Shown here piece after piece: positions 1 to 64,000 of a stretch of 64,000 bases of DNA. The position numbers and the translations under genes were made by a program. Each line of letters starts with the position of its first letter. The stretch's first letter is position 1. Under the pieces are notes generated by a model. The model ran no database searches, was not told the DNA's origin, and was given only the letters and a program-made list of their open reading frames with translations. Source of the DNA: Clostridia bacterium (GTDB lineage Bacteria; Bacillota; Clostridia; Oscillospirales; CAG-272); the NCBI GenBank assembly GCA_017453205.1, contig JAFTKO010000012.1:70530-134529 (forward strand), given 5' to 3'.

Positions 1-759
1 ACCGTCGGTGGCGATTGCCTGTGTAAAGGGGATGCGGCGTAGCAGTGCGGAAGGCGGTGTTTGCTCTCCCTCTTGAGCGCAAAGCAGCTTCAAGCAGACC
101 TCGCCGCGGCAGTTAACCACACCGCTGCCTGCGGTAGCTTCATTTACAAAAACCTGTCCCTCGGCGGCAATTACGCGGATGTCCCCCGACTGTGCGTCAC
201 AAAGAATTTCGTCCCCCAATTGCAAGGGATCGCCGATGCCTACAAAGAGGCTTGCACTGTCTACATTCCCGCAAAGCCTTTGCAAGGAGTCGGGCTCTGC
301 ACCGCCCACGATTTCTTCTATGAGTTTGGTACCGTAAAGACGGACGCGCGAACGCAAACGGCACTTGACCGAGAATTTACGAGGCGCGGCAACGCGTCCC
401 GTTACGGTGTCGGTTAGCACCTCCGCGTCACAGATCAAGCCGTCGTTAAGTTCAAAATCCGACGGAACCTCGGTGGGAACGGTAAACTGATATTCGCTCG
501 TTTCGGTGGCACAGTAAAGCGCGCCGTCGTTGCCCGCGTAGAGGATCGCGTAGTCCACGGTGCCGGAAAACTCCGCGTTCCCCGCACCGATATATTTGTC
601 GGGAGGTGAGACCGTTGCGCGAACACGCAACAGGCGTTTGATCTCGGGTTGGTAGTCGGGGAGGGTAAAGTCCGAGGTGAGCTCGGTTACGATCTGACGG
701 TCACAGATCGGTGCCTGTACTCGCATCCCGCTTTTGCTTTCTTTGATGTAGTTGTCCAT
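1..759 (-). CDS. DUF3794-like sporulation/coat-associated protein, N-terminal 253 codons (3' end lies beyond the window edge)
   Basis: Absent from the track because it runs off the left edge. The reverse frame ending at 759 is open for all 253 triplets down to base 1; I checked every plus-strand triplet for TTA/CTA/TCA. ATG at 759-757 with AAGGAG 8 nt upstream. Translation begins MDNYIKESKSGMRVQAPICDRQIVTELTSDFTLPDYQPEIKRLLRVRATVSPPDKYIGAGNAEFSGTVDYAILYAGNDGALY. The LPDxxPxIxxxL motif plus the beta-rich pattern is what I associate with DUF3794; family call from memory. Confidence 0.55.
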   Translation of the reverse strand, partial: MDNYIKESKSGMRVQAPICDRQIVTELTSDFTLPDYQPEIKRLLRVRATVSPPDKYIGAGNAEFSGTVDYAILYAGNDGALYCATETSEYQFTVPTEVPSDFELNDGLICDAEVLTDTVTGRVAAPRKFSVKCRLRSRVRLYGTKLIEEIVGGAEPDSLQRLCGNVDSASLFVGIGDPLQLGDEILCDAQSGDIRVIAAEGQVFVNEATAGSGVVNCRGEVCLKLLCAQEGEQTPPSALLRRIPFTQAIATDG

Positions 760-791
760 ATCGTTCGCTCCTTTGCGCTGAAATATGGTAC

Positions 792-821
792 ATTGTATGC
801 GGCGGGGCTTGGGTTTATGCC
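792..821 (-). promoter_or_regulatory. sigma-E-like sporulation promoter candidate for the DUF3794-like gene
   Basis: Reverse strand reads GGCATAAA-14 nt-CATACAAT, ending about 33 nt upstream of the ATG at 759. It resembles the mother-cell sigma-E consensus as I recall it (GKCATATT-14-CATACAHT). Single-site match only. Confidence 0.35.
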
Positions 822-1024
822 TGTGAGCGTGATCTATATGAAATTACCGAGACCGTTTTGGTATTTGAATACCGTGAATGCGTTTTTTGAGGCAAAAGGT
901 CGAAAAATGCAGTCAAAACGGCAATTCTACTCTCGGTAGAGTGCGGTTCTACCAGTTTTAGAAGTCCGCAGAAGAAAGGGTAGAGGCGCGGGAAGAAACG
1001 GTAGGTTGACTTTTTTGCCCGAAT

Positions 1025-1915
1025 ATGGTTATAATAAAGGTACTCTGCGGACGGTTCCTTGCTTTTTGGAAAACAGGGAATCAGCGGAGGACTTTTGAAA
1101 GAAAGAGGGCGAGGATCACGAGGCAAAAAGAAAAGGCACCAAAAACCGTTTATTACAGCGACGAGCTCAACGATGAGTTTTCGGGCATTTCCAAAAAGAC
1201 GCTGACAGTGGATGAGCATTTCCCGTATCTGCATCAAAATCCGTTTTGGAATCTTGCCGCATTTTTTGTGTACCGCGTGATCATGACACCGTTTGCGTTT
1301 CTGTACGGCAAGCTCAAATTCGGTTTGCGGATCGAGGGACGCCGAAAGCTGAAAGAAATACGGGGACAGGGGATTTTCTTGTTCGGAAATCATACCTTGA
1401 TGGCGGGGGATGCGTTCATTCCCAATTTGGTGACCTTCCCGCGGCGTACCTACGTCGTTGTGCATGCCGACAATCTTTCCACCAAGGGCACCAAAAACTG
1501 GGTACAGATGAGCGGCGGCTTGCCGTTGCCCACCGCGTTCTCGGGCATGAGAAAATTTCTTGAGGCCATGGAGACGCGAATTTTGCAGGGACACTGTATC
1601 GTGATCTATCCCGAGGCACACATTTGGCCCTATTATCGTGGTATCCGTCCGTTCGGCAGTGCATCGTTCCGTTATCCCGTTCGATTTGACGCCCCCGTCT
1701 ATGCGACTACCACCACCTTTCAAAAAAAACGCTTTGGCAAAACGCCGCGCGTTACGGTCTATGTGGACGGTCCGTTCTATCCCGATCGGAGCATAGCACC
1801 GCGGGAGCGCGAAAAGCAACTGCGGGATGCCGTTTATGAAACCATGTGCCGCCGCGCCGAAAACAGCACCTATTCACCTGTGGATTATGTGCGGAGAGAG
1901 GAGAACAACACATGA
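1025..1915 (+). CDS. lysophospholipid / 1-acylglycerol-3-phosphate acyltransferase family protein (PlsC-like)
   Basis: 296-aa ORF with an acyltransferase H-box (FGNHTLMAGD) and a second block (IVIYPEAHIWPY). Start unresolved: ATG 1025 has no SD and sits inside a TTGACT-18-TATAAT promoter-like sequence (1006-1035). There is no in-frame ATG/GTG/TTG between 1040 and about 1210. Confidence 0.7.
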   Translation: MVIIKVLCGRFLAFWKTGNQRRTFERKRARITRQKEKAPKTVYYSDELNDEFSGISKKTLTVDEHFPYLHQNPFWNLAAFFVYRVIMTPFAFLYGKLKFGLRIEGRRKLKEIRGQGIFLFGNHTLMAGDAFIPNLVTFPRRTYVVVHADNLSTKGTKNWVQMSGGLPLPTAFSGMRKFLEAMETRILQGHCIVIYPEAHIWPYYRGIRPFGSASFRYPVRFDAPVYATTTTFQKKRFGKTPRVTVYVDGPFYPDRSIAPREREKQLRDAVYETMCRRAENSTYSPVDYVRREENNT

Positions 1916-2736
1916 CGGTTCCGATTTTGTTTGCGGGGAATACGCGCGTGTTTGACGGTATGGTCATTTCTTCGCTTTCCATCGTGAGGTATTGCAAGGC
2001 ACCGATCCACGTCTATCTGTTGACCATGGATCTGACCGACCGCAACCCCGCGTTTCAGCCGATTACCGAGGCACAGAGACGTTATTTGGAAGAGATATAC
2101 ACGGCGGTCAATGCCGACAGCCGCGTGGAGATCGTGGACTTGGAGGACGATTACCGCGAGACGATGCTCCACTCACCCAACGCCGAGACCGGCTACACAC
2201 CGTACTGTTTTTTGCGTCTTTACGCTGACCGTTTGCATGAGCTCCCCGACAAGGTGATCTATCTGGATACCGATACCGTGCTTTGCGACGATATTGCAAA
2301 GCTTTATGCCGAGGATGTGGAAAATTATGAGCTTGCGGGGGTGCGCGACCGCTACGGGTGTCATTTCTTTGGCATCAATTATATCAACTCGGGTGTCCTA
2401 CTTCTCAATCTTAAAAAAATTCGCGAAACGGGGCTGTTTCGGAAAGCGCTGGATGCCTGTGCGCAAAAAAAGATTTTTTTACCCGATCAAACCGCGATCA
2501 ACCGCATGGCGAAAAGAAAACGCATTTTACCGCGCCGTTACAACGAGCAAAAGGGTGAGCGGGATGACACGGTCATCCGACATTTTTCGATGACCATTCT
2601 TTGGCTCCCTCGGTTTCGCACCCGCAATATCAAGCCGTGGCAAGTCGATTTGGTGCATGACGTGTTGAAAAACCACAGACATGACGAAATTTTGGATGCG
2701 TATTTGCGTCGCAGATCGACGTTCCCAAATACGTGA
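1912..2736 (+). CDS. glycosyltransferase family 8
   Basis: Start moved from 1846 to ATG 1912 (GAGAGAGGAG SD; ATGA overlap with the upstream stop at 1915). MTVPILFAGNTRVFDGMV, DxD motif YLDTDTV, and INSGVLLLNL block are typical of GT8 (RfaJ/GspA-like). Confidence 0.75.
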   Translation: MTVPILFAGNTRVFDGMVISSLSIVRYCKAPIHVYLLTMDLTDRNPAFQPITEAQRRYLEEIYTAVNADSRVEIVDLEDDYRETMLHSPNAETGYTPYCFLRLYADRLHELPDKVIYLDTDTVLCDDIAKLYAEDVENYELAGVRDRYGCHFFGINYINSGVLLLNLKKIRETGLFRKALDACAQKKIFLPDQTAINRMAKRKRILPRRYNEQKGERDDTVIRHFSMTILWLPRFRTRNIKPWQVDLVHDVLKNHRHDEILDAYLRRRSTFPNT

Positions 2737-2811
2737 CACCCAAATGCTCTTACCTATCCATGTAAAAAATTGATCAAACTTTTTTCCATCATACAGAAAG
2801 GATTGATTTTT

Positions 2812-3798
2812 ATGATGAACCAAAAACATAACATGATTCCGATTTTCTTTTCGTCGGACGATAACTATCTGCCTTTTTTGGCTGTTTCAATCCGTTCTCT
2901 CATCGAGAATGCCTCTCCCGATTACAGCTATTGTATCCACATCCTCAATAACGGTCTAGACGAGGCACGCCTGTCTCATATTTTGGCGATGCAGACCGAA
3001 AACGTGGAGATCCGTCCCGTGGATGTCACGAGTGTGATCGCACCGATCGCCGAGCGCTTGAACTTGCGGGATTATTACACCGTTTCCATCTATTTCCGTC
3101 TGTTTATTGCCTCTATGTTTCCGCAGTATCACAAGGCGATCTATTTGGATGCCGATATTGCCGTCAACGGAGATATTTCAGAGCTCTACAATATTTCGCT
3201 GGGGAAAAAGATCCTCGGCGTGGTCAGCGATGATATCATCGCAAGCCACCGCGATTTTCGCCGCTATGCTGAGGAGGGTGTGGGCGTTCCGTACCGCCGT
3301 TATTTCAACTCGGGCGTGTTGCTGATGAATCTCGACGCCTTTCGTCTTGCCGATATCGAGCGCAGATTTGTTTACTTGTTGCAAAAATATCATTTTGAAA
3401 CGGTCTGCCCGGACCAAGACTATCTCAATGTTCTTTGTCGCGACCGCGTGCTTTATCTTGATAAGGGGTGGAACAAAATGTCGATCGACCGCAACTACGA
3501 CGGCGTACCGAAGATCGTGCACTACAATATGTTTTACAAGCCGTGGCAGTACACAAATATCGTCTATCAAGAGTATTTTTGGAAGTACGCCCAGATGACA
3601 CCGTTTTACGGTGAATTGAAGCAGATGCAAAAGAATTTCGGCTTCAAGGGCAGAATGGGACACCGCCGCGCCAACCGCACTCTACACAGAAATGCGTTAC
3701 GCATTTCCGATCTGCCGAATAATTTTAAGTGTGTGATGAATGCTTCCCCGATCGAAGCGGGGGACTTGCATTTTGACGGAGCAGTATATGAAGCATAA
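2812..3798 (+). CDS. glycosyltransferase family 8
   Basis: Track ORF starts at TTG 2770. ATG 2812 is preferred (AAAGGA about 10 nt upstream). IPIFFSSDDNYLPFLAVSIRS, YLDADIAV (DxD), FNSGVLLMNL. Paralog of the preceding gene. Confidence 0.75.
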   Translation: MMNQKHNMIPIFFSSDDNYLPFLAVSIRSLIENASPDYSYCIHILNNGLDEARLSHILAMQTENVEIRPVDVTSVIAPIAERLNLRDYYTVSIYFRLFIASMFPQYHKAIYLDADIAVNGDISELYNISLGKKILGVVSDDIIASHRDFRRYAEEGVGVPYRRYFNSGVLLMNLDAFRLADIERRFVYLLQKYHFETVCPDQDYLNVLCRDRVLYLDKGWNKMSIDRNYDGVPKIVHYNMFYKPWQYTNIVYQEYFWKYAQMTPFYGELKQMQKNFGFKGRMGHRRANRTLHRNALRISDLPNNFKCVMNASPIEAGDLHFDGAVYEA

Positions 3799-4633
3799 AA
3801 AAAATCCGCCCGAAAGATCGGCGGAGCGATTGGAAATACTGGAACGAATCCGCAAGCTGGAGGCAGAGGGCGGGGAGAGCTACTATGTGGACGTGGAGCC
3901 CGATCCGTGCGGTCCCGAGCTTGGTCCCGATGATGTGGATTATCTGCGCATCAAGCCGAGAAACAAGTTCAAAACCTTTTGGGCGCGCAGGATGGCGTGG
4001 ATTTTGCACCGTATCTTCCGTAAGGATTTGCAAATGACGGTGGTGGGAGAAGAGAATCTGCAAAACATCCGAGGCGGTGCCATCATTACCAGCAATCATT
4101 TCAGCATTTACGAAAATCTCGCGGTATGGGAGGTTGCAAAACGCGTCCCGGGCAAGCACCGTTTTTATCGCGTCATCAAGGGGCTTAATTATTATCAGCC
4201 CGGTTGGGTGGGCTTTTTGATGAAGAACTGTGACACGCTTCCCTTGAGTAAAAATCTCAAGACCATGCGTCTTTTGGGTGAGGCGTTGGGGCAAATTTTG
4301 AAGGATGACGGGCTTGTATTGGTCTATCCCGAGCAGGCGATGTGGTGGAATTACCGCAAACCGCGTCCTCCCAAAGCGGGGGCGTACCATTACGCCGCAA
4401 AATTCCATGTACCCATCATTCCGTGCTTTGTTACCATGGAGGATACCGACCGTTTTGATGAACACGGATTTCCAAAACAGAAATACACCATTCACGTCAT
4501 GCCGCCGCTCTATCCCGATCCCGACAAGACCGCGCGTGAGAACGAGCGCGCAATGCAAGCTGAAAATTACCGCCTGTGTTGCGAAAAGTATCGCGAGGTG
4601 TATGGGGAAACGCTCGAAATACAAAACGCATAA
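3788..4633 (+). CDS. lysophospholipid acyltransferase family protein (PlsC-like), second copy
   Basis: ATG 3788 overlaps the GT8 stop (3796-3798) by 11 nt. Motifs ITSNHFSIYE and LVLVYPEQAMWWNY. Confidence 0.7.
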   Translation: MKHKKNPPERSAERLEILERIRKLEAEGGESYYVDVEPDPCGPELGPDDVDYLRIKPRNKFKTFWARRMAWILHRIFRKDLQMTVVGEENLQNIRGGAIITSNHFSIYENLAVWEVAKRVPGKHRFYRVIKGLNYYQPGWVGFLMKNCDTLPLSKNLKTMRLLGEALGQILKDDGLVLVYPEQAMWWNYRKPRPPKAGAYHYAAKFHVPIIPCFVTMEDTDRFDEHGFPKQKYTIHVMPPLYPDPDKTARENERAMQAENYRLCCEKYREVYGETLEIQNA

Positions 4634-4669
4634 TATAAAGTACTAAATTCATAATGAAGATTTTGAAGT

Positions 4670-4710
4670 GATCTCGTAGGGACGGCATGCTCCTACGGGA
4701 TCATATTTTA
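4670..4710 (+). terminator. rho-independent terminator after the acyltransferase cassette
   Basis: GATCTCGTAGGga-cggcatgc-TCCTACGGGATC stem (one G-U pair) followed by ATATTTTA. Confidence 0.6.
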
Positions 4711-4805
4711 AAGATATCGCGAACCACATTTGTGCATGTAAAATGTCTTATTCGCAAACTTTACAGCAGATAAAAAATTTCCAATGAAAAATATTTGATA
4801 TCCTC

Positions 4806-4852
4806 TTGACAAAATACCGTTTATCATTTATAATTTAATTGTGCTCAATTAA
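4806..4852 (+). promoter_or_regulatory. gpx promoter (TTGACA-17-TATAAT) with abutting palindrome TTAATTG-tgct-CAATTAA (candidate OhrR box)
   Basis: TTGACA 4806-4811, TATAAT 4829-4834, inverted repeat 4835-4852. The core CAATTAAATT matches the B. subtilis OhrR operator half-sites (TACAATT/AATTGTA) as I remember them. Confidence 0.55.
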
Positions 4853-4879
4853 ATTTTGCAAAATTATTTGGAGGAAGAA

Positions 4880-5422
4880 ATGAGTATTTATGATTTCAAA
4901 GTAAAAGCACAGGACGGCAGAGAGGTTTCTCTTTCCGATTATCGGGGCAAGGTCCTTTTGATCGTCAACACGGCAACGGGGTGCGGATTTACGCCCCAGT
5001 ATGATGCATTGCAGGATCTGTACGACGCGCATCATGATGCAGGCTTGGAAATTTTGGATTTCCCCTGTAACCAGTTCGGTGAGCAGGCACCCGGCGACGA
5101 TGAGGAGATTCACTCTTTCTGCACAGGTCGCTACGGCATCACATTCCCACAGTTTTCCAAGGTCGATGTCATCGGTGAGCATGCCATTCCTCTGTTTGCA
5201 TGGCTTTCCGAGAACAGCAAATTTGAGGGCTTTGGCAAGAGCCCCATGGCTCTGATGATGAACGGTGTTGCCAAAAAGATGGATAAGGACTTTAAGAAAA
5301 ACGGCGCGGTTAAATGGAATTTTACCAAGTTTTTGATCGATCGTGAGGGCAATATTGTTGCCCGCTTTGAGCCTACCGCCTCGATGAAAAGCGTTGCCGA
5401 ACAGGTCAAGGCGGTACTGTGA
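4880..5422 (+). CDS. gpx: glutathione peroxidase (Cys-type)
   Basis: Start moved to ATG 4880 (GGAGGA SD). MSIYDFKVKAQDGREVSLSDYRGKVLLIVNTATGCGFTPQY and FPCNQFGEQAPG are classic GPx blocks. Confidence 0.88.
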   Translation: MSIYDFKVKAQDGREVSLSDYRGKVLLIVNTATGCGFTPQYDALQDLYDAHHDAGLEILDFPCNQFGEQAPGDDEEIHSFCTGRYGITFPQFSKVDVIGEHAIPLFAWLSENSKFEGFGKSPMALMMNGVAKKMDKDFKKNGAVKWNFTKFLIDREGNIVARFEPTASMKSVAEQVKAVL

Positions 5423-5685
5423 TGCGCTGTGAATATCAAACCGAAAATACCTGTGCACAGCTCATCCGCTTTGATCTGGAGGGAAACATTGTCCGCAACA
5501 TCGAGTTTTTGGGCGGTTGCAACGGCAACCTCAAAGCCATCGCCAAGCTGGTGGACGGCTGGACGGTGGAAAAAATTGAGGAAATGCTGGCGGGCAATAC
5601 TTGCGGGCGCAGACCGACCTCCTGTGGCGATCAACTGGCGCGGGCGGTACGCGCGGCTTATGAAAAAGCGGTAAAATTGTCATAA
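5422..5685 (+). CDS. TIGR03905-type small Cys-rich TSCPD-domain protein
   Basis: ATG 5422 shares one base with the gpx TGA (gTGATG). 87 aa: MRCEYQTENTCAQLIRFDLEGNIVRNIEFLGGCNGNLKAIAKLVDGW...GNTCGRRPTSCGDQLA. Family call from memory. Confidence 0.7.
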   Translation: MRCEYQTENTCAQLIRFDLEGNIVRNIEFLGGCNGNLKAIAKLVDGWTVEKIEEMLAGNTCGRRPTSCGDQLARAVRAAYEKAVKLS

Positions 5686-5689
5686 CGGG

Positions 5690-5728
5690 TTGCATTTTTT
5701 GTTGTTACATGCTATAATATTATGTAAC
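5690..5728 (+). promoter_or_regulatory. ohrR promoter candidate with inverted repeat GTTACAT-N11-ATGTAAC spanning the -10
   Basis: TTGCAT (5690-5695)-18 nt-TATAAT (5714-5719). Repeat arms at 5704-5710 and 5722-5728. Confidence 0.45.
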
Positions 5729-5748
5729 CGAATGCACGGAGGTAGGAC

Positions 5749-6189
5749 ATGGACGATTTCAAATATGATGCTTTAAAGCTAGAGCATCAGATATGCTTTC
5801 CGCTTTACGCCGCTTCGCGTGAGATCATCAAAAGATACAAACCTTTTCTTGATGAGCTCGATTTGACCTATACGCAATACATTGCCATGATGATCCTTTG
5901 GGATAAAAAATCGCTGACCGCAAAGGAAATGGGCGAGATGCTTTATTTGGACTCGGGCACGTTGACACCCCTGCTCAAAAAGATGGAGGAAAAAGGCTTG
6001 TTGAGCCGTTCGCGTTCTCGGGAGGACGAGCGCAATCTGATCGTGACCGTGACCGGGGCGGGGGATTGCCTTAAGGAGCGTGCGACGGATATTCCCGCCA
6101 AGATTGCACAGTGCGCAAGACTGGAACCCGAAGAGGCACTTGCACTATACCGAATTTTGTATAAGATTCTTGGAAAAAACGAGAAATAA
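5749..6189 (+). CDS. ohrR: MarR-family organic-hydroperoxide sensor, OhrR-type
   Basis: MDDFKYDALKLEHQICFPLYAASREIIKRYKPFLDELDLTYTQY...LYLDSGTLTPLLKKMEEKGL. Closely parallels B. subtilis OhrR as I recall it, including the sensing Cys in QxCFxLY. Confidence 0.85.
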   Translation: MDDFKYDALKLEHQICFPLYAASREIIKRYKPFLDELDLTYTQYIAMMILWDKKSLTAKEMGEMLYLDSGTLTPLLKKMEEKGLLSRSRSREDERNLIVTVTGAGDCLKERATDIPAKIAQCARLEPEEALALYRILYKILGKNEK

Positions 6190-6196
6190 ATCATAG

Positions 6197-6240
6197 CCCG
6201 CCGATCGCGGTACCTGTACGGAACATGATCGGCGGGTCGT
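6197..6240 (+). terminator. rho-independent terminator after ohrR
   Basis: CCCGCCGATC (6197-6206)...GATCGGCGGG (6227-6236) followed by TCGTTTT. Confidence 0.7.
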
Positions 6241-6491
6241 TTTAATATTCATTTTCAAGATCGGGTGGAATAAGAGAGGAGATAAAGCTGTTCAACGATT
6301 TCGCATCCGAGCGGCTTGCAACGGCGCGGAGAAAATAAAACACGTATTGCTGGCTGTCCTTTTGCATGGCGTAGCAGATTGCTATCGCGTTCAGCGTCGC
6401 CGACATGGAGGGATCGAGCTCATTTGCTCAGCCTAACCCCTTTGGAAAGCGTATAAATATTTTTTTGTTTCTTTCGTTTCTGCCTTTTCAG

Positions 6492-7373
6492 TTATATCAT
6501 TTGTTGGTAGACTTCGTTTTTCGGGACGCCGCGATCCTTGGCGGCTTGCTTGATAGCGTCCATTTTTGACATGCCGCCCGCCATGTAATGCGCCACGTGT
6601 GTGGGAATGTCCATGCTTTCCCAAAATGCGGTGGGGGCAGAGGCTTCGGAAGCCCCCTCAACGACAAGGACGTATTCGCCGCGCGGTTCGGTTTCGTTGT
6701 AATGATCGACTGCCTCGGCAAGTGTCAGACGCAGAATCTCCTCGTTGAGCTTGGTCAATTCCCGACAAATAGCTATACGGCGATCTTTTCCGAACGTATC
6801 GCAAAGATCCTTGAGCGTGGCGCGGAGCTTATGCGGTGCCTCATGAAAGAGCATGGTACGGCGTTCGGTCGCAAGCTCACCGAGGTGTCCGCGTCTTTCG
6901 GCTTTGTTGACCGACAAAAAGCCCTCAAAGGTAAAGCGCCCCGTGGGGAGGCCCGAAAGCGTCAGCGCGGTGATCGATGCCACGGGACCGGGAATTGAAG
7001 TGACGGGAATGTCGCGCGCGGCGCAAAGTGCCACCATATCCTCACCGGGGTCGCTGATGGCAGGGGTGCCTGCGTCGGTAATCAGCGCACAAGACTCACC
7101 CCTTTCCAAGCGTTCGGCAATCTGTTCGCCCCGCTCACGCTTGTTATGCTCAAAATACGAGACCATCGGCTTGCTGATGCCGAGGTGTGTCAGTAGGCGC
7201 ATGGAGTTGCGTGTGTCCTCCGCGGCGATGAAGTCGACCTCGGACAGCACCTTGACCGCACGCTCAGAAAGGTCTCCGAGGTTGCCGATCGGCGTGGCGA
7301 CGAGGTACAATGTCCCCGCCTCCACGCGGTTTTTCTCCTTTGTAGAATTTTCAAGCTTTTTGATTGAACTCAT
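6492..7373 (-). CDS. rsmI: 16S rRNA (cytidine1402-2'-O)-methyltransferase
   Basis: GTLYLVATPIGNLGDLSERAVKVLSEVDFIAAEDTRNSMRLLTHLGI and the tetrapyrrole-methylase fold pattern. Confidence 0.9.
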   Translation of the reverse strand: MSSIKKLENSTKEKNRVEAGTLYLVATPIGNLGDLSERAVKVLSEVDFIAAEDTRNSMRLLTHLGISKPMVSYFEHNKRERGEQIAERLERGESCALITDAGTPAISDPGEDMVALCAARDIPVTSIPGPVASITALTLSGLPTGRFTFEGFLSVNKAERRGHLGELATERRTMLFHEAPHKLRATLKDLCDTFGKDRRIAICRELTKLNEEILRLTLAEAVDHYNETEPRGEYVLVVEGASEASAPTAFWESMDIPTHVAHYMAGGMSKMDAIKQAAKDRGVPKNEVYQQMI

Positions 7374-7395
7374 GATATATCCTTTCTTTTTTTGC

Positions 7396-7441
7396 GGGAA
7401 ACTTCTTGAAAGAAGTTTCCCACACCCTCAAGAATTTTCAC
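7396..7441 (+). repeat. intergenic hairpin-plus-tail repeat, copy 1
   Basis: T-run, then GGGAAACTTCTTgaAAGAAGTTTCCC, then tail ACACCCTCAAGAATTTTCAC. Confidence 0.55.
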
Positions 7442-7555
7442 TGCCGGAAATCTTCCCACAATTATCAAATTTATAACATTTTTAATCTTTACACGCTTTT
7501 TCATGCCGTCGCATACTCTGTATATGAGAACACAAAACCTTTCGGGAGGGGTACT

Positions 7556-8116
7556 ATGGCAACCAAAATTTATATTGATCAAGGTCACAATCCGGAGAAC
7601 CCGAATGCGGGTGCCGAGGGAAATGGCTTACAGGAACAAACCATTACTTACCGTGTCGGTCAAGAGCTGGCAAGCCTGTTGCGTGCCAATCCCGATTTTG
7701 AGGTGCGGCTGTCGCGTCCGACGCCCACCACCTCGTTGGGAACGTCCAATTCCACCAGCTTGCAGGCGCGCGTGAATGATGCCAACTCTTGGGGCGCGGA
7801 CTATTTTATCAGCTTGCATACCAATTCGTCGGATCTTCCCGAGGCGGGCGGCGTGGAGGCATTTGCTTATTCGCAACCGTCACGCGCGTTTTCCTTGGGA
7901 GAGGATATCGTGCAAAATCTTTCCGAGGCAACGGGACTCCGAAACCGAGGGATGAAAGTTCGCCCGGGGCTTTATGTCTTGCGCCGCACCAATATGCCCG
8001 CCGTGCTCGTGGAAATGGGGTTTATCTCCAATCCCTCCGAGGCGGCACTGATGAACAACAATCCCGAGCTGTTTGCACGTGGTATCTATAACGGCATTGT
8101 GGAATATTTGGGTTAA
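7556..8116 (+). CDS. N-acetylmuramoyl-L-alanine amidase (Amidase_3), no signal peptide
   Basis: Start moved from TTG 7406 to ATG 7556 (GGGAGGGG SD). MATKIYIDQGHNPENPNAGAEGNGLQE...ADYFISLHTNS...AVLVEMGFISNPSEA. Confidence 0.8.
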   Translation: MATKIYIDQGHNPENPNAGAEGNGLQEQTITYRVGQELASLLRANPDFEVRLSRPTPTTSLGTSNSTSLQARVNDANSWGADYFISLHTNSSDLPEAGGVEAFAYSQPSRAFSLGEDIVQNLSEATGLRNRGMKVRPGLYVLRRTNMPAVLVEMGFISNPSEAALMNNNPELFARGIYNGIVEYLG

Positions 8117-9084
8117 GAACCTTTGGTGGGATTGTTGGTTTTGAAATGCTTTTTTTCGGTGTTTCGATATTCATGTAATTGTTGCGGGAATTGATAGCGT
8201 ATTTTTGCTTTTTGAATCAGCAAATAAGCGCAAACAATCAAAGCATATTCCAACAAAACGGGGAGATACACAAATATAAAGATAAAAAGCGCAATGTTGT
8301 AGTAGGAGGCTTGGGTAACCGTAAACAAAAACAGAATAAAAACAGGTATGAAAACGGCGAATGCTCCCGCCACGGCAAACAAATTTCTTTTTGTTTGATA
8401 GGCGTTGATTGCTTTTTCAAAATCGGGTTCGGGATAGAACGCTCCTTCAAAATACATGGTTTGTTTGGGAAATTCTTTGGTTAGTATATTGTAGATGTGC
8501 TTGGAGGAATATCGATATCCGAGTCCCGCGGGTAAGAGAAATAACAGCAAAAGAATCGCGGTCAACACAAAATAAGGTCCGTACAAATCTATGTTCAGCT
8601 CCAAATCGGGCGCAAGAGCAAACAGAACAGCAACGGCAATACAAAAGAACATTGGTATGGAAGCCGTACAAAGCAACAATACGGTGGCAATGGATTTTCT
8701 TCTCCGATATTGTTTGAATAATTTTTCGGGCGAAAGCGATTGTGCCATGAGTGCATCGGTGATTTCTTTTCGATCTTTAAATTTTCGATCAAGCCTTTTT
8801 CTTTGCACCGCTGCAGAAATGCGGTATGCGATTGCGCAAGCAGTGGAGATGATCAACCCGAGAATGCAAAAGATTGAGCACAGTCCACCCACCGTGTCGC
8901 TTGCATTCAGAACCTCAACAAGGATGGCGGTTATCACGATTAGCAAAATGACAAAGAATGGACAAAGCCATGCAAAAACAGTGGCAAGACGTTTGGCACG
9001 GAGCAGCTTTTGGACGGCGGTTTTCGTGTCAAACGGAGAGGCATGGATGTCATTTTGATCCTTTGTAAAACGGTAGTCGTTCAT
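8113..9084 (-). CDS. hypothetical polytopic membrane protein
   Basis: ATG 9084 (GGGAGG SD 6 nt upstream) preferred over 9162. About 6 hydrophobic spans arranged as three hairpins separated by basic linkers. No family recognised. Confidence 0.6.
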   Translation of the reverse strand: MNDYRFTKDQNDIHASPFDTKTAVQKLLRAKRLATVFAWLCPFFVILLIVITAILVEVLNASDTVGGLCSIFCILGLIISTACAIAYRISAAVQRKRLDRKFKDRKEITDALMAQSLSPEKLFKQYRRRKSIATVLLLCTASIPMFFCIAVAVLFALAPDLELNIDLYGPYFVLTAILLLLFLLPAGLGYRYSSKHIYNILTKEFPKQTMYFEGAFYPEPDFEKAINAYQTKRNLFAVAGAFAVFIPVFILFLFTVTQASYYNIALFIFIFVYLPVLLEYALIVCAYLLIQKAKIRYQFPQQLHEYRNTEKKHFKTNNPTKGS

Positions 9085-9185
9085 ATCTGTCCTCCCAAAG
9101 TAGGAAAAGTAAATCTTCACAGACACTGAAGAAAAGCGGAATAAAAGTATCCATCTTCCCAATGAGCGCAGTAAAAATCAATGCG

Positions 9186-9248
9186 GTGAAAGTTTTTGAA
9201 GGATGGGGTACGGGGAAGGAAGCTTTTTTCAAAAAGCTTCCTTCCCCG
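9186..9248 (-). repeat. intergenic hairpin-plus-tail repeat, copy 2
   Basis: Reverse strand: CGGGGAAGGAAGCTTTTTgaaAAAAGCTTCCTTCCCCG plus tail TACCCCATCCTTCAAAAACTTTCAC. Confidence 0.55.
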
Positions 9249-9279
9249 TAAAAATAAGTCATTCTAACATTATCTAATA

Positions 9280-11100
9280 TTACTGATCGTCATCGAGCTT
9301 GAGAACTGCCATAAAGGCCTCGGGGGAGACTTGGACGGAGCCGAGCTGACGCATTTTCTTTTTGCCTTCCTTTTGCTTTTCAAGGAGCTTCTTTTTACGG
9401 GTGATATCACCGCCGTAGCATTTTGCGAGGACGTCTTTGCGGACGGCTTTGACGGTCTCGCGGGCGATGACCTTGGAGCCGATGGCGGCTTGGATGGGCA
9501 CCTCAAAGAGCTGACGCGGGATGTTGTCCTTCAGCTTTTCGGCAATGCGGCGCGCGCGTCCGTAGGCTTTTTCCTCATGGACGATAAAGGAGAGCGCGTC
9601 GACCTGTTCGCCGTTAAGCAGGAAGTCAAGCTTGACAAGCTTGGAGGGCTCGTAGCCATGGAGCTCGTAGTCCAGCGATGCGTAACCGCGCGAACGGCTC
9701 TTGAGCGCATCGAAAAAGTCGTAGATGATCTCATTGAGCGGCAGATTGTAGTGCAGCTCCACGCGGGTGGGGTCAAGATATTTCATGTCAAGGAACACAC
9801 CGCGGCGGTTTTGGCAAAGCTCCATCAGTCCACCCACGTATTCCACAGGCGTGATAATGTTTGCTTTGACAAGCGGCTCGTAAGCCACATCAATGGTGTC
9901 GGGCGCGGGATAGTTGGAGGGGTTGTCGATGCGCACCTTCTCGCCGTTTTTGAGCTTGATTTCGTAAATCACGCTGGGCGCGGTGGTGATGAGATCGAGG
10001 TTAAACTCACGCTCTAAGCGTTCTTCAATGATCTCCATGTGGAGAAGTCCGAGAAAGCCGCAACGGAAGCCAAAGCCCAGCGCAATCGAGGTCTCGGGTT
10101 CAAACAGAAGCGCCGCATCGTTGAGCTGTAGCTTTTCCAGCGCCTCACGCAGATCTTGATAGCGCGCACCGTCGGCGGGATAGATGCCCGCGTAGACCAT
10201 GGGCTGTACGGCTTTAAAGCCGGGGAGCGCCTCTGCGGTGGGATTTGCCACCAACGTTACAGTATCGCCCACACGTGTATCGCTGACACTCTTGATGGAC
10301 GCCGTGATATAGCCGACCTCACCGGCGGACAGGCGGTCGCATTTTTTCAGTCCAAAGGGTTCCATTGTGCCCACGTCAACCACATCAAAGGTGGCGCCCG
10401 TGCTCATCAGCTGAATTTTGTCTCCGCTCTTGACCGAGCCATCCATTACACGGATGTTGACAACGACACCGAGATAACTGTCATAGTAGGAATCAAAGAT
10501 CAAAGCCTTGAGCGGTGCGTTCTCATCCCCCTCGGGAGCGGGAATATCGCGTACCACGGCTTCAAGCACGTCGTGGATATTCTGCCCCGTTTTTGCCGAG
10601 ACGGCGGGGCAGTCCTCGGCGGGAATCCCGATCACATCCTCGATCTCGGCACGGCAACGGTCGATGTCGGCGGAGGGAAGATCGATCTTGTTGATGACGG
10701 GAATGATCTCGAGGTTGGCGTCCACCGCAAGGTAGGCGTTGGCAAGCGTTTGCGCCTCGATGCCCTGTGTGGCATCCACAACCAAAAGCGCCCCGTCGCA
10801 AGCATTGAGTGAACGCGACACCTCATAGTTGAAGTCGACGTGACCGGGCGTGTCGATGAGATTAAAGGTGTAAAGCTCACCGTTGTCAGCTTGATAGTCC
10901 AGCTTGACCGCGCGTGCCTTGATGGTGATGCCGCGCTCGCGCTCGAGGTCCATGTTGTCAAGGATCTGTTCCTCCATGTCGCGTTTGGCAACAGTTTGCG
11001 TTTGCTCCAAAATGCGGTCGGCAAGCGTGGACTTGCCGTGGTCGATGTGAGCAATGATCGAAAAATTGCGAATATGATTTTGACGTTCGGATTTTTGCAC
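9280..11100 (-). CDS. lepA: translation elongation factor 4
   Basis: [37 protein letters not shown], and a C-terminal LepA-specific domain. 606 aa. Confidence 0.97.
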
Positions 11101-11366
11101 GTGTTTGACCGTACCTTTCCTTACAATATAGAATGATCACTTAATTATACAATAAAAATCGCGCCGTGACAAGGGTTTTGCAATATTTTTCTTCAAAATT
11201 TAATAAAATAGAATTTGAATAGCAATATTTGTCTCAAAAAAAGCAACAGGTATCTTGAAAAAAGAACAAAAATGTTTTATACTGTATATGGACGGATATT
11301 TCCGAGACGAAAAAGTTGAAAAACGAAAAAAGTTTCCAACGGGAACACACGGAAAGGATTTGTATC

Positions 11367-12413
11367 ATGAAAAAAATGAGAACGGCAGTGGTAGGCTACG
11401 GCGGCATGGGCGGCTGGCACGTGGAGCATCTTTTAAAGAGCGACGTTTGCGAGCTTGCCGGTGTATATGATATCCGCAAAGAGCGAAACGAGCTGGCAGA
11501 GAGCCGCGGCATTCACGCGTATGCTTCTTACCGCGAGCTTTTGAGGGACGAAACGGTCGAGCTGATCACGGTGGCAATCCCCAACGACAGCCATGAGCAG
11601 GTCGTGATCGAGGCTTTGAACGCGGGCAAAAACGTCATTTGCGAAAAACCCGTGACCATGACACTGGAGTCTTTGGACCGCATGATCGCGGCGGCAGAGG
11701 CAAACGGCGTGCATTTTTCCACCCACCAAAACCGTCGTTGGGACGTGGACTTCCTTGCCATGAAGCAGATCCACGACTCGGGCGAGATCGGCAATGTCAT
11801 CAACATTGAGTCCCGTGTACACGGCAGCCGTGGCATTCCCTCCGACTGGAGAGGAGAAAAGTCGCACGGCGGCGGTATGATGTATGATTGGGGCATTCAT
11901 CTGATCGACCAAATTTTGATGATCTTTGGTTGGGATGTCAAGAGTGTTTACTGTGTTTGCGACCATATCACCAACCAAGAGGTGGACGACGGTTTCCGTT
12001 TGGAAATGATCTTTCGGAACGGACAGCGTGCGCACGTAGAGCTTGGCACCTACAACTTTATTGCCATGCCGCGTTTCTATATGCGCGCCGAAAAGGGCAC
12101 TGCGCTCATCACCGACTGGCGCGAGGAGGCGTTGGTTGTCAAGTGCAAGCACTGGCATGAAAACGATGTGCTTCCCGTCAAGACCGCGGCTGGTTTGACC
12201 AAGACCATGGCGCCGCGAGACGAGGTGACCACCGATACTTATCGTGTGCCGCGTCCTTCGTCGGATGTTCACGACTATTACCGTCATTTCGTTGCTGCCA
12301 TCCGTGGCGAGCGCGAGCAGGACGTGACCTACGACCAAATGCGTACCGACCTCAAAATCATTCTTGCCGCTTTCGAGTCCGCCGAAACGGGCTTGCCGGT
12401 GGAGATCAAATAA
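11367..12413 (+). CDS. Gfo/Idh/MocA family NAD(P)-dependent oxidoreductase
   Basis: Start moved to ATG 11367 (AAAGGA SD). MKKMRTAVVGYGGMGGWH Rossmann N-terminus and EKPVTMT block. Promoter-like TTGAAA-17-TATACT at 11255-11283. Confidence 0.8.
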   Translation: MKKMRTAVVGYGGMGGWHVEHLLKSDVCELAGVYDIRKERNELAESRGIHAYASYRELLRDETVELITVAIPNDSHEQVVIEALNAGKNVICEKPVTMTLESLDRMIAAAEANGVHFSTHQNRRWDVDFLAMKQIHDSGEIGNVINIESRVHGSRGIPSDWRGEKSHGGGMMYDWGIHLIDQILMIFGWDVKSVYCVCDHITNQEVDDGFRLEMIFRNGQRAHVELGTYNFIAMPRFYMRAEKGTALITDWREEALVVKCKHWHENDVLPVKTAAGLTKTMAPRDEVTTDTYRVPRPSSDVHDYYRHFVAAIRGEREQDVTYDQMRTDLKIILAAFESAETGLPVEIK

Positions 12414-12423
12414 TTGAATTATT

Positions 12424-12474
12424 CATGGAGGGGGTTTTTGCAAAAGCACCCTCCATGAAGCTTTCCCGTAAAAT
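12424..12474 (+). repeat. intergenic hairpin-plus-tail repeat, copy 3
   Basis: CATGGAGGGggtttttgcaaaagcaCCCTCCATG plus tail AAGCTTTCCCGTAAAAT. Confidence 0.45.
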
Positions 12475-12591
12475 CTTGAAAAAAGGGGACGGGATTTTTC
12501 GACTGCACATATCTTGACAATTCCACTTTTACTTGATTGGAATGAAATCAATCCCGCCGCAAGGTTTTGTCTGCTTTGCGGCGGGATATCA

Positions 12592-13320
12592 TTATTTGGA
12601 AATGATGTCAAACACGATCTCGCGTGCCATGATCAGCCCTGCCGCCGAGGGAACGAACGGGAGGGAGCCCGGGGCAAGCTTTTTGCTGTTTTGGTCGATC
12701 GGTTCCAAGGGCGCGTCGGCGGGGCGGGGAGCCGTCGGCTCGGAGGAAAAGACCACCTTGAGGTGTCGGAGCCCGCGGGACTTCAATTCTCTGCGCATCA
12801 CGCGTGCCAACGGACAGCCCTCGGTCTTAAAAAGATCGGTCACGGCAAAGCGGGTGGGATCGGTACGGTTTCCCGCGCCCATGGCGGCAATCATGGGGAT
12901 TCCCGCTTGCTCGGCTCTTACGGCAAGCTCGATCTTTGCCGACACCGTGTCAATGGCGTCTGCAATGTAGGTGTAGCCGCCCAGCGGATAGTCATCGGCA
13001 TTTTGCGGCAGATAAAAGGTTTGATGGGCGCGGACACGGCAACCGGGATTGATATCGAGGATCCGTTCTTTCATGACCTCGACCTTTGGTTTTCCGACTG
13101 TGGAATGTAATGCCACGATTTGACGGTTGATGTTGGAGAGCGAGACGGTGTCGTTATCAAAGAGATCGATGGCTCCCACGCCTGCGCGTGCCAATGCCTC
13201 ACAAAGATGTCCGCCGACGCCGCCGACGCCAAACACCGCAACGTGTGCGCTTTTGAGTTTTTCCATTGCCGCGTCTCCCAGCATCATCGCCGTGCGGATC
13301 TGTTCTTCTTTGCATTCCAT
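12592..13320 (-). CDS. tcdA: tRNA threonylcarbamoyladenosine dehydratase (ThiF/E1-like)
   Basis: VAVFGVGGVGGHLCEALARAGVGAIDLFDNDTVSLSNINRQ and PMIAAMGAGNRTDPTRF. Confidence 0.85.
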   Translation of the reverse strand: MECKEEQIRTAMMLGDAAMEKLKSAHVAVFGVGGVGGHLCEALARAGVGAIDLFDNDTVSLSNINRQIVALHSTVGKPKVEVMKERILDINPGCRVRAHQTFYLPQNADDYPLGGYTYIADAIDTVSAKIELAVRAEQAGIPMIAAMGAGNRTDPTRFAVTDLFKTEGCPLARVMRRELKSRGLRHLKVVFSSEPTAPRPADAPLEPIDQNSKKLAPGSLPFVPSAAGLIMAREIVFDIISK

Positions 13321-13430
13321 GGGTTGTTGTCCTTTCTTGACGGTAGAGTTTTTTTCATTTCCGTCTTTACAAATCGTTTTAAATGCTGTATAATATATAA
13401 AGTATTGTCCTTTGGAAAGGAAATTTTAAC

Positions 13431-14006
13431 ATGTGTAATTTGAATGATAAGGCTTTGGAGGAGCGCTGTGTTTCCTCCGAATTGATTTATGACGGTAAGG
13501 TTGTGCATTTGTATGTCGACCGTATCGCACTGCCCAACGGGGCGCCGTCGATCCGTGAATATGTCCGCCACATCGGCGCGGTTGCGGTACTTCCGCTGAC
13601 TGCCGATGGCGAGGTCATTTGTGTGCGGCAGTATCGCTATGCGCACGGGTGTGTGATGACCGAGATTCCCGCGGGTAAGCTCGACAGCCGCGAGGAGGAT
13701 CACATAGAGGCCGCTCTGCGTGAACTGCGCGAGGAAACGGGTGCCCGTTGCGGAAAGCTGACCTACCTCGGGCTTTATCGCTCCACGCCCGCTATTTTGG
13801 ATGAGAAGATCGACCTTTATCTTGCCGAGGAGCTGACCTTTGGTGAGACCGATCCCGATGAAGACGAGTTTTTGGAGATCGTTCGTCTGCCACTGGAGAG
13901 CTTGGTCGATCAAGTGATGGCGGGGGAGATCACCGACGGAAAAACACAGGTCGCCGTTCTCAAAGCCGCGGAGATCCTGCGTCGCCGCACACATGCAAAA
14001 GACTGA
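13431..14006 (+). CDS. nudF: ADP-ribose pyrophosphatase (Nudix hydrolase)
   Basis: Nudix box GKLDSREEDHIEAALRELREETG. N-terminal YDGKVVHLYVDRIALPNG is typical of ADPRase. Confidence 0.78.
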   Translation: MCNLNDKALEERCVSSELIYDGKVVHLYVDRIALPNGAPSIREYVRHIGAVAVLPLTADGEVICVRQYRYAHGCVMTEIPAGKLDSREEDHIEAALRELREETGARCGKLTYLGLYRSTPAILDEKIDLYLAEELTFGETDPDEDEFLEIVRLPLESLVDQVMAGEITDGKTQVAVLKAAEILRRRTHAKD

Positions 14007-14021
14007 CAAAAGGAGCGCATC

Positions 14022-14525
14022 ATGACCAAACGAAATGTAATGATAACAATCAAGACCTCCCGATTGCTGATTGCGGAATGTCTGTTCGATGAGAACGCGG
14101 AATACAACGAGGAGTCCGTGAATCTTCACAACGGGGAATTACCCGAGTCGGAGGAGATGCTGGTAGAGGGGCGTCTGGTAACCAACGGCGAACGCGTGGA
14201 GCTGTTGTACGAGGAAAGCGAGATCAGTGGGATGCAAGGTTCGGTAACTACCATTGGGTTCGAGCGCAATACGCCGGGGTTGATCTCGATGAACCGCACG
14301 GGCACGGTGCTCACCTCACTCGTTTTTGAGGAGGGCAAGCGCCATTTCAGCGTTTATGATACCATTTTCAGTAGCTTTCAAGTGTGTGTCCGCACCTTGC
14401 ATGTCGAAAATAAACTGCTTACCGAGGGGAAGATCGACATTGAATATCTGATCGAGATCCATGGTGCGCAAGCCGAGCGTTGTAAAATGAATATCCTTGT
14501 TTGCGACGCGAAAGAGCTGTTTTAA
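14022..14525 (+). CDS. DUF1934 domain protein (YwiB-like beta-barrel)
   Basis: AAGGAG SD. Pattern VEGRLVTNGERVELLYEESEISGMQGSVTTIGFE resembles DUF1934 proteins; from memory. Confidence 0.62.
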   Translation: MTKRNVMITIKTSRLLIAECLFDENAEYNEESVNLHNGELPESEEMLVEGRLVTNGERVELLYEESEISGMQGSVTTIGFERNTPGLISMNRTGTVLTSLVFEEGKRHFSVYDTIFSSFQVCVRTLHVENKLLTEGKIDIEYLIEIHGAQAERCKMNILVCDAKELF

Positions 14526-15436
14526 CGCTTTTGTCGAAATGGGAGCTGAGCCAGTACGATCCCGCAAAAAACAAGCGCACAGCCTAAAACTTCGCGTCCC
14601 GACAGGCGGTTTCCCGAAATCAGCCAACCGCCGAGCGCGGCAAATACGCTTTCCAAGCTCATGGAGAGCGACGCGACCGTCGGTTCGGCAAATCTTTGAC
14701 CGATGATTTGCAACGTGTAGGCGATTCCGCTGGAAAAGATACCGAGATAAAGAATTTGCGGTGACGCGGCAAGCACATTTTGCCAAACGGCATCCTCAAA
14801 TATCAGTGAGAGGATTGCGGAAAGCACTCCGCAAACAACAAACTGCCAAAACGAGAGTGTCACACCTCCCACCGTGTCGACATAGCGGTCGATGACGAGA
14901 ATGTGGAGAGAAAAACTGACGGCGCAAAGAAAGATGAGCAGGTCGCCAAGGTAGATCCCTCCCACACCGTCCGAAAAACAGAGGAACCAAATACCGCCCA
15001 TGGCAAGCGCCACAGCACCCAGGAGCGGGAGCCCGATCCGCTTGCCGAGAAAGACCGAGATCAGCGGTACCAAAATGACATACAGCGCGGTCAAAAATCC
15101 CGCGCGCGCCTCGGCAGCAACACCGTCGGGATAATAGGAAATTCCAAATTGTTGCAGATTGACGCTGACCGTCAAAAGCAGACCGCAAAGTCCACCGCCG
15201 ATCAGCGTTTTTTTGCGTTGTTCGGTGTCTTTCGGAAAGAGTGGTCGGTGCGTTTTGCGGTTGCGGAATAAGATCAGTATGAAAAGAAAGAGCGCCCCGA
15301 TCAAGGCACGGAGGCTGTTGAACAACAGCGGCGGAACTTTGTCCGCGGCGTCACTCTGTGCCACAAACGCCAAGCCCCAAATCAATGAGGCAAGACAGAG
15401 GATCAAACTGCCTTTGAGGTTGCGAAATCGGTTCAT
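14522..15436 (-). CDS. DMT-superfamily (EamA) transporter
   Basis: 304 aa, about 10 TM segments, two EamA-like halves. Confidence 0.8.
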   Translation of the reverse strand: MNRFRNLKGSLILCLASLIWGLAFVAQSDAADKVPPLLFNSLRALIGALFLFILILFRNRKTHRPLFPKDTEQRKKTLIGGGLCGLLLTVSVNLQQFGISYYPDGVAAEARAGFLTALYVILVPLISVFLGKRIGLPLLGAVALAMGGIWFLCFSDGVGGIYLGDLLIFLCAVSFSLHILVIDRYVDTVGGVTLSFWQFVVCGVLSAILSLIFEDAVWQNVLAASPQILYLGIFSSGIAYTLQIIGQRFAEPTVASLSMSLESVFAALGGWLISGNRLSGREVLGCALVFCGIVLAQLPFRQKR

Positions 15437-15600
15437 GTGTCAAAATCCTTTGCAAATGTGTTGATATAAGTATACCATATTTTGCGGGCGATTGCAAGAC
15501 GGTTTGCCGTAGTTTTTCTTTGAAAAAACATTATTGTATTGACTTTTTCCGTTAATCATGATATAATTTCAAATAGAAATCATGCAAAGGATTTGTGCAA

Positions 15601-16590
15601 ATGAAAAAATGTTCTGTTATCGTTCCGCTTTATAAGGGCAAGGAGTATATCGAAGCGTGTATTGCCGGTATTGTAGCGCAAACTTACACCGATTGGGAAT
15701 TGATCTTGATGGATGACGGTTCTCCGGATGATACCTATGATTTTGTAGCGAATGTGATCAGCCGATATCCGAATTGCGATATGCAGCTGTTCCGAAGGGA
15801 AAACCGCGGGGTTGCCGAAACGAGAAATGAGTGCATCACACTTGCAAGCGGAGAATATATCGCTTTTATGGATCAAGATGATATCCTTGCACCGGACTAT
15901 CTCGAACGCCTCATGGGGGCTACGAAAGACGGGGAGCTTGATATCGTGCTTTGCGGCTATAAACGCCAACGAGATGACGGAAAAGTGTTGTTAAATGTGA
16001 CGCTCGTCAATGATACGTGGTCTAAATACCGTGTTACCGCACCTTGGGCAAGAGTTTATAAAAAATCATTTTTGCAGAAAAATAACCTCAAATATTTGAC
16101 CACGCCCTGTGGCGAGGATATTTATTTAACGCTCCGTGCCTATGCCCTAACCAATAGAATCGCGGTGGTCGAGGATTACGCGGGGTATATTTGGCGCTAT
16201 AATGCATCCTCGGTCTCCAATACCAAGCAAAGGTCGGTTATGATTGCTGATGCCGCTTGTGAGACCTTTGAAAAAATTATGGCATCCCTTCCTAAAACGC
16301 ACTTCTGCAAAGCAGAGGATGAGGAATATTTCTTTATCCGTTCCTGCATTTTCTACCTCTTATTTTCATCTCATTCCGAAAATTCCTCGCAGGTGGAATA
16401 CGCTTACAACCGTTATTTTTCTTTCTTGGAAACGTATTTTCCCAACTATATCAAGAACAAACAGATCAGCCTTTTTCGTCCGCGCAGTGAGAGCTTTTCG
16501 GTCCGGTGTGCGGTGTGGGGCTTTATCACGCTCAAAAAAATAGGGCTTGCCAAACCTTTTGCCAAGCTTTGGAGCAAGTTGGCAAAATAA
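15601..16590 (+). CDS. glycosyltransferase family 2
   Basis: MKKCSVIVPLYKGKEYIEACIAGIVAQTYTDWELILMDDGSPDDT and FMDQDD (DxD). ATG 15601 or 15595. Promoter-like TTGACT-17-TATAAT upstream. Confidence 0.82.
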   Translation: MKKCSVIVPLYKGKEYIEACIAGIVAQTYTDWELILMDDGSPDDTYDFVANVISRYPNCDMQLFRRENRGVAETRNECITLASGEYIAFMDQDDILAPDYLERLMGATKDGELDIVLCGYKRQRDDGKVLLNVTLVNDTWSKYRVTAPWARVYKKSFLQKNNLKYLTTPCGEDIYLTLRAYALTNRIAVVEDYAGYIWRYNASSVSNTKQRSVMIADAACETFEKIMASLPKTHFCKAEDEEYFFIRSCIFYLLFSSHSENSSQVEYAYNRYFSFLETYFPNYIKNKQISLFRPRSESFSVRCAVWGFITLKKIGLAKPFAKLWSKLAK

Positions 16591-16596
16591 AACTGT

Positions 16597-16636
16597 AAAA
16601 AAGACAGGTGATTGTTGATCTTCTGTCTTTTTTTTC
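16597..16636 (+). terminator. rho-independent terminator after GT2
   Basis: AAAAAAGACAG...CTGTCTTTTTTTTT. Confidence 0.6.
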
Positions 16637-16761
16637 GAGTTTTCATCGCTTTTTATACAAATTTTGTGTTTTCTCAAATATTGTTCACAAAAAAGCCTTG
16701 CAGGGGCTTTCTTTTTATGCTATACTGATAATGAAGTACGCGAAAGGGGAGGAGAACTTAT

Positions 16762-18261
16762 TTGAAACAGAAAGACTTGACCGAGCGAGAGCAACGCCGC
16801 CGCACGATATTGTGGAGTGTGTTGTTTGGTGTCATCTTTGTTTTGGGTGTGGCGATGGCAGTCGTTTGCGGATGGTATCGTGTGACCTACAATTTGGAAT
16901 TTAAAGAGTTGCTCTACACGTTGGCATCTCCGCTCAAGGGAACAGGGGAAAGCACCATATCGCTGATCTTGCGCTCCTGCTTGCCTGTTGTGTTGGTGTT
17001 CGCGGCACTCTATATCGGGGGTGCGGTCTTACTTTGGAAAAAACGCGAGACTTGGCGTTACGCACGGCGTATCGGTGCGGTGTTTTGTGTGGCGGTGCTG
17101 TTGGGTGCTTCCGTGTTTTCGGTGTTCGCTTTGCGGTTGCCCGCGTATATCAAAGTGCTTAACGAAAAAACAACTGTTTATGAGGACTACTATGTCGATC
17201 CCGCAACGGTGAGTATTACTGCCGATGGCGAGATGAAAAATCTCATCTATATTTATTTGGAAAGTATGGAAACCACCTATGCCTCGGTAGAGGAGGGCGG
17301 TGCACAGTACACCAATTATATGCCCGCCTTAACGGCGCTTGCCGAGGAGAACATTTCGTTTTCGGACAAATCGGACGGCCTTGGCGGCTTTCATACACCC
17401 CTTGGGACGGGGTGGACGATGAGCGCGTTGCTTGCCACCACATCGGGCATTCCGTTCTCGTTTCCGCTTGGGGAGAACGGGCACAACAAGATGAGCCAGC
17501 GGGAGTATTTTGCCTCGGGACTGACGACGTTGGGGGATATTCTTGCCGAAAAGGGCTACCGCCAGGAATTTTTGTGCGGTTCGGACAGCGCCTTTGCGGG
17601 GCGTGACACTTATTTTGAACAGCATGGGAATTATGAGGTCTTTGATCTGTACACCGCACGCGAGGAGTATTACATTGACGAGGACTACTATGTTTGGTGG
17701 GGCTTTGAAGATGAGATTTTGTATGACATTGCAAAAGATGAACTGACTGAGCTTGCGGCGGGGGAACGCCCCTTTAATTTTACGATGCTGACAGTAGACA
17801 CGCACCATGTGAATGGTTATGTTTGTGACCTTTGCGGCAATGCTTACGGCAATAAATTGGCGAATGTGGTTTCTTGTGCGGACAAGCAGCTTGCCGATTT
17901 TATTGACTGGTGTACCGAGCAGGATTTTTACGAGGACACGGTCATCATCATTACGGGAGATCACCCGCGTATGGACACGACCTTGGTTGCCGATACCGAT
18001 TACTACGACCGTACCATTTACAACTGTTTTATCAACGCGGTTCCCACACCTGCGGGCGCGACTACCGAGCGTGTGTTTACCAGCTTTGATCTTTTTCCAA
18101 CCACGCTCGCGGCAATGGGCTTTACCATCGAGGGTGACCGATTGGGGCTTGGTGTGAATATGTTCTCAGATCAGCAAACGCTTGCCGAAAAATTGGGGTA
18201 TGAGTATCTTGAGACCGAGATCAATAAGTTTTCGGATTATTACATTCGAGAGTTTTCGTGA
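16762..18261 (+). CDS. LTA-synthase / phosphoglycerol-transferase family (sulfatase-fold) membrane protein
   Basis: TTG start with GGGGAGGAG SD. Three N-terminal TM segments, then a sulfatase-like domain (FNFTMLTVDTHH, IIITGDHPRMD). Confidence 0.8.
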   Translation: MKQKDLTEREQRRRTILWSVLFGVIFVLGVAMAVVCGWYRVTYNLEFKELLYTLASPLKGTGESTISLILRSCLPVVLVFAALYIGGAVLLWKKRETWRYARRIGAVFCVAVLLGASVFSVFALRLPAYIKVLNEKTTVYEDYYVDPATVSITADGEMKNLIYIYLESMETTYASVEEGGAQYTNYMPALTALAEENISFSDKSDGLGGFHTPLGTGWTMSALLATTSGIPFSFPLGENGHNKMSQREYFASGLTTLGDILAEKGYRQEFLCGSDSAFAGRDTYFEQHGNYEVFDLYTAREEYYIDEDYYVWWGFEDEILYDIAKDELTELAAGERPFNFTMLTVDTHHVNGYVCDLCGNAYGNKLANVVSCADKQLADFIDWCTEQDFYEDTVIIITGDHPRMDTTLVADTDYYDRTIYNCFINAVPTPAGATTERVFTSFDLFPTTLAAMGFTIEGDRLGLGVNMFSDQQTLAEKLGYEYLETEINKFSDYYIREFS

Positions 18262-18308
18262 GCGATTCACAAAAGGGGCTATCTTTATCAAGCATCATCT
18301 GCTCCAAC

Positions 18309-18336
18309 AAAAAAACGCCCCTATAGGCGTTTTTTT
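18309..18336. terminator. bidirectional terminator
   Basis: AAAAAAACGCC-cctata-GGCGTTTTTTT. Confidence 0.6.
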
Positions 18337-18420
18337 GGTACGGATGTTCAGTCCGCCATCGGTCACTGAACAAAAAAAGTAGCAGTGACAGTCCCCGATT
18401 TTTGGGACCGGCACTGCCGG

Positions 18421-18494
18421 TGGAGCAGATGACGGGAATCGAACCCGCGTATTCGGCTTGGGAAGCGGACACTCTGCCATTGAGTTACATCTGC
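18421..18494 (-). tRNA. tRNA-Gly (anticodon CCC), CCA encoded
   Basis: Reverse strand: GCAGATG TA ACTC AATGGCA GAGT G TCCGC TTCCCAA GCCGA ATAC GCGGG TTCGATT CCCGT CATCTGC TCCA. Cloverleaf drawn by hand. Anticodon at 18460-18462. One C-C mismatch in the anticodon stem. Confidence 0.85.
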
Positions 18495-18596
18495 AAATAT
18501 ATAGCGTTCCCAAAGGAACATTAATATTATAATACAAAAATCGTTCCGTGTCAAGATGTCATCCGAAATTTTTCAAAAAAATCATTTCGACATTTT

Positions 18597-18649
18597 GCAG
18601 GAAAGCTTTTGGAGGAGGGGAGGAACGCTTTTTTGCAAAGGTTCCTCCC
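18597..18649 (-). repeat. intergenic hairpin-plus-tail repeat, copy 4
   Basis: Reverse strand: GGGAGGAACctttgcaaaaaagcGTTCCTCCC plus tail CTCCTCCAAAAGCTTTCCTGC(AAAAT). Confidence 0.5.
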
Positions 18650-18662
18650 GCAAAAAATATTT

Positions 18663-19442
18663 TTATTTTCCCTTCTGATTTTTCTTCCAAATGATATTCA
18701 GACCTTTGAGAAGCAGCGTTTCATCGAGTGTGACGTTGTGGTTGCAGTAGGGGCAGATGAGACCGCTCATGCCGCCTGTGGCAACAATGCTGGCGGGCTT
18801 ACGTCCCAGCGCGTCGGCAAAACGATCTAACAGACCGTCAATCGAGGCGGCTGTACCGTATACGATGCCTGCCTTCATGCTGTCCACTGTGTTGGACGCA
18901 ATGACGTTGCGGGGCGGTAAAATTTCAATGCGGGGCAAGAGCGCGGTTTCTTCGGCAAGTGCATTGAGCGAGATCCCCACGCCGGGGAGGATCGCGCCGC
19001 CAATGTATTTGCCGCCCGCGTCGACAACGGTCAGCGTGGTTGCGGTTCCCATGTCAATGATCACACAGGGCAGGGGATATTCCTCCTTTGCAGCTACTGC
19101 AGCGGCAACAAGATCAGAGGCGACCGTGCCGGGATCGTTGATGCAGATATGGAGTCCTGTTTTCACACCCGCTCCCACAATCAATGCATCCTTGCCTGTT
19201 ATCATACGCACGGCACGCACCAATACGTCGGTCATGGGCGGGACGACACAGGAAATGACCGCGCCCTCAAAAGCCTCGCAGTCGATTTTTTTAAGCTCAA
19301 ATATTTGTTTCATTTTTACCGCATAGCCGACATCGGTCTCCCTGCGGTCGGTCGGGATCCGAAAGATCGGCGCCGCCGTGTTGTTTTCATCAACACAGCC
19401 AAAGGTAATATGTGTGTTTCCGCAATCAATAGCGAGGATCAT
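18663..19442 (-). CDS. coaX: type III pantothenate kinase
   Basis: MILAIDCGNTHITFGC and IIDMGTATT are CoaX signatures. Confidence 0.9.
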   Translation of the reverse strand: MILAIDCGNTHITFGCVDENNTAAPIFRIPTDRRETDVGYAVKMKQIFELKKIDCEAFEGAVISCVVPPMTDVLVRAVRMITGKDALIVGAGVKTGLHICINDPGTVASDLVAAAVAAKEEYPLPCVIIDMGTATTLTVVDAGGKYIGGAILPGVGISLNALAEETALLPRIEILPPRNVIASNTVDSMKAGIVYGTAASIDGLLDRFADALGRKPASIVATGGMSGLICPYCNHNVTLDETLLLKGLNIIWKKNQKGK

Positions 19443-19464
19443 AATAAACTCCTTTTATCAAAAA

Positions 19465-19492
19465 GCTGTCTCGGGCAGATACTCGAGACAGC
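19465..19492 (-). terminator. hairpin between the ECF S-component gene and coaX, with T-runs on both strands
   Basis: GCTGTCTCG-ggcagatact-CGAGACAGC flanked by AAAA and TTTTTT. Confidence 0.5.
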
Positions 19493-19503
19493 GGTTTTTT
19501 ATG

Positions 19504-20106
19504 TTAAAATCTTTTTTTGACGATGTCGATCACGCGCAAAACGACGGGGATCAACAGGACGTTGACGGCAAATTCCACCACAAAGTTGAGTCCGATCATA
19601 AAGAACATAATGAACGTAAACGCGTTTGCGTAGCCTTGATCCAACGCCCAAGAGTTGACGAGTGTACCGTAAAAAAATGCTAACCCGAGGACAAAAATGC
19701 CTGTGTTGACAATGGGGCAAGAGACCGCCGAAAGGATCGTACCGAGAAATTTCTTACCTGTTTTGGCAAACGGCTTGTAGATCAGTCCCGCGACAAATCC
19801 CGCTACCGTTCCTTTGAGGATACAGATGAGAATCGTGACAAAGGGGAGGTACTCAAACATTAGAGTGCTGTAAATTCCCGCAGCGCCCGTAACGACTTGA
19901 ATGCCCACGACCACGCCGAATACCGCACCCAAGAAAGCGCCGCCCGAGGGACCGAACAGGATTGCCCCAAGCATAATGGGAACAAGCGTGAGTGTGATGG
20001 TAAACATACCGAGCGGGATGGACACAAAGGTCTGCAAGACGATGACGAGCGCCGCGAGGATTGCGAGCCCGACGAGACGTTGGACGTTGGTTTTGTTGGT
20101 TTTCAT
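19504..20106 (-). CDS. ECF-transporter substrate-specific (S) component; possibly pantothenate-specific given the coaX neighbour
   Basis: ATG 20106 (AAGGAG SD). About 6 TM segments: MKTNKTNVQRLVGLAILAALVIVLQTFVSIPLG. Promoter TTGACA-17-TATAAT upstream on the reverse strand. Substrate assignment is inference only. Confidence 0.68.
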   Translation of the reverse strand: MKTNKTNVQRLVGLAILAALVIVLQTFVSIPLGMFTITLTLVPIMLGAILFGPSGGAFLGAVFGVVVGIQVVTGAAGIYSTLMFEYLPFVTILICILKGTVAGFVAGLIYKPFAKTGKKFLGTILSAVSCPIVNTGIFVLGLAFFYGTLVNSWALDQGYANAFTFIMFFMIGLNFVVEFAVNVLLIPVVLRVIDIVKKRF

Positions 20107-20253
20107 ATTCAATTCTCCTTCTGCTACTGTTTCGGTCAAGCCGAATATAGTGCAGTGTCATTATAGCACTTTTTTCCGTCTTTGTCAAGTTTTTTTGAAA
20201 AAAAGACTACCGTTTGAAAACAACAAGTAACCGCTGTTGCAGTACAAGTTTGC

Positions 20254-20769
20254 TTATTCCACCGTTTTTCTTTTCAGCACCGTTTCGATTTCTCCGATAT
20301 ACATTTTGTGAAAGTCGCCTATTTTGTAATGGGAGAGCAGAGCGGTGTCCAAAAAGTTTTCGGCTTTCAGTACATCGGTGTAAAGCTTACGGCAGATGAG
20401 GACGCGGGCGGCTTCGGAGGGGTAGGGGACGCCGTCCGCAGTATATGAACAGGTCAAGCCCGCGGCGGTAAATTTGTCGCCGTCACGACCGCTGTGTGTT
20501 CCGCAGTAGCGCAATGCTTCCCGATATCCGCCGTCAAAAAACGATAGGGAAAAGCGTTCGCTTTCTTCGATGATGCCGTAAGTAAAGCGTTGCGGACGGA
20601 TCAAACAGACGGCGAAGGGAAGGTTCCAAAGAACCCCGCAACCGCCCCATGAGGCGGTCATGGTGTTCGTGCGTGTACCGTCGGACGCGGAGATAAGCAT
20701 TTGGTCTTTTCCGATACGGTCAAAAATCGGATCAAAATTTTGCGCGGACGTGTGTAAAAAATTGTTCAT
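20254..20769 (-). CDS. flavin reductase-like (FMN-binding split-barrel) protein
   Basis: 171 aa; NTMTASWGGCGVLWNLPFAVCLIRPQRFTY pattern. Confidence 0.72.
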   Translation of the reverse strand: MNNFLHTSAQNFDPIFDRIGKDQMLISASDGTRTNTMTASWGGCGVLWNLPFAVCLIRPQRFTYGIIEESERFSLSFFDGGYREALRYCGTHSGRDGDKFTAAGLTCSYTADGVPYPSEAARVLICRKLYTDVLKAENFLDTALLSHYKIGDFHKMYIGEIETVLKRKTVE

Positions 20770-20890
20770 GGTGAGTTCCTTTCTTGATTTTTGAGGGTTA
20801 CCCTAATCATATGCCAAAGCTTCTGAAAAGATGAGTTGCCGGCAGTGCCGTTATGAATTGATACAGCGCTCCGCAAGGGCAAATCATTGA

Positions 20891-20915
20891 AAAAAGGGGC
20901 GATCGCCCCTTTTTT
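20891..20915 (-). terminator. terminator after the M23 peptidase gene
   Basis: AAAAAGGGGCGATCGCCCCTTTTTT perfect palindrome starting 2 nt after the stop codon. Confidence 0.7.
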
Positions 20916-20916
20916 C

Positions 20917-21654
20917 TTATTTCCCGAGTTCTTCCTCGTAAATGGTATCCTCGGAGAGTGTTTGGATGACTGCGGCGCTGAAATACTCCAACGGATCGAC
21001 CTGCAACCCCTTGACGGTCATTTCCATGTGCAGATGGGGTTCCTCGGCAATTTCATGGAGCGCGGTGTCGCCCACATAGCCCAAAAGTTGACCTTGCTGT
21101 ACCTCGGCACCCACCGTAATGTCGGCGGCAAGCTCGGCAGCGAGATTCTTGTAGACCGAGACACAGTCTCCCGCGTGTGTGAGAGCCACACACCAGCCCA
21201 TCATGGGATCCTCCCAAATCTGAGCAACGGTTCCCGCAGCAATGGCGCAAACACTTGCGTTCTCGGCGGTGGCAATATCAATGCCGTGGTGGACACGCCA
21301 TTCCTTTAAGGTCTGCGAAAAGACCTGTACGTCAACGCTGTGCTCCTTGATTAACTTGCCGGAAACGGGGAGTGCGAGCTCGGGGATCACACCGTCATTG
21401 ACGGTGGGTTGGGAGTCCTCACCGTCGTTGGTGTCGGGGGTGGTGTCGTTGGGCGTTTGGATCGCGTCGGTTACCACATTGTCGGTGGGATCTTCAACGG
21501 TTTGGTTCTTTTTGGCACGGTTGGTTGCCGCGGTGACTGCCAGGACAACTGCCAGCGCCAGCAGAATGACGACTGCCGACAGGTAGATGGCGCGGTTGAC
21601 GCGTACCTGCTTCATCTTTCTGAAGAATTGGGATTCTTTCCATTTTTTCCACAT
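20917..21654 (-). CDS. M23 family metallopeptidase, N-terminal membrane anchor
   Basis: TM segment AIYLSAVVILLALAVVLAV. Catalytic blocks HHGIDIA and HLHMEM. Confidence 0.85.
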   Translation of the reverse strand: MWKKWKESQFFRKMKQVRVNRAIYLSAVVILLALAVVLAVTAATNRAKKNQTVEDPTDNVVTDAIQTPNDTTPDTNDGEDSQPTVNDGVIPELALPVSGKLIKEHSVDVQVFSQTLKEWRVHHGIDIATAENASVCAIAAGTVAQIWEDPMMGWCVALTHAGDCVSVYKNLAAELAADITVGAEVQQGQLLGYVGDTALHEIAEEPHLHMEMTVKGLQVDPLEYFSAAVIQTLSEDTIYEEELGK

Positions 21655-21961
21655 AGTTCATGCTCCTTTGATTTTTCTGATATTGCGGCGGCAAGCGTCG
21701 TGGAAACGATTGCGCGTCTTGCTGTTTCTATTTTTGCCTGTTGCGGCTTCTTTATACAGCAAAAGCAAAAAAATCTTGAAAAAATTCCAATCTTGTGAAT
21801 TTACACATAAAATTCACGCAGATTTCAAAACTGCTTTTGATATTTTTGTCGTTATTCATAACCTATTCATATTTATATGTTAAAATAAACTCTGTATTGT
21901 GACCGGGCGACTTTTTGTCGTGCCGTGCGGAATTTACAGACGGAAAGGAAGTTCTGTTTCT

Positions 21962-23062
21962 ATGATAAAGATTGAACATCTTGTGAAAAATTACGGCTCA
22001 AACTGTGCCGTAGACGACATCAGCTTTGAGGTGGAGAGCGGCGAGATCGTCGGCTTTCTCGGTCCCAACGGCGCGGGAAAGAGTACAACAATGAATATCC
22101 TAACGGGATATTTGTCCTCAACCTCGGGCAAGGCATCGGTTGCGGGGATCGATATCCTGCGGGACCCGATCGGCGCGAAAAAGCAGATCGGATATTTGCC
22201 CGAGCAACCCCCGTTGTATCTTGATATGACGGTGGAGGAGTATCTCAGCTTTAACTTTAACCTCAAGCGTTGCAGGCTTGACCGCGCACAGCACATCGAG
22301 GAGGTTTGCGAAACAGTCAAGATCAAGGATGTGTATCACAAGGTGATCCGCACGCTCTCCAAGGGCTACCGCCAAAGAGTGGGCATTGCGCAAGCGCTGA
22401 TCGGCAAGCCCAAGGTTATTATTTTCGATGAGCCGACTGTCGGCTTGGATCCGAAGCAGATCATCGAGATCCGCAATCTGATCCGCAGTCTCGGAAAGGA
22501 TCACACCGTAATCCTTTCCACCCATATTTTACAGGAGGTCCAAGCGGTTTGCGACCGTATCATCATTATCAACAAGGGTAAGATCGTTGCAAACGAAAGG
22601 ACCGAGAACATCTCCAACATGGTGGAAAACAACCGCCGCTTCAATGTGAAGATTGCAGGACCGCAAAAGGATATTCTTGCTATGCTCAAAGGAATGTCCG
22701 GTATTGCATATGCCGAGGCATTGGCGGAGCGCGACGGCGATGCCTACACCTATATGATCGAAAGCGAGTACGGTGTGGATATTCGCAAAAAGCTGTTCTA
22801 TCAGCTTGCCGAACGCAACTGGCCTCTCGTTGGTATGGAGGCGCTTGGTATGAACCTTGAGGACATCTTTATCACGGTTGTGGACAAGTCCGAGGAATAC
22901 AAAGCCGTTGGAACCAATGTGCGTAACCGTATCAAGCGCCGTCCGCGCGGGCAGGAAAAGAGCGCGCTGGAGCGTGAGGTGGGTGCCTCGCTTTACGAGG
23001 ATGCACAGAGACAGAGAAGTGAGTCCTCGCTTTCCGCCGCGTCGGAAGACGATGACGAGTAA
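21962..23062 (+). CDS. ABC transporter ATP-binding protein (ABC-2/GldA-like) with a charged C-terminal tail
   Basis: Start moved to ATG 21962 (MIKIEHLVKNYG). Walker A GPNGAGKST, signature LSKGYRQR, Walker B IIFDEPTVGLD. Confidence 0.9.
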   Translation: MIKIEHLVKNYGSNCAVDDISFEVESGEIVGFLGPNGAGKSTTMNILTGYLSSTSGKASVAGIDILRDPIGAKKQIGYLPEQPPLYLDMTVEEYLSFNFNLKRCRLDRAQHIEEVCETVKIKDVYHKVIRTLSKGYRQRVGIAQALIGKPKVIIFDEPTVGLDPKQIIEIRNLIRSLGKDHTVILSTHILQEVQAVCDRIIIINKGKIVANERTENISNMVENNRRFNVKIAGPQKDILAMLKGMSGIAYAEALAERDGDAYTYMIESEYGVDIRKKLFYQLAERNWPLVGMEALGMNLEDIFITVVDKSEEYKAVGTNVRNRIKRRPRGQEKSALEREVGASLYEDAQRQRSESSLSAASEDDDE

Positions 23063-23091
23063 TTTACCGTAAGAAAGGAATTGAAACTGCT

Positions 23092-23862
23092 ATGTTTGCC
23101 ATCTATCGTAAGGAGATGCGCTCCTATTTTATCAACCCCATCGGATATGTTTATCTCGGCGTGTTTCTGGTGTTCTCGGCACTGCTGTGTTGCTACACTA
23201 CGCTGATTTCGGGAAGCTATGATACTTCCTCTTACTTCACTTTCCTTATCATGACTTTCATCATTCTTATCCCGATCTTGACGATGCGTCTGTTTGCGGA
23301 AGAAAGAAAGCTGCGCACCGAGCAGTTGCTTCTGACGGCTCCCGTGACCATCACGGGGATGGTGCTGGGCAAGTATTTTGCCGCTCTGACTGTATTTGTC
23401 AGTGGTGTGCTGATCTCCTGCATCAACTTTATTCCGCTTTACATCATCGGTAACGCCGAAAGAGCGGGGACCGAGTCAAATCTGAAGCACATCGGCCCCA
23501 TTACGGGCGAGATCGTGGGCAGTGTGATCGCCGTGATCCTTTTGGGTGCGGCGCTGATCGCGGTGGGAACGCTGATCTCGGCGCTTACCGAGAACCAACT
23601 CTCTGCCGCAGTCATCACCATCGGTGTCATTGCTGCCATGGTGCTCCTCAACGTCTTTAATATGCTGACCGACAGTGACGGACAGTACTTGATCGGTGTC
23701 TATGCCGTTCGTGCGGTCATTGACTGGGTATCGGTGCTCAGCCGTTTCTCGGCATTCAGCAACGGAATTTTTGATTATGCTGCGCTTCTGTATTACGTGT
23801 CGCTGGCATTTGTGTTCCTCTTCCTTACCGTCCGCGTGTACGAAAAGCGCCGTTGGGGTTGA
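23092..23862 (+). CDS. ABC-2 type permease (GldF-like)
   Basis: MFAIYRKEMRSYFINPIGYVYLGVFLVFSALL and 6 TM segments. Confidence 0.82.
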   Translation: MFAIYRKEMRSYFINPIGYVYLGVFLVFSALLCCYTTLISGSYDTSSYFTFLIMTFIILIPILTMRLFAEERKLRTEQLLLTAPVTITGMVLGKYFAALTVFVSGVLISCINFIPLYIIGNAERAGTESNLKHIGPITGEIVGSVIAVILLGAALIAVGTLISALTENQLSAAVITIGVIAAMVLLNVFNMLTDSDGQYLIGVYAVRAVIDWVSVLSRFSAFSNGIFDYAALLYYVSLAFVFLFLTVRVYEKRRWG

Positions 23863-23883
23863 TCTTCGGGAGGAACGAATTTT

Positions 23884-25428
23884 ATGAAAAAGCATTTTAT
23901 CCGAAACCGTAAGGTGCGTTACGGCGGCATTACCGTGATCTTAGCGATTTTGGTCGTCACGGTCACTGTGCTGTCCAACGCAGTCTTTGGCACATTGGCG
24001 GAACGCTATGGGTGGTACACCTCCATGACGGGCACGTACAGCTATGATGTGACCGAGGACTGCTATACGCTCCTTGGCGATATGTTTGCCTCGCTCAGTG
24101 CCGAGGGGCATACACCGAAAGCTGAGATCATCTTTTGCGATACGGAGGAAAATTTGACTGCGGAGAGCACACAGCTCTATCTCTACGAGACAGCGACCTC
24201 CCTTGCGGAACGCTATCCCGAAAACATTACCGTGCAATGCTATGACATTTGGACCAACCCCAACACGGTGCGCAATTATACTACCACGCTCAATCCCTTG
24301 ACGGGCGAGACTGTGGAGACCACCATCAAATCAACCAGTGTCATCATTATTGCCGAGAATTATCACCGCGTTTACAGCTTGGAAGAGTTCTACGTCTTTG
24401 AGGACGGCAATACCGAAAATCTGTGGGCGTACAACGGCGAAAAGAAGCTTGCCGCAGGCATTATGCACGCGGTGGATCCCGAGGAGCATGTTGTTTGCCT
24501 TACCAACAACCACGGTGAGATTTTTTATGATTATGAGCTCCTCTATCTTCTTGACGATGCGGGCTATACCGTTTCGTATATCGACCTGTACCGACAGGAG
24601 ATTCCCGAAAACTGCGATCTGATTATCAGCTACAACCCTAACACCGACCTTGTTGAGGATGAGCTCTCGGATGTTTCCGAGGTAGAGATCTTGGACGCAT
24701 TTTTGTCCAAAGAGGGCAACAGCTTTTGGGTGTTCCTCGAAAACGGTACGCCGGAGCTGCCCAATTTTGAAAAATACCTTGAGGGCTGGGGTGTGGATTT
24801 TGAATATCACACCTCGGGTGAGCGTTCCTACCGTTACATGGTGCAGGATTCCTCGCAATCGCTGACCTCCGATGGTTATACCATTTACGGGGAGGCGGTC
24901 AACGACGGGCATTCCGCAGAGCTGATGAGAGAGCTTGGCGGCAAGGTCGTGTTCAAGAATGCCACCGCAATGACCTCCGCACAAGGCTTTGTCAACAATG
25001 GCGACGGCAGCTTTACCAAGGATAGCCGTACCATGTACAGCCTGTATGAGGGCAGCGCCAACGCTGTCAGCTGGGCAAACGGCTCTCCCGTAGATACCGC
25101 GAATAATGCGATCCTCATGAGCTTGACCGAGCAAAGGAACGCTTCCGGTTCCTCTTATGTCGGTGTGATTGCTTCGGTTGATTTTTCTGCCGAGGACTTT
25201 TTACAGTCTGCCGTTTACGGGAATACCGATGTCCTGTTGCGCTCTTTCCGTAACGTAGGCAAGACCTATACCCCCGAGGGACTGACCATCAAACCCTTTG
25301 CATCTCAAGATATCAGTACCATCACCACACGGCAAATGCTGTTTTGGACCATCGGGCTTTCTGTCGCCCCCGCGCTGATCGTGAGCGCGGTCGCAGTCGT
25401 GATCTTGGTCAGACGCCGCCGCGCGTAA
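23884..25428 (+). CDS. GldG-family ABC auxiliary protein, copy 1
   Basis: GGGAGGA SD. TM anchors at both N- and C-termini around a large extracytoplasmic domain. Blocks are shared with copy 2 (IIFCDTEENL, YDIWTNPNTV, GYTVSYIDLYRQEIPENCDLII, AVYGNTDVLL). Confidence 0.7.
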   Translation: MKKHFIRNRKVRYGGITVILAILVVTVTVLSNAVFGTLAERYGWYTSMTGTYSYDVTEDCYTLLGDMFASLSAEGHTPKAEIIFCDTEENLTAESTQLYLYETATSLAERYPENITVQCYDIWTNPNTVRNYTTTLNPLTGETVETTIKSTSVIIIAENYHRVYSLEEFYVFEDGNTENLWAYNGEKKLAAGIMHAVDPEEHVVCLTNNHGEIFYDYELLYLLDDAGYTVSYIDLYRQEIPENCDLIISYNPNTDLVEDELSDVSEVEILDAFLSKEGNSFWVFLENGTPELPNFEKYLEGWGVDFEYHTSGERSYRYMVQDSSQSLTSDGYTIYGEAVNDGHSAELMRELGGKVVFKNATAMTSAQGFVNNGDGSFTKDSRTMYSLYEGSANAVSWANGSPVDTANNAILMSLTEQRNASGSSYVGVIASVDFSAEDFLQSAVYGNTDVLLRSFRNVGKTYTPEGLTIKPFASQDISTITTRQMLFWTIGLSVAPALIVSAVAVVILVRRRRA

Positions 25429-25449
25429 AGCGAGAAAGGAGTAACTGAA

Positions 25450-27132
25450 ATGAAAACGAACAACGGTTTCAACCGTAAAATTCGGTACGGTTCCGCCTCT
25501 CTCGGGATTGTCGCCGCGGTCATCGGCGTTGTGATTTTGATCAACGCCGTGGCAAGCTTGCTTTGCTCGAACAATCTTTGGTTTACCGACCTTACCACCG
25601 AGCCCATGTACGGGCTTACCGAACAGGGGAATGCCTTGCTCGGTTCGACCATTGACTCGGCAAATGCCACCCGTCCCGAGGACAAACCCGTAAAAGTAGA
25701 CATTATCTTTTGCGCGGATCCCGATATGCTGTACGGCAACGAGATGATGCGATATATTTACTATACCGCATTGCAAATGGAAAAGGCGTATTCCGATACC
25801 ATCCATGTCCAAACCGTTGACGTGTGGGACAATCCCTCGGCGGTCGACGCATACCGTACCAACTCCTACTCTTCCATTTATCAAACCAATGTCATTGTCG
25901 CCAGCGGTACCGAGTTCCGCGTGTATAACTACAAGGCATTTTATACGTACAGCTCGGATACCGACACCGAGCCGTGGGCATACAACGCAGAAAAGACCTT
26001 TATCAAAGGGATCATTGCCGTGACGCGTGCCGAGGCGCCGATCTGCGCCATTACGGTCGGTCACGGAGAGCCCTTTCATTACAACGAAACCACCCAAACG
26101 TGGGAGACCGAGTACACCGAGCTTCTTAAGGTCATTGAGGGCGCCGGTTATGATATTGATTATGTGAATTTGACAGAGCGGGATCTGCCCGAAAACTGCC
26201 GATTGGTTGTCACCTTTGATCCGCAGACCGATTTCGTTTCCGGATTTCTCAGCGGCGGTGTTTCCGAGCTTTCCAAGCTGGAAAAGCATTTGAATAATGC
26301 CTACTCCTATATGGTTTTTGTCGACGCGGACACCCCCAAGCTTACCAACCTTGAGGAGTTCCTTGAGGAATGGGGAATTGCGTTTGAGCGCTATGACAAG
26401 AGCGCAACCTATGAGGTCATTGACGTTGACAGCTCGTTGAACATCGACGGTACGACCATCATCGGTCAGTACGCACAGGATGGACTGGGCGGTAGCTTGA
26501 CAACTGAAATGCGAAAAACAGGCACTCCCAAGGTCGTGTTTGGCAATGCACTGTCCATTACCTACTCTCCCACCTATGAGCAACAATATAAGCTCGCCGA
26601 TGAGGAGGCAGGTACGGGAGCTTACACCTACGGTTATTATTACAACAATAACTGGTCGCGCGATATTTTCGATGTGTTTACCGCAAGCAACACCGCTGTG
26701 GCTTATGCAAAGGAGAACGGTGTACGCGTGACCGAGGAGGACGGCGATCTTTGGAAAGATACGTCGGGAAATTACAAGCTGATGACCATTACACGTCAGA
26801 CGCGTACCGTCAGCGAGGGTAAGGGTTATACCAATGTGTATGACAATACCTATGTTTGTGCCGTCGGTTCCACCGATTTTGCAAGCAACAAGGCGTTGTC
26901 CTCCAATGCTTACGGGAATACCGACATCCTTCTTTCCGCGTTGCGTACCATCGGACGTGAAATCGTTCCCGTGGGCTTTGAGCCGATCTCTCTTTACGAT
27001 GACGAGATGAGCACCGATTATTATACCGAGGGCGGAAATATCGTTACCACGGTGGTGCTGGTCGCGCTCCCCACACTGATCCTGGCGGGCGTGGGTATGG
27101 TCATCTTGATCAAGAGACGGGTACGCAGATAA
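25450..27132 (+). CDS. GldG-family ABC auxiliary protein, copy 2
   Basis: AAAGGAG SD. WFTDLTTEPMYGLTEQG matches the GldG N-terminal RfDLTxxxxYtLS pattern. TM anchors at both ends. Confidence 0.75.
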   Translation: MKTNNGFNRKIRYGSASLGIVAAVIGVVILINAVASLLCSNNLWFTDLTTEPMYGLTEQGNALLGSTIDSANATRPEDKPVKVDIIFCADPDMLYGNEMMRYIYYTALQMEKAYSDTIHVQTVDVWDNPSAVDAYRTNSYSSIYQTNVIVASGTEFRVYNYKAFYTYSSDTDTEPWAYNAEKTFIKGIIAVTRAEAPICAITVGHGEPFHYNETTQTWETEYTELLKVIEGAGYDIDYVNLTERDLPENCRLVVTFDPQTDFVSGFLSGGVSELSKLEKHLNNAYSYMVFVDADTPKLTNLEEFLEEWGIAFERYDKSATYEVIDVDSSLNIDGTTIIGQYAQDGLGGSLTTEMRKTGTPKVVFGNALSITYSPTYEQQYKLADEEAGTGAYTYGYYYNNNWSRDIFDVFTASNTAVAYAKENGVRVTEEDGDLWKDTSGNYKLMTITRQTRTVSEGKGYTNVYDNTYVCAVGSTDFASNKALSSNAYGNTDILLSALRTIGREIVPVGFEPISLYDDEMSTDYYTEGGNIVTTVVLVALPTLILAGVGMVILIKRRVRR

Positions 27133-27168
27133 CATATTCCGTAAGAAAGGGAATTACAGGCAGAACAC

Positions 27169-30084
27169 ATGAGAATTGAACAAACTGTTGTAAATGTCAT
27201 ATTCGACGCCGCAAAGGGGACGGTTTCGGTCTCCAGCCGCGAGGCGGTGAGCGGTCAGCCGTTCGGTGCCTTGCCGCAACCTTCGCGGGCGGGCTATGCA
27301 TTCCTCGGTTGGTATCATAACGGGACGCTTGTTACGGCGGACACCGTGCTTGACTCCGAGGAGGATATCCGTTTGGTGGCACAATGGGAAAAGCGCAAGG
27401 GCGGCAAAAAGGCGTCCATCCTCAAACGGCAAAAAATTGCCGTGGCAGTGCTTGCCGCACTGACCGTTGTGCTCATCGCAGCGCTTTTGGTGGTCAACCA
27501 TGTGGTAACGATCTATTCGTTCCATGATGTGTACTACAAGGACGGTGTCGAGTATTCCGACAAATACTATATCAAAAAGAAAGACGGTTCTTACGCGCTT
27601 TTCGATAAGGACGGCAATCTGATGGAAAAGAACGAGGACGGCTATTATATTGCCGCCGGCAGCGGAAACCAGTACAGCATTGACGCCGAAACGGGAGAGA
27701 AGTCGCTTTATGCCGTGGTCGATTACGACTCGGCGGGCGGGGAAACACTCGGCTTTAACGACCGTATCATGATTTTTCCGCAGATCACGCAAAAAAACAC
27801 CTATTCGATTGAGGTTACCAATGAATACGGGACCTACAAATTTTACCGTGATGCCAACGGAGACGTGCACATTGAGGGCACGGAAGACTCTTTGGTTGCT
27901 TACGACCAAACCCTGTTTGCAAGCCTTTGCGTCAGTTGCGGGTACACGCTGACCATGCAAAAGCTGGATCTGACCTCCGCTGAGTCGGTTGCACCGCGCT
28001 TGCCCGACGGCAGTGTGGACTATGCGGCATACGGTCTCGGTCCGGACGATTCTCCCGCTGTTTACACCGTGACCAAGGCAATCTATGCCGAGGACGGTAC
28101 CTGCACCGCTGACGAGAACACCAAGTACACGGTCAAGGTCGGTGATGCCATCCTTTCGGGGGCCGGTTATTATGTGCAATTGGACGGACGTGACGCGGTT
28201 TATATCGTCAGCTCCTCCATCGCCGACACGGTGCTTCAGCCTGTCGAGGCGCTTGTCACCCCCGCCATTGTCTACCCCATGTCGATGTCGACCTACGCCA
28301 TGGTGCAAAACTTCCTTTTGGGTGAGCTTGATTTTGGAGCGTTGCTGGATCAGAATAAGGATGAGATCGACACCGATGATATCAATCTTACTCCCATTGT
28401 ATCCTTTACCTATTTGGATCTTGAAAACCGCACCAATACCATTCACACCTCCAGTCCCTATATCAGCGGCGACGAGTTGAATTTGATGGGCGGCGCCTAT
28501 GCACTGAACGACGATAATGTCTCTACGGTGTTGAGCCTTTTCTACGAGATGGAATTTGTTGCCTGCAAAAAGCTTGGCTTTGACAGGGCAGATTTGAAGG
28601 AATATGGACTGGACGGCAATATTTACTACCTGTCCTTTGGTTCTCCCGTGCTGGATGAAAACAACTATCTCTCGGGATATGTCGAAAATTCAATTTTGAT
28701 CAATCCCAATAAGACCGAGAACGGGACCTACTATGTGGCTTCCACGCTGTACGATATGATCGTTGAGGTGGATCAGTATTATCTGTCCTTCCTTGAGTGG
28801 GAGGAGAGCGATTGGTATGATCAGTATTTCTTCCAAAACAACATCTCCTATGTTTCGGATCTGAAGCTGCAGATCCGCGACAGCGAGACGGGCGAGCTCA
28901 AGACCTTTACCTTTACGATGGATAACTCGGCTTCCTATATGTACTATGAGTACGAGGAAGGCAAGATGAAGTTGGTCGATTTGAGTACCGGCAGCATCAG
29001 CCGCAGTGAAAGCGGCGAGGTGACCTACACCGATAAAAACGGTGTGAAGTATATTGCCAAGGCACTGGATTTCAGTGGCGGCGGGTATTATATTAAGATC
29101 GAACACGCGTCAAAGGGCACGGTGACTTACGAGCCTTACTACAAGTATTTGATCACCATCGACCGTGACGGTAACAAAAATCTGCAAGTAGTTCGCAAGG
29201 GTGAGGATGGCAAGGAAAGCAAGACCAATTATCCGCTCACCGAAAACAGCGCTACCGTGCGGAGCTATAAGTTGATCTACCGTGATGCAAACGGCACGGA
29301 GTTTGACGTGATCGGTACCTACACTGTAAACGGCGAAAGCTATAACGATTATTACCGCTTCAATTACTGGCAAGAGGTTTCGGGTAAGGATGACAATGGG
29401 AACAGCACTTATGTTTGGGAGCGTGTGACGCCCTCCAATACTGCCAGTTATTTGCTCCTGCGCGATGTCGACGGCAAGCTTTATCAAGTCAGTGTGGGTT
29501 CAAGCAATATGGTCGTATCCTGTGTGGAATACGGCGGTGTGTTGGATTATACCATTGTTCACACTTACACCACCGATAAGGGAACCGAGAAAACCGAGAC
29601 CATTACAGCCACCGACAACTTCCGCAAGCTGTACAGTGATCTTTTGTGGTTCTCAATCGAGGGAGATGTGGACGAGGAAGAGTTTAAAAAGAACATTGGA
29701 CTTTTGACAGGAACCGAAATGACCATGGACGAATATATTGCCCTTGGTGACGATGTTTGTCAAGCGATCTTTACCTACCATGTTTCGGATATGGCGGTGT
29801 TGATGAATTTGATCACCGGTGTCGAGAATGCCAATGACAAGGCGCTTGAACAGAAATACTGGACCGAGAACAACGAAAAGGATGTTGTGGTTCGTTTCTA
29901 CCGTTATTCCGAGCGCAAGACCATGATCACCATTGAGGTGATTGAGGAATACGACGAAAACGGAAATCCCGTTTCCGATCCCACCAAGGCGGCAGGACGC
30001 TTCTATGTCCTTTCCACCTACCTCGATCAACTTCTTGGCGATGCCGAAAGACTCCTCGCAAAAGAACGCGTGGAGCAAGACTGA
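27169..30084 (+). CDS. 971-aa membrane-anchored protein: N-terminal Listeria-Bacteroides (Flg_new) repeat, TM segment, large DUF4340-like ectodomain
   Basis: VIFDAAKGTVSVSSREAVSGQPFGALPQPSRAGYAFLGWYHNGT...LVAQWEK fits the Flg_new repeat. It is followed by KRKGGKKASILKRQK plus TM IAVAVLAALTVVLIAALLVV. The DUF4340 call rests mainly on operon position after GldG (from memory). Weak SD. Confidence 0.6.
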   Translation: MRIEQTVVNVIFDAAKGTVSVSSREAVSGQPFGALPQPSRAGYAFLGWYHNGTLVTADTVLDSEEDIRLVAQWEKRKGGKKASILKRQKIAVAVLAALTVVLIAALLVVNHVVTIYSFHDVYYKDGVEYSDKYYIKKKDGSYALFDKDGNLMEKNEDGYYIAAGSGNQYSIDAETGEKSLYAVVDYDSAGGETLGFNDRIMIFPQITQKNTYSIEVTNEYGTYKFYRDANGDVHIEGTEDSLVAYDQTLFASLCVSCGYTLTMQKLDLTSAESVAPRLPDGSVDYAAYGLGPDDSPAVYTVTKAIYAEDGTCTADENTKYTVKVGDAILSGAGYYVQLDGRDAVYIVSSSIADTVLQPVEALVTPAIVYPMSMSTYAMVQNFLLGELDFGALLDQNKDEIDTDDINLTPIVSFTYLDLENRTNTIHTSSPYISGDELNLMGGAYALNDDNVSTVLSLFYEMEFVACKKLGFDRADLKEYGLDGNIYYLSFGSPVLDENNYLSGYVENSILINPNKTENGTYYVASTLYDMIVEVDQYYLSFLEWEESDWYDQYFFQNNISYVSDLKLQIRDSETGELKTFTFTMDNSASYMYYEYEEGKMKLVDLSTGSISRSESGEVTYTDKNGVKYIAKALDFSGGGYYIKIEHASKGTVTYEPYYKYLITIDRDGNKNLQVVRKGEDGKESKTNYPLTENSATVRSYKLIYRDANGTEFDVIGTYTVNGESYNDYYRFNYWQEVSGKDDNGNSTYVWERVTPSNTASYLLLRDVDGKLYQVSVGSSNMVVSCVEYGGVLDYTIVHTYTTDKGTEKTETITATDNFRKLYSDLLWFSIEGDVDEEEFKKNIGLLTGTEMTMDEYIALGDDVCQAIFTYHVSDMAVLMNLITGVENANDKALEQKYWTENNEKDVVVRFYRYSERKTMITIEVIEEYDENGNPVSDPTKAAGRFYVLSTYLDQLLGDAERLLAKERVEQD

Positions 30085-30094
30085 TAAAACAAAA

Positions 30095-30122
30095 ACGACC
30101 TCCCGCTTGTGTGGGAGGTCGT
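30095..30122 (+). terminator. hairpin after the ABC/GldG operon
   Basis: ACGACCTCCC-gcttgtgt-GGGAGGTCGT; only a weak T tract follows (AATTT). Confidence 0.5.
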
Positions 30123-30215
30123 AATTTAATTGCCCCAACCATATAATAATTTGTTTTTGGAATGTTGGGAAAAAAGTTGGTATCATATTATTAAAATATT
30201 TGTGAGGTGTTGGTA

Positions 30216-30407
30216 ATGGCGACAAACAAAATACAAACAGGTATCAGATTTGAACCCGAGTTGCTTTATAAGATCGCATATGTTGCAAAGCAAAATAAAA
30301 GATCTCTGAATGCGCAACTTGAATATTTGGCGTTGATGTGCGTTAAAGAGTACGAAAAAGAAAACGGCGAGATCACAATTGAGGAAAATATTTTATACAG
30401 CAAATAA
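30216..30407 (+). CDS. small Arc/MetJ-type ribbon-helix-helix DNA-binding protein (63 aa)
   Basis: ATG 30216 (GAGGTG SD). MATNKIQTGIRFEPELLYKIAYVAKQNKRSLNAQLEYLALMCVKEYE. The beta-strand plus RSLNAxxxxL helix pattern is typical of Arc-like RHH proteins. Confidence 0.6.
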   Translation: MATNKIQTGIRFEPELLYKIAYVAKQNKRSLNAQLEYLALMCVKEYEKENGEITIEENILYSK

Positions 30408-30480
30408 AAGGCAAAACAATGGAAAACGGAACCGTGAAATATTACGGCTCCGTTTTTTGATGACTATAAAAAAATTTAAA

Positions 30481-30528
30481 AAAGTTTTTGAAAGGAGTTT
30501 GAGGGGAACTTTTGCAAAAGTTCCCCTC
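30481..30528 (-). repeat. intergenic hairpin-plus-tail repeat, copy 5
   Basis: Reverse strand: GAGGGGAACTTTTGCAAAAGTTCCCCTC (perfect 28-nt palindrome) plus tail AAACTCCTTTCAAAAACTTT. Confidence 0.55.
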
Positions 30529-30539
30529 AAGAATATAAT

Positions 30540-31616
30540 TTAGTTAAAATATCCTTCTCTGTAAAGCAACTCTGCAATGAGGACTGCGCCGCCGGCGGCA
30601 CCGCGGAGGGTGTTGTGAGAGAGACCGACGAACTTATAGTCAAACAGGGTATCTTCGCGCAGACGTCCTACGGTCACGCCCATGCCACCGTAGATATCAC
30701 GGTCGAGCTTTGCTTGGGGACGGTTGTCCTCCTCAAAGTAGGTGATGAACTGTTCGGGTGCATGAGGAAGCTTGAGCTCTTGCGGCTTACCGGAAAAGTT
30801 CTTCCAAGCCTCGAGAATTTCTTCCTTGGTGGGTTTGTTTTCAAAGCGGACGAACACAGCCGCGGTGTGACCGTCGGTCACGGGGACGCGGATGCACTGG
30901 GTGGTGATGAGGGGCGCGTCTGCCTTGACGATCTCACCGTTTTCCACCTTACCCCAAACGCGCAGGGGTTCCTGCTCGCTCTTTTCTTCTTCGCCGCCGA
31001 TGTAGGGAATGACGTTATCGATCATTTCGGGCCATTCGCGGAAGGTCTTTCCCGCACCCGAGATCGCTTGATATGTGGTCGCTACGACTTCCTTAATGCC
31101 AAACTTCAACAGGGGCGTCAAAGCGGGAACATAGGATTGGATAGAGCAGTTGGGCTTAACGGCGATAAAGCCACGCTTGGTGCCGAGTCTCTTTCTCTGC
31201 GCCGCGATCACTTCCAAATGCGCGTCATTGATTTCGGGAATGACCATGGGGACATCGGGCGTCCAACGGTGTGCCGAGTTGTTGGAGACCACGGGGATTT
31301 CTGCCTTGGCATAGGCTTCCTCCAGAGCGCGGATCTCGTCCTTTTTCATGTCTACGGCGCAGAAAACAAAGGCGCAGTTTTTGCCAACTTCTTCAATGTT
31401 TGCCGCGTCGAGCACAGTCATGCTTTTGTATTTCTCGGGCATGGGGGTGGTCATCTTCCAACGCGCGCCAACCGCTTCCTCGTAGGTTTTGCCTGCGGAG
31501 CGAGCCGAAGCCGCCAAAGTGGTGACCTCAAAATAAGGGTGGTTTTCGAGCAAAGTCAAAAAACGCTGACCAACCATACCTGTGGCGCCGATGACGCCGA
31601 CTTTCATCTTGTTCAT
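30540..31616 (-). CDS. asd: aspartate-semialdehyde dehydrogenase
   Basis: MKVGVIGATGMVGQRF, CSIQSY active-site region, SHNTLRGAAG. Start is 31616 or 31607 (the track gives 31649 without an SD). Confidence 0.9.
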   Translation of the reverse strand: MNKMKVGVIGATGMVGQRFLTLLENHPYFEVTTLAASARSAGKTYEEAVGARWKMTTPMPEKYKSMTVLDAANIEEVGKNCAFVFCAVDMKKDEIRALEEAYAKAEIPVVSNNSAHRWTPDVPMVIPEINDAHLEVIAAQRKRLGTKRGFIAVKPNCSIQSYVPALTPLLKFGIKEVVATTYQAISGAGKTFREWPEMIDNVIPYIGGEEEKSEQEPLRVWGKVENGEIVKADAPLITTQCIRVPVTDGHTAAVFVRFENKPTKEEILEAWKNFSGKPQELKLPHAPEQFITYFEEDNRPQAKLDRDIYGGMGVTVGRLREDTLFDYKFVGLSHNTLRGAAGGAVLIAELLYREGYFN

Positions 31617-31774
31617 AACTGGGAGTTCCTTTCTTTCTTCGGTCCACATTGGCGAGGATCGAAATTAAATTAGTTTATTATAGCATATTTCTTTGAATTT
31701 TTCAATACCTTCTTGACATTTTTTTCGATTGATAGTATAATAAAACACGAATTTATCGAAATTGTGAGGCAACT

Positions 31775-32905
31775 ATGAAATTGGAATTGGTGGCAACCTG
31801 TTTGTTTGGACTTGAAAAACTGCTTGGGGAGGAGATTGACGCACTGGGGCTCCGGCGGCTGGAGACCATGGATGGGCGTGTGAGCTTTGAAGGCGAGGAA
31901 AAAGACATCGCGCGCGTCAATTTGCACCTGCGTTGTGCCGAGCATGTGTTTGTTTGCCTTGGGCGTTTTCCCGCATACAGCTTTACCGAGCTGTTTGACG
32001 GTGTCAAGGCGCTCCCGTGGGAGGATTGGATCGGTAGGCTCGACGCTTTCCCCGTCAAGGGGCATTCGATCAAGAGCAAGCTGTTTTCGGTTCCCGACTG
32101 TCAAAGCATCATCAAAAAGGCGATCGTCGAGCGGTTGTCGTCGCATTACGGCGTGCGTTGGTTTGCCGAGGAGGGTGTGAAATATCAAGTGGAGTTCTTC
32201 CTGTTTAAGGATACCGTATCGTTGATGATCGACACCAGCGGGGTTCCGCTCCACAAGCGCGGCTACCGTCCCGCGGCGGGACCGGCGCCCTTGCGTGAGA
32301 CCTTGGCGGCGGCATTGGCATTGACAGCACGCCCGCGCGAGGAGGTTCTGTTTTGGGATCCCATGTGCGGCTCGGGTACCATTGCCATCGAGGCTGCGCT
32401 CATCCTTGCCAACAAAGCACCGGGGCTCGGCAGAAACTTTGCCGCGGAGGCATTCCCGCAGATTCCCACGCGGCTTTGGACAGAGGCACGCGAGGCAGCA
32501 CAAAGTATGATCCGCACCGACAGCACATACGAAGTATATGCGTCCGACATCGATGAGGATATTTTAGACGTGACATATGAGAATGCTTTGCGCGCGGGTG
32601 TGGAGGATCACATGAACATTTTTGCGGCGGATGTCCGAGAGATCAAAAAGCTTGACCGCCGCGGCACGGTCGTTTGCAATCCGCCCTACGGTGAGCGTTT
32701 GATGACACCGCAAGAAGCGGAGCAGCTCTACCGCGACATGGGGCGTGCGTTTGCCGATTTGGCACCGTGGCAGATCTATATTATTACGTCGCACCCGCAG
32801 TTTGAGCGTTTTTACGGCAGACGCGCCGATAAAATTCGTAAGCTTTATAACGGAATGATCCCGTGCAATCTTTATCAATATTTTAAGCCGTCCAATAAAA
32901 AATAA
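31775..32905 (+). CDS. THUMP-domain class I SAM-dependent RNA methyltransferase (COG0116, RlmL/YpsC-like)
   Basis: N-terminal THUMP-like region; DPMCGSGTIAIEA and CNPPYGERL motifs. Promoter TTGACA-17-TATAAT upstream. Confidence 0.85.
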   Translation: MKLELVATCLFGLEKLLGEEIDALGLRRLETMDGRVSFEGEEKDIARVNLHLRCAEHVFVCLGRFPAYSFTELFDGVKALPWEDWIGRLDAFPVKGHSIKSKLFSVPDCQSIIKKAIVERLSSHYGVRWFAEEGVKYQVEFFLFKDTVSLMIDTSGVPLHKRGYRPAAGPAPLRETLAAALALTARPREEVLFWDPMCGSGTIAIEAALILANKAPGLGRNFAAEAFPQIPTRLWTEAREAAQSMIRTDSTYEVYASDIDEDILDVTYENALRAGVEDHMNIFAADVREIKKLDRRGTVVCNPPYGERLMTPQEAEQLYRDMGRAFADLAPWQIYIITSHPQFERFYGRRADKIRKLYNGMIPCNLYQYFKPSNKK

Positions 32906-32907
32906 AC

Positions 32908-32952
32908 AACAAAGCTGTTTTAGACTCAAATCGAGGATAAAACAGCTTTGTT
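32908..32952. terminator. bidirectional terminator between convergent genes
   Basis: 15-bp perfect stem AACAAAGCTGTTTTA...TAAAACAGCTTTGTT followed by ATTTT. Confidence 0.72.
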
Positions 32953-32964
32953 ATTTTGGGAGCT

Positions 32965-35652
32965 TTAGTATCCTTCCTTTTTTCCAAACAGCCGCCGCAA
33001 GGCTTTGCGGATCAAGTCAGCCGGAAAGACCGCCAAGGACATCAGCATCGTAAAAAGCAACTCGTTCAGCGTCAGCGGTGCCGTGCGCAAAACACTGCCG
33101 CCGAGATACACAAAGCCGATCTGTATGACTAAAATTGCACTCATGATGAGCAGAAACACGGGGTTTTTGCGCAGTCCCGCAGTCAGCTTGAGGCGGTCGG
33201 TACGCGCGTTGAAGCAGTTGAACACCGAGGAAAAGATAAACAGCGCAAAGAACGCGGTCAGATGGTAGATGCGGTCGGATGCGGGCCGGAATATCGCCGA
33301 GATCGTGGGAGCTTTCAGAAAGAACAGGTATAAAGCCACGGTAAAGCCGCCAAGACATAGAATTTCATTGATCATGTAGCGGTTGAGGATCGGTTCATCG
33401 CGTCGCTTCGGTTTTTCCCGCATACAGTCGGGCAGAGGTGCTTCTCCCGCAAAGGCGAGCCCGCCCAATGTGTCCATGATGATGTTGATCCAAAGCATTT
33501 GTACCACGGTTACGGGGGAGTCGATACCTAGGAAGGGGCAGATCATCGTGACCCCTACCGCGCAAAAGTTCATGGTGAGCTGTAATGTGATAAATTTGCG
33601 GATGCTCTTAAAAATGTTACGCCCGTAAAGCACGGCGCGGACGATGGAGGCAAGGTTATTGTCAAGGATGATGATGTCGCCCGCCTCCTTTGCCACCTGT
33701 GTGCCGCCTCCCATGGCAAAGCCGATGTCGGCACGTCGGAGCGCGGGTGCGTCGTTGATGCCGTCTCCCGTCATACCCGTGACCATGCCCGCCTCTTGCG
33801 ACAGTCGTACCAAACGGCTCTTGTCGGTGGGGAGCGCCCGTGCGATCACTGCCAAGCGCGGGAGCAGAGCTTTGACTTGTTCGTCCGAGAGCTTTGCCAA
33901 TTCTTCGCCTGTCAGTACAAGGTCATTTTGCGGGTTAACGATCCCGCAACGTTGTGCCAACGTGCGTGCGGTCTCGCGGTTGTCACCCGTCATCATCACA
34001 ACTCGAATACCCGCGTCCTGCAATTGCGCTACCGATCTTGCCGCCTCGGCACGCAAGGGATCCGAGATACAGACCGCACCGATCAAGGTCAGCGTTCCGC
34101 GGAGCCCCGACGCATGTGTCGAAGCGGGAATATTCTCTTGAGAGATCGCCAATACAAGGACACGTTCCCCCTTTGCGGCGGTCGCTCGGATTTGTTTTTC
34201 GATTCGGGTGCGAGAGAAATAGCCGACGCTCCCATCCCTTTGCAGGGTGTTTTGGACAAGCGGAAACAGTCGTTCGGGGGCACCGAGGATCAAGGTCATG
34301 TTGCGCTTTCCCGCAAGGCTGACCGCGGAATACTTACGTGCGCTGTCAAACGGCAGACGCGATGTCACACGGTAACCGTTCGGCTCGGGAAGTGAAAGCA
34401 CACTTTCCAGCAATGCGCGCTCGGTCGCACTGCCGCCAAGGGCACGCGCTTTTCCGTCAGCGTCGTTTCCGACGGTGGCATCGCTCCCCATGCGAAATCC
34501 AAGCGAGAGCAGTTCTGCAAGGACTCCGCCTTGTCGCAACACGGTGGGAAAGGGTAAGAAATTACCGTCGCCGCCGAGAAAGGATGAGACTTTCATTTTT
34601 CCCTCGGTCAGTGTTCCGGTCTTGTCGGTAAACAGGATATTCATACTTCCCGCCGCCTCAATCCCCACAGGCTTGCGTACCAGTACTTGGTCGCGTACCA
34701 TTTTGCGGATGTTGGAGGAGAGCACCACGGCGATCATCATCGGTAATCCTTCCGGGACGGCGACAACAATGACGGTCAACCCCAGTGTAAAGGCATGAAA
34801 GAACTGTGAAAAGAGATACGGTGCGTCGGTCAGCTTTATTTTTATCAGATCCCATTGCATGCCGCTGTCCAACACAAAGGAATTGAACAGGTATGCCAGT
34901 GCCACCAAAACGGCGGCGATATAACCCAAGCGGCTGATCTGCTTTGCCAGCTTTGCAAGGCGAAGCTTGAGCGGGCTGTCGCGCTGTTCCAGCTGGATCT
35001 CATGGGAAATCTGTCCGAGAAATGACGCATCTCCCACGGCGCGCACTTCCATTTCGCCGCCGCCCGCGGTCACGGTACAGCCGCGGAAAAGCGCCGAAGG
35101 TGCGTCGGGCTTGAGGGCTTCGTTGTCCGAAACGGTTTTGTTGACCTCGCGGCTCTCTCCCGTCATCGCCGATTGATCGCTTCGCAGCTCTCCCGCGCGG
35201 AGCAATCCGTCGGCGGGGATCATTTCGCCTGCACCCAACAGGACAATGTCGCCCACAACGACCTCGGAAATGGGAATTTCACAAACTGTCCCGTTCCTCC
35301 GCACGCGACAAGCTTCGGTATTGCTGACCTCCGAAAGCTTGGCAAAGGCACGTGCCGAGCCATACTCCGAGAGGGTGGAGATCAACGTGGCGAGAAAGAC
35401 TGCTACCCCAATGCCCGCACTTTCCACCCAATTTTCGCTTCCGTTGCGGAACATCAATAACAGATTGACGGCGAGCGCGGCGAGTAGGATGCGAATAATG
35501 GGATCGTTGAGATTGGCGAGAAAGCGGCGAAAAAAGCCTCTGGTCTTTTGCTGTGTCATGGTGTTTTCGCCGTGCTCCCGCCGTGACACGGCGACTTGTT
35601 CATCATTCAGCCCCGTGCGCGGTGTGCGTGTCGGTTTACGGTATCCGTTCAT
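32965..35652 (-). CDS. cation (Ca2+-type, P2) P-type ATPase
   Basis: 895 aa; TDKTGTLTEG phosphorylation site, MMTGDN, GDGINDAPAL. Confidence 0.9.
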   Translation of the reverse strand: MNGYRKPTRTPRTGLNDEQVAVSRREHGENTMTQQKTRGFFRRFLANLNDPIIRILLAALAVNLLLMFRNGSENWVESAGIGVAVFLATLISTLSEYGSARAFAKLSEVSNTEACRVRRNGTVCEIPISEVVVGDIVLLGAGEMIPADGLLRAGELRSDQSAMTGESREVNKTVSDNEALKPDAPSALFRGCTVTAGGGEMEVRAVGDASFLGQISHEIQLEQRDSPLKLRLAKLAKQISRLGYIAAVLVALAYLFNSFVLDSGMQWDLIKIKLTDAPYLFSQFFHAFTLGLTVIVVAVPEGLPMMIAVVLSSNIRKMVRDQVLVRKPVGIEAAGSMNILFTDKTGTLTEGKMKVSSFLGGDGNFLPFPTVLRQGGVLAELLSLGFRMGSDATVGNDADGKARALGGSATERALLESVLSLPEPNGYRVTSRLPFDSARKYSAVSLAGKRNMTLILGAPERLFPLVQNTLQRDGSVGYFSRTRIEKQIRATAAKGERVLVLAISQENIPASTHASGLRGTLTLIGAVCISDPLRAEAARSVAQLQDAGIRVVMMTGDNRETARTLAQRCGIVNPQNDLVLTGEELAKLSDEQVKALLPRLAVIARALPTDKSRLVRLSQEAGMVTGMTGDGINDAPALRRADIGFAMGGGTQVAKEAGDIIILDNNLASIVRAVLYGRNIFKSIRKFITLQLTMNFCAVGVTMICPFLGIDSPVTVVQMLWINIIMDTLGGLAFAGEAPLPDCMREKPKRRDEPILNRYMINEILCLGGFTVALYLFFLKAPTISAIFRPASDRIYHLTAFFALFIFSSVFNCFNARTDRLKLTAGLRKNPVFLLIMSAILVIQIGFVYLGGSVLRTAPLTLNELLFTMLMSLAVFPADLIRKALRRLFGKKEGY

Positions 35653-35718
35653 TTTTTTGCCTCCGTATCCATACAGTATGTCTTTTCTACTATATGAGCG
35701 CGGAGGCGGGAATATGAG

Positions 35719-36510
35719 TTATGGACGGTCGTTCGTCTTTTTTCGGTACTCGGTGGGGGTGAGTCCGTATTTTTGCTTAAATCGTCTGGCAAAATTTGCA
35801 TAATCGCAAAATCCGGCGCGGGTATGAATTTCACTGACCGGCAGAGTGGTGAATGCCAGCAGATTTTTTGCATGGGAAAAGCGAACGCCGTCAAGGTAGG
35901 CTTTAAAATTGATGCCGGTTTGGCGCAAAAACAGATCGGAAAAATAAGCTTTGGAAAACCCGAAGTGCGCGGCGGTGCTCTCCAAGGTGATCTCCCCGCG
36001 AAAATTTTCCAACATATAAAGAATCGTGTTTTGTACCAAAGGGAGAGCTTCGTCATTGTAAGTGTTGTGACAGGCGGTCAGCTTATGCAGGATGCAATGT
36101 AACAGGAGCATGGCGTAGGCGGTGTCATTTTTATGTACCGAAAACAGCTCCAAAAGCAACGGCGGCAGGACCTCGGCTTTGATATCTTCAAGATAAAACG
36201 CGGGGGAATAGGAGGGGGAGAGAAGCGGAAATGTAAAAAAAACGCCGTCATGCTCGCTTTGAAACATGACCGTGATGACCTCGGAGTTTTGAGAACAGAT
36301 GCTATGTACATTCGCGGGGGAGAGCAAAAAGAGTGAGTTGGGGCGTATCGGATAGGAGACACCGTCGATCTCGTGTGTTCCGTCGCCGCTGAGGAAATAT
36401 TCGATCTCAAAAAAATCGTGTCCGTGGGCGGCAACCGTTCCGCGGATGTGCTTTCTCGTTACACTGATAAAATCGTTGGGAATAAATTTGCTTTTGTCGT
36501 AAATGTGCAT
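35719..36510 (-). CDS. AraC-family transcriptional regulator (cupin sensor + HTH)
   Basis: N-terminal cupin (AAHGHDFFEIEYFLSG) and C-terminal AraC HTH (FSKAYFSDLFLRQTG...CDYANFARRFKQKYGLTPTEYR). Confidence 0.9.
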   Translation of the reverse strand: MHIYDKSKFIPNDFISVTRKHIRGTVAAHGHDFFEIEYFLSGDGTHEIDGVSYPIRPNSLFLLSPANVHSICSQNSEVITVMFQSEHDGVFFTFPLLSPSYSPAFYLEDIKAEVLPPLLLELFSVHKNDTAYAMLLLHCILHKLTACHNTYNDEALPLVQNTILYMLENFRGEITLESTAAHFGFSKAYFSDLFLRQTGINFKAYLDGVRFSHAKNLLAFTTLPVSEIHTRAGFCDYANFARRFKQKYGLTPTEYRKKTNDRP

Positions 36511-36542
36511 CTTTCAGCCTCCCTTTTTTTACTATTTTATCA

Positions 36543-36563
36543 CAAGACCGAAAAAAACGCAAT
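36543..36563 (+). repeat. 21-nt direct repeat, copy 1 (CAAGACCGAAAAAAACGCAAT)
   Basis: 19/21 identical to copy 2, 143 bp downstream, in the araC-GH38 divergent region. Confidence 0.6.
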
Positions 36564-36685
36564 ATATTTCCGAAAAAAATCTATATAAAATTTTTTTGCG
36601 ATATGCTATAATAAAGGGCAAGGGAGCCGCTTTCATACGGTGCCTTGAACGGCGTTTTCAAAAGTCTTTTTGCTTTTTCGGGCTT

Positions 36686-36706
36686 CAAGACCGAAACGAA
36701 CGCAAT
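36686..36706 (+). repeat. 21-nt direct repeat, copy 2 (CAAGACCGAAACGAACGCAAT)
   Basis: See copy 1. Ends 7 nt before the GH38 SD. Confidence 0.6.
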
Positions 36707-36728
36707 CTTATGACAAGGAGTGTCAAAT

Positions 36729-39700
36729 ATGCAAACTGCAAGTATGTATCGCAAAGTCAAATCCTATTTGATGTTTTTGGAAAAGAAAGCACGCAAGCCG
36801 CTGGGCGCGATCGAAGAGATCGGAATTTTGCCTTGCGACTATAAGACCTCTAATGAACTGCCGCCGGCGTCGGCATTTGTTCCTTACGAAAAGGAGAGCC
36901 TTTGGGGAAACGGTATCGACACCCACGCGTGGTTTCGCCTTCAAACTCCCGCGCACAACGATCTTGGAGAGAAAAAACTGATCCTAAAGATCTACACCGA
37001 TCGCAACGGATGGGATCCCGCCAATCCGCAGTTCCTCGCGTATGTGGACGGGGAGATGCGCCAAGGCTTGGACACCAATCACAAGGAACTGTTCTTGGAT
37101 GCCGAGAGAGCGCATGAGATCTATCTGTATGCCAACACGGGTGCCCGCGTGGAGCAAGCGCGTTTTTACGCCGAGTTGTTTGCGTTTGATGCCCGTGTCG
37201 AAAAGCTGTGGTACGACATCAAGGTGCCGTTTGACAGCCTTTCCTACTTAGAGGAGTACAGCAACGAGTATCAAAACATTTTAGCCCATCTTGACCGCGC
37301 GCTTGATCGGTTGGAGATGCTCGAATACGAGGTCGAAACCGATGCCTTTTTCCGTTCGATCGAGGATGCGGGTAGGTACATGGATGAAGTCTTTTACGGC
37401 GAGTTTTGCGGTCAGCGCGAGGACGCGCCCAAAACGGTTTGTATCGGACACACCCACATCGATTGCGCTTGGCTTTGGACGCTGAAGCAAACGCGTGAAA
37501 AGGTACAGCGCTCTTTTTCCACGGTGGTCGATCTGATGGAACGCTATCCCGAATACCGTTTTATGTCCTCGCAAGCGCTCTTGTATAAATACCTCAAGGA
37601 GGAGGCACCTGCACTTTACGAAAAGGTGAAGGAACTGATCCGCATAGGCAAATGGGAATGCGAGGGAGCAATGTGGGTGGAAGCAGATTGCAACCTTTCC
37701 TCGGGGGAAAGCCTTGTTCGCCAAGTGTTGTACGGCAAGCGCTTTTTCAAACAGGAGTTTGGTGTAGAGAACCGTGTGCTGTGGCTTCCCGACGTGTTTG
37801 GCTACTCGGCGGCGCTCCCGCAAATTTTGCGCAAGAGCGGCGTGGATTGGTTCGTTACCTCCAAGATCAGCTGGAACGACTGCAACCAAATGCCGTACGA
37901 TACCTTTGATTGGCAAGGCATTGACGGCACACGTATTCACAGCTATTTTTTGACGGCACAGAACAAGGAGCGCGGTAAAGAGCCCCAAAGGGGAACGACC
38001 TACGTTGGACTTACTACGCCCGCCATGGTCGCGGGGACCTTTGACCGCTATCAACAAAAGTCGCTCAACAACGAGGCGCTTTTGACCTTTGGATTTGGTG
38101 ACGGCGGGGGCGGGCCGACCGCGGAGCATTTGGAAATGGCGCGCCGCCTTTCCCACGGTATCCCGGGCACGCCAAAAACCGAAATCGATTTTGCGGGAAA
38201 TTTCCTTTCCCGGCTGGAAAAGAAGTTCGAAAACGATTCCCATCTCCCGGTTTGGCGCGGCGAGCTCTACCTCGAATATCACCGTGGTACCTATACGTCG
38301 ATCAGTAAAAATAAAAAGAACAATCGCCGCAGTGAGTTTTTGTATCAGGATGCCGAGTGGCTTTCGACGGTGGCAAAGCTACTTTGCGGAAGTCCGTTCC
38401 CAAAAGTCGAGCTACACCGCGGCTGGGAGATGTTGCTTACCAACCAGTTTCACGACATTATTCCGGGATCGTCCATCGGTGCTGTCTATGATCAGTGCGA
38501 CATTGACTACGGCGTGATCCGCGAGATCGGCGAGCGCGCATGGAACGATGCAAAAAAGACGATCGCAAGCGGAATTTCCAAGGAGCGCGGCTACGTGGTG
38601 TTCAATCCGAATGCGACAGAGGGGAACGGTGTGGTTGAGATAGACGGTGTTTTTGCCTATGTGGAGGGCATTCCCGCCAAGGGCTATGCCTGCGTCAAGA
38701 CACCCAAAACCAATCATTCGATCATCGTGGGTGAAAAAACGTTGGAGAACAAGTTCTATCGCTTGACGTTTGATGACGATATGCTCCTTTCCTCAATCTA
38801 TGACAAGCGTGCCGACAGGGAGGTCCTGCAAGCGGGCAAGCGTGGCAACGAGCTGCGTGTATACGCCGATTATCCCGACATTTACGGCGCATGGGAATGG
38901 ACTGAGTTTTCGCTGGAAAGCGGATACCGTGTGTTGACCGACGTGCAAAGCTGTACACCTGTACAGGATGGCGTGCGTGCGGGCTTCCGTATTGCGCGCC
39001 GCCACGTGGAGTCGACGGTGATACAAACGGTGTGGCTTTACGATGACATGGAGCGGATCGACTTTGACACCGATGTGGATTGGAAGCAACAGCATCAAAT
39101 GCTCAAGGCGGCGTTTCCCGTGGACATCAACTCCGAGCGTGCTACCTTTGAGATCCAGTATGGCAGTATCGAGCGTCCCACGCACAAAAACACCTCTTGG
39201 GATGCGATGAAATTTGAGACCTGCGGTCATAAATTTGCCGATCTTTCGGAGGGCAATTATGGCGTCAGCCTGCTCAATGACTGCAAGTACGGTCACGATA
39301 TCCACGATGGGGAAATGGTGCTCTCGCTCATGCGCTCGCCCACCTATCCGTATCCCGAAGCCGACAAGGGCAGAATGACCTGTGTCTATTCGCTGGTTCC
39401 GCACTGCGGTGCACTTGATCTGCCGAAGATCTCCGCTATGGCGTATGCACTCAACAACCCGATGCAGGCGGTGCCCGCAAGCGGTACGGACACGGTGCTC
39501 CCCGAGAGCTTCTTTGTTGTCAAGAGCGACAAGGCGAATATCATTTGTGAGGTCGTCAAGGAGACGGAGGACGGCGAGGACACGATCTTGCGGTTGTATG
39601 AAAACAGCAACTCCAAAACCCGTGCAAATCTGACGTTGGGGTTTGATGTGGTAAGCGTGATGCTTTGCGACATGATGGAGAATGAGCTCCAAACGCTCCA

Positions 39701-39773
39701 AATCAAGGACAATACCGTAGCGCTCGAGTTTGGTGCATTTGAGATACATACATTAAAGGTAAAAGCAAAATAA
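36729..39773 (+). CDS. alpha-mannosidase, glycoside hydrolase family 38
   Basis: ATG 36729 (AAGGAG SD). CIGHTHIDCAWLW, WLPDVFGYS, EYHRGTYTS are GH38 blocks. About 1014 aa. Confidence 0.9.
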   Translation: MQTASMYRKVKSYLMFLEKKARKPLGAIEEIGILPCDYKTSNELPPASAFVPYEKESLWGNGIDTHAWFRLQTPAHNDLGEKKLILKIYTDRNGWDPANPQFLAYVDGEMRQGLDTNHKELFLDAERAHEIYLYANTGARVEQARFYAELFAFDARVEKLWYDIKVPFDSLSYLEEYSNEYQNILAHLDRALDRLEMLEYEVETDAFFRSIEDAGRYMDEVFYGEFCGQREDAPKTVCIGHTHIDCAWLWTLKQTREKVQRSFSTVVDLMERYPEYRFMSSQALLYKYLKEEAPALYEKVKELIRIGKWECEGAMWVEADCNLSSGESLVRQVLYGKRFFKQEFGVENRVLWLPDVFGYSAALPQILRKSGVDWFVTSKISWNDCNQMPYDTFDWQGIDGTRIHSYFLTAQNKERGKEPQRGTTYVGLTTPAMVAGTFDRYQQKSLNNEALLTFGFGDGGGGPTAEHLEMARRLSHGIPGTPKTEIDFAGNFLSRLEKKFENDSHLPVWRGELYLEYHRGTYTSISKNKKNNRRSEFLYQDAEWLSTVAKLLCGSPFPKVELHRGWEMLLTNQFHDIIPGSSIGAVYDQCDIDYGVIREIGERAWNDAKKTIASGISKERGYVVFNPNATEGNGVVEIDGVFAYVEGIPAKGYACVKTPKTNHSIIVGEKTLENKFYRLTFDDDMLLSSIYDKRADREVLQAGKRGNELRVYADYPDIYGAWEWTEFSLESGYRVLTDVQSCTPVQDGVRAGFRIARRHVESTVIQTVWLYDDMERIDFDTDVDWKQQHQMLKAAFPVDINSERATFEIQYGSIERPTHKNTSWDAMKFETCGHKFADLSEGNYGVSLLNDCKYGHDIHDGEMVLSLMRSPTYPYPEADKGRMTCVYSLVPHCGALDLPKISAMAYALNNPMQAVPASGTDTVLPESFFVVKSDKANIICEVVKETEDGEDTILRLYENSNSKTRANLTLGFDVVSVMLCDMMENELQTLQIKDNTVALEFGAFEIHTLKVKAK

Positions 39774-39775
39774 AT

Positions 39776-39821
39776 AAACAAACGGTGGAAAATTCTCTCG
39801 GGAATTTCCCACCGTTTGTTT
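39776..39821. terminator. bidirectional terminator between GH38 and cls
   Basis: 20-nt arms AAACAAACGGTGGAAAATTC / GAATTTCCCACCGTTTGTTT (one mismatch), followed by GCTTTTTT. Confidence 0.75.
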
Positions 39822-39830
39822 GCTTTTTTA

Positions 39831-41375
39831 TTACATTAAGGGCGCAAAAATACGGCAAATGCTTTGAAAAAATCGAACGAGGATATTGACCTTGCAGTCC
39901 TTTTCGGTGATCTCGGTACAGACCCCCAGTGTCTCCAAAAAGTCTTTTTTAATGTCCTCGATCGAGCTTGTTCGATACAAACAGGTTCCGCACTCAAAAT
40001 GCAAATACAGACTGCGAAAATCCAAATTCACCGTTCCCACTGTCGCTACCGTGTCATCGGCAAGAAAGGTCTTGGCGTGGATAAAACCGTTGGTGTATTC
40101 ATAGATCTTCACGCCCGCCTTGATCAGCGAGCGGTAATACGACCGTGTGGTGAAATGCACTGCCTTTTTGTCGGGGCGGTGCGGGGTGATGATGCGGACA
40201 TCCACGCCGCATTTCGCGCTTGCTTTGAGCGCGGAGATCATTCCGTCATCTACCATCAGATAGGGCGTTGTGATATACAGGTAGCTCTGTGCTTGCTCGA
40301 TGATGCGTAGATAAACATGCTCCGCTACGTTTTCTTTGTCCATCGGACTGTCGGAGTAGGGCTGTACCCAACCGTCAGCGTTTTGTACGGTGGGTTCGTC
40401 GGGGGCGGGGAGGTAGCTTTCGTAGTTCTCGCCCTTGCGTGTCAAAAAGCTCCATGTCTGCAAAAAAATGACCGTAAAGCTCCACGCACCGTCGCCGGCA
40501 AGTCGCACGGCGTTGTCCTTCCACTTACCGTATTTGATCTTTTGCCCGATATATTCGTCGGCAAGATTGATGCCGCCCGTATAGGCGACACGCCCGTCGA
40601 CGACGGCAATTTTTCGGTGGTCACGGTTGTTTTGAATACTGGTGAGGAACGGATGAAAGGGGTTAAATTTTTGACACTTAATACCGGAGGCACATAATTT
40701 CTTTGCGTAGTCCGGCGGGAGTGTGGGGAAACAGCCGAGGTCATCGTAAATGATACGCACATCCACGCCTGCACGGACACGTTCGGAAAGCACCTCCAAA
40801 ATCGACTCCCACATCACACCGTCCGCAATGATGAAATACTCGAGAAAAATATAATGTTTTGCATTTTTGAGATCTGTAAGCATCGCTTCCAACATCTTTT
40901 CCCCGCAGGGAAAGTAAGTGGTGGCGGTGTTACGGCAGATGGGAAAGGGCGTGTTATTTTTGAGATAATGCAATTGCTTTCGTGCGGCGGGGAGCTTTTG
41001 CATGGCATCCGAAAAGGCTTCTTCGTCCTGTCGGAAAGCATGCGCGGCGTTTTTTTCGATCTTGGCTAACCCCGAGCGAAAACCGACCGAGGTGGTTTGC
41101 GAATGGAAGATCCAATAAAGCGCGCCTCCGAACACGGGAAACAGCAGGATGAGAAAGATGAGTGATAGCTTGAACGCGCTTTTGTCGGGACGCATCAAAA
41201 GGTGCAACGCGGTGATGACGCTGAACAGTGTCAGGAGGCTTTCCAACCATTTGAGCCGCAGTGAGCGGACCAACAGCAATGCGATAAATCCAAGCTGTGC
41301 GAGGATCAAGATTACGATGATGAGCCGTCGGTTAAACAGCTTACGCACGGCGACAAGCGGTTTCGGTTTTGACAT
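39831..41375 (-). CDS. cls: cardiolipin synthase
   Basis: Two N-terminal TM segments and two HKD motifs (HRKIAVVDG..., HAKTFLADD). Confidence 0.9.
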   Translation of the reverse strand: MSKPKPLVAVRKLFNRRLIIVILILAQLGFIALLLVRSLRLKWLESLLTLFSVITALHLLMRPDKSAFKLSLIFLILLFPVFGGALYWIFHSQTTSVGFRSGLAKIEKNAAHAFRQDEEAFSDAMQKLPAARKQLHYLKNNTPFPICRNTATTYFPCGEKMLEAMLTDLKNAKHYIFLEYFIIADGVMWESILEVLSERVRAGVDVRIIYDDLGCFPTLPPDYAKKLCASGIKCQKFNPFHPFLTSIQNNRDHRKIAVVDGRVAYTGGINLADEYIGQKIKYGKWKDNAVRLAGDGAWSFTVIFLQTWSFLTRKGENYESYLPAPDEPTVQNADGWVQPYSDSPMDKENVAEHVYLRIIEQAQSYLYITTPYLMVDDGMISALKASAKCGVDVRIITPHRPDKKAVHFTTRSYYRSLIKAGVKIYEYTNGFIHAKTFLADDTVATVGTVNLDFRSLYLHFECGTCLYRTSSIEDIKKDFLETLGVCTEITEKDCKVNILVRFFQSICRIFAPLM

Positions 41376-41410
41376 GGAAAGCCTCCTTTCATTTTTATTT
41401 TTGGTAGAAA

Positions 41411-44086
41411 TTATTTATCGTGGTGATGCTTGATCAAGCCGATGGCTTTTGCGACCTCCATGACGACAAGGGGAACAAGGAAGAGACCGACGGCGATGGC
41501 ATAAAGGTGTGCGGGGAGCAGGATCAGACCGAACGCTGTGTTGATACCGGGGACAAAGAGCACGACGGCGGTCAAAACCACAACAGCAATGGTTGCAAGG
41601 TTCATGGTCTTGTTGGTAAAGGGACCGACCTTGAAGAGCGAACGGTCGGAGCGCATATTGAACGCCTGTACGATCTGCGAGAACGCCAAAACGATGAACG
41701 CCATGGTCTCACCGCATTGAAGCGCATATGCATTTTCTTCAAGAGCAAGCGCACCATTCATCAAATCGGAGAGGGGGAGTCCTGTTCCGAGCCAAAATGC
41801 GAGCAACGTCAAGCCTCCGAACATACAGCCTTGCAGGAAAGTGCGGATACCGAAGCCGTTTGCAAAGATGCCCTCGTTTTTGGGCTTGGGCTTGCGGTTC
41901 ATGATATCTTTGTCAACGGCCTCCATGCCGAGCGCGATCGCGGGCAGAGAGTCGGTGACCAGATTGATCCACAGCAGTTGCATGGAGAGCAGAGGGGATT
42001 GATGCCACAAAAGCATGGCAACGAACACGGTGATGACCTCGCCGATGTTGGTGCCGAGGAGGTAACCGACCACTTTTTTGATATTGGCGTAAATGCCGCG
42101 ACCCTCGCGCACGGCGTCAACAATGGTAGCAAAGTTGTCATCGGTCAAGGTCATGTCTGCAGCACCCTTTGCCACGTCGGTTCCTGTAATACCCATGGCA
42201 CAGCCGATATCGGCGGCTTTGAGGGCGGGGGCATCGTTAACGCCGTCACCCGTCATCGAAACGACTTGATTTTTTCGTTGCCAAGCCTTCACGATGCGGA
42301 TCTTGTTTTCGGGAGAAACACGCGCGTAGACCGAGATCTGCTCGACCTTTGCATCAAGCTCGGAGTCATTCATCGCGTCAAGCTCGGCACCTGTCACAGC
42401 GAGGTCGCCGTCAACGAGAATACCCAATTCACGTGCAATCGCGGAGGCGGTAACCACATGGTCTCCCGTGATCATGACGGGCTTAATGCCGGCGTGACGG
42501 CAGATCGCAACAGCATCCTTGGCTTCGGGACGCGGGGGATCGATCATGGCGACCAGTCCCGCAAAGGTCAAGCCGCATTCGAGTGTTTCGGAGGAGATAT
42601 CGGCGGGCAGCTCGTCAATGTATTTGTAACCGACTGCCAATACGCGCAACGCGTCGGCACTCATTTTGTCGGTCATGCGTCTCGCGGCGTCGATGTCCCC
42701 CGCCACACAACGCTCCGCCATCATGTCAAAGGCACCCTTTGTGATAACGGTGAGTCTGCCGTTCATACGGTTGACGGTGGTCATCAGCTTTCGGTCGGAG
42801 TCAAAGGGGAGCTCTGCTACGCGCGGGAACTCTGCATTCAGCGCATCCTTTGGCATACCGCTCTTGTGCGCGGCAAGTACGAGTGCGGTCTCGGTGGGGT
42901 CACCGATGTGCTGTTCTCTGTCACCGTCAAACAGCACCGAGCCGTCACAGCAGAGGGAAGAGAGACGGAGCAGTTCGCGCGTTTTCTCGCTGATTGCTTC
43001 TCCGGCTTGAAAAGTTTCGCTGTCGGTGTTGCCGTCACAATAGGTGCGGACCAGTGTCATGCGGTTCTGCGTCAGTGTGCCGGTTTTATCCGAGCAAATG
43101 ACCGACGCACTTCCCAAGGTTTCCACGGCGGGCAGACGGCGAATGATGGCGTTTTTGCTGACCATGCGCTGTACACCGATCGAAAGTACAACGGTGACGA
43201 TGGCGGGAAGCCCCTCGGGGATTGCGGAAACGGCAAGCGAGACCGCAGTCATAAAGATTTCAAGCGGCGGGATATCATTGATCAGACCGATCACAAAGAT
43301 GATCGCGCAAGCGGCAAGCGCCACGACACCGAGGATCTGTCCGAGCTTGGCGAGCTTTTCCTGCAAGGGCGTTTTGGTTTCCCCCGCGCTTTCCAACAGG
43401 TTTGCGATCTTACCCATCTCGGTGTTCATACCCGTGTCGGTTACCACGGCAAGCGCGGTTCCGTAGGTCACACTGCAACCCGAAAAGATCATGGTCGAGC
43501 GGTCACCCAAGGGGGCATCCTCTTTGACGGTTGCATTCGCGTCCTTTTCACTGGGAACCGATTCGCCCGTCAGCGCAGATTCCTCACATTTGAGGCTGAC
43601 CGATTTGATCAGACGCGCATCGGCGGGAATGCTGTCGCCGGCTTCCAGGCGAATGATGTCACCGGGGACAAGCTCGCTTGCCTCAATGATCTGCTCTTGC
43701 CCATCACGGATGACACGTGTGTGCGGAGCCGAAAGGCTTTGCAGGGCCTCCAAGGCGTGTTCTGCTTTGCTTTCCTGCACCACGCCCATGATGGCATTGA
43801 GAATGACGATCAAAAGAATGAGTGCGGGCTCAAAAAATTCCTTTGGATTTCTTTCTACACACGCGATCACGAACGAAATGACCGCCGCGGCGATCAAGAT
43901 CAAGATCATCACGTCCTTAAACTGTTCAATGAAGCGTTGTAGGTTGGTCTTCTTTTTCTTTTCCTTGAGCTTGTTGGGACCGTACTGCTCACGGCGTTTT
44001 TCAACCTCCGCGGCGGAGAGTCCCGAAGTTTGGTTGGTGTTGAGCTCCGAAAGAATATCTTCCGGAATTCTGTGGTGGTAAAGCAC
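41411..44086 (-). CDS. calcium-translocating P-type ATPase (SERCA/PMR1-like)
   Basis: GTG start with AAGGAGG SD. GLSAAEVEKRREQYGPNKL, CSDKTGTLTQNRM, MITGDH, GDGVNDAPALK. 891 aa. Confidence 0.92.
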   Translation of the reverse strand: MLYHHRIPEDILSELNTNQTSGLSAAEVEKRREQYGPNKLKEKKKKTNLQRFIEQFKDVMILILIAAAVISFVIACVERNPKEFFEPALILLIVILNAIMGVVQESKAEHALEALQSLSAPHTRVIRDGQEQIIEASELVPGDIIRLEAGDSIPADARLIKSVSLKCEESALTGESVPSEKDANATVKEDAPLGDRSTMIFSGCSVTYGTALAVVTDTGMNTEMGKIANLLESAGETKTPLQEKLAKLGQILGVVALAACAIIFVIGLINDIPPLEIFMTAVSLAVSAIPEGLPAIVTVVLSIGVQRMVSKNAIIRRLPAVETLGSASVICSDKTGTLTQNRMTLVRTYCDGNTDSETFQAGEAISEKTRELLRLSSLCCDGSVLFDGDREQHIGDPTETALVLAAHKSGMPKDALNAEFPRVAELPFDSDRKLMTTVNRMNGRLTVITKGAFDMMAERCVAGDIDAARRMTDKMSADALRVLAVGYKYIDELPADISSETLECGLTFAGLVAMIDPPRPEAKDAVAICRHAGIKPVMITGDHVVTASAIARELGILVDGDLAVTGAELDAMNDSELDAKVEQISVYARVSPENKIRIVKAWQRKNQVVSMTGDGVNDAPALKAADIGCAMGITGTDVAKGAADMTLTDDNFATIVDAVREGRGIYANIKKVVGYLLGTNIGEVITVFVAMLLWHQSPLLSMQLLWINLVTDSLPAIALGMEAVDKDIMNRKPKPKNEGIFANGFGIRTFLQGCMFGGLTLLAFWLGTGLPLSDLMNGALALEENAYALQCGETMAFIVLAFSQIVQAFNMRSDRSLFKVGPFTNKTMNLATIAVVVLTAVVLFVPGINTAFGLILLPAHLYAIAVGLFLVPLVVMEVAKAIGLIKHHHDK

Positions 44087-44119
44087 TTTGTCAAATCCTC
44101 CTTTAATTTAGTTTAAAGA

Positions 44120-44148
44120 ATTATACCACACAATCATGTGATTGTCAA
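44120..44148 (-). promoter_or_regulatory. promoter of the SERCA-like ATPase gene with a palindrome in the spacer
   Basis: Reverse strand TTGACA-17-TATAAT (TGTCAA at 44143-44148, ATTATA at 44120-44125). ACAATCA-ca-TGATTGT palindrome at 44130-44145. Confidence 0.55.
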
Positions 44149-44433
44149 GAGTATTCAAAAAATATTTAAAAATTTTAAATAGGAGGAACAAGGGAGCCCG
44201 AAAATCATTATTGCCGTTTTTTATAAAAATTAGCGATGTTTTTTATAAAAAGGGAGCTGTCGGCGTCTTTTTTTGAGAGGCAATATAAAATATTAAGGTG
44301 GAATTTTTTTTGACAGAAATTTGTATTTTGAAAAGCTGCTCCGCGTTTTTGTCGGAAAACGCCATAAAGATGGTCGAAAATCCTTTTGATTTTGTGAGCA
44401 TGATAGAATTTTAATTTTTGGGTAAAGTTTTTC

Positions 44434-44462
44434 TTGACTGGAGGCGTTTTTTGTATTATAAT
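44434..44462 (+). promoter_or_regulatory. promoter of the ilv-leu operon leader
   Basis: TTGACT (44434-44439)-17 nt-TATAAT (44457-44462). Confidence 0.65.
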
Positions 44463-44469
44463 AATACCA

Positions 44470-44760
44470 AATTATAAAAATAGGCTGTGACAGGAACAAA
44501 GTTCGGTCGGATATTACAGAGAGTTGTCGGTCGCTGCGAGACAATATACGAGACGGAATATAACTCATCCTTGAGCTTCCAATCCAAAGGCGTAAGCTGA
44601 GTAGAATTGGACGGGTTCTCCCGTTATTGAGAAGCCATATTGTTAGATGTGGCATAAGTGGGTGGAGTCACCAAGCAGAGTGGTACCGCGGAGAGCATAA
44701 ATCTTCGTCTCTTTTATGCAAAAGTATGATACTGTTGCGTAAAAGGGGCTTTTTGTTTTT
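44470..44760 (+). promoter_or_regulatory. T-box riboswitch leader, leucine specifier (CUC)
   Basis: Stem I AGAGAG...GCTGCGAG elements (44518-44540). Specifier-loop candidate AACTCA with CTC at 44564-44566. T-box sequence AGAGTGGTACCGCGG at 44677-44691. Terminator stem 44709-44747 followed by GCTTTTTGTTTTT. Confidence 0.85.
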
Positions 44761-44816
44761 AAACTCACTTTTCACGCAGCCAACCCCAATTACGAAAGGA
44801 GTCATGGTTACAGAAA

Positions 44817-46478
44817 ATGAAGACTTACAACAAGTACACCCGGCAGTATTTTGTGCCGGAGGGTGATAATATGGATTGGATCCGCAAGGATCATATCGAA
44901 AAGGCACCTATTTGGTGCAGCGTCGACCTACGCGACGGCAACCAAGCGCTGGTCATTCCGATGAGTTTGGAGGAAAAGCTTGATTTTTTCAAGCATCTAT
45001 GCAAGCTGGGCTTTCGGGAGATCGAAATCGGTTTTCCCGCCGCCTCCGAGACCGAATATCAGTTTTGCCGTACCTTGATCGAGCAAAATCTGATCCCCGA
45101 CGATGTCACCATTCAAGTGCTGACGCAGTCGAGAGAGCATATCATCGCCAAGACCTTTGAGGCGATCGACGGCGCCAAAAACGCGATCGTACATCTTTAT
45201 AATTCCACTTCGGTGGCACAAAGAGAACAGGTTTTCCGTAAGGAAAAGGCCGAGATCATCGAGATTGCGAAATTCGGTGCCAACCTCTGTAAGCAGTACA
45301 GAGAAAAGGCAAAGGGACGGATTCAGTTTGAGTATTCTCCCGAGAGCTTTACCGGAACCGAGCCCGATTTTGCCGCTGAAATTTGTAACGAAGTTATCAA
45401 AATTTGGGAGCCGACGCCCGACAACAAGGTTATCATCAACCTGCCTGTTACGGTGTCGCACTCCATGCCCCATATTTATGCCGCACAGGTCGAATATATG
45501 TGCAAGCATCTGCACGACCGTCAAAATCTGATCATCTCCCTGCACCCGCACAACGACCGCGGCTGTGCCGTGGCGGACAGTGAGATGGGACTGCTGGCGG
45601 GCGGGGACCGCATTGAGGGGACGTTGTTTGGCAACGGAGAGCGTACGGGTAATGTGGATATCATCACGCTGGCGCTGAATATGTTTGCGCAGGGCGTGGA
45701 TCCCGAGCTTGATTTTTCGGATCTTTCCGAGATCACCGAGGTTTACGAGCGCGTCACCGGAATGCGTGTTTACGAAAGACAGCCTTACAGCGGCAAGCTG
45801 GTATTCGCGGCGTTCAGCGGCTCGCATCAAGATGCCATCGCAAAGGGGATGAAGTGGCGCGAGACGCACGGCGGGGTATGGAACGTTCCCTATCTGCCGA
45901 TCGATCCCACGGACATTGGCAGAGTTTACGAGGCGGACGTCATTCGTATCAACTCGCAGTCGGGCAAGGGCGGTATCGGGTATATTCTCGAAACACAGTA
46001 CAAACACGTTTTGCCGCCTAAGATGCGTGAGGTGTTCGGTTATCATGTCAAAAATATTTCCGACCATGAGCACCGCGAGCTGATGCCGCAAGAGGTCTAC
46101 GACATTTTCGTCCGTGATTTCGTGAATCTGCGCGATCAGTTGGATGTTCCCAAGGTCTCCTACCAAGAGACCGCACGCGGTGTGGAAGCCACTGTTGTGA
46201 TCCGTTACAACGGCACGGAGCAAAGCGTGATCGCCTACGGAAACGGCAGTCTTGACGCGGTGAGCAACGCGATCAAACAGGTCACGGGCAAGGAATACAC
46301 CCTTGAGACCTATACCCAGCACGCATTGGAGGAAAAATCCAGCTCCAAGGCAGCATCTTACGTCAGCATTACCTATCAGTCCCGTACTTATTGGGGCGCG
46401 GGCATCGACAGCGACATTATCGTGTCCTCTGTCAAAGCATTGGTCGGCGCGGTCAACAAGCTGTTGGCAGAGTGCTGA
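44817..46478 (+). CDS. leuA: 2-isopropylmalate synthase (long, LeuA type 2)
   Basis: APIWCSVDLRDGNQAL, HPHNDRG, GERTGN. ATG 44817 is kept because NKY...F matches the N-terminus of actinobacterial long LeuA as I recall it. Alternative ATG 44871 has the better SD (GGAGGG, 7 nt). Confidence 0.9.
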   Translation: MKTYNKYTRQYFVPEGDNMDWIRKDHIEKAPIWCSVDLRDGNQALVIPMSLEEKLDFFKHLCKLGFREIEIGFPAASETEYQFCRTLIEQNLIPDDVTIQVLTQSREHIIAKTFEAIDGAKNAIVHLYNSTSVAQREQVFRKEKAEIIEIAKFGANLCKQYREKAKGRIQFEYSPESFTGTEPDFAAEICNEVIKIWEPTPDNKVIINLPVTVSHSMPHIYAAQVEYMCKHLHDRQNLIISLHPHNDRGCAVADSEMGLLAGGDRIEGTLFGNGERTGNVDIITLALNMFAQGVDPELDFSDLSEITEVYERVTGMRVYERQPYSGKLVFAAFSGSHQDAIAKGMKWRETHGGVWNVPYLPIDPTDIGRVYEADVIRINSQSGKGGIGYILETQYKHVLPPKMREVFGYHVKNISDHEHRELMPQEVYDIFVRDFVNLRDQLDVPKVSYQETARGVEATVVIRYNGTEQSVIAYGNGSLDAVSNAIKQVTGKEYTLETYTQHALEEKSSSKAASYVSITYQSRTYWGAGIDSDIIVSSVKALVGAVNKLLAEC

Positions 46479-46502
46479 TCTTACCGGAAGGAGGTCATTT
46501 TT

Positions 46503-48182
46503 ATGAAATTAACAGGCGCAGAAATTCTTGTCAGAACGCTGATTGAGCAGGGTGTGACCGATGTGTTCGGTTATCCCGGCGGTCAAGCGATCAATATTTA
46601 CGACGCGCTGTATAAGTACAGCGACGAGATCCATCACTATCTGACCGCGCATGAGCAGGGTGCGGCACACGCCGCGGACGGTTATTCGAGAGCCACGGGT
46701 AAGGTGGGGGTTTGCATTGCTACCTCGGGCCCCGGTGCGACTAATCTGGTCACGGGTATCGCCACCGCGATGCTTGACTCGATCCCCATGGTGGCAATCA
46801 CGGGTAACGTGCCCTCGTCGCTTATCGGTAAGGACAGCTTTCAAGAGATCGACATTACGGGCATTACGCTCCCCATTACCAAGCACAACTACTTTGTTCA
46901 TCGCATCGAGGATCTTGCCGACAGCATCCGTGAGGCATTCCAAATTGCCAAATCGGGCAGACCCGGACCGGTGCTGATCGATATTCCGAAGGATGTGCAG
47001 GTGGCGACCTACGACTATGAGCCGCAAACGGTGGTGGAAAAAATCCCGTTGCCGCTTGCCAAGCAGACGCAGATCGAGGAAGCGATTGCTTTGCTCAACG
47101 CGGCGGAGCGTCCCTACATTTACATCGGCGGCGGCGCCGCGGGACTTGGTATGGGCGAGGCGGTCAAGGAGCTTGCCGAGCGGATTGATGCTTATATCGG
47201 CTGTACCTTTATGGGACTTTCGGCGATCAACAACGATTGCGACCGTTTCCTTGGAATGCAGGGAATGCATGGTCATTACGCGTCCTCCATGGCACAAAAG
47301 AACGCCGATTTGATCTTTGCGATCGGTGTGCGCTTTAGCGACCGTGCCACGGGTAATGTTTCCAAATATGCAAAGGGCGCTAAGATCATTCAGCTCGATC
47401 CCGACTTTGCCGAGATCAACAAGAACGTCCGTGTGGACGTGGGCATCATCGGAGATGTTTTCGATTCCTTTACCCGTATTGCAAAGGGGGCTATCAAAAA
47501 GGATCATCCCGAATGGCGCAAAACCGTTGCGGAGCTTCGCGCCGACGAGGAGCGCTTTACCGCCGAGGCGGAGGCAAGCAGCAAAGCGCCTCTGACACCC
47601 AAAAAGATTTTTGATATCATCAACGCGGATAAACCCTCAAACACTGTGATTGCCACCGATGTCGGTCAGCATCAAATGTGGACGGCGCAGTACGTACAGT
47701 TTGACAACACCCGCCGCTTTGTTTCCAGCGGAGGACTCGGTACCATGGGCTTTGGTCTCGGTGCCGCCATCGGTGCACAAGTTGCCACAGGGGACTGTAC
47801 GGTGCTCATCACGGGGGACGGTAGCTTTGGTATGAATCTGAACGAGCTTGCCACCGCCGTGACCTACAAGATCCCTGTTGTGATCGTGCTGATGAATAAC
47901 GGCGTGCTGGGTATGGTGCGCCAGTGGCAGACGCTCTTCTTTGGAAAGCGTTATTCCAATACCGTTCTTGACCGTAAGACTGATTTTGTCAAGCTTGCCG
48001 AGGCATTTGGCGCCAAGGCTTACCGCGCATTTACCGCCGAAGAGTTCAAGACGGCATTTGATGAGGCACTGAAGAATACAGACGGTCCCGTGGTCATTGA
48101 TACCGCCATCGATGAGGACGCGTTCGTGCTTCCGATGCTGCCTCCCGGCGGTTCGATCGACGACATCATCGTGAGAAAGTGA
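46503..48182 (+). CDS. ilvB: acetolactate synthase, large subunit (biosynthetic)
   Basis: GAEILVRTLIEQGVTDVFGYPGG and TPP-binding GDGSFGMNLNELAT. Followed by ilvN. Confidence 0.92.
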   Translation: MKLTGAEILVRTLIEQGVTDVFGYPGGQAINIYDALYKYSDEIHHYLTAHEQGAAHAADGYSRATGKVGVCIATSGPGATNLVTGIATAMLDSIPMVAITGNVPSSLIGKDSFQEIDITGITLPITKHNYFVHRIEDLADSIREAFQIAKSGRPGPVLIDIPKDVQVATYDYEPQTVVEKIPLPLAKQTQIEEAIALLNAAERPYIYIGGGAAGLGMGEAVKELAERIDAYIGCTFMGLSAINNDCDRFLGMQGMHGHYASSMAQKNADLIFAIGVRFSDRATGNVSKYAKGAKIIQLDPDFAEINKNVRVDVGIIGDVFDSFTRIAKGAIKKDHPEWRKTVAELRADEERFTAEAEASSKAPLTPKKIFDIINADKPSNTVIATDVGQHQMWTAQYVQFDNTRRFVSSGGLGTMGFGLGAAIGAQVATGDCTVLITGDGSFGMNLNELATAVTYKIPVVIVLMNNGVLGMVRQWQTLFFGKRYSNTVLDRKTDFVKLAEAFGAKAYRAFTAEEFKTAFDEALKNTDGPVVIDTAIDEDAFVLPMLPPGGSIDDIIVRK

Positions 48183-48186
48183 GGGA

Positions 48187-48699
48187 ATGGCAATGGAAAA
48201 GAAAAATCAGTTTGTGATCGCTGTTTATGTGGATAACCAGTTCGGTGTGCTGACGCGTGTGACCAGTATGTTCACCCGCCGCGGCTTTAACATCGATGCA
48301 CTCACCGTGGGTGAGACCGAGTCGCCCGCGTATTCCCGCATCACCATCAGTTTGAGCGGTGACGGCTACGCCCGTGAACAGCTCATTAACCAACTGCGCA
48401 AGCTTTACAATGTCAAAAAGGTAGAAGTCCTCGAGGATGATTGCATTCAGCGCGAGCTGATGCTCATTAAGGTCAAAAACAGTCCCGCTTACCGTCAAGA
48501 GGTGCTCTCGGCGGTCGATGTTTACCGTGCCAAGGTCATTGACTACACGGTGGATGAAATGTCCATTGAGATCACGGGAGACCCCTCTAAGATCGACGCC
48601 TTTGTCAAGCTGATGATGTTCTACGGTATCATCATCGAAATGTGCCGCACGGGTATCGTGGCACTGGAACGCGGCAGTAACACACTGCTTAATAAATAA
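48187..48699 (+). CDS. ilvN: acetolactate synthase, small (regulatory) subunit
   Basis: ACT domain VYVDNQFGVLTRVTSMFTRRGFNIDALTVG. Confidence 0.9.
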   Translation: MAMEKKNQFVIAVYVDNQFGVLTRVTSMFTRRGFNIDALTVGETESPAYSRITISLSGDGYAREQLINQLRKLYNVKKVEVLEDDCIQRELMLIKVKNSPAYRQEVLSAVDVYRAKVIDYTVDEMSIEITGDPSKIDAFVKLMMFYGIIIEMCRTGIVALERGSNTLLNK

Positions 48700-48720
48700 A
48701 AAATCCATTTTTTAAAATAA

Positions 48721-49752
<1,032 letters not shown>

Positions 49753-49944
49753 GCGGCAAGACAAGTTGCTGTGATTTGACCCTTCTCTTACGGGCGACCG
49801 AAGGCAATCGCCGGTCGCCCGTAAAGGGATTTTGAACAAGAAAGTAATTTTGTAATGTTCGCACCCGTAGGAAGGAATTTGAGAATGTTGCTTGAATTTT
49901 TTCCTACAGGTGTGAATAAAAAAGTACATAGAATGGAGCTAAAA

Positions 49945-51606
49945 ATGATTAAAGATACCATTGTAAACGGCTTTCAAAATGCGCCTCACCGTTCGCTGTA
50001 TCACGCGCTGGGGCTCACTGACGAGGAGCTTTCGCGCCCTCTGATCGGTATTGTCAGTTCTTATAACGAGATCGTTCCGGGGCATATGAACCTGGATAAG
50101 ATCACCGACGCGGTCAAGCGCGGCGTGGCGATGGCGGGAGGAACCCCCATCATGTTCCCCGCAATCACGGTCTGCGACGGTATTGCCATGGGACATGTCG
50201 GTATGAAGTATTCGCTCGTCACACGCGATCTGATCGCCGACAGCACCGAGGCAATGGTCATGGCGCACGGCTTTGACGGCCTTGTCATGATCCCCAACTG
50301 CGACAAGAATGTTCCCGGACTCCTCATGGCGGCGGCAAGACTGAACATCCCCACGGTGTTTGTCAGCGGCGGTCCTATGCTGGCGGGACGCGTCGGCGGA
50401 CAAAAGCGCAGCCTTTCGAGTATGTTCGAGGCAGTCGGCGCTTACAATGCGGGTAAGATCAACGAGACACAGCTTTGCGAATTTGAGCGCAAGGTATGTC
50501 CCACCTGCGGCTCTTGCTCGGGGATGTACACCGCAAACTCAATGAACTGCTTGACCGAGGTTCTCGGTATGGGTCTGCGCGGCAACGGTACCGTTCCCGC
50601 AGTCTATTCTGCAAGAATCGAGCTTGCCAAGCACGCGGGTATGCAGGTCATGGAGCTGGTGAAAAAGAATATTCGTCCCCGTGACATTATGACAGAGGCG
50701 GCAATCCGCAATGCGGTGACCGCCGATATGGCACTGGGATGCTCCACCAACAGCATGCTCCACTTGCCCGCTATCGCAAACGAGTGCGGAGTACCTTTCA
50801 GCTTGGATGAAGTCAACCGCATCAGCGAAAAGACCCCCAACCTTTGCCATTTGGCTCCCGCGGGTCCCACCTATATGGAGGATCTGAACGAGGCGGGCGG
50901 TGTATACGCGGTGCTCAAGGAGCTGACCAAGCTCGGACTTCTTGACACCTCTGTCATGACCTGTACGGGCAAGACCTTGGGCGAGAACATTGCCGAGGCT
51001 GTCAATCTCGACGATACGGTCATCCGCACGGTGGAAAATCCCTACAGTAAGACAGGCGGTATCGCGGTTCTGCGCGGTAACCTTGCTCCCGACGGCTGTG
51101 TGGTCAAGAGAAGTGCCGTAGCACCCGAAATGTTGGTGCATGAGGGCCCCGCCAAGGTTTACGAAAGTGAAGAAGAAGCGATTGCCGCGATTTACGGCGG
51201 TAAGATCGTCAAGGGTGATGTAGTGGTCATTCGTTATGAGGGACCTGCGGGCGGTCCCGGTATGCGTGAGATGCTTTCTCCCACTTCCGCCATCGCGGGC
51301 ATGGGACTTGATAAGGATGTTGCCTTGATCACCGACGGACGTTTCTCGGGGGCTACCCGCGGCGCGTCGATCGGTCACATTTCTCCCGAGGCGGTCAGCG
51401 GCGGAACCGTCGCTTATGTAAAGGATGGAGATATCATCTCCATCAACATTCCCGAATATAAGATCGAGCTCAAGGTTTCCGACGAGGAGCTGGCGAAACG
51501 CCGCACCGAGATGCCGATCAAGAAGAAAGAGAATATCACGGGCTATCTCAAACGCTACGCCGCACAGGTCAGCTCTGCTGACCGCGGTGCGATCATTAAT
51601 AAATAA
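49945..51606 (+). CDS. ilvD: dihydroxy-acid dehydratase
   Basis: Start moved to ATG 49945 (GGAG SD). [35 protein letters not shown]. Confidence 0.93.
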
Positions 51607-51630
51607 TCAAACAGGAAGGAACACCGAACG

Positions 51631-52905
51631 ATGTCTACCAAAATGACGATGACGCAAAAGATCCTCGCGGCGCACGCGGGACTCGAGAGCGTTGAAGCGG
51701 GACAATTGATCTTGGTCAATGTTGACCGTGTATTGGGAAATGATATTACATCTCCCGTTGCCATTCGCGAGTTTGAGCGGATCGGCGTCAAGGACGTTTA
51801 CGATAAAGAAAAGGTGACAATGGTCATGGACCATTTCGCACCCAACAAGGATATCAAGGCGGCGGTTCAGTGCAAAATGTGCCGCGAGTTCTGCGGAGAT
51901 CATGAAATTACCAATTTCTATGACGTGGGACGCATGGGCATCGAGCATGCGCTCCTTCCCGAAAAGGGACTGGTCGTTCCCGGGGACGTGGTCATCGGCG
52001 CCGACTCTCACACTTGCACCTACGGTGCCATCGGTGCGTTTTCCACGGGTGTCGGTTCCACCGATATGGCGTGCGGAATGGCGACCGGTAAGGCTTGGTT
52101 TAAGGTTCCCTCGGCAATTAAATTTGTCCTCAAGGGCAAGCTGAACAAATACGTTTCGGGTAAGGATGTGATCCTGCACATCATTGGTATGATCGGTGTG
52201 GACGGCGCGCTTTACAAGTCTATGGAATTTGTCGGCGAGGGTGTGGCAGCTTTGACTGTGTTCGACCGCTTGACGATTTCCAATATGGCGATCGAGGCGG
52301 GCGCGAAGAACGGTATTTTTGAGGTTGATGACGCAACCTTGGCTTACGTCAACGAAAGAGCGCAAAAGCCCTATACAGTCTACAAGGCAGATCCCGACGC
52401 GGAATACGACGAGACTTACGAGATCGATCTTTCCAAGATCAAGTCCACCGTTGCTTTCCCGCATCTTCCCGAAAATACCCGTACCATTGACGAGGTGGGA
52501 GATGTGCGCATCGATCAGATCGTCATCGGCTCCTGTACCAACGGTCACTATAAGGATCTTGCCGAGGCGGCTGAGATCCTCAAGGGCAAAAAGATTGCCG
52601 ACCATGTGCGTGCCATCATTATTCCCGCTACACAGGAGATCTACCTCAAGGCAATGGAAAACGGCCTCTTAAAGATCTTTATCGACGCGGGCTGTGCCGT
52701 ATCTACCCCGACGTGCGGACCTTGTCTTGGCGGTCATATGGGTATTCTTGCGGCAGGAGAGCGCGCAGTTGCCACCACCAACCGCAATTTTGTCGGACGT
52801 ATGGGTGACGTCAAATCCGAGGTTTACCTCGCAAGCCCCGCGGTAGCTGCTGCCAGTGCAATTGCAGGTAAGATCGCTGATCCCAACGCGGTCATGGCGA
52901 ACTGA
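51631..52905 (+). CDS. leuC: 3-isopropylmalate dehydratase, large subunit
   Basis: Aconitase-family blocks [11 protein letters not shown] and GSCTNG; TCGPCLGG. Confidence 0.93.
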
Positions 52906-52926
52906 CGAAAGGAGTGGAATCCGATT

Positions 52927-53421
52927 ATGAATTTTAACGGTAAAGTTTTGAAATACGGGGACAATGTGGATACCGACGTGATCATTCCCGCACGTTACCT
53001 CAACACCATTGATAAAAAAGAGCTTGCCACGCACTGTATGGAGGACATTGACAAGGATTTTGTCAACAAGGTAGCTCCCGGTGACATTATGGTCGCCGGC
53101 TACAACTTCGGTTGCGGTTCCTCCCGTGAGCACGCACCCATCGTCATCAAGGAGAGCGGCGTGTCCTTGGTCATTGCCAAGAGCTTTGCTCGCATCTTCT
53201 ATCGCAACGCCATCAACATCGGTCTTGCGATCCTCGAATGCCCCGAGGCGGCAGAGGAGATCGCGGAGGGAGACATTGTGGAGGCCGACCTTGATGCGGG
53301 TGTAATCTACAACCGCACCACGGGCAAGCAGTACGCCACACAGCCGTTCCCCGAATTTATTCAGCAGATCATCACGAATGGCGGACTGGTGGAATCGATC
53401 CGCAAAGGAGCAATCAAATGA
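52927..53421 (+). CDS. leuD: 3-isopropylmalate dehydratase, small subunit
   Basis: 164 aa; [13 protein letters not shown]. Confidence 0.92.
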
Positions 53422-54485
53422 GATATAATATTGCATTACTCAAAGGCGACGGCATCGGTCCCGAGATCGTGGACAGTGCGGTTCGCGTACTGGAAAAGAT
53501 CGGTCAAAAATACGGACACGAGTTTGTTTTTACCCCTTACCTCATCGGCGGTGCCGCGATTGACGCTTGCGGTGAGCCGCTCCCCAAAGAGACGGTCGCG
53601 GGCTGTCTCGCATCTGACAGCGTACTGCTTGGTGCGGTCGGAGGACCGAAGTGGGACACCCTCCCCGGGAACCTCCGTCCCGAAAAGGCTTTGCTCGGCA
53701 TTCGCGCGGCAATGGAGCTTTTTACCAATCTCCGTCCCGCAAAGCTTTATCCCGCATTGAAGGACGAGTGTCCTTTGCGTGCCGATATCGTCGAGAACGG
53801 CTTTGATATCATGATCGTTCGCGAGCTGACGGGCGGCATCTATTTTGGCGAGAGAGGAATGCGCGAGGGCAAGTGGGGCGAAGAGGCATACGACACCGAA
53901 TGCTACAGCCGCATGGAGATTGAGCGTATCGCAAAGGTCGCGTTTGAGACCGCAATGAAGCGCGGTAAGCACGTCACCAGTATCGATAAAGCAAACGTGC
54001 TGGAAAGCTCCAGACTTTGGAGAAAGATCATGCACGAGACCGCCGAGCGCTATCCCGATGTCGAGTACCGTGATATGTTGGTCGACAACGCCGCGATGCA
54101 GCTGGTGCGCAACCCCGCGCAATTTGATGTCATCGTGACCTCCAATATGTTCGGTGATATCCTATCGGATGAGGCATCGCAGATCACGGGTTCGATCGGT
54201 ATGCTCCCGTCCGCGTCCTTGGGCGAGACCTCCCGCGGACTTTACGAGCCGATCCATGGTTCCGCACCCGACATTGCGGGTCAGCATAAGGCGAACCCCA
54301 TTGCTACCATTCTTTCGGCAGGCATGATGCTGTTGCACGCGTTTGGGCTTTCCAAGGAGCACGATGCAATCGTAAATGCGGTTGACGCGGTGCTGAACGC
54401 GGGCTACCGCACAGCCGATCTTTCCCACGGTGCTCCGTATCTCACCACCGAGGAGATCACCGACAAGATTTTGGAGCAGATTTAA
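53418..54485 (+). CDS. leuB: 3-isopropylmalate dehydrogenase
   Basis: [14 protein letters not shown] and [16 protein letters not shown] overlap with leuD. Confidence 0.93.
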
Positions 54486-54492
54486 GAGGCAA

Positions 54493-55677
54493 ATGATGTC
54501 AAACATACAAATGCTTGCTTTGCGCTTGCATACGCTTACGGTATTTCGCGCACTTCTCGGGCTTACGCTATTTGAAAATTTTCTTGCATATGCGCGGGAA
54601 AATGATAGCGCGTGCAAGATCGATCGCTATGCGGAAATGGTATGTGAGGTCTACTGCCAAGGCGGTGATCTGACCGCCGCTGTGCGCAAAGCCCTGTTTG
54701 AAAATGAAAATGTATACGTCACTGCGTTGGCAGCAGGGAAGGGCGTGGATGCGCATATCGTTGCCTCGGCGGAGCGCGAGCTTGCCATCCTTTCGGAGCT
54801 TGCCTCACTGACACCGTCCGATTGGAAAGCCGATATCGGACTTGATATCGAGCTTCCCTTGTTTACTTCTCAAAAGGTCGACTTTGCCCCCGAATACCGC
54901 GTGCGCATTGCAGATATTCACAAGCATGGCTACGGGATTTTCGCTTCTCACGGAATGTTCCGTCTGTCGGACAGTGGGGAAAGAAGCATAGAGCCCATTG
55001 TCAGCGCCGACCGCATCACGGTCGAGACCTTTACGGGATATGAGGCAGAGCGCCAAAAGGTAATTGCCAATACGCAAGCCTTTGTGGACGGCAAGCCTGC
55101 CGCAAACGTCCTGCTTTACGGTGACGCGGGCACGGGAAAATCCTCCACGGTCAAGGCGGTGGCAAATCAATTTTTTGATGAGGGTGTTCGTTTGATCGAG
55201 CTGCGCAAGGATCAGATGTCGCTTTTGCCGTTTGTGATGGAAAAGATCAGCCGCAATCCCCTTAAATTTATCATTTTTATCGATGACCTGTCCTTTAACC
55301 GCAATGACGATACTTTCAGTATGCTCAAGGCGGCGCTCGAGGGTTCGGCGTCGGCAAAGGCGTCCAACGCGGTCATTTACGCCACCAGCAACCGCCGCCA
55401 CATCGTGCGCGAGTGCTTTGACGAACGTGAGGGCTCGGATGTCCACCGCAACGACACAATGCAGGAGCTCCTGTCTTTGTCGGCACGCTTTGGCTTGACG
55501 GTGCGGTTTGAAAAGCCCAACAAGGAGCTTTATCTGACAATCGTCCGTGAGCTTGCACAAAAGAAGGGCGTGACCAAGGAAGTGCATGAACTGGAGATCG
55601 AAGCCGAGGCGTTTGCGCTTGCTCGCGGTCACCGTTCGCCCCGTTGTGCGGAACAATATATCGACAGTCTTTTGTAA
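54493..55677 (+). CDS. DUF815-family P-loop ATPase (AAA-like), function unknown
   Basis: Start moved to ATG 54493. Walker A LLYGDAGTGKSS, Walker B FIIFIDDLSF, ATSNRRH. DUF815 call from memory. Confidence 0.75.
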   Translation: MMSNIQMLALRLHTLTVFRALLGLTLFENFLAYARENDSACKIDRYAEMVCEVYCQGGDLTAAVRKALFENENVYVTALAAGKGVDAHIVASAERELAILSELASLTPSDWKADIGLDIELPLFTSQKVDFAPEYRVRIADIHKHGYGIFASHGMFRLSDSGERSIEPIVSADRITVETFTGYEAERQKVIANTQAFVDGKPAANVLLYGDAGTGKSSTVKAVANQFFDEGVRLIELRKDQMSLLPFVMEKISRNPLKFIIFIDDLSFNRNDDTFSMLKAALEGSASAKASNAVIYATSNRRHIVRECFDEREGSDVHRNDTMQELLSLSARFGLTVRFEKPNKELYLTIVRELAQKKGVTKEVHELEIEAEAFALARGHRSPRCAEQYIDSLL

Positions 55678-55709
55678 GAGAAGATTTGAAAAGAAAAGAG
55701 AGTGAACAT

Positions 55710-56909
55710 ATGCTGACACTTGACAATGTGTATCGTGCAAGCTACGCGCTGAAAAATGTTATTCGCAAGACCGACGTGATCTACGCGCCCAAGCTTTGTC
55801 CCGAGGCACAGATCTATTTGAAAACCGAGAACCTGCAAATTACGGGTTCCTTTAAGGTGCGCGGTTCTTACTACAAAATGTCACGGCTTTCCGATGAGGA
55901 AAAGGCGCGCGGTGTGATTGCCTGTTCGGCGGGGAACCACGCACAAGGCGTGGCGCTTTCCGCACAGCGCAACGGGATTAAGGCAGTCATCTGTCTGCCA
56001 GACGGTGCCCCCATTTCCAAGGTGGAGGCGACCAAGAGCTATGGCGCCGAGGTGTGCTTGGTGGAGGGTGTTTATGATGATGCTTACCGCAAGGCGCTCG
56101 AGCTGCGCGACGAAAAGGGCTACACTTTTATCCACCCGTTTGATGATGAAGATGTCATCGCGGGGCAGGGAACCATCGCATTGGAGCTGATGGAGCAGAT
56201 ATCCGATATGGATGCAGTCATCGTACCCATCGGTGGCGGCGGACTGATTGCGGGAATTGCTTACACCATCAAAACGCTCCGTCCCGACATCAAGGTGTAC
56301 GGGGTACAGGCGTGTGGTGCACCCTCTATGGCAAACTCGATCCGCGACGGCAAGATTGAGGAGCTTTCGGGTGTTTCCACCATTGCCGACGGTATCGCTG
56401 TGAAAAAGCCGGGTTCCCTTACATATGAAATTTGCAGTCAGTATGTGGATGAGGTCGTCACGGTCACCGATGACGAAATCTCAGCGGCAATTCTTGCGCT
56501 GATGGAACAGCAAAAGCTGGTCACCGAGGGTGCGGGTGCCGTTGCGGTTGCGGCGGCAATGTTCGGCAAGGTCGATATCAAGGGCAAAAAGGTGGTCTGC
56601 CTCCTGTCGGGCGGCAATATCGATGTGACCATTCTCTCGCGCGTGATCGATCGCGGGCTCCTTATGTCGGGTAGAACGTGTCAGCTGATGATCGAGCTTG
56701 TCGACAAGCCCGGTCAGCTCAAAGACGTTTCCCGGATTATCGCCGATCTTGGCGGAAATGTGATCTCGGTACACCACGAGCGTGCGAACCCCGGGTCCAA
56801 TGTTAACGGCTGTTATTTGCGCATTATTCTCGAAACGCGTAACTTTGAGCATATCAACCAAATCAACACCGCATTGACCGACGCGGGATTCAGATTGATT
56901 TCAGGATGA
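55710..56909 (+). CDS. ilvA: threonine ammonia-lyase (short form with one ACT-like domain)
   Basis: Start moved to ATG 55710. PLP site [11 protein letters not shown] and GGGGLIAG; C-terminal regulatory domain. Confidence 0.88.
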
Positions 56910-56947
56910 AAACACGCGAGGCAGAACCTCGAAAAGGAGAATATCAC

Positions 56948-57319
56948 ATGAAAAAAGTAGCAACAGAAAAAGCACCCGCGGCGATCGGACCGTATTCACA
57001 GGCGACGATTGTAGGAAATTTGGTATATACCTCGGGGCAGATCGCAATTGATCCCGCCGTGGGAGATATTGTGGCAAAGGATGTTCGCGAGCAGAGCGAA
57101 CAGGTGATGAAGAACTTAGGTGCGGTGCTCGAGGCGGCGGGAAGCTCCTACGAGAAAGCGGTCAAGACCACCTGTTTTCTTGCAAACATCGGTGATTTTG
57201 CCGTTTTCAACGAAGTATACGGTAAGTATTTTACCGAAAAGCCCGCACGTAGCTGTGTCGCGGTAGCGGCGCTCCCGAAAGGCGCTTTGGTTGAAGTAGA
57301 AGTCATTGCGGAGCTTTGA
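56948..57319 (+). CDS. ridA: RidA family reactive enamine/imine deaminase
   Basis: ATG 56948 (AAGGAG SD). [40 protein letters not shown]. Confidence 0.88.
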
Positions 57320-57359
57320 TCCGCTTTTCAATAAAGAATTAAGAAAGGAAGCATGAAAA

Positions 57360-58385
57360 ATGTCTGCAAAAGAGATCGATTGGAGTAGCCTTGGGTTTGG
57401 ATATGTGAAAACCGACCTACGCTATGTTGCCAATTACAAGGACGGAAAATGGGATGACGGAGCCCTGACCGACAATGAAAACATCGTACTGAACGAGTGT
57501 GCGGGTGTTCTGCAATACGCACAGACCTGCTTTGAGGGTCTGAAAGCCTACACCACCGAGGACGGACGCATCGTCTGCTTCCGCCCCGATTTGAATGCCG
57601 AGCGTATGATCAATTCCTGCGAACGCATGAAGATGCCCGTATTTCCCAAGGAGCGTTTTCTTGACGCCATTGTCAAGACGGTTGCCGCAAACCGCGAGTG
57701 GGTTCCGCCTTACGGTTCGGGTGCCTCCCTCTATCTGCGTCCCTACATGTTCGGCAGTAATTCGGTCATCGGCGTCAAGCCCGCAACCGAGTATCAGTTC
57801 CGCGTATTCGCAACCCCCGTTGGTCCTTACTTTAAGGGCGGTGTCAAGCCGTTGACGGTTCGCATCAGTGATTACGATCGTGCCGCTCCTCACGGAACGG
57901 GACACATCAAGGCGGGACTGAACTATGCCATGAGCCTTTACGCCATCGTTGACGCGCATGAACAGGGCTTTGACGAAAATATCTATCTTGACCCCGGTAC
58001 ACGTACCTACATCGAAGAGACCGGCGGTGCCAACATTCTGTTGGTTACCAAGGATGGTAAAGTCGTTACTCCCAAATCGAGTAGCATTCTGCCCTCCATT
58101 ACCCGCCGTTCGCTGATGTATGTTGCAAAAGAGTATCTCGGTATGGAGGTTGAGGAGCGTCAAGTACGCCTTGACGAGTTGGATACCTTTGCCGAGTGCG
58201 GTCTCTGCGGTACTGCGGCGGTCATCTCGCCCGTGGGCAAGATCGTTGACCACGGTAAGGAGATCTGTTTGCCTTCCGGTATGAACGACATGGGACCTGT
58301 GACCAAAAAGCTGTACGACACTCTGCGCGGCATTCAGATGGGAACCATCCCCGCGCCCGAAGGCTGGATCGTGGAGATCAAGTAA
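57360..58385 (+). CDS. ilvE: branched-chain amino-acid aminotransferase
   Basis: 341 aa class IV aminotransferase; CFEGLKAY, GTGHIKAGLNY, EETGGANI. Confidence 0.9.
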   Translation: MSAKEIDWSSLGFGYVKTDLRYVANYKDGKWDDGALTDNENIVLNECAGVLQYAQTCFEGLKAYTTEDGRIVCFRPDLNAERMINSCERMKMPVFPKERFLDAIVKTVAANREWVPPYGSGASLYLRPYMFGSNSVIGVKPATEYQFRVFATPVGPYFKGGVKPLTVRISDYDRAAPHGTGHIKAGLNYAMSLYAIVDAHEQGFDENIYLDPGTRTYIEETGGANILLVTKDGKVVTPKSSSILPSITRRSLMYVAKEYLGMEVEERQVRLDELDTFAECGLCGTAAVISPVGKIVDHGKEICLPSGMNDMGPVTKKLYDTLRGIQMGTIPAPEGWIVEIK

Positions 58386-58402
58386 TTTTGAATTGTTTTT
58401 TG

Positions 58403-58451
58403 TGGGGAAACTTTTTCAAAAGTTTCCCCACACCCATTTAAAAGTTTTCAC
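58403..58451 (+). repeat. intergenic hairpin-plus-tail repeat, copy 6
   Basis: T-run, then TGGGGAAACTTTTtcAAAAGTTTCCCCA, then tail CACCCATTTAAAAGTTTTCAC. Confidence 0.55.
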
Positions 58452-58540
58452 GCATTTTTATTGCGCTAAGACAAAGTTTTTTGACATCCGTTTCGATACT
58501 GTCTGATTTCAAAATAATTTATCACAAAGGAAAAATTACG

Positions 58541-59479
58541 ATGGAACTGCAAGAATTGCAAACAAAACTTGGAAAAAGAGCCGATCTGGAAGCCGAGCGT
58601 GACGCATGGCTTCAAAAGTGTACCGAGCTTGAGCAACGCTCGTACCGTGAAAAGCTGAATATGGAATATGAGCAATCCGATGTGGAGGCTTTGGAGGGAA
58701 AGACCCTAAAGGCGTTCCTATATACTGCTCTTGGCAAAAAAGAAGAACGCTTGGAGCAAGAAGAGCAGGAGGCTGATGAGGCAAAGCTGCAATACGAGGC
58801 GACATTGGGGGAGTTTGCCGATGCGCAAAAGCAGGTCAAGCGCATCGAGGCAGAGCTGCGTGCGCTGAAAAAGGCGGAACAGGACTATCAAAGCCTTGTC
58901 AAAGAGCAAGCGGAGCACCTCAAAGCCATTGAGCCGCTTCTTTCCGATGCCGATGCGCTGTCACTTTCGTCGTTACGCAAGGAGCTGGAAGAGGAACGGT
59001 GTAAGCAGGAGCACCTCGAACATGCGCTTGAGGAAGGAAATAAGCTTGCAAAATATGCAGAGAACGTGATGGAGTCACTCCGAAACGCTAGGGAAGAAGC
59101 CAAACATGATCGCTATATGGCAAGGGATGAGGAGCTGAATGAGGCACAGGAGCGTTTTAAACTCGTGCAGATTCAATTTCAGCGTTTTTACGAAGCGATG
59201 CCAGGTGCCGCAATGCGCCTTTCCGTTGATTTTCAGTTCAAGGTAAAAGGCGTTAGTTTTGATGAACAGCAAAGTGTTTTGGAGAATGCTTATCAAGCGG
59301 GTCAATATCCGATGAATGACGTGAATGTTGGTTATCCTTGGTTAAAAACGGAAGCCTTTGCAAGTAAGCTTCACGTTGTCTTGGGGGATTTGGATGAAGC
59401 GTTGGAGCTTACAAAGCGAAAGCAAAGCCAATTGGAGATAAGGCTTTCGGAGCTGTTGCAAAAATACCAAGCAATGTGA
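58541..59479 (+). CDS. hypothetical coiled-coil protein
   Basis: ATG 58541 (AAAGGA SD). 312 aa, highly charged with heptad-like E/K/L/Q-rich sequence. No family recognised. Confidence 0.55.
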   Translation: MELQELQTKLGKRADLEAERDAWLQKCTELEQRSYREKLNMEYEQSDVEALEGKTLKAFLYTALGKKEERLEQEEQEADEAKLQYEATLGEFADAQKQVKRIEAELRALKKAEQDYQSLVKEQAEHLKAIEPLLSDADALSLSSLRKELEEERCKQEHLEHALEEGNKLAKYAENVMESLRNAREEAKHDRYMARDEELNEAQERFKLVQIQFQRFYEAMPGAAMRLSVDFQFKVKGVSFDEQQSVLENAYQAGQYPMNDVNVGYPWLKTEAFASKLHVVLGDLDEALELTKRKQSQLEIRLSELLQKYQAM

Positions 59480-59519
59480 TCTATTTGCGTTTGATTAAAA
59501 ATTTTTTTGAAAAAAACTA

Positions 59520-59548
59520 TTGACAAATCCCTCCTTTTCATGTATAAT
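59520..59548 (+). promoter_or_regulatory. consensus sigma-A promoter of the DUF2325 operon
   Basis: TTGACA (59520-59525)-17 nt-TATAAT (59543-59548), with an A/T-rich UP-like tract upstream. Confidence 0.65.
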
Positions 59549-59556
59549 AAAGAAAA

Positions 59557-59707
59557 AAAGGTTAGCATACGCTAACCTTTGGTTTGAAACAAAAGTTAGC
59601 AGAAACTAACTTTTGAAAAGCGTATAAAAATACGTGAAAAACAAAAAATAAATTTAAAAATGCCGACCGGCATTCTTTTTTGAGAACAAGGTTAGCGATG
59701 GCTAACC
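59557..59707 (+). promoter_or_regulatory. leader with three GTTAGC/GCTAAC hairpin-palindromes and an internal terminator-like hairpin
   Basis: AAAGGTTAGCatacGCTAACCTTT at 59557-59580. AAAAGTTAGcagaaaCTAACTTTT at 59591-59614. AATGCCgaccGGCATT+CTTTTTT at 59659-59681. GGTTAGCgatgGCTAACC at 59690-59707. Confidence 0.55.
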
Positions 59708-59730
59708 AATAAATGGAAAAGGAGAAGAAT

Positions 59731-60018
59731 ATGAGTGTTGTGATTGTGGGAGGAAACGAATGTATGTCGCGCCGTTATATCGAGCTTTGCAAATCTTACA
59801 ATTGCAAAGCAAAGGTCTATCCTTTGATGAAAGGAGAAATGCGCGATTTTGGTACGCCGGACCTATTGGTACTTTTTACAGGGACTGTCTCCCATAAGAT
59901 GGTACATTGTGCCATGAGCAAAACGCGAGGCAAGGATACGCGGGTGGTACGCTGTCACAGTGCGTCGGTCACCGCGCTCAAAAGTATTATGGACGAACAC
60001 TGTGCACAGGAGGCTTGA
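59731..60018 (+). CDS. DUF2325 domain protein
   Basis: ATG 59731 (AAGGAG SD). MSVVIVGGNECMSRRYIELCKSYNCKAKVY...DLLVLFTGTVSHKMV. Family from memory. Confidence 0.72.
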   Translation: MSVVIVGGNECMSRRYIELCKSYNCKAKVYPLMKGEMRDFGTPDLLVLFTGTVSHKMVHCAMSKTRGKDTRVVRCHSASVTALKSIMDEHCAQEA

Positions 60019-60019
60019 G

Positions 60020-60565
60020 ATGTCGGAACGCATGCTCATTCAACATTGTTCTCCCACGTTGGCGGGGCTCAAAACCGGGAATTTGTTTTCCTGTTCCTAC
60101 CAAAACGTCCAAGAGATGCGCGCATGTCTGCGCACATTCAACCGCCGTCTTGGCAAAAAGGGGTTACGTGTTCTGCCTGTAAAGTATCATGAGGGGCGGG
60201 CGCTGATCTATGTTTACCGTCCCAAGCAGCTCGCACGGGATTTGTATGACGACTCGGCGCGGCAGATTCTCGGCGCGCGGGGATATTCCTGCGACAGTCC
60301 CGAAAAGTGTATTGTGCAATTGGTACGCCGCTTGCAGGCGGCAGAGGATTTTCCTCATGAGATCGGCTTGTTTCTCGGTTACCCGCCCGAGGATGTCAGC
60401 GGCTTTATCGAGGGCGCGGACTGTAAATACAGCGGTTGCTGGAAGGTGTACGGCGATGAGGAACAAGCCAAAGCACTGTTTGCAAAATACAAAAAATGTA
60501 CCGCGGTGTACGCGCGGCACTGGGAAAACGGCAGAACCATTGAGAAATTGACGGTGGGCGGGTGA
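60020..60565 (+). CDS. DUF3793 family protein
   Basis: ATG 60020 (AGGAGG SD, 1 nt after the upstream TGA). HCSPTLAGLKTGNLF and FPHEIGLFLGYPPEDVSGFIE...GCWKVYGDEEQAKALF. Family from memory. Confidence 0.72.
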   Translation: MSERMLIQHCSPTLAGLKTGNLFSCSYQNVQEMRACLRTFNRRLGKKGLRVLPVKYHEGRALIYVYRPKQLARDLYDDSARQILGARGYSCDSPEKCIVQLVRRLQAAEDFPHEIGLFLGYPPEDVSGFIEGADCKYSGCWKVYGDEEQAKALFAKYKKCTAVYARHWENGRTIEKLTVGG

Positions 60566-60658
60566 CTGCTGTATTAAAAAAGCCTTTGTGAAAACGAACA
60601 TGTTCCCTTGCCTCGGCATACACTGTGTTTGAAAATCCATTTTCAACGAGGTGCGTAT

Positions 60659-61150
60659 ATGTACAGAGGACAGGACTTTCCGCGCTTTTTGCCTATGATC
60701 CGTCAAAGACCGCAAGCTTGGGCGGAGCTGAAAGGGAATGAATTTTATCCCAACATCCGAGGGAATGTTCGCTTTTATCAAACGCGGTACGGTGCGATCG
60801 TCGTATCGGAGTTTTCGGGACTGCCGCAGGTGACCGAGAGCTGCAGGAGTCCGATCTTCGGATTTCATATTCACGAGGGAAACGATTGCGGCGGAACTCC
60901 CGAAAGACCGTTTGCCAACGCGCGTACCCATTATAATCCGTCGGGATGCAGACATCCGTACCATGCGGGAGATATGCCGCCCATCTTTGGCGCGAACGGA
61001 ATTGCATTTTCGGCGTTTTTGACCGACCGTTTCCGCGTGGATGAGATTGTGGGCAGAACCGTGATCCTGCACGATGCTCCCGATGATTTTACCACACAAC
61101 CCTCGGGCAACGCCGGAGCGATGATCGCTTGCGGCGTGGTACGAAGATAA
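60659..61150 (+). CDS. Cu/Zn superoxide dismutase-family protein, no signal peptide
   Basis: ATG 60659 (GAGGTG SD). GFHIHEGNDCG, THYNPSGCRHPYHAGDMP, ILHDAPDDFTTQPSGNAGAMIACGVV. Confidence 0.8.
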   Translation: MYRGQDFPRFLPMIRQRPQAWAELKGNEFYPNIRGNVRFYQTRYGAIVVSEFSGLPQVTESCRSPIFGFHIHEGNDCGGTPERPFANARTHYNPSGCRHPYHAGDMPPIFGANGIAFSAFLTDRFRVDEIVGRTVILHDAPDDFTTQPSGNAGAMIACGVVRR

Positions 61151-61160
61151 AGAGAAAAAA

Positions 61161-61197
61161 GAACCGTCGCACATTTTTGCGTGCTTCGGTTCTCTTT
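61161..61197. terminator. bidirectional terminator between the SOD-like and PAP2 genes
   Basis: GAACCGtcGCAC-atttttgc-GTGCttCGGTTC with an A-run upstream and TCTTTTT downstream. Confidence 0.62.
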
Positions 61198-62115
61198 TTA
61201 TAATTTTTTTCCTAACCTTGCAAAAAAACGAAAGCTCAAAGGCCAAAGCAGACCTGCCGTCAAGACCATGATGAGATAACGTACAAAGCCGCCTATCGAG
61301 GCACCAAACAGCGCATTGAGCGGTGTTTTGAGAAGCGACTTGATCAGAACGATGACGGCGAGTCCTCCAGCCACTTTTAAAATTTGCGCCCACCAAATGG
61401 CATGAGTCTCAAAGTGGATATATTTTTGATCGGTCGGATAGATCAAGCAGATACCTACGACCGCCGCAAACAGTTTCCATGCCACCTCTTTGGCATTGGT
61501 TAGGTTTACCGCGTCCACATCAGTGGGGAATTGCCACAGCTCCACATACAACAGGTTGCCAAGCGCCAGCAAAAACGCGCATGCGATGATGCCATACATT
61601 ATGCGTGGGTTTGTCCTCGCTCTTTCCATGATGGGGTAGATTACCAATACAAAAGCAGTACCGATGACAAGGGAAACCAGCACATCCTTGGGGGTGTGTA
61701 CGCCGAGGTACATTCTCGAAAACGCGATCAAAAGGAACAGCACCACACCGCCGACCTGTACCGCGCTCCGCTTGGACGAGCGTGCAATGCCGCCGTAAAG
61801 ATTGACGGCAATCTGTGTATGACCGCTGGGGAACGAATATCCCGTCGCTTCGGCTCGCGCACTTTCCACAATCGTGAAGTTTGGATCGAGCACCCAAGGG
61901 CGTGGGACGCGGAACATCATTTTCAAAAATTGAATGCAAACCGTCCCACAAAAGCCTGTAAACAGCAGATAATAGCCGCGGTGCTTATCCACGCACCAAA
62001 AAAAGGCGAGGGCAACGATCATAAAGAGCATTTCGGCGCCCAAATATGTGATACCGGAGATCAGTGCGTCCAAAAACGGCGTGCGAATACTTTCCAGAAG
62101 TTTTAGCAATTCCAT
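61198..62115 (-). CDS. PAP2-family phosphatase with a C-terminal multi-TM extension
   Basis: PSGHTQIAV and SRMYLGVHTPKDV motifs; 305 aa, about 8 TM segments. Confidence 0.8.
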   Translation of the reverse strand: MELLKLLESIRTPFLDALISGITYLGAEMLFMIVALAFFWCVDKHRGYYLLFTGFCGTVCIQFLKMMFRVPRPWVLDPNFTIVESARAEATGYSFPSGHTQIAVNLYGGIARSSKRSAVQVGGVVLFLLIAFSRMYLGVHTPKDVLVSLVIGTAFVLVIYPIMERARTNPRIMYGIIACAFLLALGNLLYVELWQFPTDVDAVNLTNAKEVAWKLFAAVVGICLIYPTDQKYIHFETHAIWWAQILKVAGGLAVIVLIKSLLKTPLNALFGASIGGFVRYLIMVLTAGLLWPLSFRFFARLGKKL

Positions 62116-62176
62116 GAAATGGTTTCCTTTCGGTAAAGTTCCTTTAGGCGGCGGTAGCGAATTGTGAGGTATTGCC

Positions 62177-63535
62177 TTAAATGTCCGCCAGTTTGCCTTT
62201 GCGCAAACGGTTGTTGTAATAGAGAAATGCCGCGGTGTTGGTAAACAGCATTACGATCCACGATGCCATAAAGCAAACCGTGATACAGAAAAAGGTTGGA
62301 TAAAGTGGAAAAATAAATTTTAACCACAGAATGCGAAGAACGAAAACACAGACCGCCGAATTGAGTGCGGAAAACAAGGTGCCGCCCAAGGTTTGGATTG
62401 TATTCATCAGTACACAATCGATGCCAACCGCCCAATAGATCAGCAAAAAGCGCAGACGGATCACGGCGTATTCAATGGCTTCGGGATCATCGGCAAGCAT
62501 AAAGGAAAACCAAAATCTTGCCGTTAGGTTGAGAAAAACGCCGATGATCAGTCCGATGGCACAAGCGAGCCAAAGACAATGGAAAAAAGATTTTTTTGCG
62601 CGCGGCAGATTTTTCGCACCCAAATTTTGACCGATAAATACAGTTGCCGTGGTGGCAAACGCGTTTGTAAAGGCGCCCACCATGCTTTCCAGCGTTGTCG
62701 CGGCGCTGTTTCCCGCAATGGCGGAAACACCGAAGTCGTTGATCGCGGTTTGCATTTGGAGATTGGCAAGAGGGAAGAGAATTTGACTGAAGAACAGGGG
62801 GAGACCGAAGCGAAGGATTTTCCAAAATGCGGCAAAGCTCCACCGCACTTGCGAGAGAATGACGCGCACATTGCTTTTGATGCGGCAGAGACGGATCCCT
62901 ATAAGAACCGCACTCAAAATCTGTGCTGCCGCCGTTGCGATTGCCACCGCGGCAACCTTTTGGGGAAGCAGCAGACAAAGAATGATGTTAAGGAAGACAT
63001 TGAGAATGCCGCCGGCGGTGATATAAGAAAAGGGGCGTTGGGTATCGCCTGCGGCGGTAATGATTGCGGCACCGAAGTTGTAAAAAAGAACAAACGGTGC
63101 GGCGGCGATGTAAATGCGGATATAAAGCACCGCGCCGTCAAAGCAATCGTCGGGGCAATGGCTCAAACGTAGGATATCGGGGGCAAAAATGATGCCGAAC
63201 ACAGCAACCGCAATGCCAAAGAGGATCGATGACAGCAACGCTGTGTTTACGGTAGATCTGATTTTTTCTTCTTCGTTTGCACCCAAATAGCGTGCCAAAA
63301 TGATTTTGCTTCCCGCAGAAATACCGATGAATGCATTGACGATGAGATGGATGATGGTAGAGGTCGCGCCAACCGATGCTACCGCACCCGAATCTGCCAT
63401 GTTGGCAAGCACAATGAGGTCGACCGAGTTAAACAGACATTGTACCAGTGTGCTCAAGATTAAGGGGATCGCGTACAACAGCAACGAACGTAGCAAAGGA
63501 CCTTTTGTCGCGTCGATTTTTTGCGATTTTTGCAT
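62177..63535 (-). CDS. MATE family efflux transporter
   Basis: 452 aa, 12 TM segments; N-terminal GPLLRSLLLYAIPLILSTLVQCLFNSVDLIVL. Confidence 0.85.
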   Translation of the reverse strand: MQKSQKIDATKGPLLRSLLLYAIPLILSTLVQCLFNSVDLIVLANMADSGAVASVGATSTIIHLIVNAFIGISAGSKIILARYLGANEEEKIRSTVNTALLSSILFGIAVAVFGIIFAPDILRLSHCPDDCFDGAVLYIRIYIAAAPFVLFYNFGAAIITAAGDTQRPFSYITAGGILNVFLNIILCLLLPQKVAAVAIATAAAQILSAVLIGIRLCRIKSNVRVILSQVRWSFAAFWKILRFGLPLFFSQILFPLANLQMQTAINDFGVSAIAGNSAATTLESMVGAFTNAFATTATVFIGQNLGAKNLPRAKKSFFHCLWLACAIGLIIGVFLNLTARFWFSFMLADDPEAIEYAVIRLRFLLIYWAVGIDCVLMNTIQTLGGTLFSALNSAVCVFVLRILWLKFIFPLYPTFFCITVCFMASWIVMLFTNTAAFLYYNNRLRKGKLADI

Positions 63536-63670
63536 GTTTGCGTGCCTCCAAAGTTATTTTGCTTCATTTTATCATAATCCAAGCAAAAAAACAATACCTT
63601 ACAAGCCTTTTTTTGAAAAAAATAAGCCTTCTTTTTCTCAAAATGTCCTTTTTTAAAATCCAAAAATAAG

Positions 63671-63705
63671 AAAAAACGCAAGCAGATCGCTCCGCTTGCG
63701 TTTTT
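63671..63705 (-). terminator. terminator after rpsR
   Basis: CGCAAGC-agatcgctcc-GCTTGCG flanked by A6 and T5 runs. Confidence 0.7.
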
Positions 63706-63714
63706 CTCTGATCA

Positions 63715-63981
63715 TCAATCGGTAACAAAGGGCAGGAGAGCCATGTTACGAGCACGCTTAATAGCAGTGTTCAACTCTCTCTGATGAACCGCGCAGGTAC
63801 CGGAAATTCTTCTGGGAAGAATTTTGCCGCGCTCGCTGATGAACTTGCGGAGCTTAGCGCTGTCCTTGTAATCGATAAAAGCGATCTTGTCTGCGCAGAA
63901 AACGCAAACCTTTCTTCTTCTGCGATTTTGATTTGCCGGACGTGCGGGACGAACGACAACTTCTGTTTTGGTTGTATCCAT
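63715..63981 (-). CDS. rpsR: 30S ribosomal protein S18
   Basis: [73 protein letters not shown]. Confidence 0.95.
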
Positions 63982-64000
63982 CTTATGAAATCCTCCTGTT

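Follow-up and report, generated by a model that had tools for sequence, protein, structure and literature searches.

The described proteins closest to the superoxide dismutase (SOD)-like protein analyzed here are the periplasmic SodC enzymes, represented by those of Bacteroidetes (PDB 7b4o), P. leiognathi (1bzo/1yai) and E. coli, with which it has in common the Sod_Cu domain and a Greek-key barrel. Firmicutes also harbor a SOD fold that departs from the canonical enzyme in the form of B. subtilis YojM (PDB 1s4i/1xtm/1u3n), a SodC-like lipoprotein that is exported, inactive and devoid of two copper ligands. Bacterial spores provide a further point of comparison. The B. subtilis coat contains the copper laccase CotA and a coat-associated SodA, and among the coat enzymes described we know of none of the Cu/Zn SOD type; spore SODs on record are, to our knowledge, of the Mn/Fe type (SodA). 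In C. difficile, the catalases CotCB and CotD and the peroxiredoxin CotE are leaderless products of the mother cell, ROS-detoxifying or metal-dependent, that reside on the spore surface. These coat catalases and the peroxiredoxin depend on sigma-K, for which the consensus is AC at -35 and CATATAAT at -10, while sigma-E recognizes a near-identical -10 element together with ATA at -35 (PMC3789822).

DUF2325 has a described representative in C. jejuni Cj1384c, which is located in the katA cluster, regulated by PerR and induced 352-fold by ROS (PMC9426514). As at the locus studied here, a small Cys-rich DUF2325 protein is encoded beside an antioxidant enzyme gene. Cj1384c is under metal and peroxide regulation, but its partner is a catalase in a Campylobacterota cluster, whereas the recurrent partners of clostridial DUF2325 genes are DUF3793, flavodoxin, FeoAB, HMA and ferritin, and not SOD. 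The palindromes that precede the clostridial pair have the same half-sites, GGTTAG and CTAACC, as the DtxR/IdeR iron boxes (TTAGGTTAGCCTAACCTAA type), and both kinds of site occur at iron-uptake promoters and at a DtxR-family regulator gene. The 19-bp DtxR/IdeR box (TTAGGTTAG-N-CTAACCTAA), however, has 1 bp between its cores, against 6 bp between GTTAG and CTAAC here, and the clostridial sites differ further in being arranged in tandem at about 33-34 bp or in flanking a leader terminator.

In this work we analyze a three-gene locus in a 64-kb window (the whole stretch of clostridial DNA under study). The preliminary description of the locus had put forward a DUF2325-DUF3793 pair tightly coupled to a cytosolic, Arg-less Cu/Zn-SOD fold with a metal-handling or redox role. 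The evidence assembled here points to two independent units, a metal-regulated DUF2325-DUF3793 bicistron and a monocistronic SOD-like spore gene of the sigma-K type, a reading drawn from sequence to which we assign a probability of roughly 55%.

Results

Organization of the locus

The ORFs bear out the layout initially proposed, with three genes on the forward strand separated by 1 nt at the DUF2325/DUF3793 junction (TGA-g-ATG) and by 93 nt (60566-60658) between DUF3793 and the SOD-like gene (Table 1), and public gene calls on 10 same-species contigs return the same products of 95, 181 and 163 aa. All three Pfam models are matched: DUF2325 (94.3 bits) and DUF3793 (196.3 bits) score far over their gathering cut-offs, and Sod_Cu (PF00080) reaches 84.4 bits against a cut-off of 28.9 (E 1.2e-23, model positions 2-133 of 133). 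The 1-nt gap suggests that DUF2325 and DUF3793 are translationally coupled. Tight coupling holds for this junction only and does not extend to the SOD-like gene, which has a putative promoter of its own in the 93-nt spacer. Within that spacer we detected neither a terminator nor significant structure (z -0.67), and read-through from the putatively metal-regulated promoter could therefore also express the SOD-like gene in this species. A strong terminator lies past the SOD-like gene. On balance, we consider it somewhat probable that the trio consists of two unrelated units that adjoin only in this species.

Table 1 Coordinates of the features of the DUF2325-DUF3793-Sod_Cu locus (positions in the window)
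Feature	Position	Strand	Details
Sigma-70-type promoter of DUF2325-DUF3793	59520-59548	+	TTGACA-17-TATAAT, 12/12 matches
Palindrome 1	59560-59577	strand-neutral	GGTTAGC-ATAC-GCTAACC; immediately past -10 element, operator position
Palindrome 2	59594-59611	strand-neutral	AGTTAGC-AGAA-ACTAACT; degenerate copy, 34 bp past palindrome 1
Intrinsic-terminator-like hairpin and T run in DUF2325 leader	59659-59681	+	structure
Palindrome 3	59690-59707	strand-neutral	GGTTAGC-GATG-GCTAACC; 23 nt ahead of DUF2325 start codon
DUF2325 gene	59731-60018	+	95 aa
DUF3793 gene	60020-60565	+	181 aa; AGGAGG within 3' end of DUF2325
Putative sigma-K-type promoter of SOD-like gene	60598-60625	+	AC 60598-60599, N17, CATACACT 60617-60624
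Shine-Dalgarno GAGGTG of SOD-like gene	60648-60653	+	read from sequence
Sod_Cu (SOD-like) gene	60659-61150	+	163 aa, leaderless
ATG codon of Met155, site of human SOD1 active-site Arg143	61121-61123	+	alignment
Hairpin and T run ending SOD-like gene, common to convergent PAP2 gene	61160-61200	strand-neutral	-19.6 kcal/mol, z -4.4

Linkage of the three genes across species

Neither DUF2325 nor DUF3793 was found within 6 kb of the SOD-like gene at any of 80 loci from different species, even at a tblastn E of 10, and conversely no SOD-like gene was present at any of 80 DUF3793 loci. The neighborhood survey revealed no conserved neighbor of the SOD-like gene, and the complete trio was found only on same-species contigs, where the SOD-like gene stands in the spot after DUF3793 that is normally taken by flavodoxin and has no palindrome ahead of it. 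The functional link that had been drawn between the SOD-like protein and the two DUF proteins, and left for a neighborhood survey to refute, does not withstand these reciprocal counts (0/80 and 0/80): the three genes are not conserved together.

A leaderless Cu/Zn-SOD family

According to its AF2 model (mean pLDDT 90.4, pTM 0.86), the SOD-like protein is an eight-stranded Greek-key beta-barrel with a bona fide Cu/Zn-SOD fold. The top 50 Foldseek matches in the PDB comprise only Cu/Zn SODs and CCS domain II (TM 0.7-0.82), the best being Cu/Zn SODs (TM 0.76-0.82), so that structure prediction, suggested at the outset as a check, agrees with the family assignment. Conservation was judged on a 27-sequence family alignment. 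The copper ligands H70, H72, H91 and H138 align to human His46, His48, His63 and His120, and the zinc ligands H91, H99, H102 and D105 to His63, His71, His80 and Asp83; all of them are invariant in the 27 sequences, as are D142 (the D124-equivalent Asp) and the disulfide pair C77/C158 (Cys57-Cys146). The HMMER alignment and this conservation corroborate the ligands and both disulfide Cys previously aligned by eye, and a YojM-like loss of metal ligands, which the preliminary description had allowed for, is contradicted by the presence and invariance of every ligand. The invariance of the ligands, bridging His, D124-equivalent Asp and disulfide across the clade argues for selection on the metal site, and with all these elements conserved the protein most likely still dismutates superoxide. 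Two more invariant Cys, C62 and C97, which had gone unmentioned, could together provide a further site, for metal or as a disulfide.

Like periplasmic SodC, the protein has all four copper and all four zinc ligands, the conserved disulfide pair and the Asp of the secondary bridge, together with the short electrostatic loop of prokaryotic forms. It differs in having no signal peptide or lipobox, in adding a conserved 17-aa N-terminal extension (YPNF..LL..RPQAWA) and a 7-residue insertion bearing the invariant C62, in a zinc sub-loop cut to C97-x-H-P-Y-H-A-G-D (H99-x2-H102 vs H71-x8-H80), in Lys (here Met) for the active-site Arg, and in its putative sporulation-type promoter. YojM matches residues 66-161 with an E of about 1e-9; unlike YojM, the SOD-like protein lacks a lipobox and has its full set of ligands.

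At the position of the active-site Arg, HMMER alignment to solved SODs places GNAGAMIACG on GNAGAR(V/L)ACG, confirming that Met155 takes the place of Arg143. This position is occupied by K in 104, M in 9 and R in 7 of the 120 closest homologues, and by K in 65, R in 31 and M in 12 of the 50%-identity cluster representatives. As judged from these alignments, Met recurs as a minority residue where a basic one is the norm, and the absence of Arg, presented earlier as a defining trait, is therefore no family trait. The Met would be expected to slow the enzyme.

Export signals are lacking. The peak mean Kyte-Doolittle hydropathy of any 10 N-terminal residues is 0.11, against 2.99 in E. coli SodC, and no lipobox was found in the N-terminus. 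A hydrophobic N-terminus is missing in 118 of 120 homologues, and the other two show high hydropathy only on a mature-domain strand. Only one start further upstream is conceivable, TTG 60608, which would lengthen the protein by 17 non-hydrophobic residues. We discarded it, as homologues begin at the MYRG/MNRN position and the added stretch does not resemble a signal. Scores against the NCBIfam SodC equivalogs NF007628, NF047632 and NF047631 are 23-34 bits, with cut-offs of 165-250. The absence of signal peptide and lipobox noted initially is thus upheld, and a protein exported neither by Sec nor as a lipoprotein is not a classical periplasmic SodC. To this extent the suggestion of a role other than that of periplasmic SodC stands, but a new cytosolic metal-handling function is not supported, since synthesis in the mother cell would better explain the location of the protein.

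At least 592 species-representative genome loci carry the signature of this leaderless clade, HPYHAGD[LM] together with DDF[TK]TQP[SA]G, and all sampled loci are from Clostridia; Pseudoflavonifractor sp. and Vermiculatibacterium agrestimuris are examples of cultured carriers. The clade is apparently undescribed so far; literature searches on Cu-Zn SOD in the Clostridium spore coat or exosporium, and on COG2032 and sporulation, found nothing relevant. In leaderless SOD-like fusion proteins (260-636 aa) Pfam identified no second domain, and the fusions consequently offer no clue to localization; several of them look phage- or plasmid-like.

A conserved promoter motif upstream of the SOD-like gene

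The CATA of CATACACT lies 42 nt ahead of the SOD-like ATG. Across the family, CATAnnnT occurs at -60 to -20 in 63 of 77 loci against 27 of 564 control genes (p = 2e-51); for the full AC-N16/17-CATAnnnT motif the counts are 53 and 20, respectively (p = 7e-42), with no pair of the upstream regions in the test more than 70% identical; the motif is missing in 14-24 of the 77 family members. The full motif was found upstream of 1 of 32 DUF3793 units. The motif-anchored consensus of the SOD-like upstream regions reads AC(C)-N16-gCATAtaaT, the -35 AC being present in 43-44 of the 63 CATAnnnT-bearing loci, and the promoters of the sigma-K coat enzymes share the AC at -35 and the CATAnnnTA at -10. A sigma-K-like promoter is the likeliest interpretation, with the sigma factor assigned from a short consensus, and possession of its own sporulation-type promoter makes the SOD-like protein probably a spore protein. 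Elsewhere in the window, a leaderless CwlD/CwlC-like Amidase_3 stands behind the same motif (AC-N17-CATACTCT), and a SpoIIQ-like protein (20917-21654) scores 75.5 bits, under the cut-off of 250; no core spo gene was identified with certainty within the 64 kb.

The DUF2325-DUF3793 unit and its palindromes

Promoters equivalent to the sigma-70-type promoter of the pair are found directly ahead of the first palindrome in related loci. Tandem palindromes 33-34 bp apart recur at other loci, and most related leaders have a similar hairpin between both palindromes. Of 32 non-redundant DUF3793 lineages, 25 have the palindrome no more than 250 nt upstream; of the 53 sites counted, 37 are concentrated in 3.3% of the sequence. 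The same GTTAGC-N4-GCTAAC motif also precedes feoA, feoB, Fur-family and DtxR-family regulator genes (the latter at 3 loci), as well as ZIP, HMA and P-type ATPase genes. In 10 of 33 non-redundant lineages DUF3793 directly follows DUF2325, and the pairing is seen in 3 of 5 independent DUF2325 contexts. Typical arrangements are DUF2325-DUF3793-flavodoxin-HMA-ferritin next to AraC, and FeoA-FeoB-DUF2325; AraC-family neighbors of the unit are commoner than DtxR-family ones. The sharing of palindromes with feoAB, DtxR/Fur regulator, ZIP and HMA genes, together with the flavodoxin usually next after DUF3793, points to membership of the pair in a metal regulon, probably for iron. Representatives of DtxR, FeoA, FeoB, Fur, ZIP, flavodoxin, AraC and HMA found no match in the window (tblastn, E below 1e-3).

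Invariant residues include C11, C20, C25 and H55 in DUF2325 (12 orthologues paired with DUF3793) and H9, C10, C97 and FPHEIGLFLGYPPEDV in DUF3793. PDB sequence searches returned nothing for DUF3793 and noise only for DUF2325. AF2 modeled DUF3793 poorly, at a mean pLDDT of 63.9 and at less than 50 in segments 10-17 and 120-145, which are the best conserved, and the model yielded no Foldseek match at an E of 0.001 or better; literature searches on DUF3793 and CAC1363 found nothing relevant.

No Rfam family was matched between 59300 and 61400 at E values up to 1, indicating that the leader is not a known RNA family. Positions 6/11 of the palindrome stems often show a C.A mismatch, and the flanks pair in only 17 of 28 sites by hand count. 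An RNA-hairpin reading of the palindromes is therefore disfavored: their stems are kept by sequence, not by covariation, and the same motif precedes unrelated genes, which favors a DNA operator. A simple repressor model does not account for the conserved leader terminator, which leaves room for an RNA-level mechanism.

Discussion

Under the explanation we propose, DUF2325-DUF3793 would be transcribed from its consensus sigma-70 promoter, with palindrome copies over the transcription start region, 34 bp on and just ahead of the ribosome-binding site. We infer that these GTTAGC-N4-GCTAAC sites are bound by a dimeric repressor that responds to metal and most likely belongs to the DtxR family, and that scarcity of metal, probably iron, would turn on the pair together with feoAB and flavodoxin. 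The SOD-like gene would be expressed separately, late in the sporulating mother cell, from the sigma-K-type promoter in the spacer, and its product, presumably metal-bound and active, would be deposited in or on the spore coat, a placement predicted from sequence and matching that of the sigma-K coat enzymes. Mother-cell synthesis and spore deposition would explain the missing signal peptide, and the enzyme would serve to guard the spores of a strict anaerobe against oxygen.

Several features of the SOD-like gene are also compatible with a vegetative cytoplasmic enzyme, the AC-N17-CATAnnnT motif then being recognized by a different sigma factor (sigma-E or a stress ECF sigma, for instance) or by some other regulator. 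The protein has no signal peptide, the motif is short and the sigma-E and sigma-K -10 elements are nearly alike. We nonetheless regard this as unlikely, since AC at -35 is the sigma-K element, where sigma-E would call for ATA, the spacing and extended -10 (gCATAtaaT) fit the C. difficile sigma-K consensus, and the leaderless Amidase_3 that shares the motif in the window is typically of the mother-cell kind. It also counts against a vegetative enzyme that we know of no cytoplasmic copper enzyme in vegetative bacteria. Quite unlikely, in our assessment, is the co-transcription of all three genes as one metal-handling or redox module in which the SOD fold does not dismutate superoxide and instead, for example, buffers or transfers metal with its Cys-rich partners. 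The shared strand, the terminator-free spacer, a gene order that is stable within the species and the occupation of the usual flavodoxin spot would all suit such a module, and Cj1384c provides a precedent for DUF2325 accompanying antioxidant enzymes (PMC9426514). Against it stand the lack of linkage in both cross-species surveys, a family-wide promoter belonging to the SOD-like gene itself and lacking the palindrome, and a Met that is a minor variant of a Lys/Arg position in a protein whose catalytic ligands are all invariant.

That invariance bears equally on whether the protein might be a catalytically dead or structural SOD fold of the YojM or CCS domain II type, used to build the coat or to store metal, which we deem very unlikely. 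In YojM and CCS domain II the site is not maintained as it is here, where copper and zinc ligands, bridging His, Asp and disulfide are all invariant, and the guidance position is basic (Lys or Arg) in the majority of members. Such a role would be in keeping with the Met at the Arg143 position, the shortened zinc sub-loop, the possibility of another site at C62 and C97, the presence of CCS domain II and YojM among the structural and sequence matches, and SodC equivalog scores far under their cut-offs. The reading of two independent units is accordingly retained; its full form, in which the undescribed leaderless Cu/Zn-SOD clade is a sigma-K spore-coat enzyme and the GTTAG-N6-CTAAC sites define a new metal regulon, is put forward tentatively, at somewhat less than even odds.

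Conclusions

The locus illustrates that function should not be read from an adjacency seen in one species. DUF2325 and DUF3793 gain a testable context alongside FeoAB and flavodoxin, rather than SOD, in a regulon that responds to a metal, probably iron, and, if our interpretation is correct, the GTTAG-N6-CTAAC sites would constitute a new regulon, unusually laid out with a leader terminator between two operators. Family members naturally carry K, R or M where human SOD1 has Arg143, so that the contribution of electrostatic guidance could be probed with variants already at hand. The spore oxidative-defence set has so far comprised Mn/Fe SOD, Mn catalases, peroxiredoxin and rubrerythrin; if the SOD-like protein is indeed a spore enzyme, a Cu/Zn enzyme would join this set in strictly anaerobic gut Clostridia. 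In that case it would also be without a known precedent among Cu/Zn-type SODs in being synthesized and loaded with metal in the bacterial cytoplasm, raising the question of how copper reaches the protein in the cytoplasm of the mother cell.

Arrangement of the three genes

The DUF2325, DUF3793 and Sod_Cu (SOD-like) genes all score far over the Pfam threshold, and ORF reading and public gene calls, which list the same three products on ten same-species contigs, match exactly the positions and bear out the domains put forward in a preliminary description. The DUF2325 start is assigned as listed in the table because an earlier ATG (59713) is 5′ of the GGAG ribosome-binding site. Its stop lies 1 nt from the DUF3793 start (TGAgATG), the AGGAGG for DUF3793 is embedded in the 3′ end of DUF2325, and a 93-nt spacer separates DUF3793 from the SOD-like gene. 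Directly 5′ of the leader, a coiled-coil protein of 332 aa (312 aa in public gene calls) matches no Pfam family in our scan or in those calls, and yields a weak SMC-like NCBIfam match alone.

Coordinates of features in the window and of related sites in compared loci (L-numbers)
Feature	Position	Strand	Evidence or remark
Sigma-K-like motif	4610-4636		~220-250 nt 5′ of next row; too distant to assign
Glutathione peroxidase, TSCPD-domain protein, MarR-family regulator	4856-6189	+	in a row
Amidase_3, leaderless	7556-8116	+	186 aa; best NCBIfam match CwlD, below cut-off
SpoIIQ-like protein	20917-21654	-	membrane-anchored M23/LytM; 75.5 bits full-length, below NCBIfam equivalog cut-off
Coiled-coil protein	58481-59479	+	
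Conserved leader	59520-59712		also L081, L085, L090, L094, L096, L106, L116, L117, L126, L133, L157, L167, L168
Terminator-like hairpin	59659-59681		within leader
DUF2325 gene	59731-60018	+	ORF + Pfam 94.3 bits
DUF3793 gene	60020-60565	+	ORF + Pfam 196.3 bits
AC-N17-CATACACT element	AC 60598-60599, CATACACT 60617-60624	+	promoter of SOD-like gene
Sod_Cu gene	60659-61150	+	ORF + Pfam 84.4 bits
Palindrome examples	L107 1092/1126; L111 6040-6104; L128 752/786; L133 2617/6760; L155 4285/6158; L157 4861/4913		

Conservation of the arrangement

The three products had been proposed to be functionally linked. A signature-peptide scan using one genome per species returned at least 592 SOD-like loci, and in the best 80 of these (80 contigs, all Clostridia) no DUF2325 or DUF3793 homologue was found within 6 kb (0/80; tblastn up to E 10), nor did clustering of all flanking ORFs reveal a conserved neighbour of any kind. 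Reciprocally, 0/80 metagenomic DUF3793 loci carried a SOD-like gene. The nearest DUF3793 relatives outside the species occur as FeoB_associated-DUF2325-DUF3793 (70% identity) and DUF3793-flavodoxin (66%). The trio is thus not conserved together, the outcome named beforehand as refuting, and the three-gene module has to be given up. A functional link among the three products is now quite improbable, even though transcription could physically run on into the SOD-like gene, this gene takes the usual flavodoxin slot in this species, and the Campylobacter jejuni DUF2325 protein Cj1384c lies within the katA cluster and shows the strongest ROS induction of any gene (PMC9426514). These observations may leave room for species-specific co-expression without reviving the idea of a conserved functional module.

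The DUF2325-DUF3793 pair and its palindromes

The leader of the pair contains three copies of the palindrome GTTAGC-N4-GCTAAC, and no further GGTTAGC-N4-GCTAACC site was found in the 64-kb window. We collapsed 80 DUF3793 loci at 90% identity into 33 lineages and scored the palindrome with at most one mismatch. In 25/32 lineages at least one copy lies in the 250 nt 5′ of DUF3793 or DUF2325-DUF3793, and these regions, representing 3.3% of the sequence, hold 37 of the 53 sites. The palindrome also precedes feoB (8 loci), feoA, a DtxR-family repressor gene (3 loci), a Fur-family gene, and genes for a ZIP transporter, HMA-domain proteins and a P-type ATPase, all families being Pfam-confirmed. It is often in tandem at 33-34 bp (L081-L160, L167-L173). 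The sequences suggest that this set is a metal regulon, so far undescribed, of gut Clostridia and Erysipelotrichales. The half-sites of the palindrome are identical to DtxR/IdeR half-sites, as in the box TTAGGTTAGCCAAACCTTT (PMC524172), but the core spacing is 6 bp rather than 1 bp.

Across species, the leader has the order sigma-70 promoter, palindrome immediately after the -10, terminator-like hairpin with T run, and second palindrome, the last lying about 15-25 nt 5′ of the ribosome-binding site. In the window and most related leaders the first palindrome directly follows the -10 of a strong sigma-70 promoter, which by its placement is the classical position for a putative repressor. Most lineages carry an intrinsic-terminator-like hairpin between the first and last palindromes, for which a simple repressor model does not account. 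The two leader palindromes are also able to pair in RNA (MFE z -6).

Flavodoxin is immediately 3′ of DUF3793 in 27/80 loci; a short-chain flavodoxin follows ~20-40 nt after DUF3793 in lineages such as L096, L167, L169 and L172. No flavodoxin was found in the window, where its place is taken by the SOD-like gene, which carries a promoter of its own (60566-61150). Independent DUF2325 contexts comprise, alongside AraC, DUF2325-DUF3793-flavodoxin-methyltransferase-HMA-ferritin, DUF2325-methyltransferase-HMA and DUF2325-DUF3793-flavodoxin, as well as FeoA-FeoB-DUF2325. Residues C11, C20, C25 and H55 are invariant in DUF2325, as are H9, C10 and C97 in DUF3793; no structure or fold match was obtained for either. 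The best reading is that both are members of a metal-responsive, probably iron-responsive, regulon, and they would be induced alongside Fe(II) uptake and flavodoxin, thereby gaining a concrete regulatory context.

Sequence and fold of the SOD-like protein

In phmmer comparisons with solved Cu/Zn SODs, GNAGAMIACG aligns on GNAGAR(V/L)ACG, and Met155 therefore occupies the Arg143 position, as originally described. A 27-sequence family alignment upholds the metal ligands and both disulfide cysteines of that description: Cu ligands H70, H72, H91 and H138, Zn ligands H91, H99, H102 and D105, the secondary-bridge Asp D142 and the C77/C158 pair are invariant. Two cysteines absent from the description are also invariant: C62, within a 7-residue insertion preceding GFHIH, and C97, in a shortened Zn sub-loop (C-x-H-P-Y-H-A-G-D). 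Built from this alignment, the AlphaFold model reaches high confidence (mean pLDDT 90.4, pTM 0.86), and its top structural matches are Cu/Zn SODs, the first being the Bacteroidetes enzyme 7b4o (TM 0.76/0.82). The absence of a signal peptide or lipobox likewise holds: the N-terminus has neither hydrophobic core nor lipobox (maximum 10-residue hydropathy 0.11 vs 2.99 in E. coli SodC), and the sole upstream start, TTG 60608, would add 17 polar residues. Scores with the NCBIfam SodC equivalogs are 23-34 bits, where the cut-offs stand at 165-250, and on this basis the clade of leaderless homologues is distinct and not orthologous to the named SodC families.

In the 120 nearest homologues (55-65% identity; almost all of 157-178 aa) the residues at the Arg143 position are K 104, M 9, R 7, and 118 of these proteins lack a hydrophobic N-terminus. 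The counts become K 65, R 31, M 12 when 50%-identity clusters are sampled by their 150 best representatives, and K 35, R 15, M 5 for the single-domain representatives alone. By these alignments the clade, taken overall, is leaderless, its Arg143 position is usually basic, mostly Lys, and Met is a recurrent minor variant. The non-periplasmic character originally proposed is thus retained, but the significance attached to an Arg-less protein falls, as does the module. In human SOD1 mutagenesis, Arg143Lys retains ~40% of activity and neutral replacement ~10%; by default, then, one would expect an enzyme that is slower yet active.

One MAG (MGBC152544) encodes two leaderless paralogues on different contigs (L001, L013). 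Distant relatives P0374 (1748 aa), P0405 (1323 aa), P0383 (1018 aa), P0440, P0458 and P0485 contain 3-10 tandem Sod_Cu-like stretches per polypeptide, some with signal peptides. The leaderless P0469, P0482, P0498, P0502 and P0451 carry fused long extensions without a Pfam domain, and P0478 an N-terminal PNMPGATLPGT repeat region.

A probable sigma-K-type promoter

Most SOD-like loci present CATAnnnT at -46 to -28 from the start codon. Between -60 and -20 it occurs in 63/77 SOD-like loci versus 27/564 other genes on the same contigs (Fisher p = 2e-51). Anchored on it, A lies 19 nt upstream in 43/63 and C 18 nt upstream in 44/63, giving the consensus AC(C)-N16-gCATAtaaT. The full motif, AC-N16/17-CATAnnnT, is found in 53/77 SOD-like loci versus 20/564 controls (p = 7e-42), with a wider search window granted to controls, and in only 1/32 DUF3793 units. 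Shared DNA ancestry does not explain it, since no pair of upstream regions is more than 70% identical. In C. difficile the sigma-K consensus is CATATAAT/AC, and two coat catalases, CotCB and CotD, as well as a peroxiredoxin, CotE, are sigma-K-dependent (PMC3789822).

In the window, CATA begins 42 nt 5′ of the SOD-like ATG, so the element is wholly within the 93-nt spacer. Neither a terminator nor any unusual structure was found in the spacer (z -0.67); 3′ of the SOD-like gene lies a strong hairpin with T run (z -4.4). The same type of element, AC-N17-CATACTCT, lies 45 nt 5′ of the Amidase_3 ATG (region 7493-8116), and the SpoIIQ-like protein suggests an endospore-forming organism. Spacer structure, downstream hairpin and both proteins are consistent with a sigma-K-type picture. 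Elsewhere in the window, the glutathione peroxidase row could be another oxidative-stress unit.

We infer a late mother-cell or spore function, with sigma assignment, localization and activity all putative. The gene would be monocistronic and switched on in the late mother cell, and its product would be deposited on the spore, which would explain the missing signal peptide without a new cytosolic pathway. No description of such a clade with this promoter was found in the searchable literature. The main interest is not the adjacency of the three genes, but a widespread leaderless clostridial Cu/Zn-SOD clade with a conserved sigma-K-type promoter.
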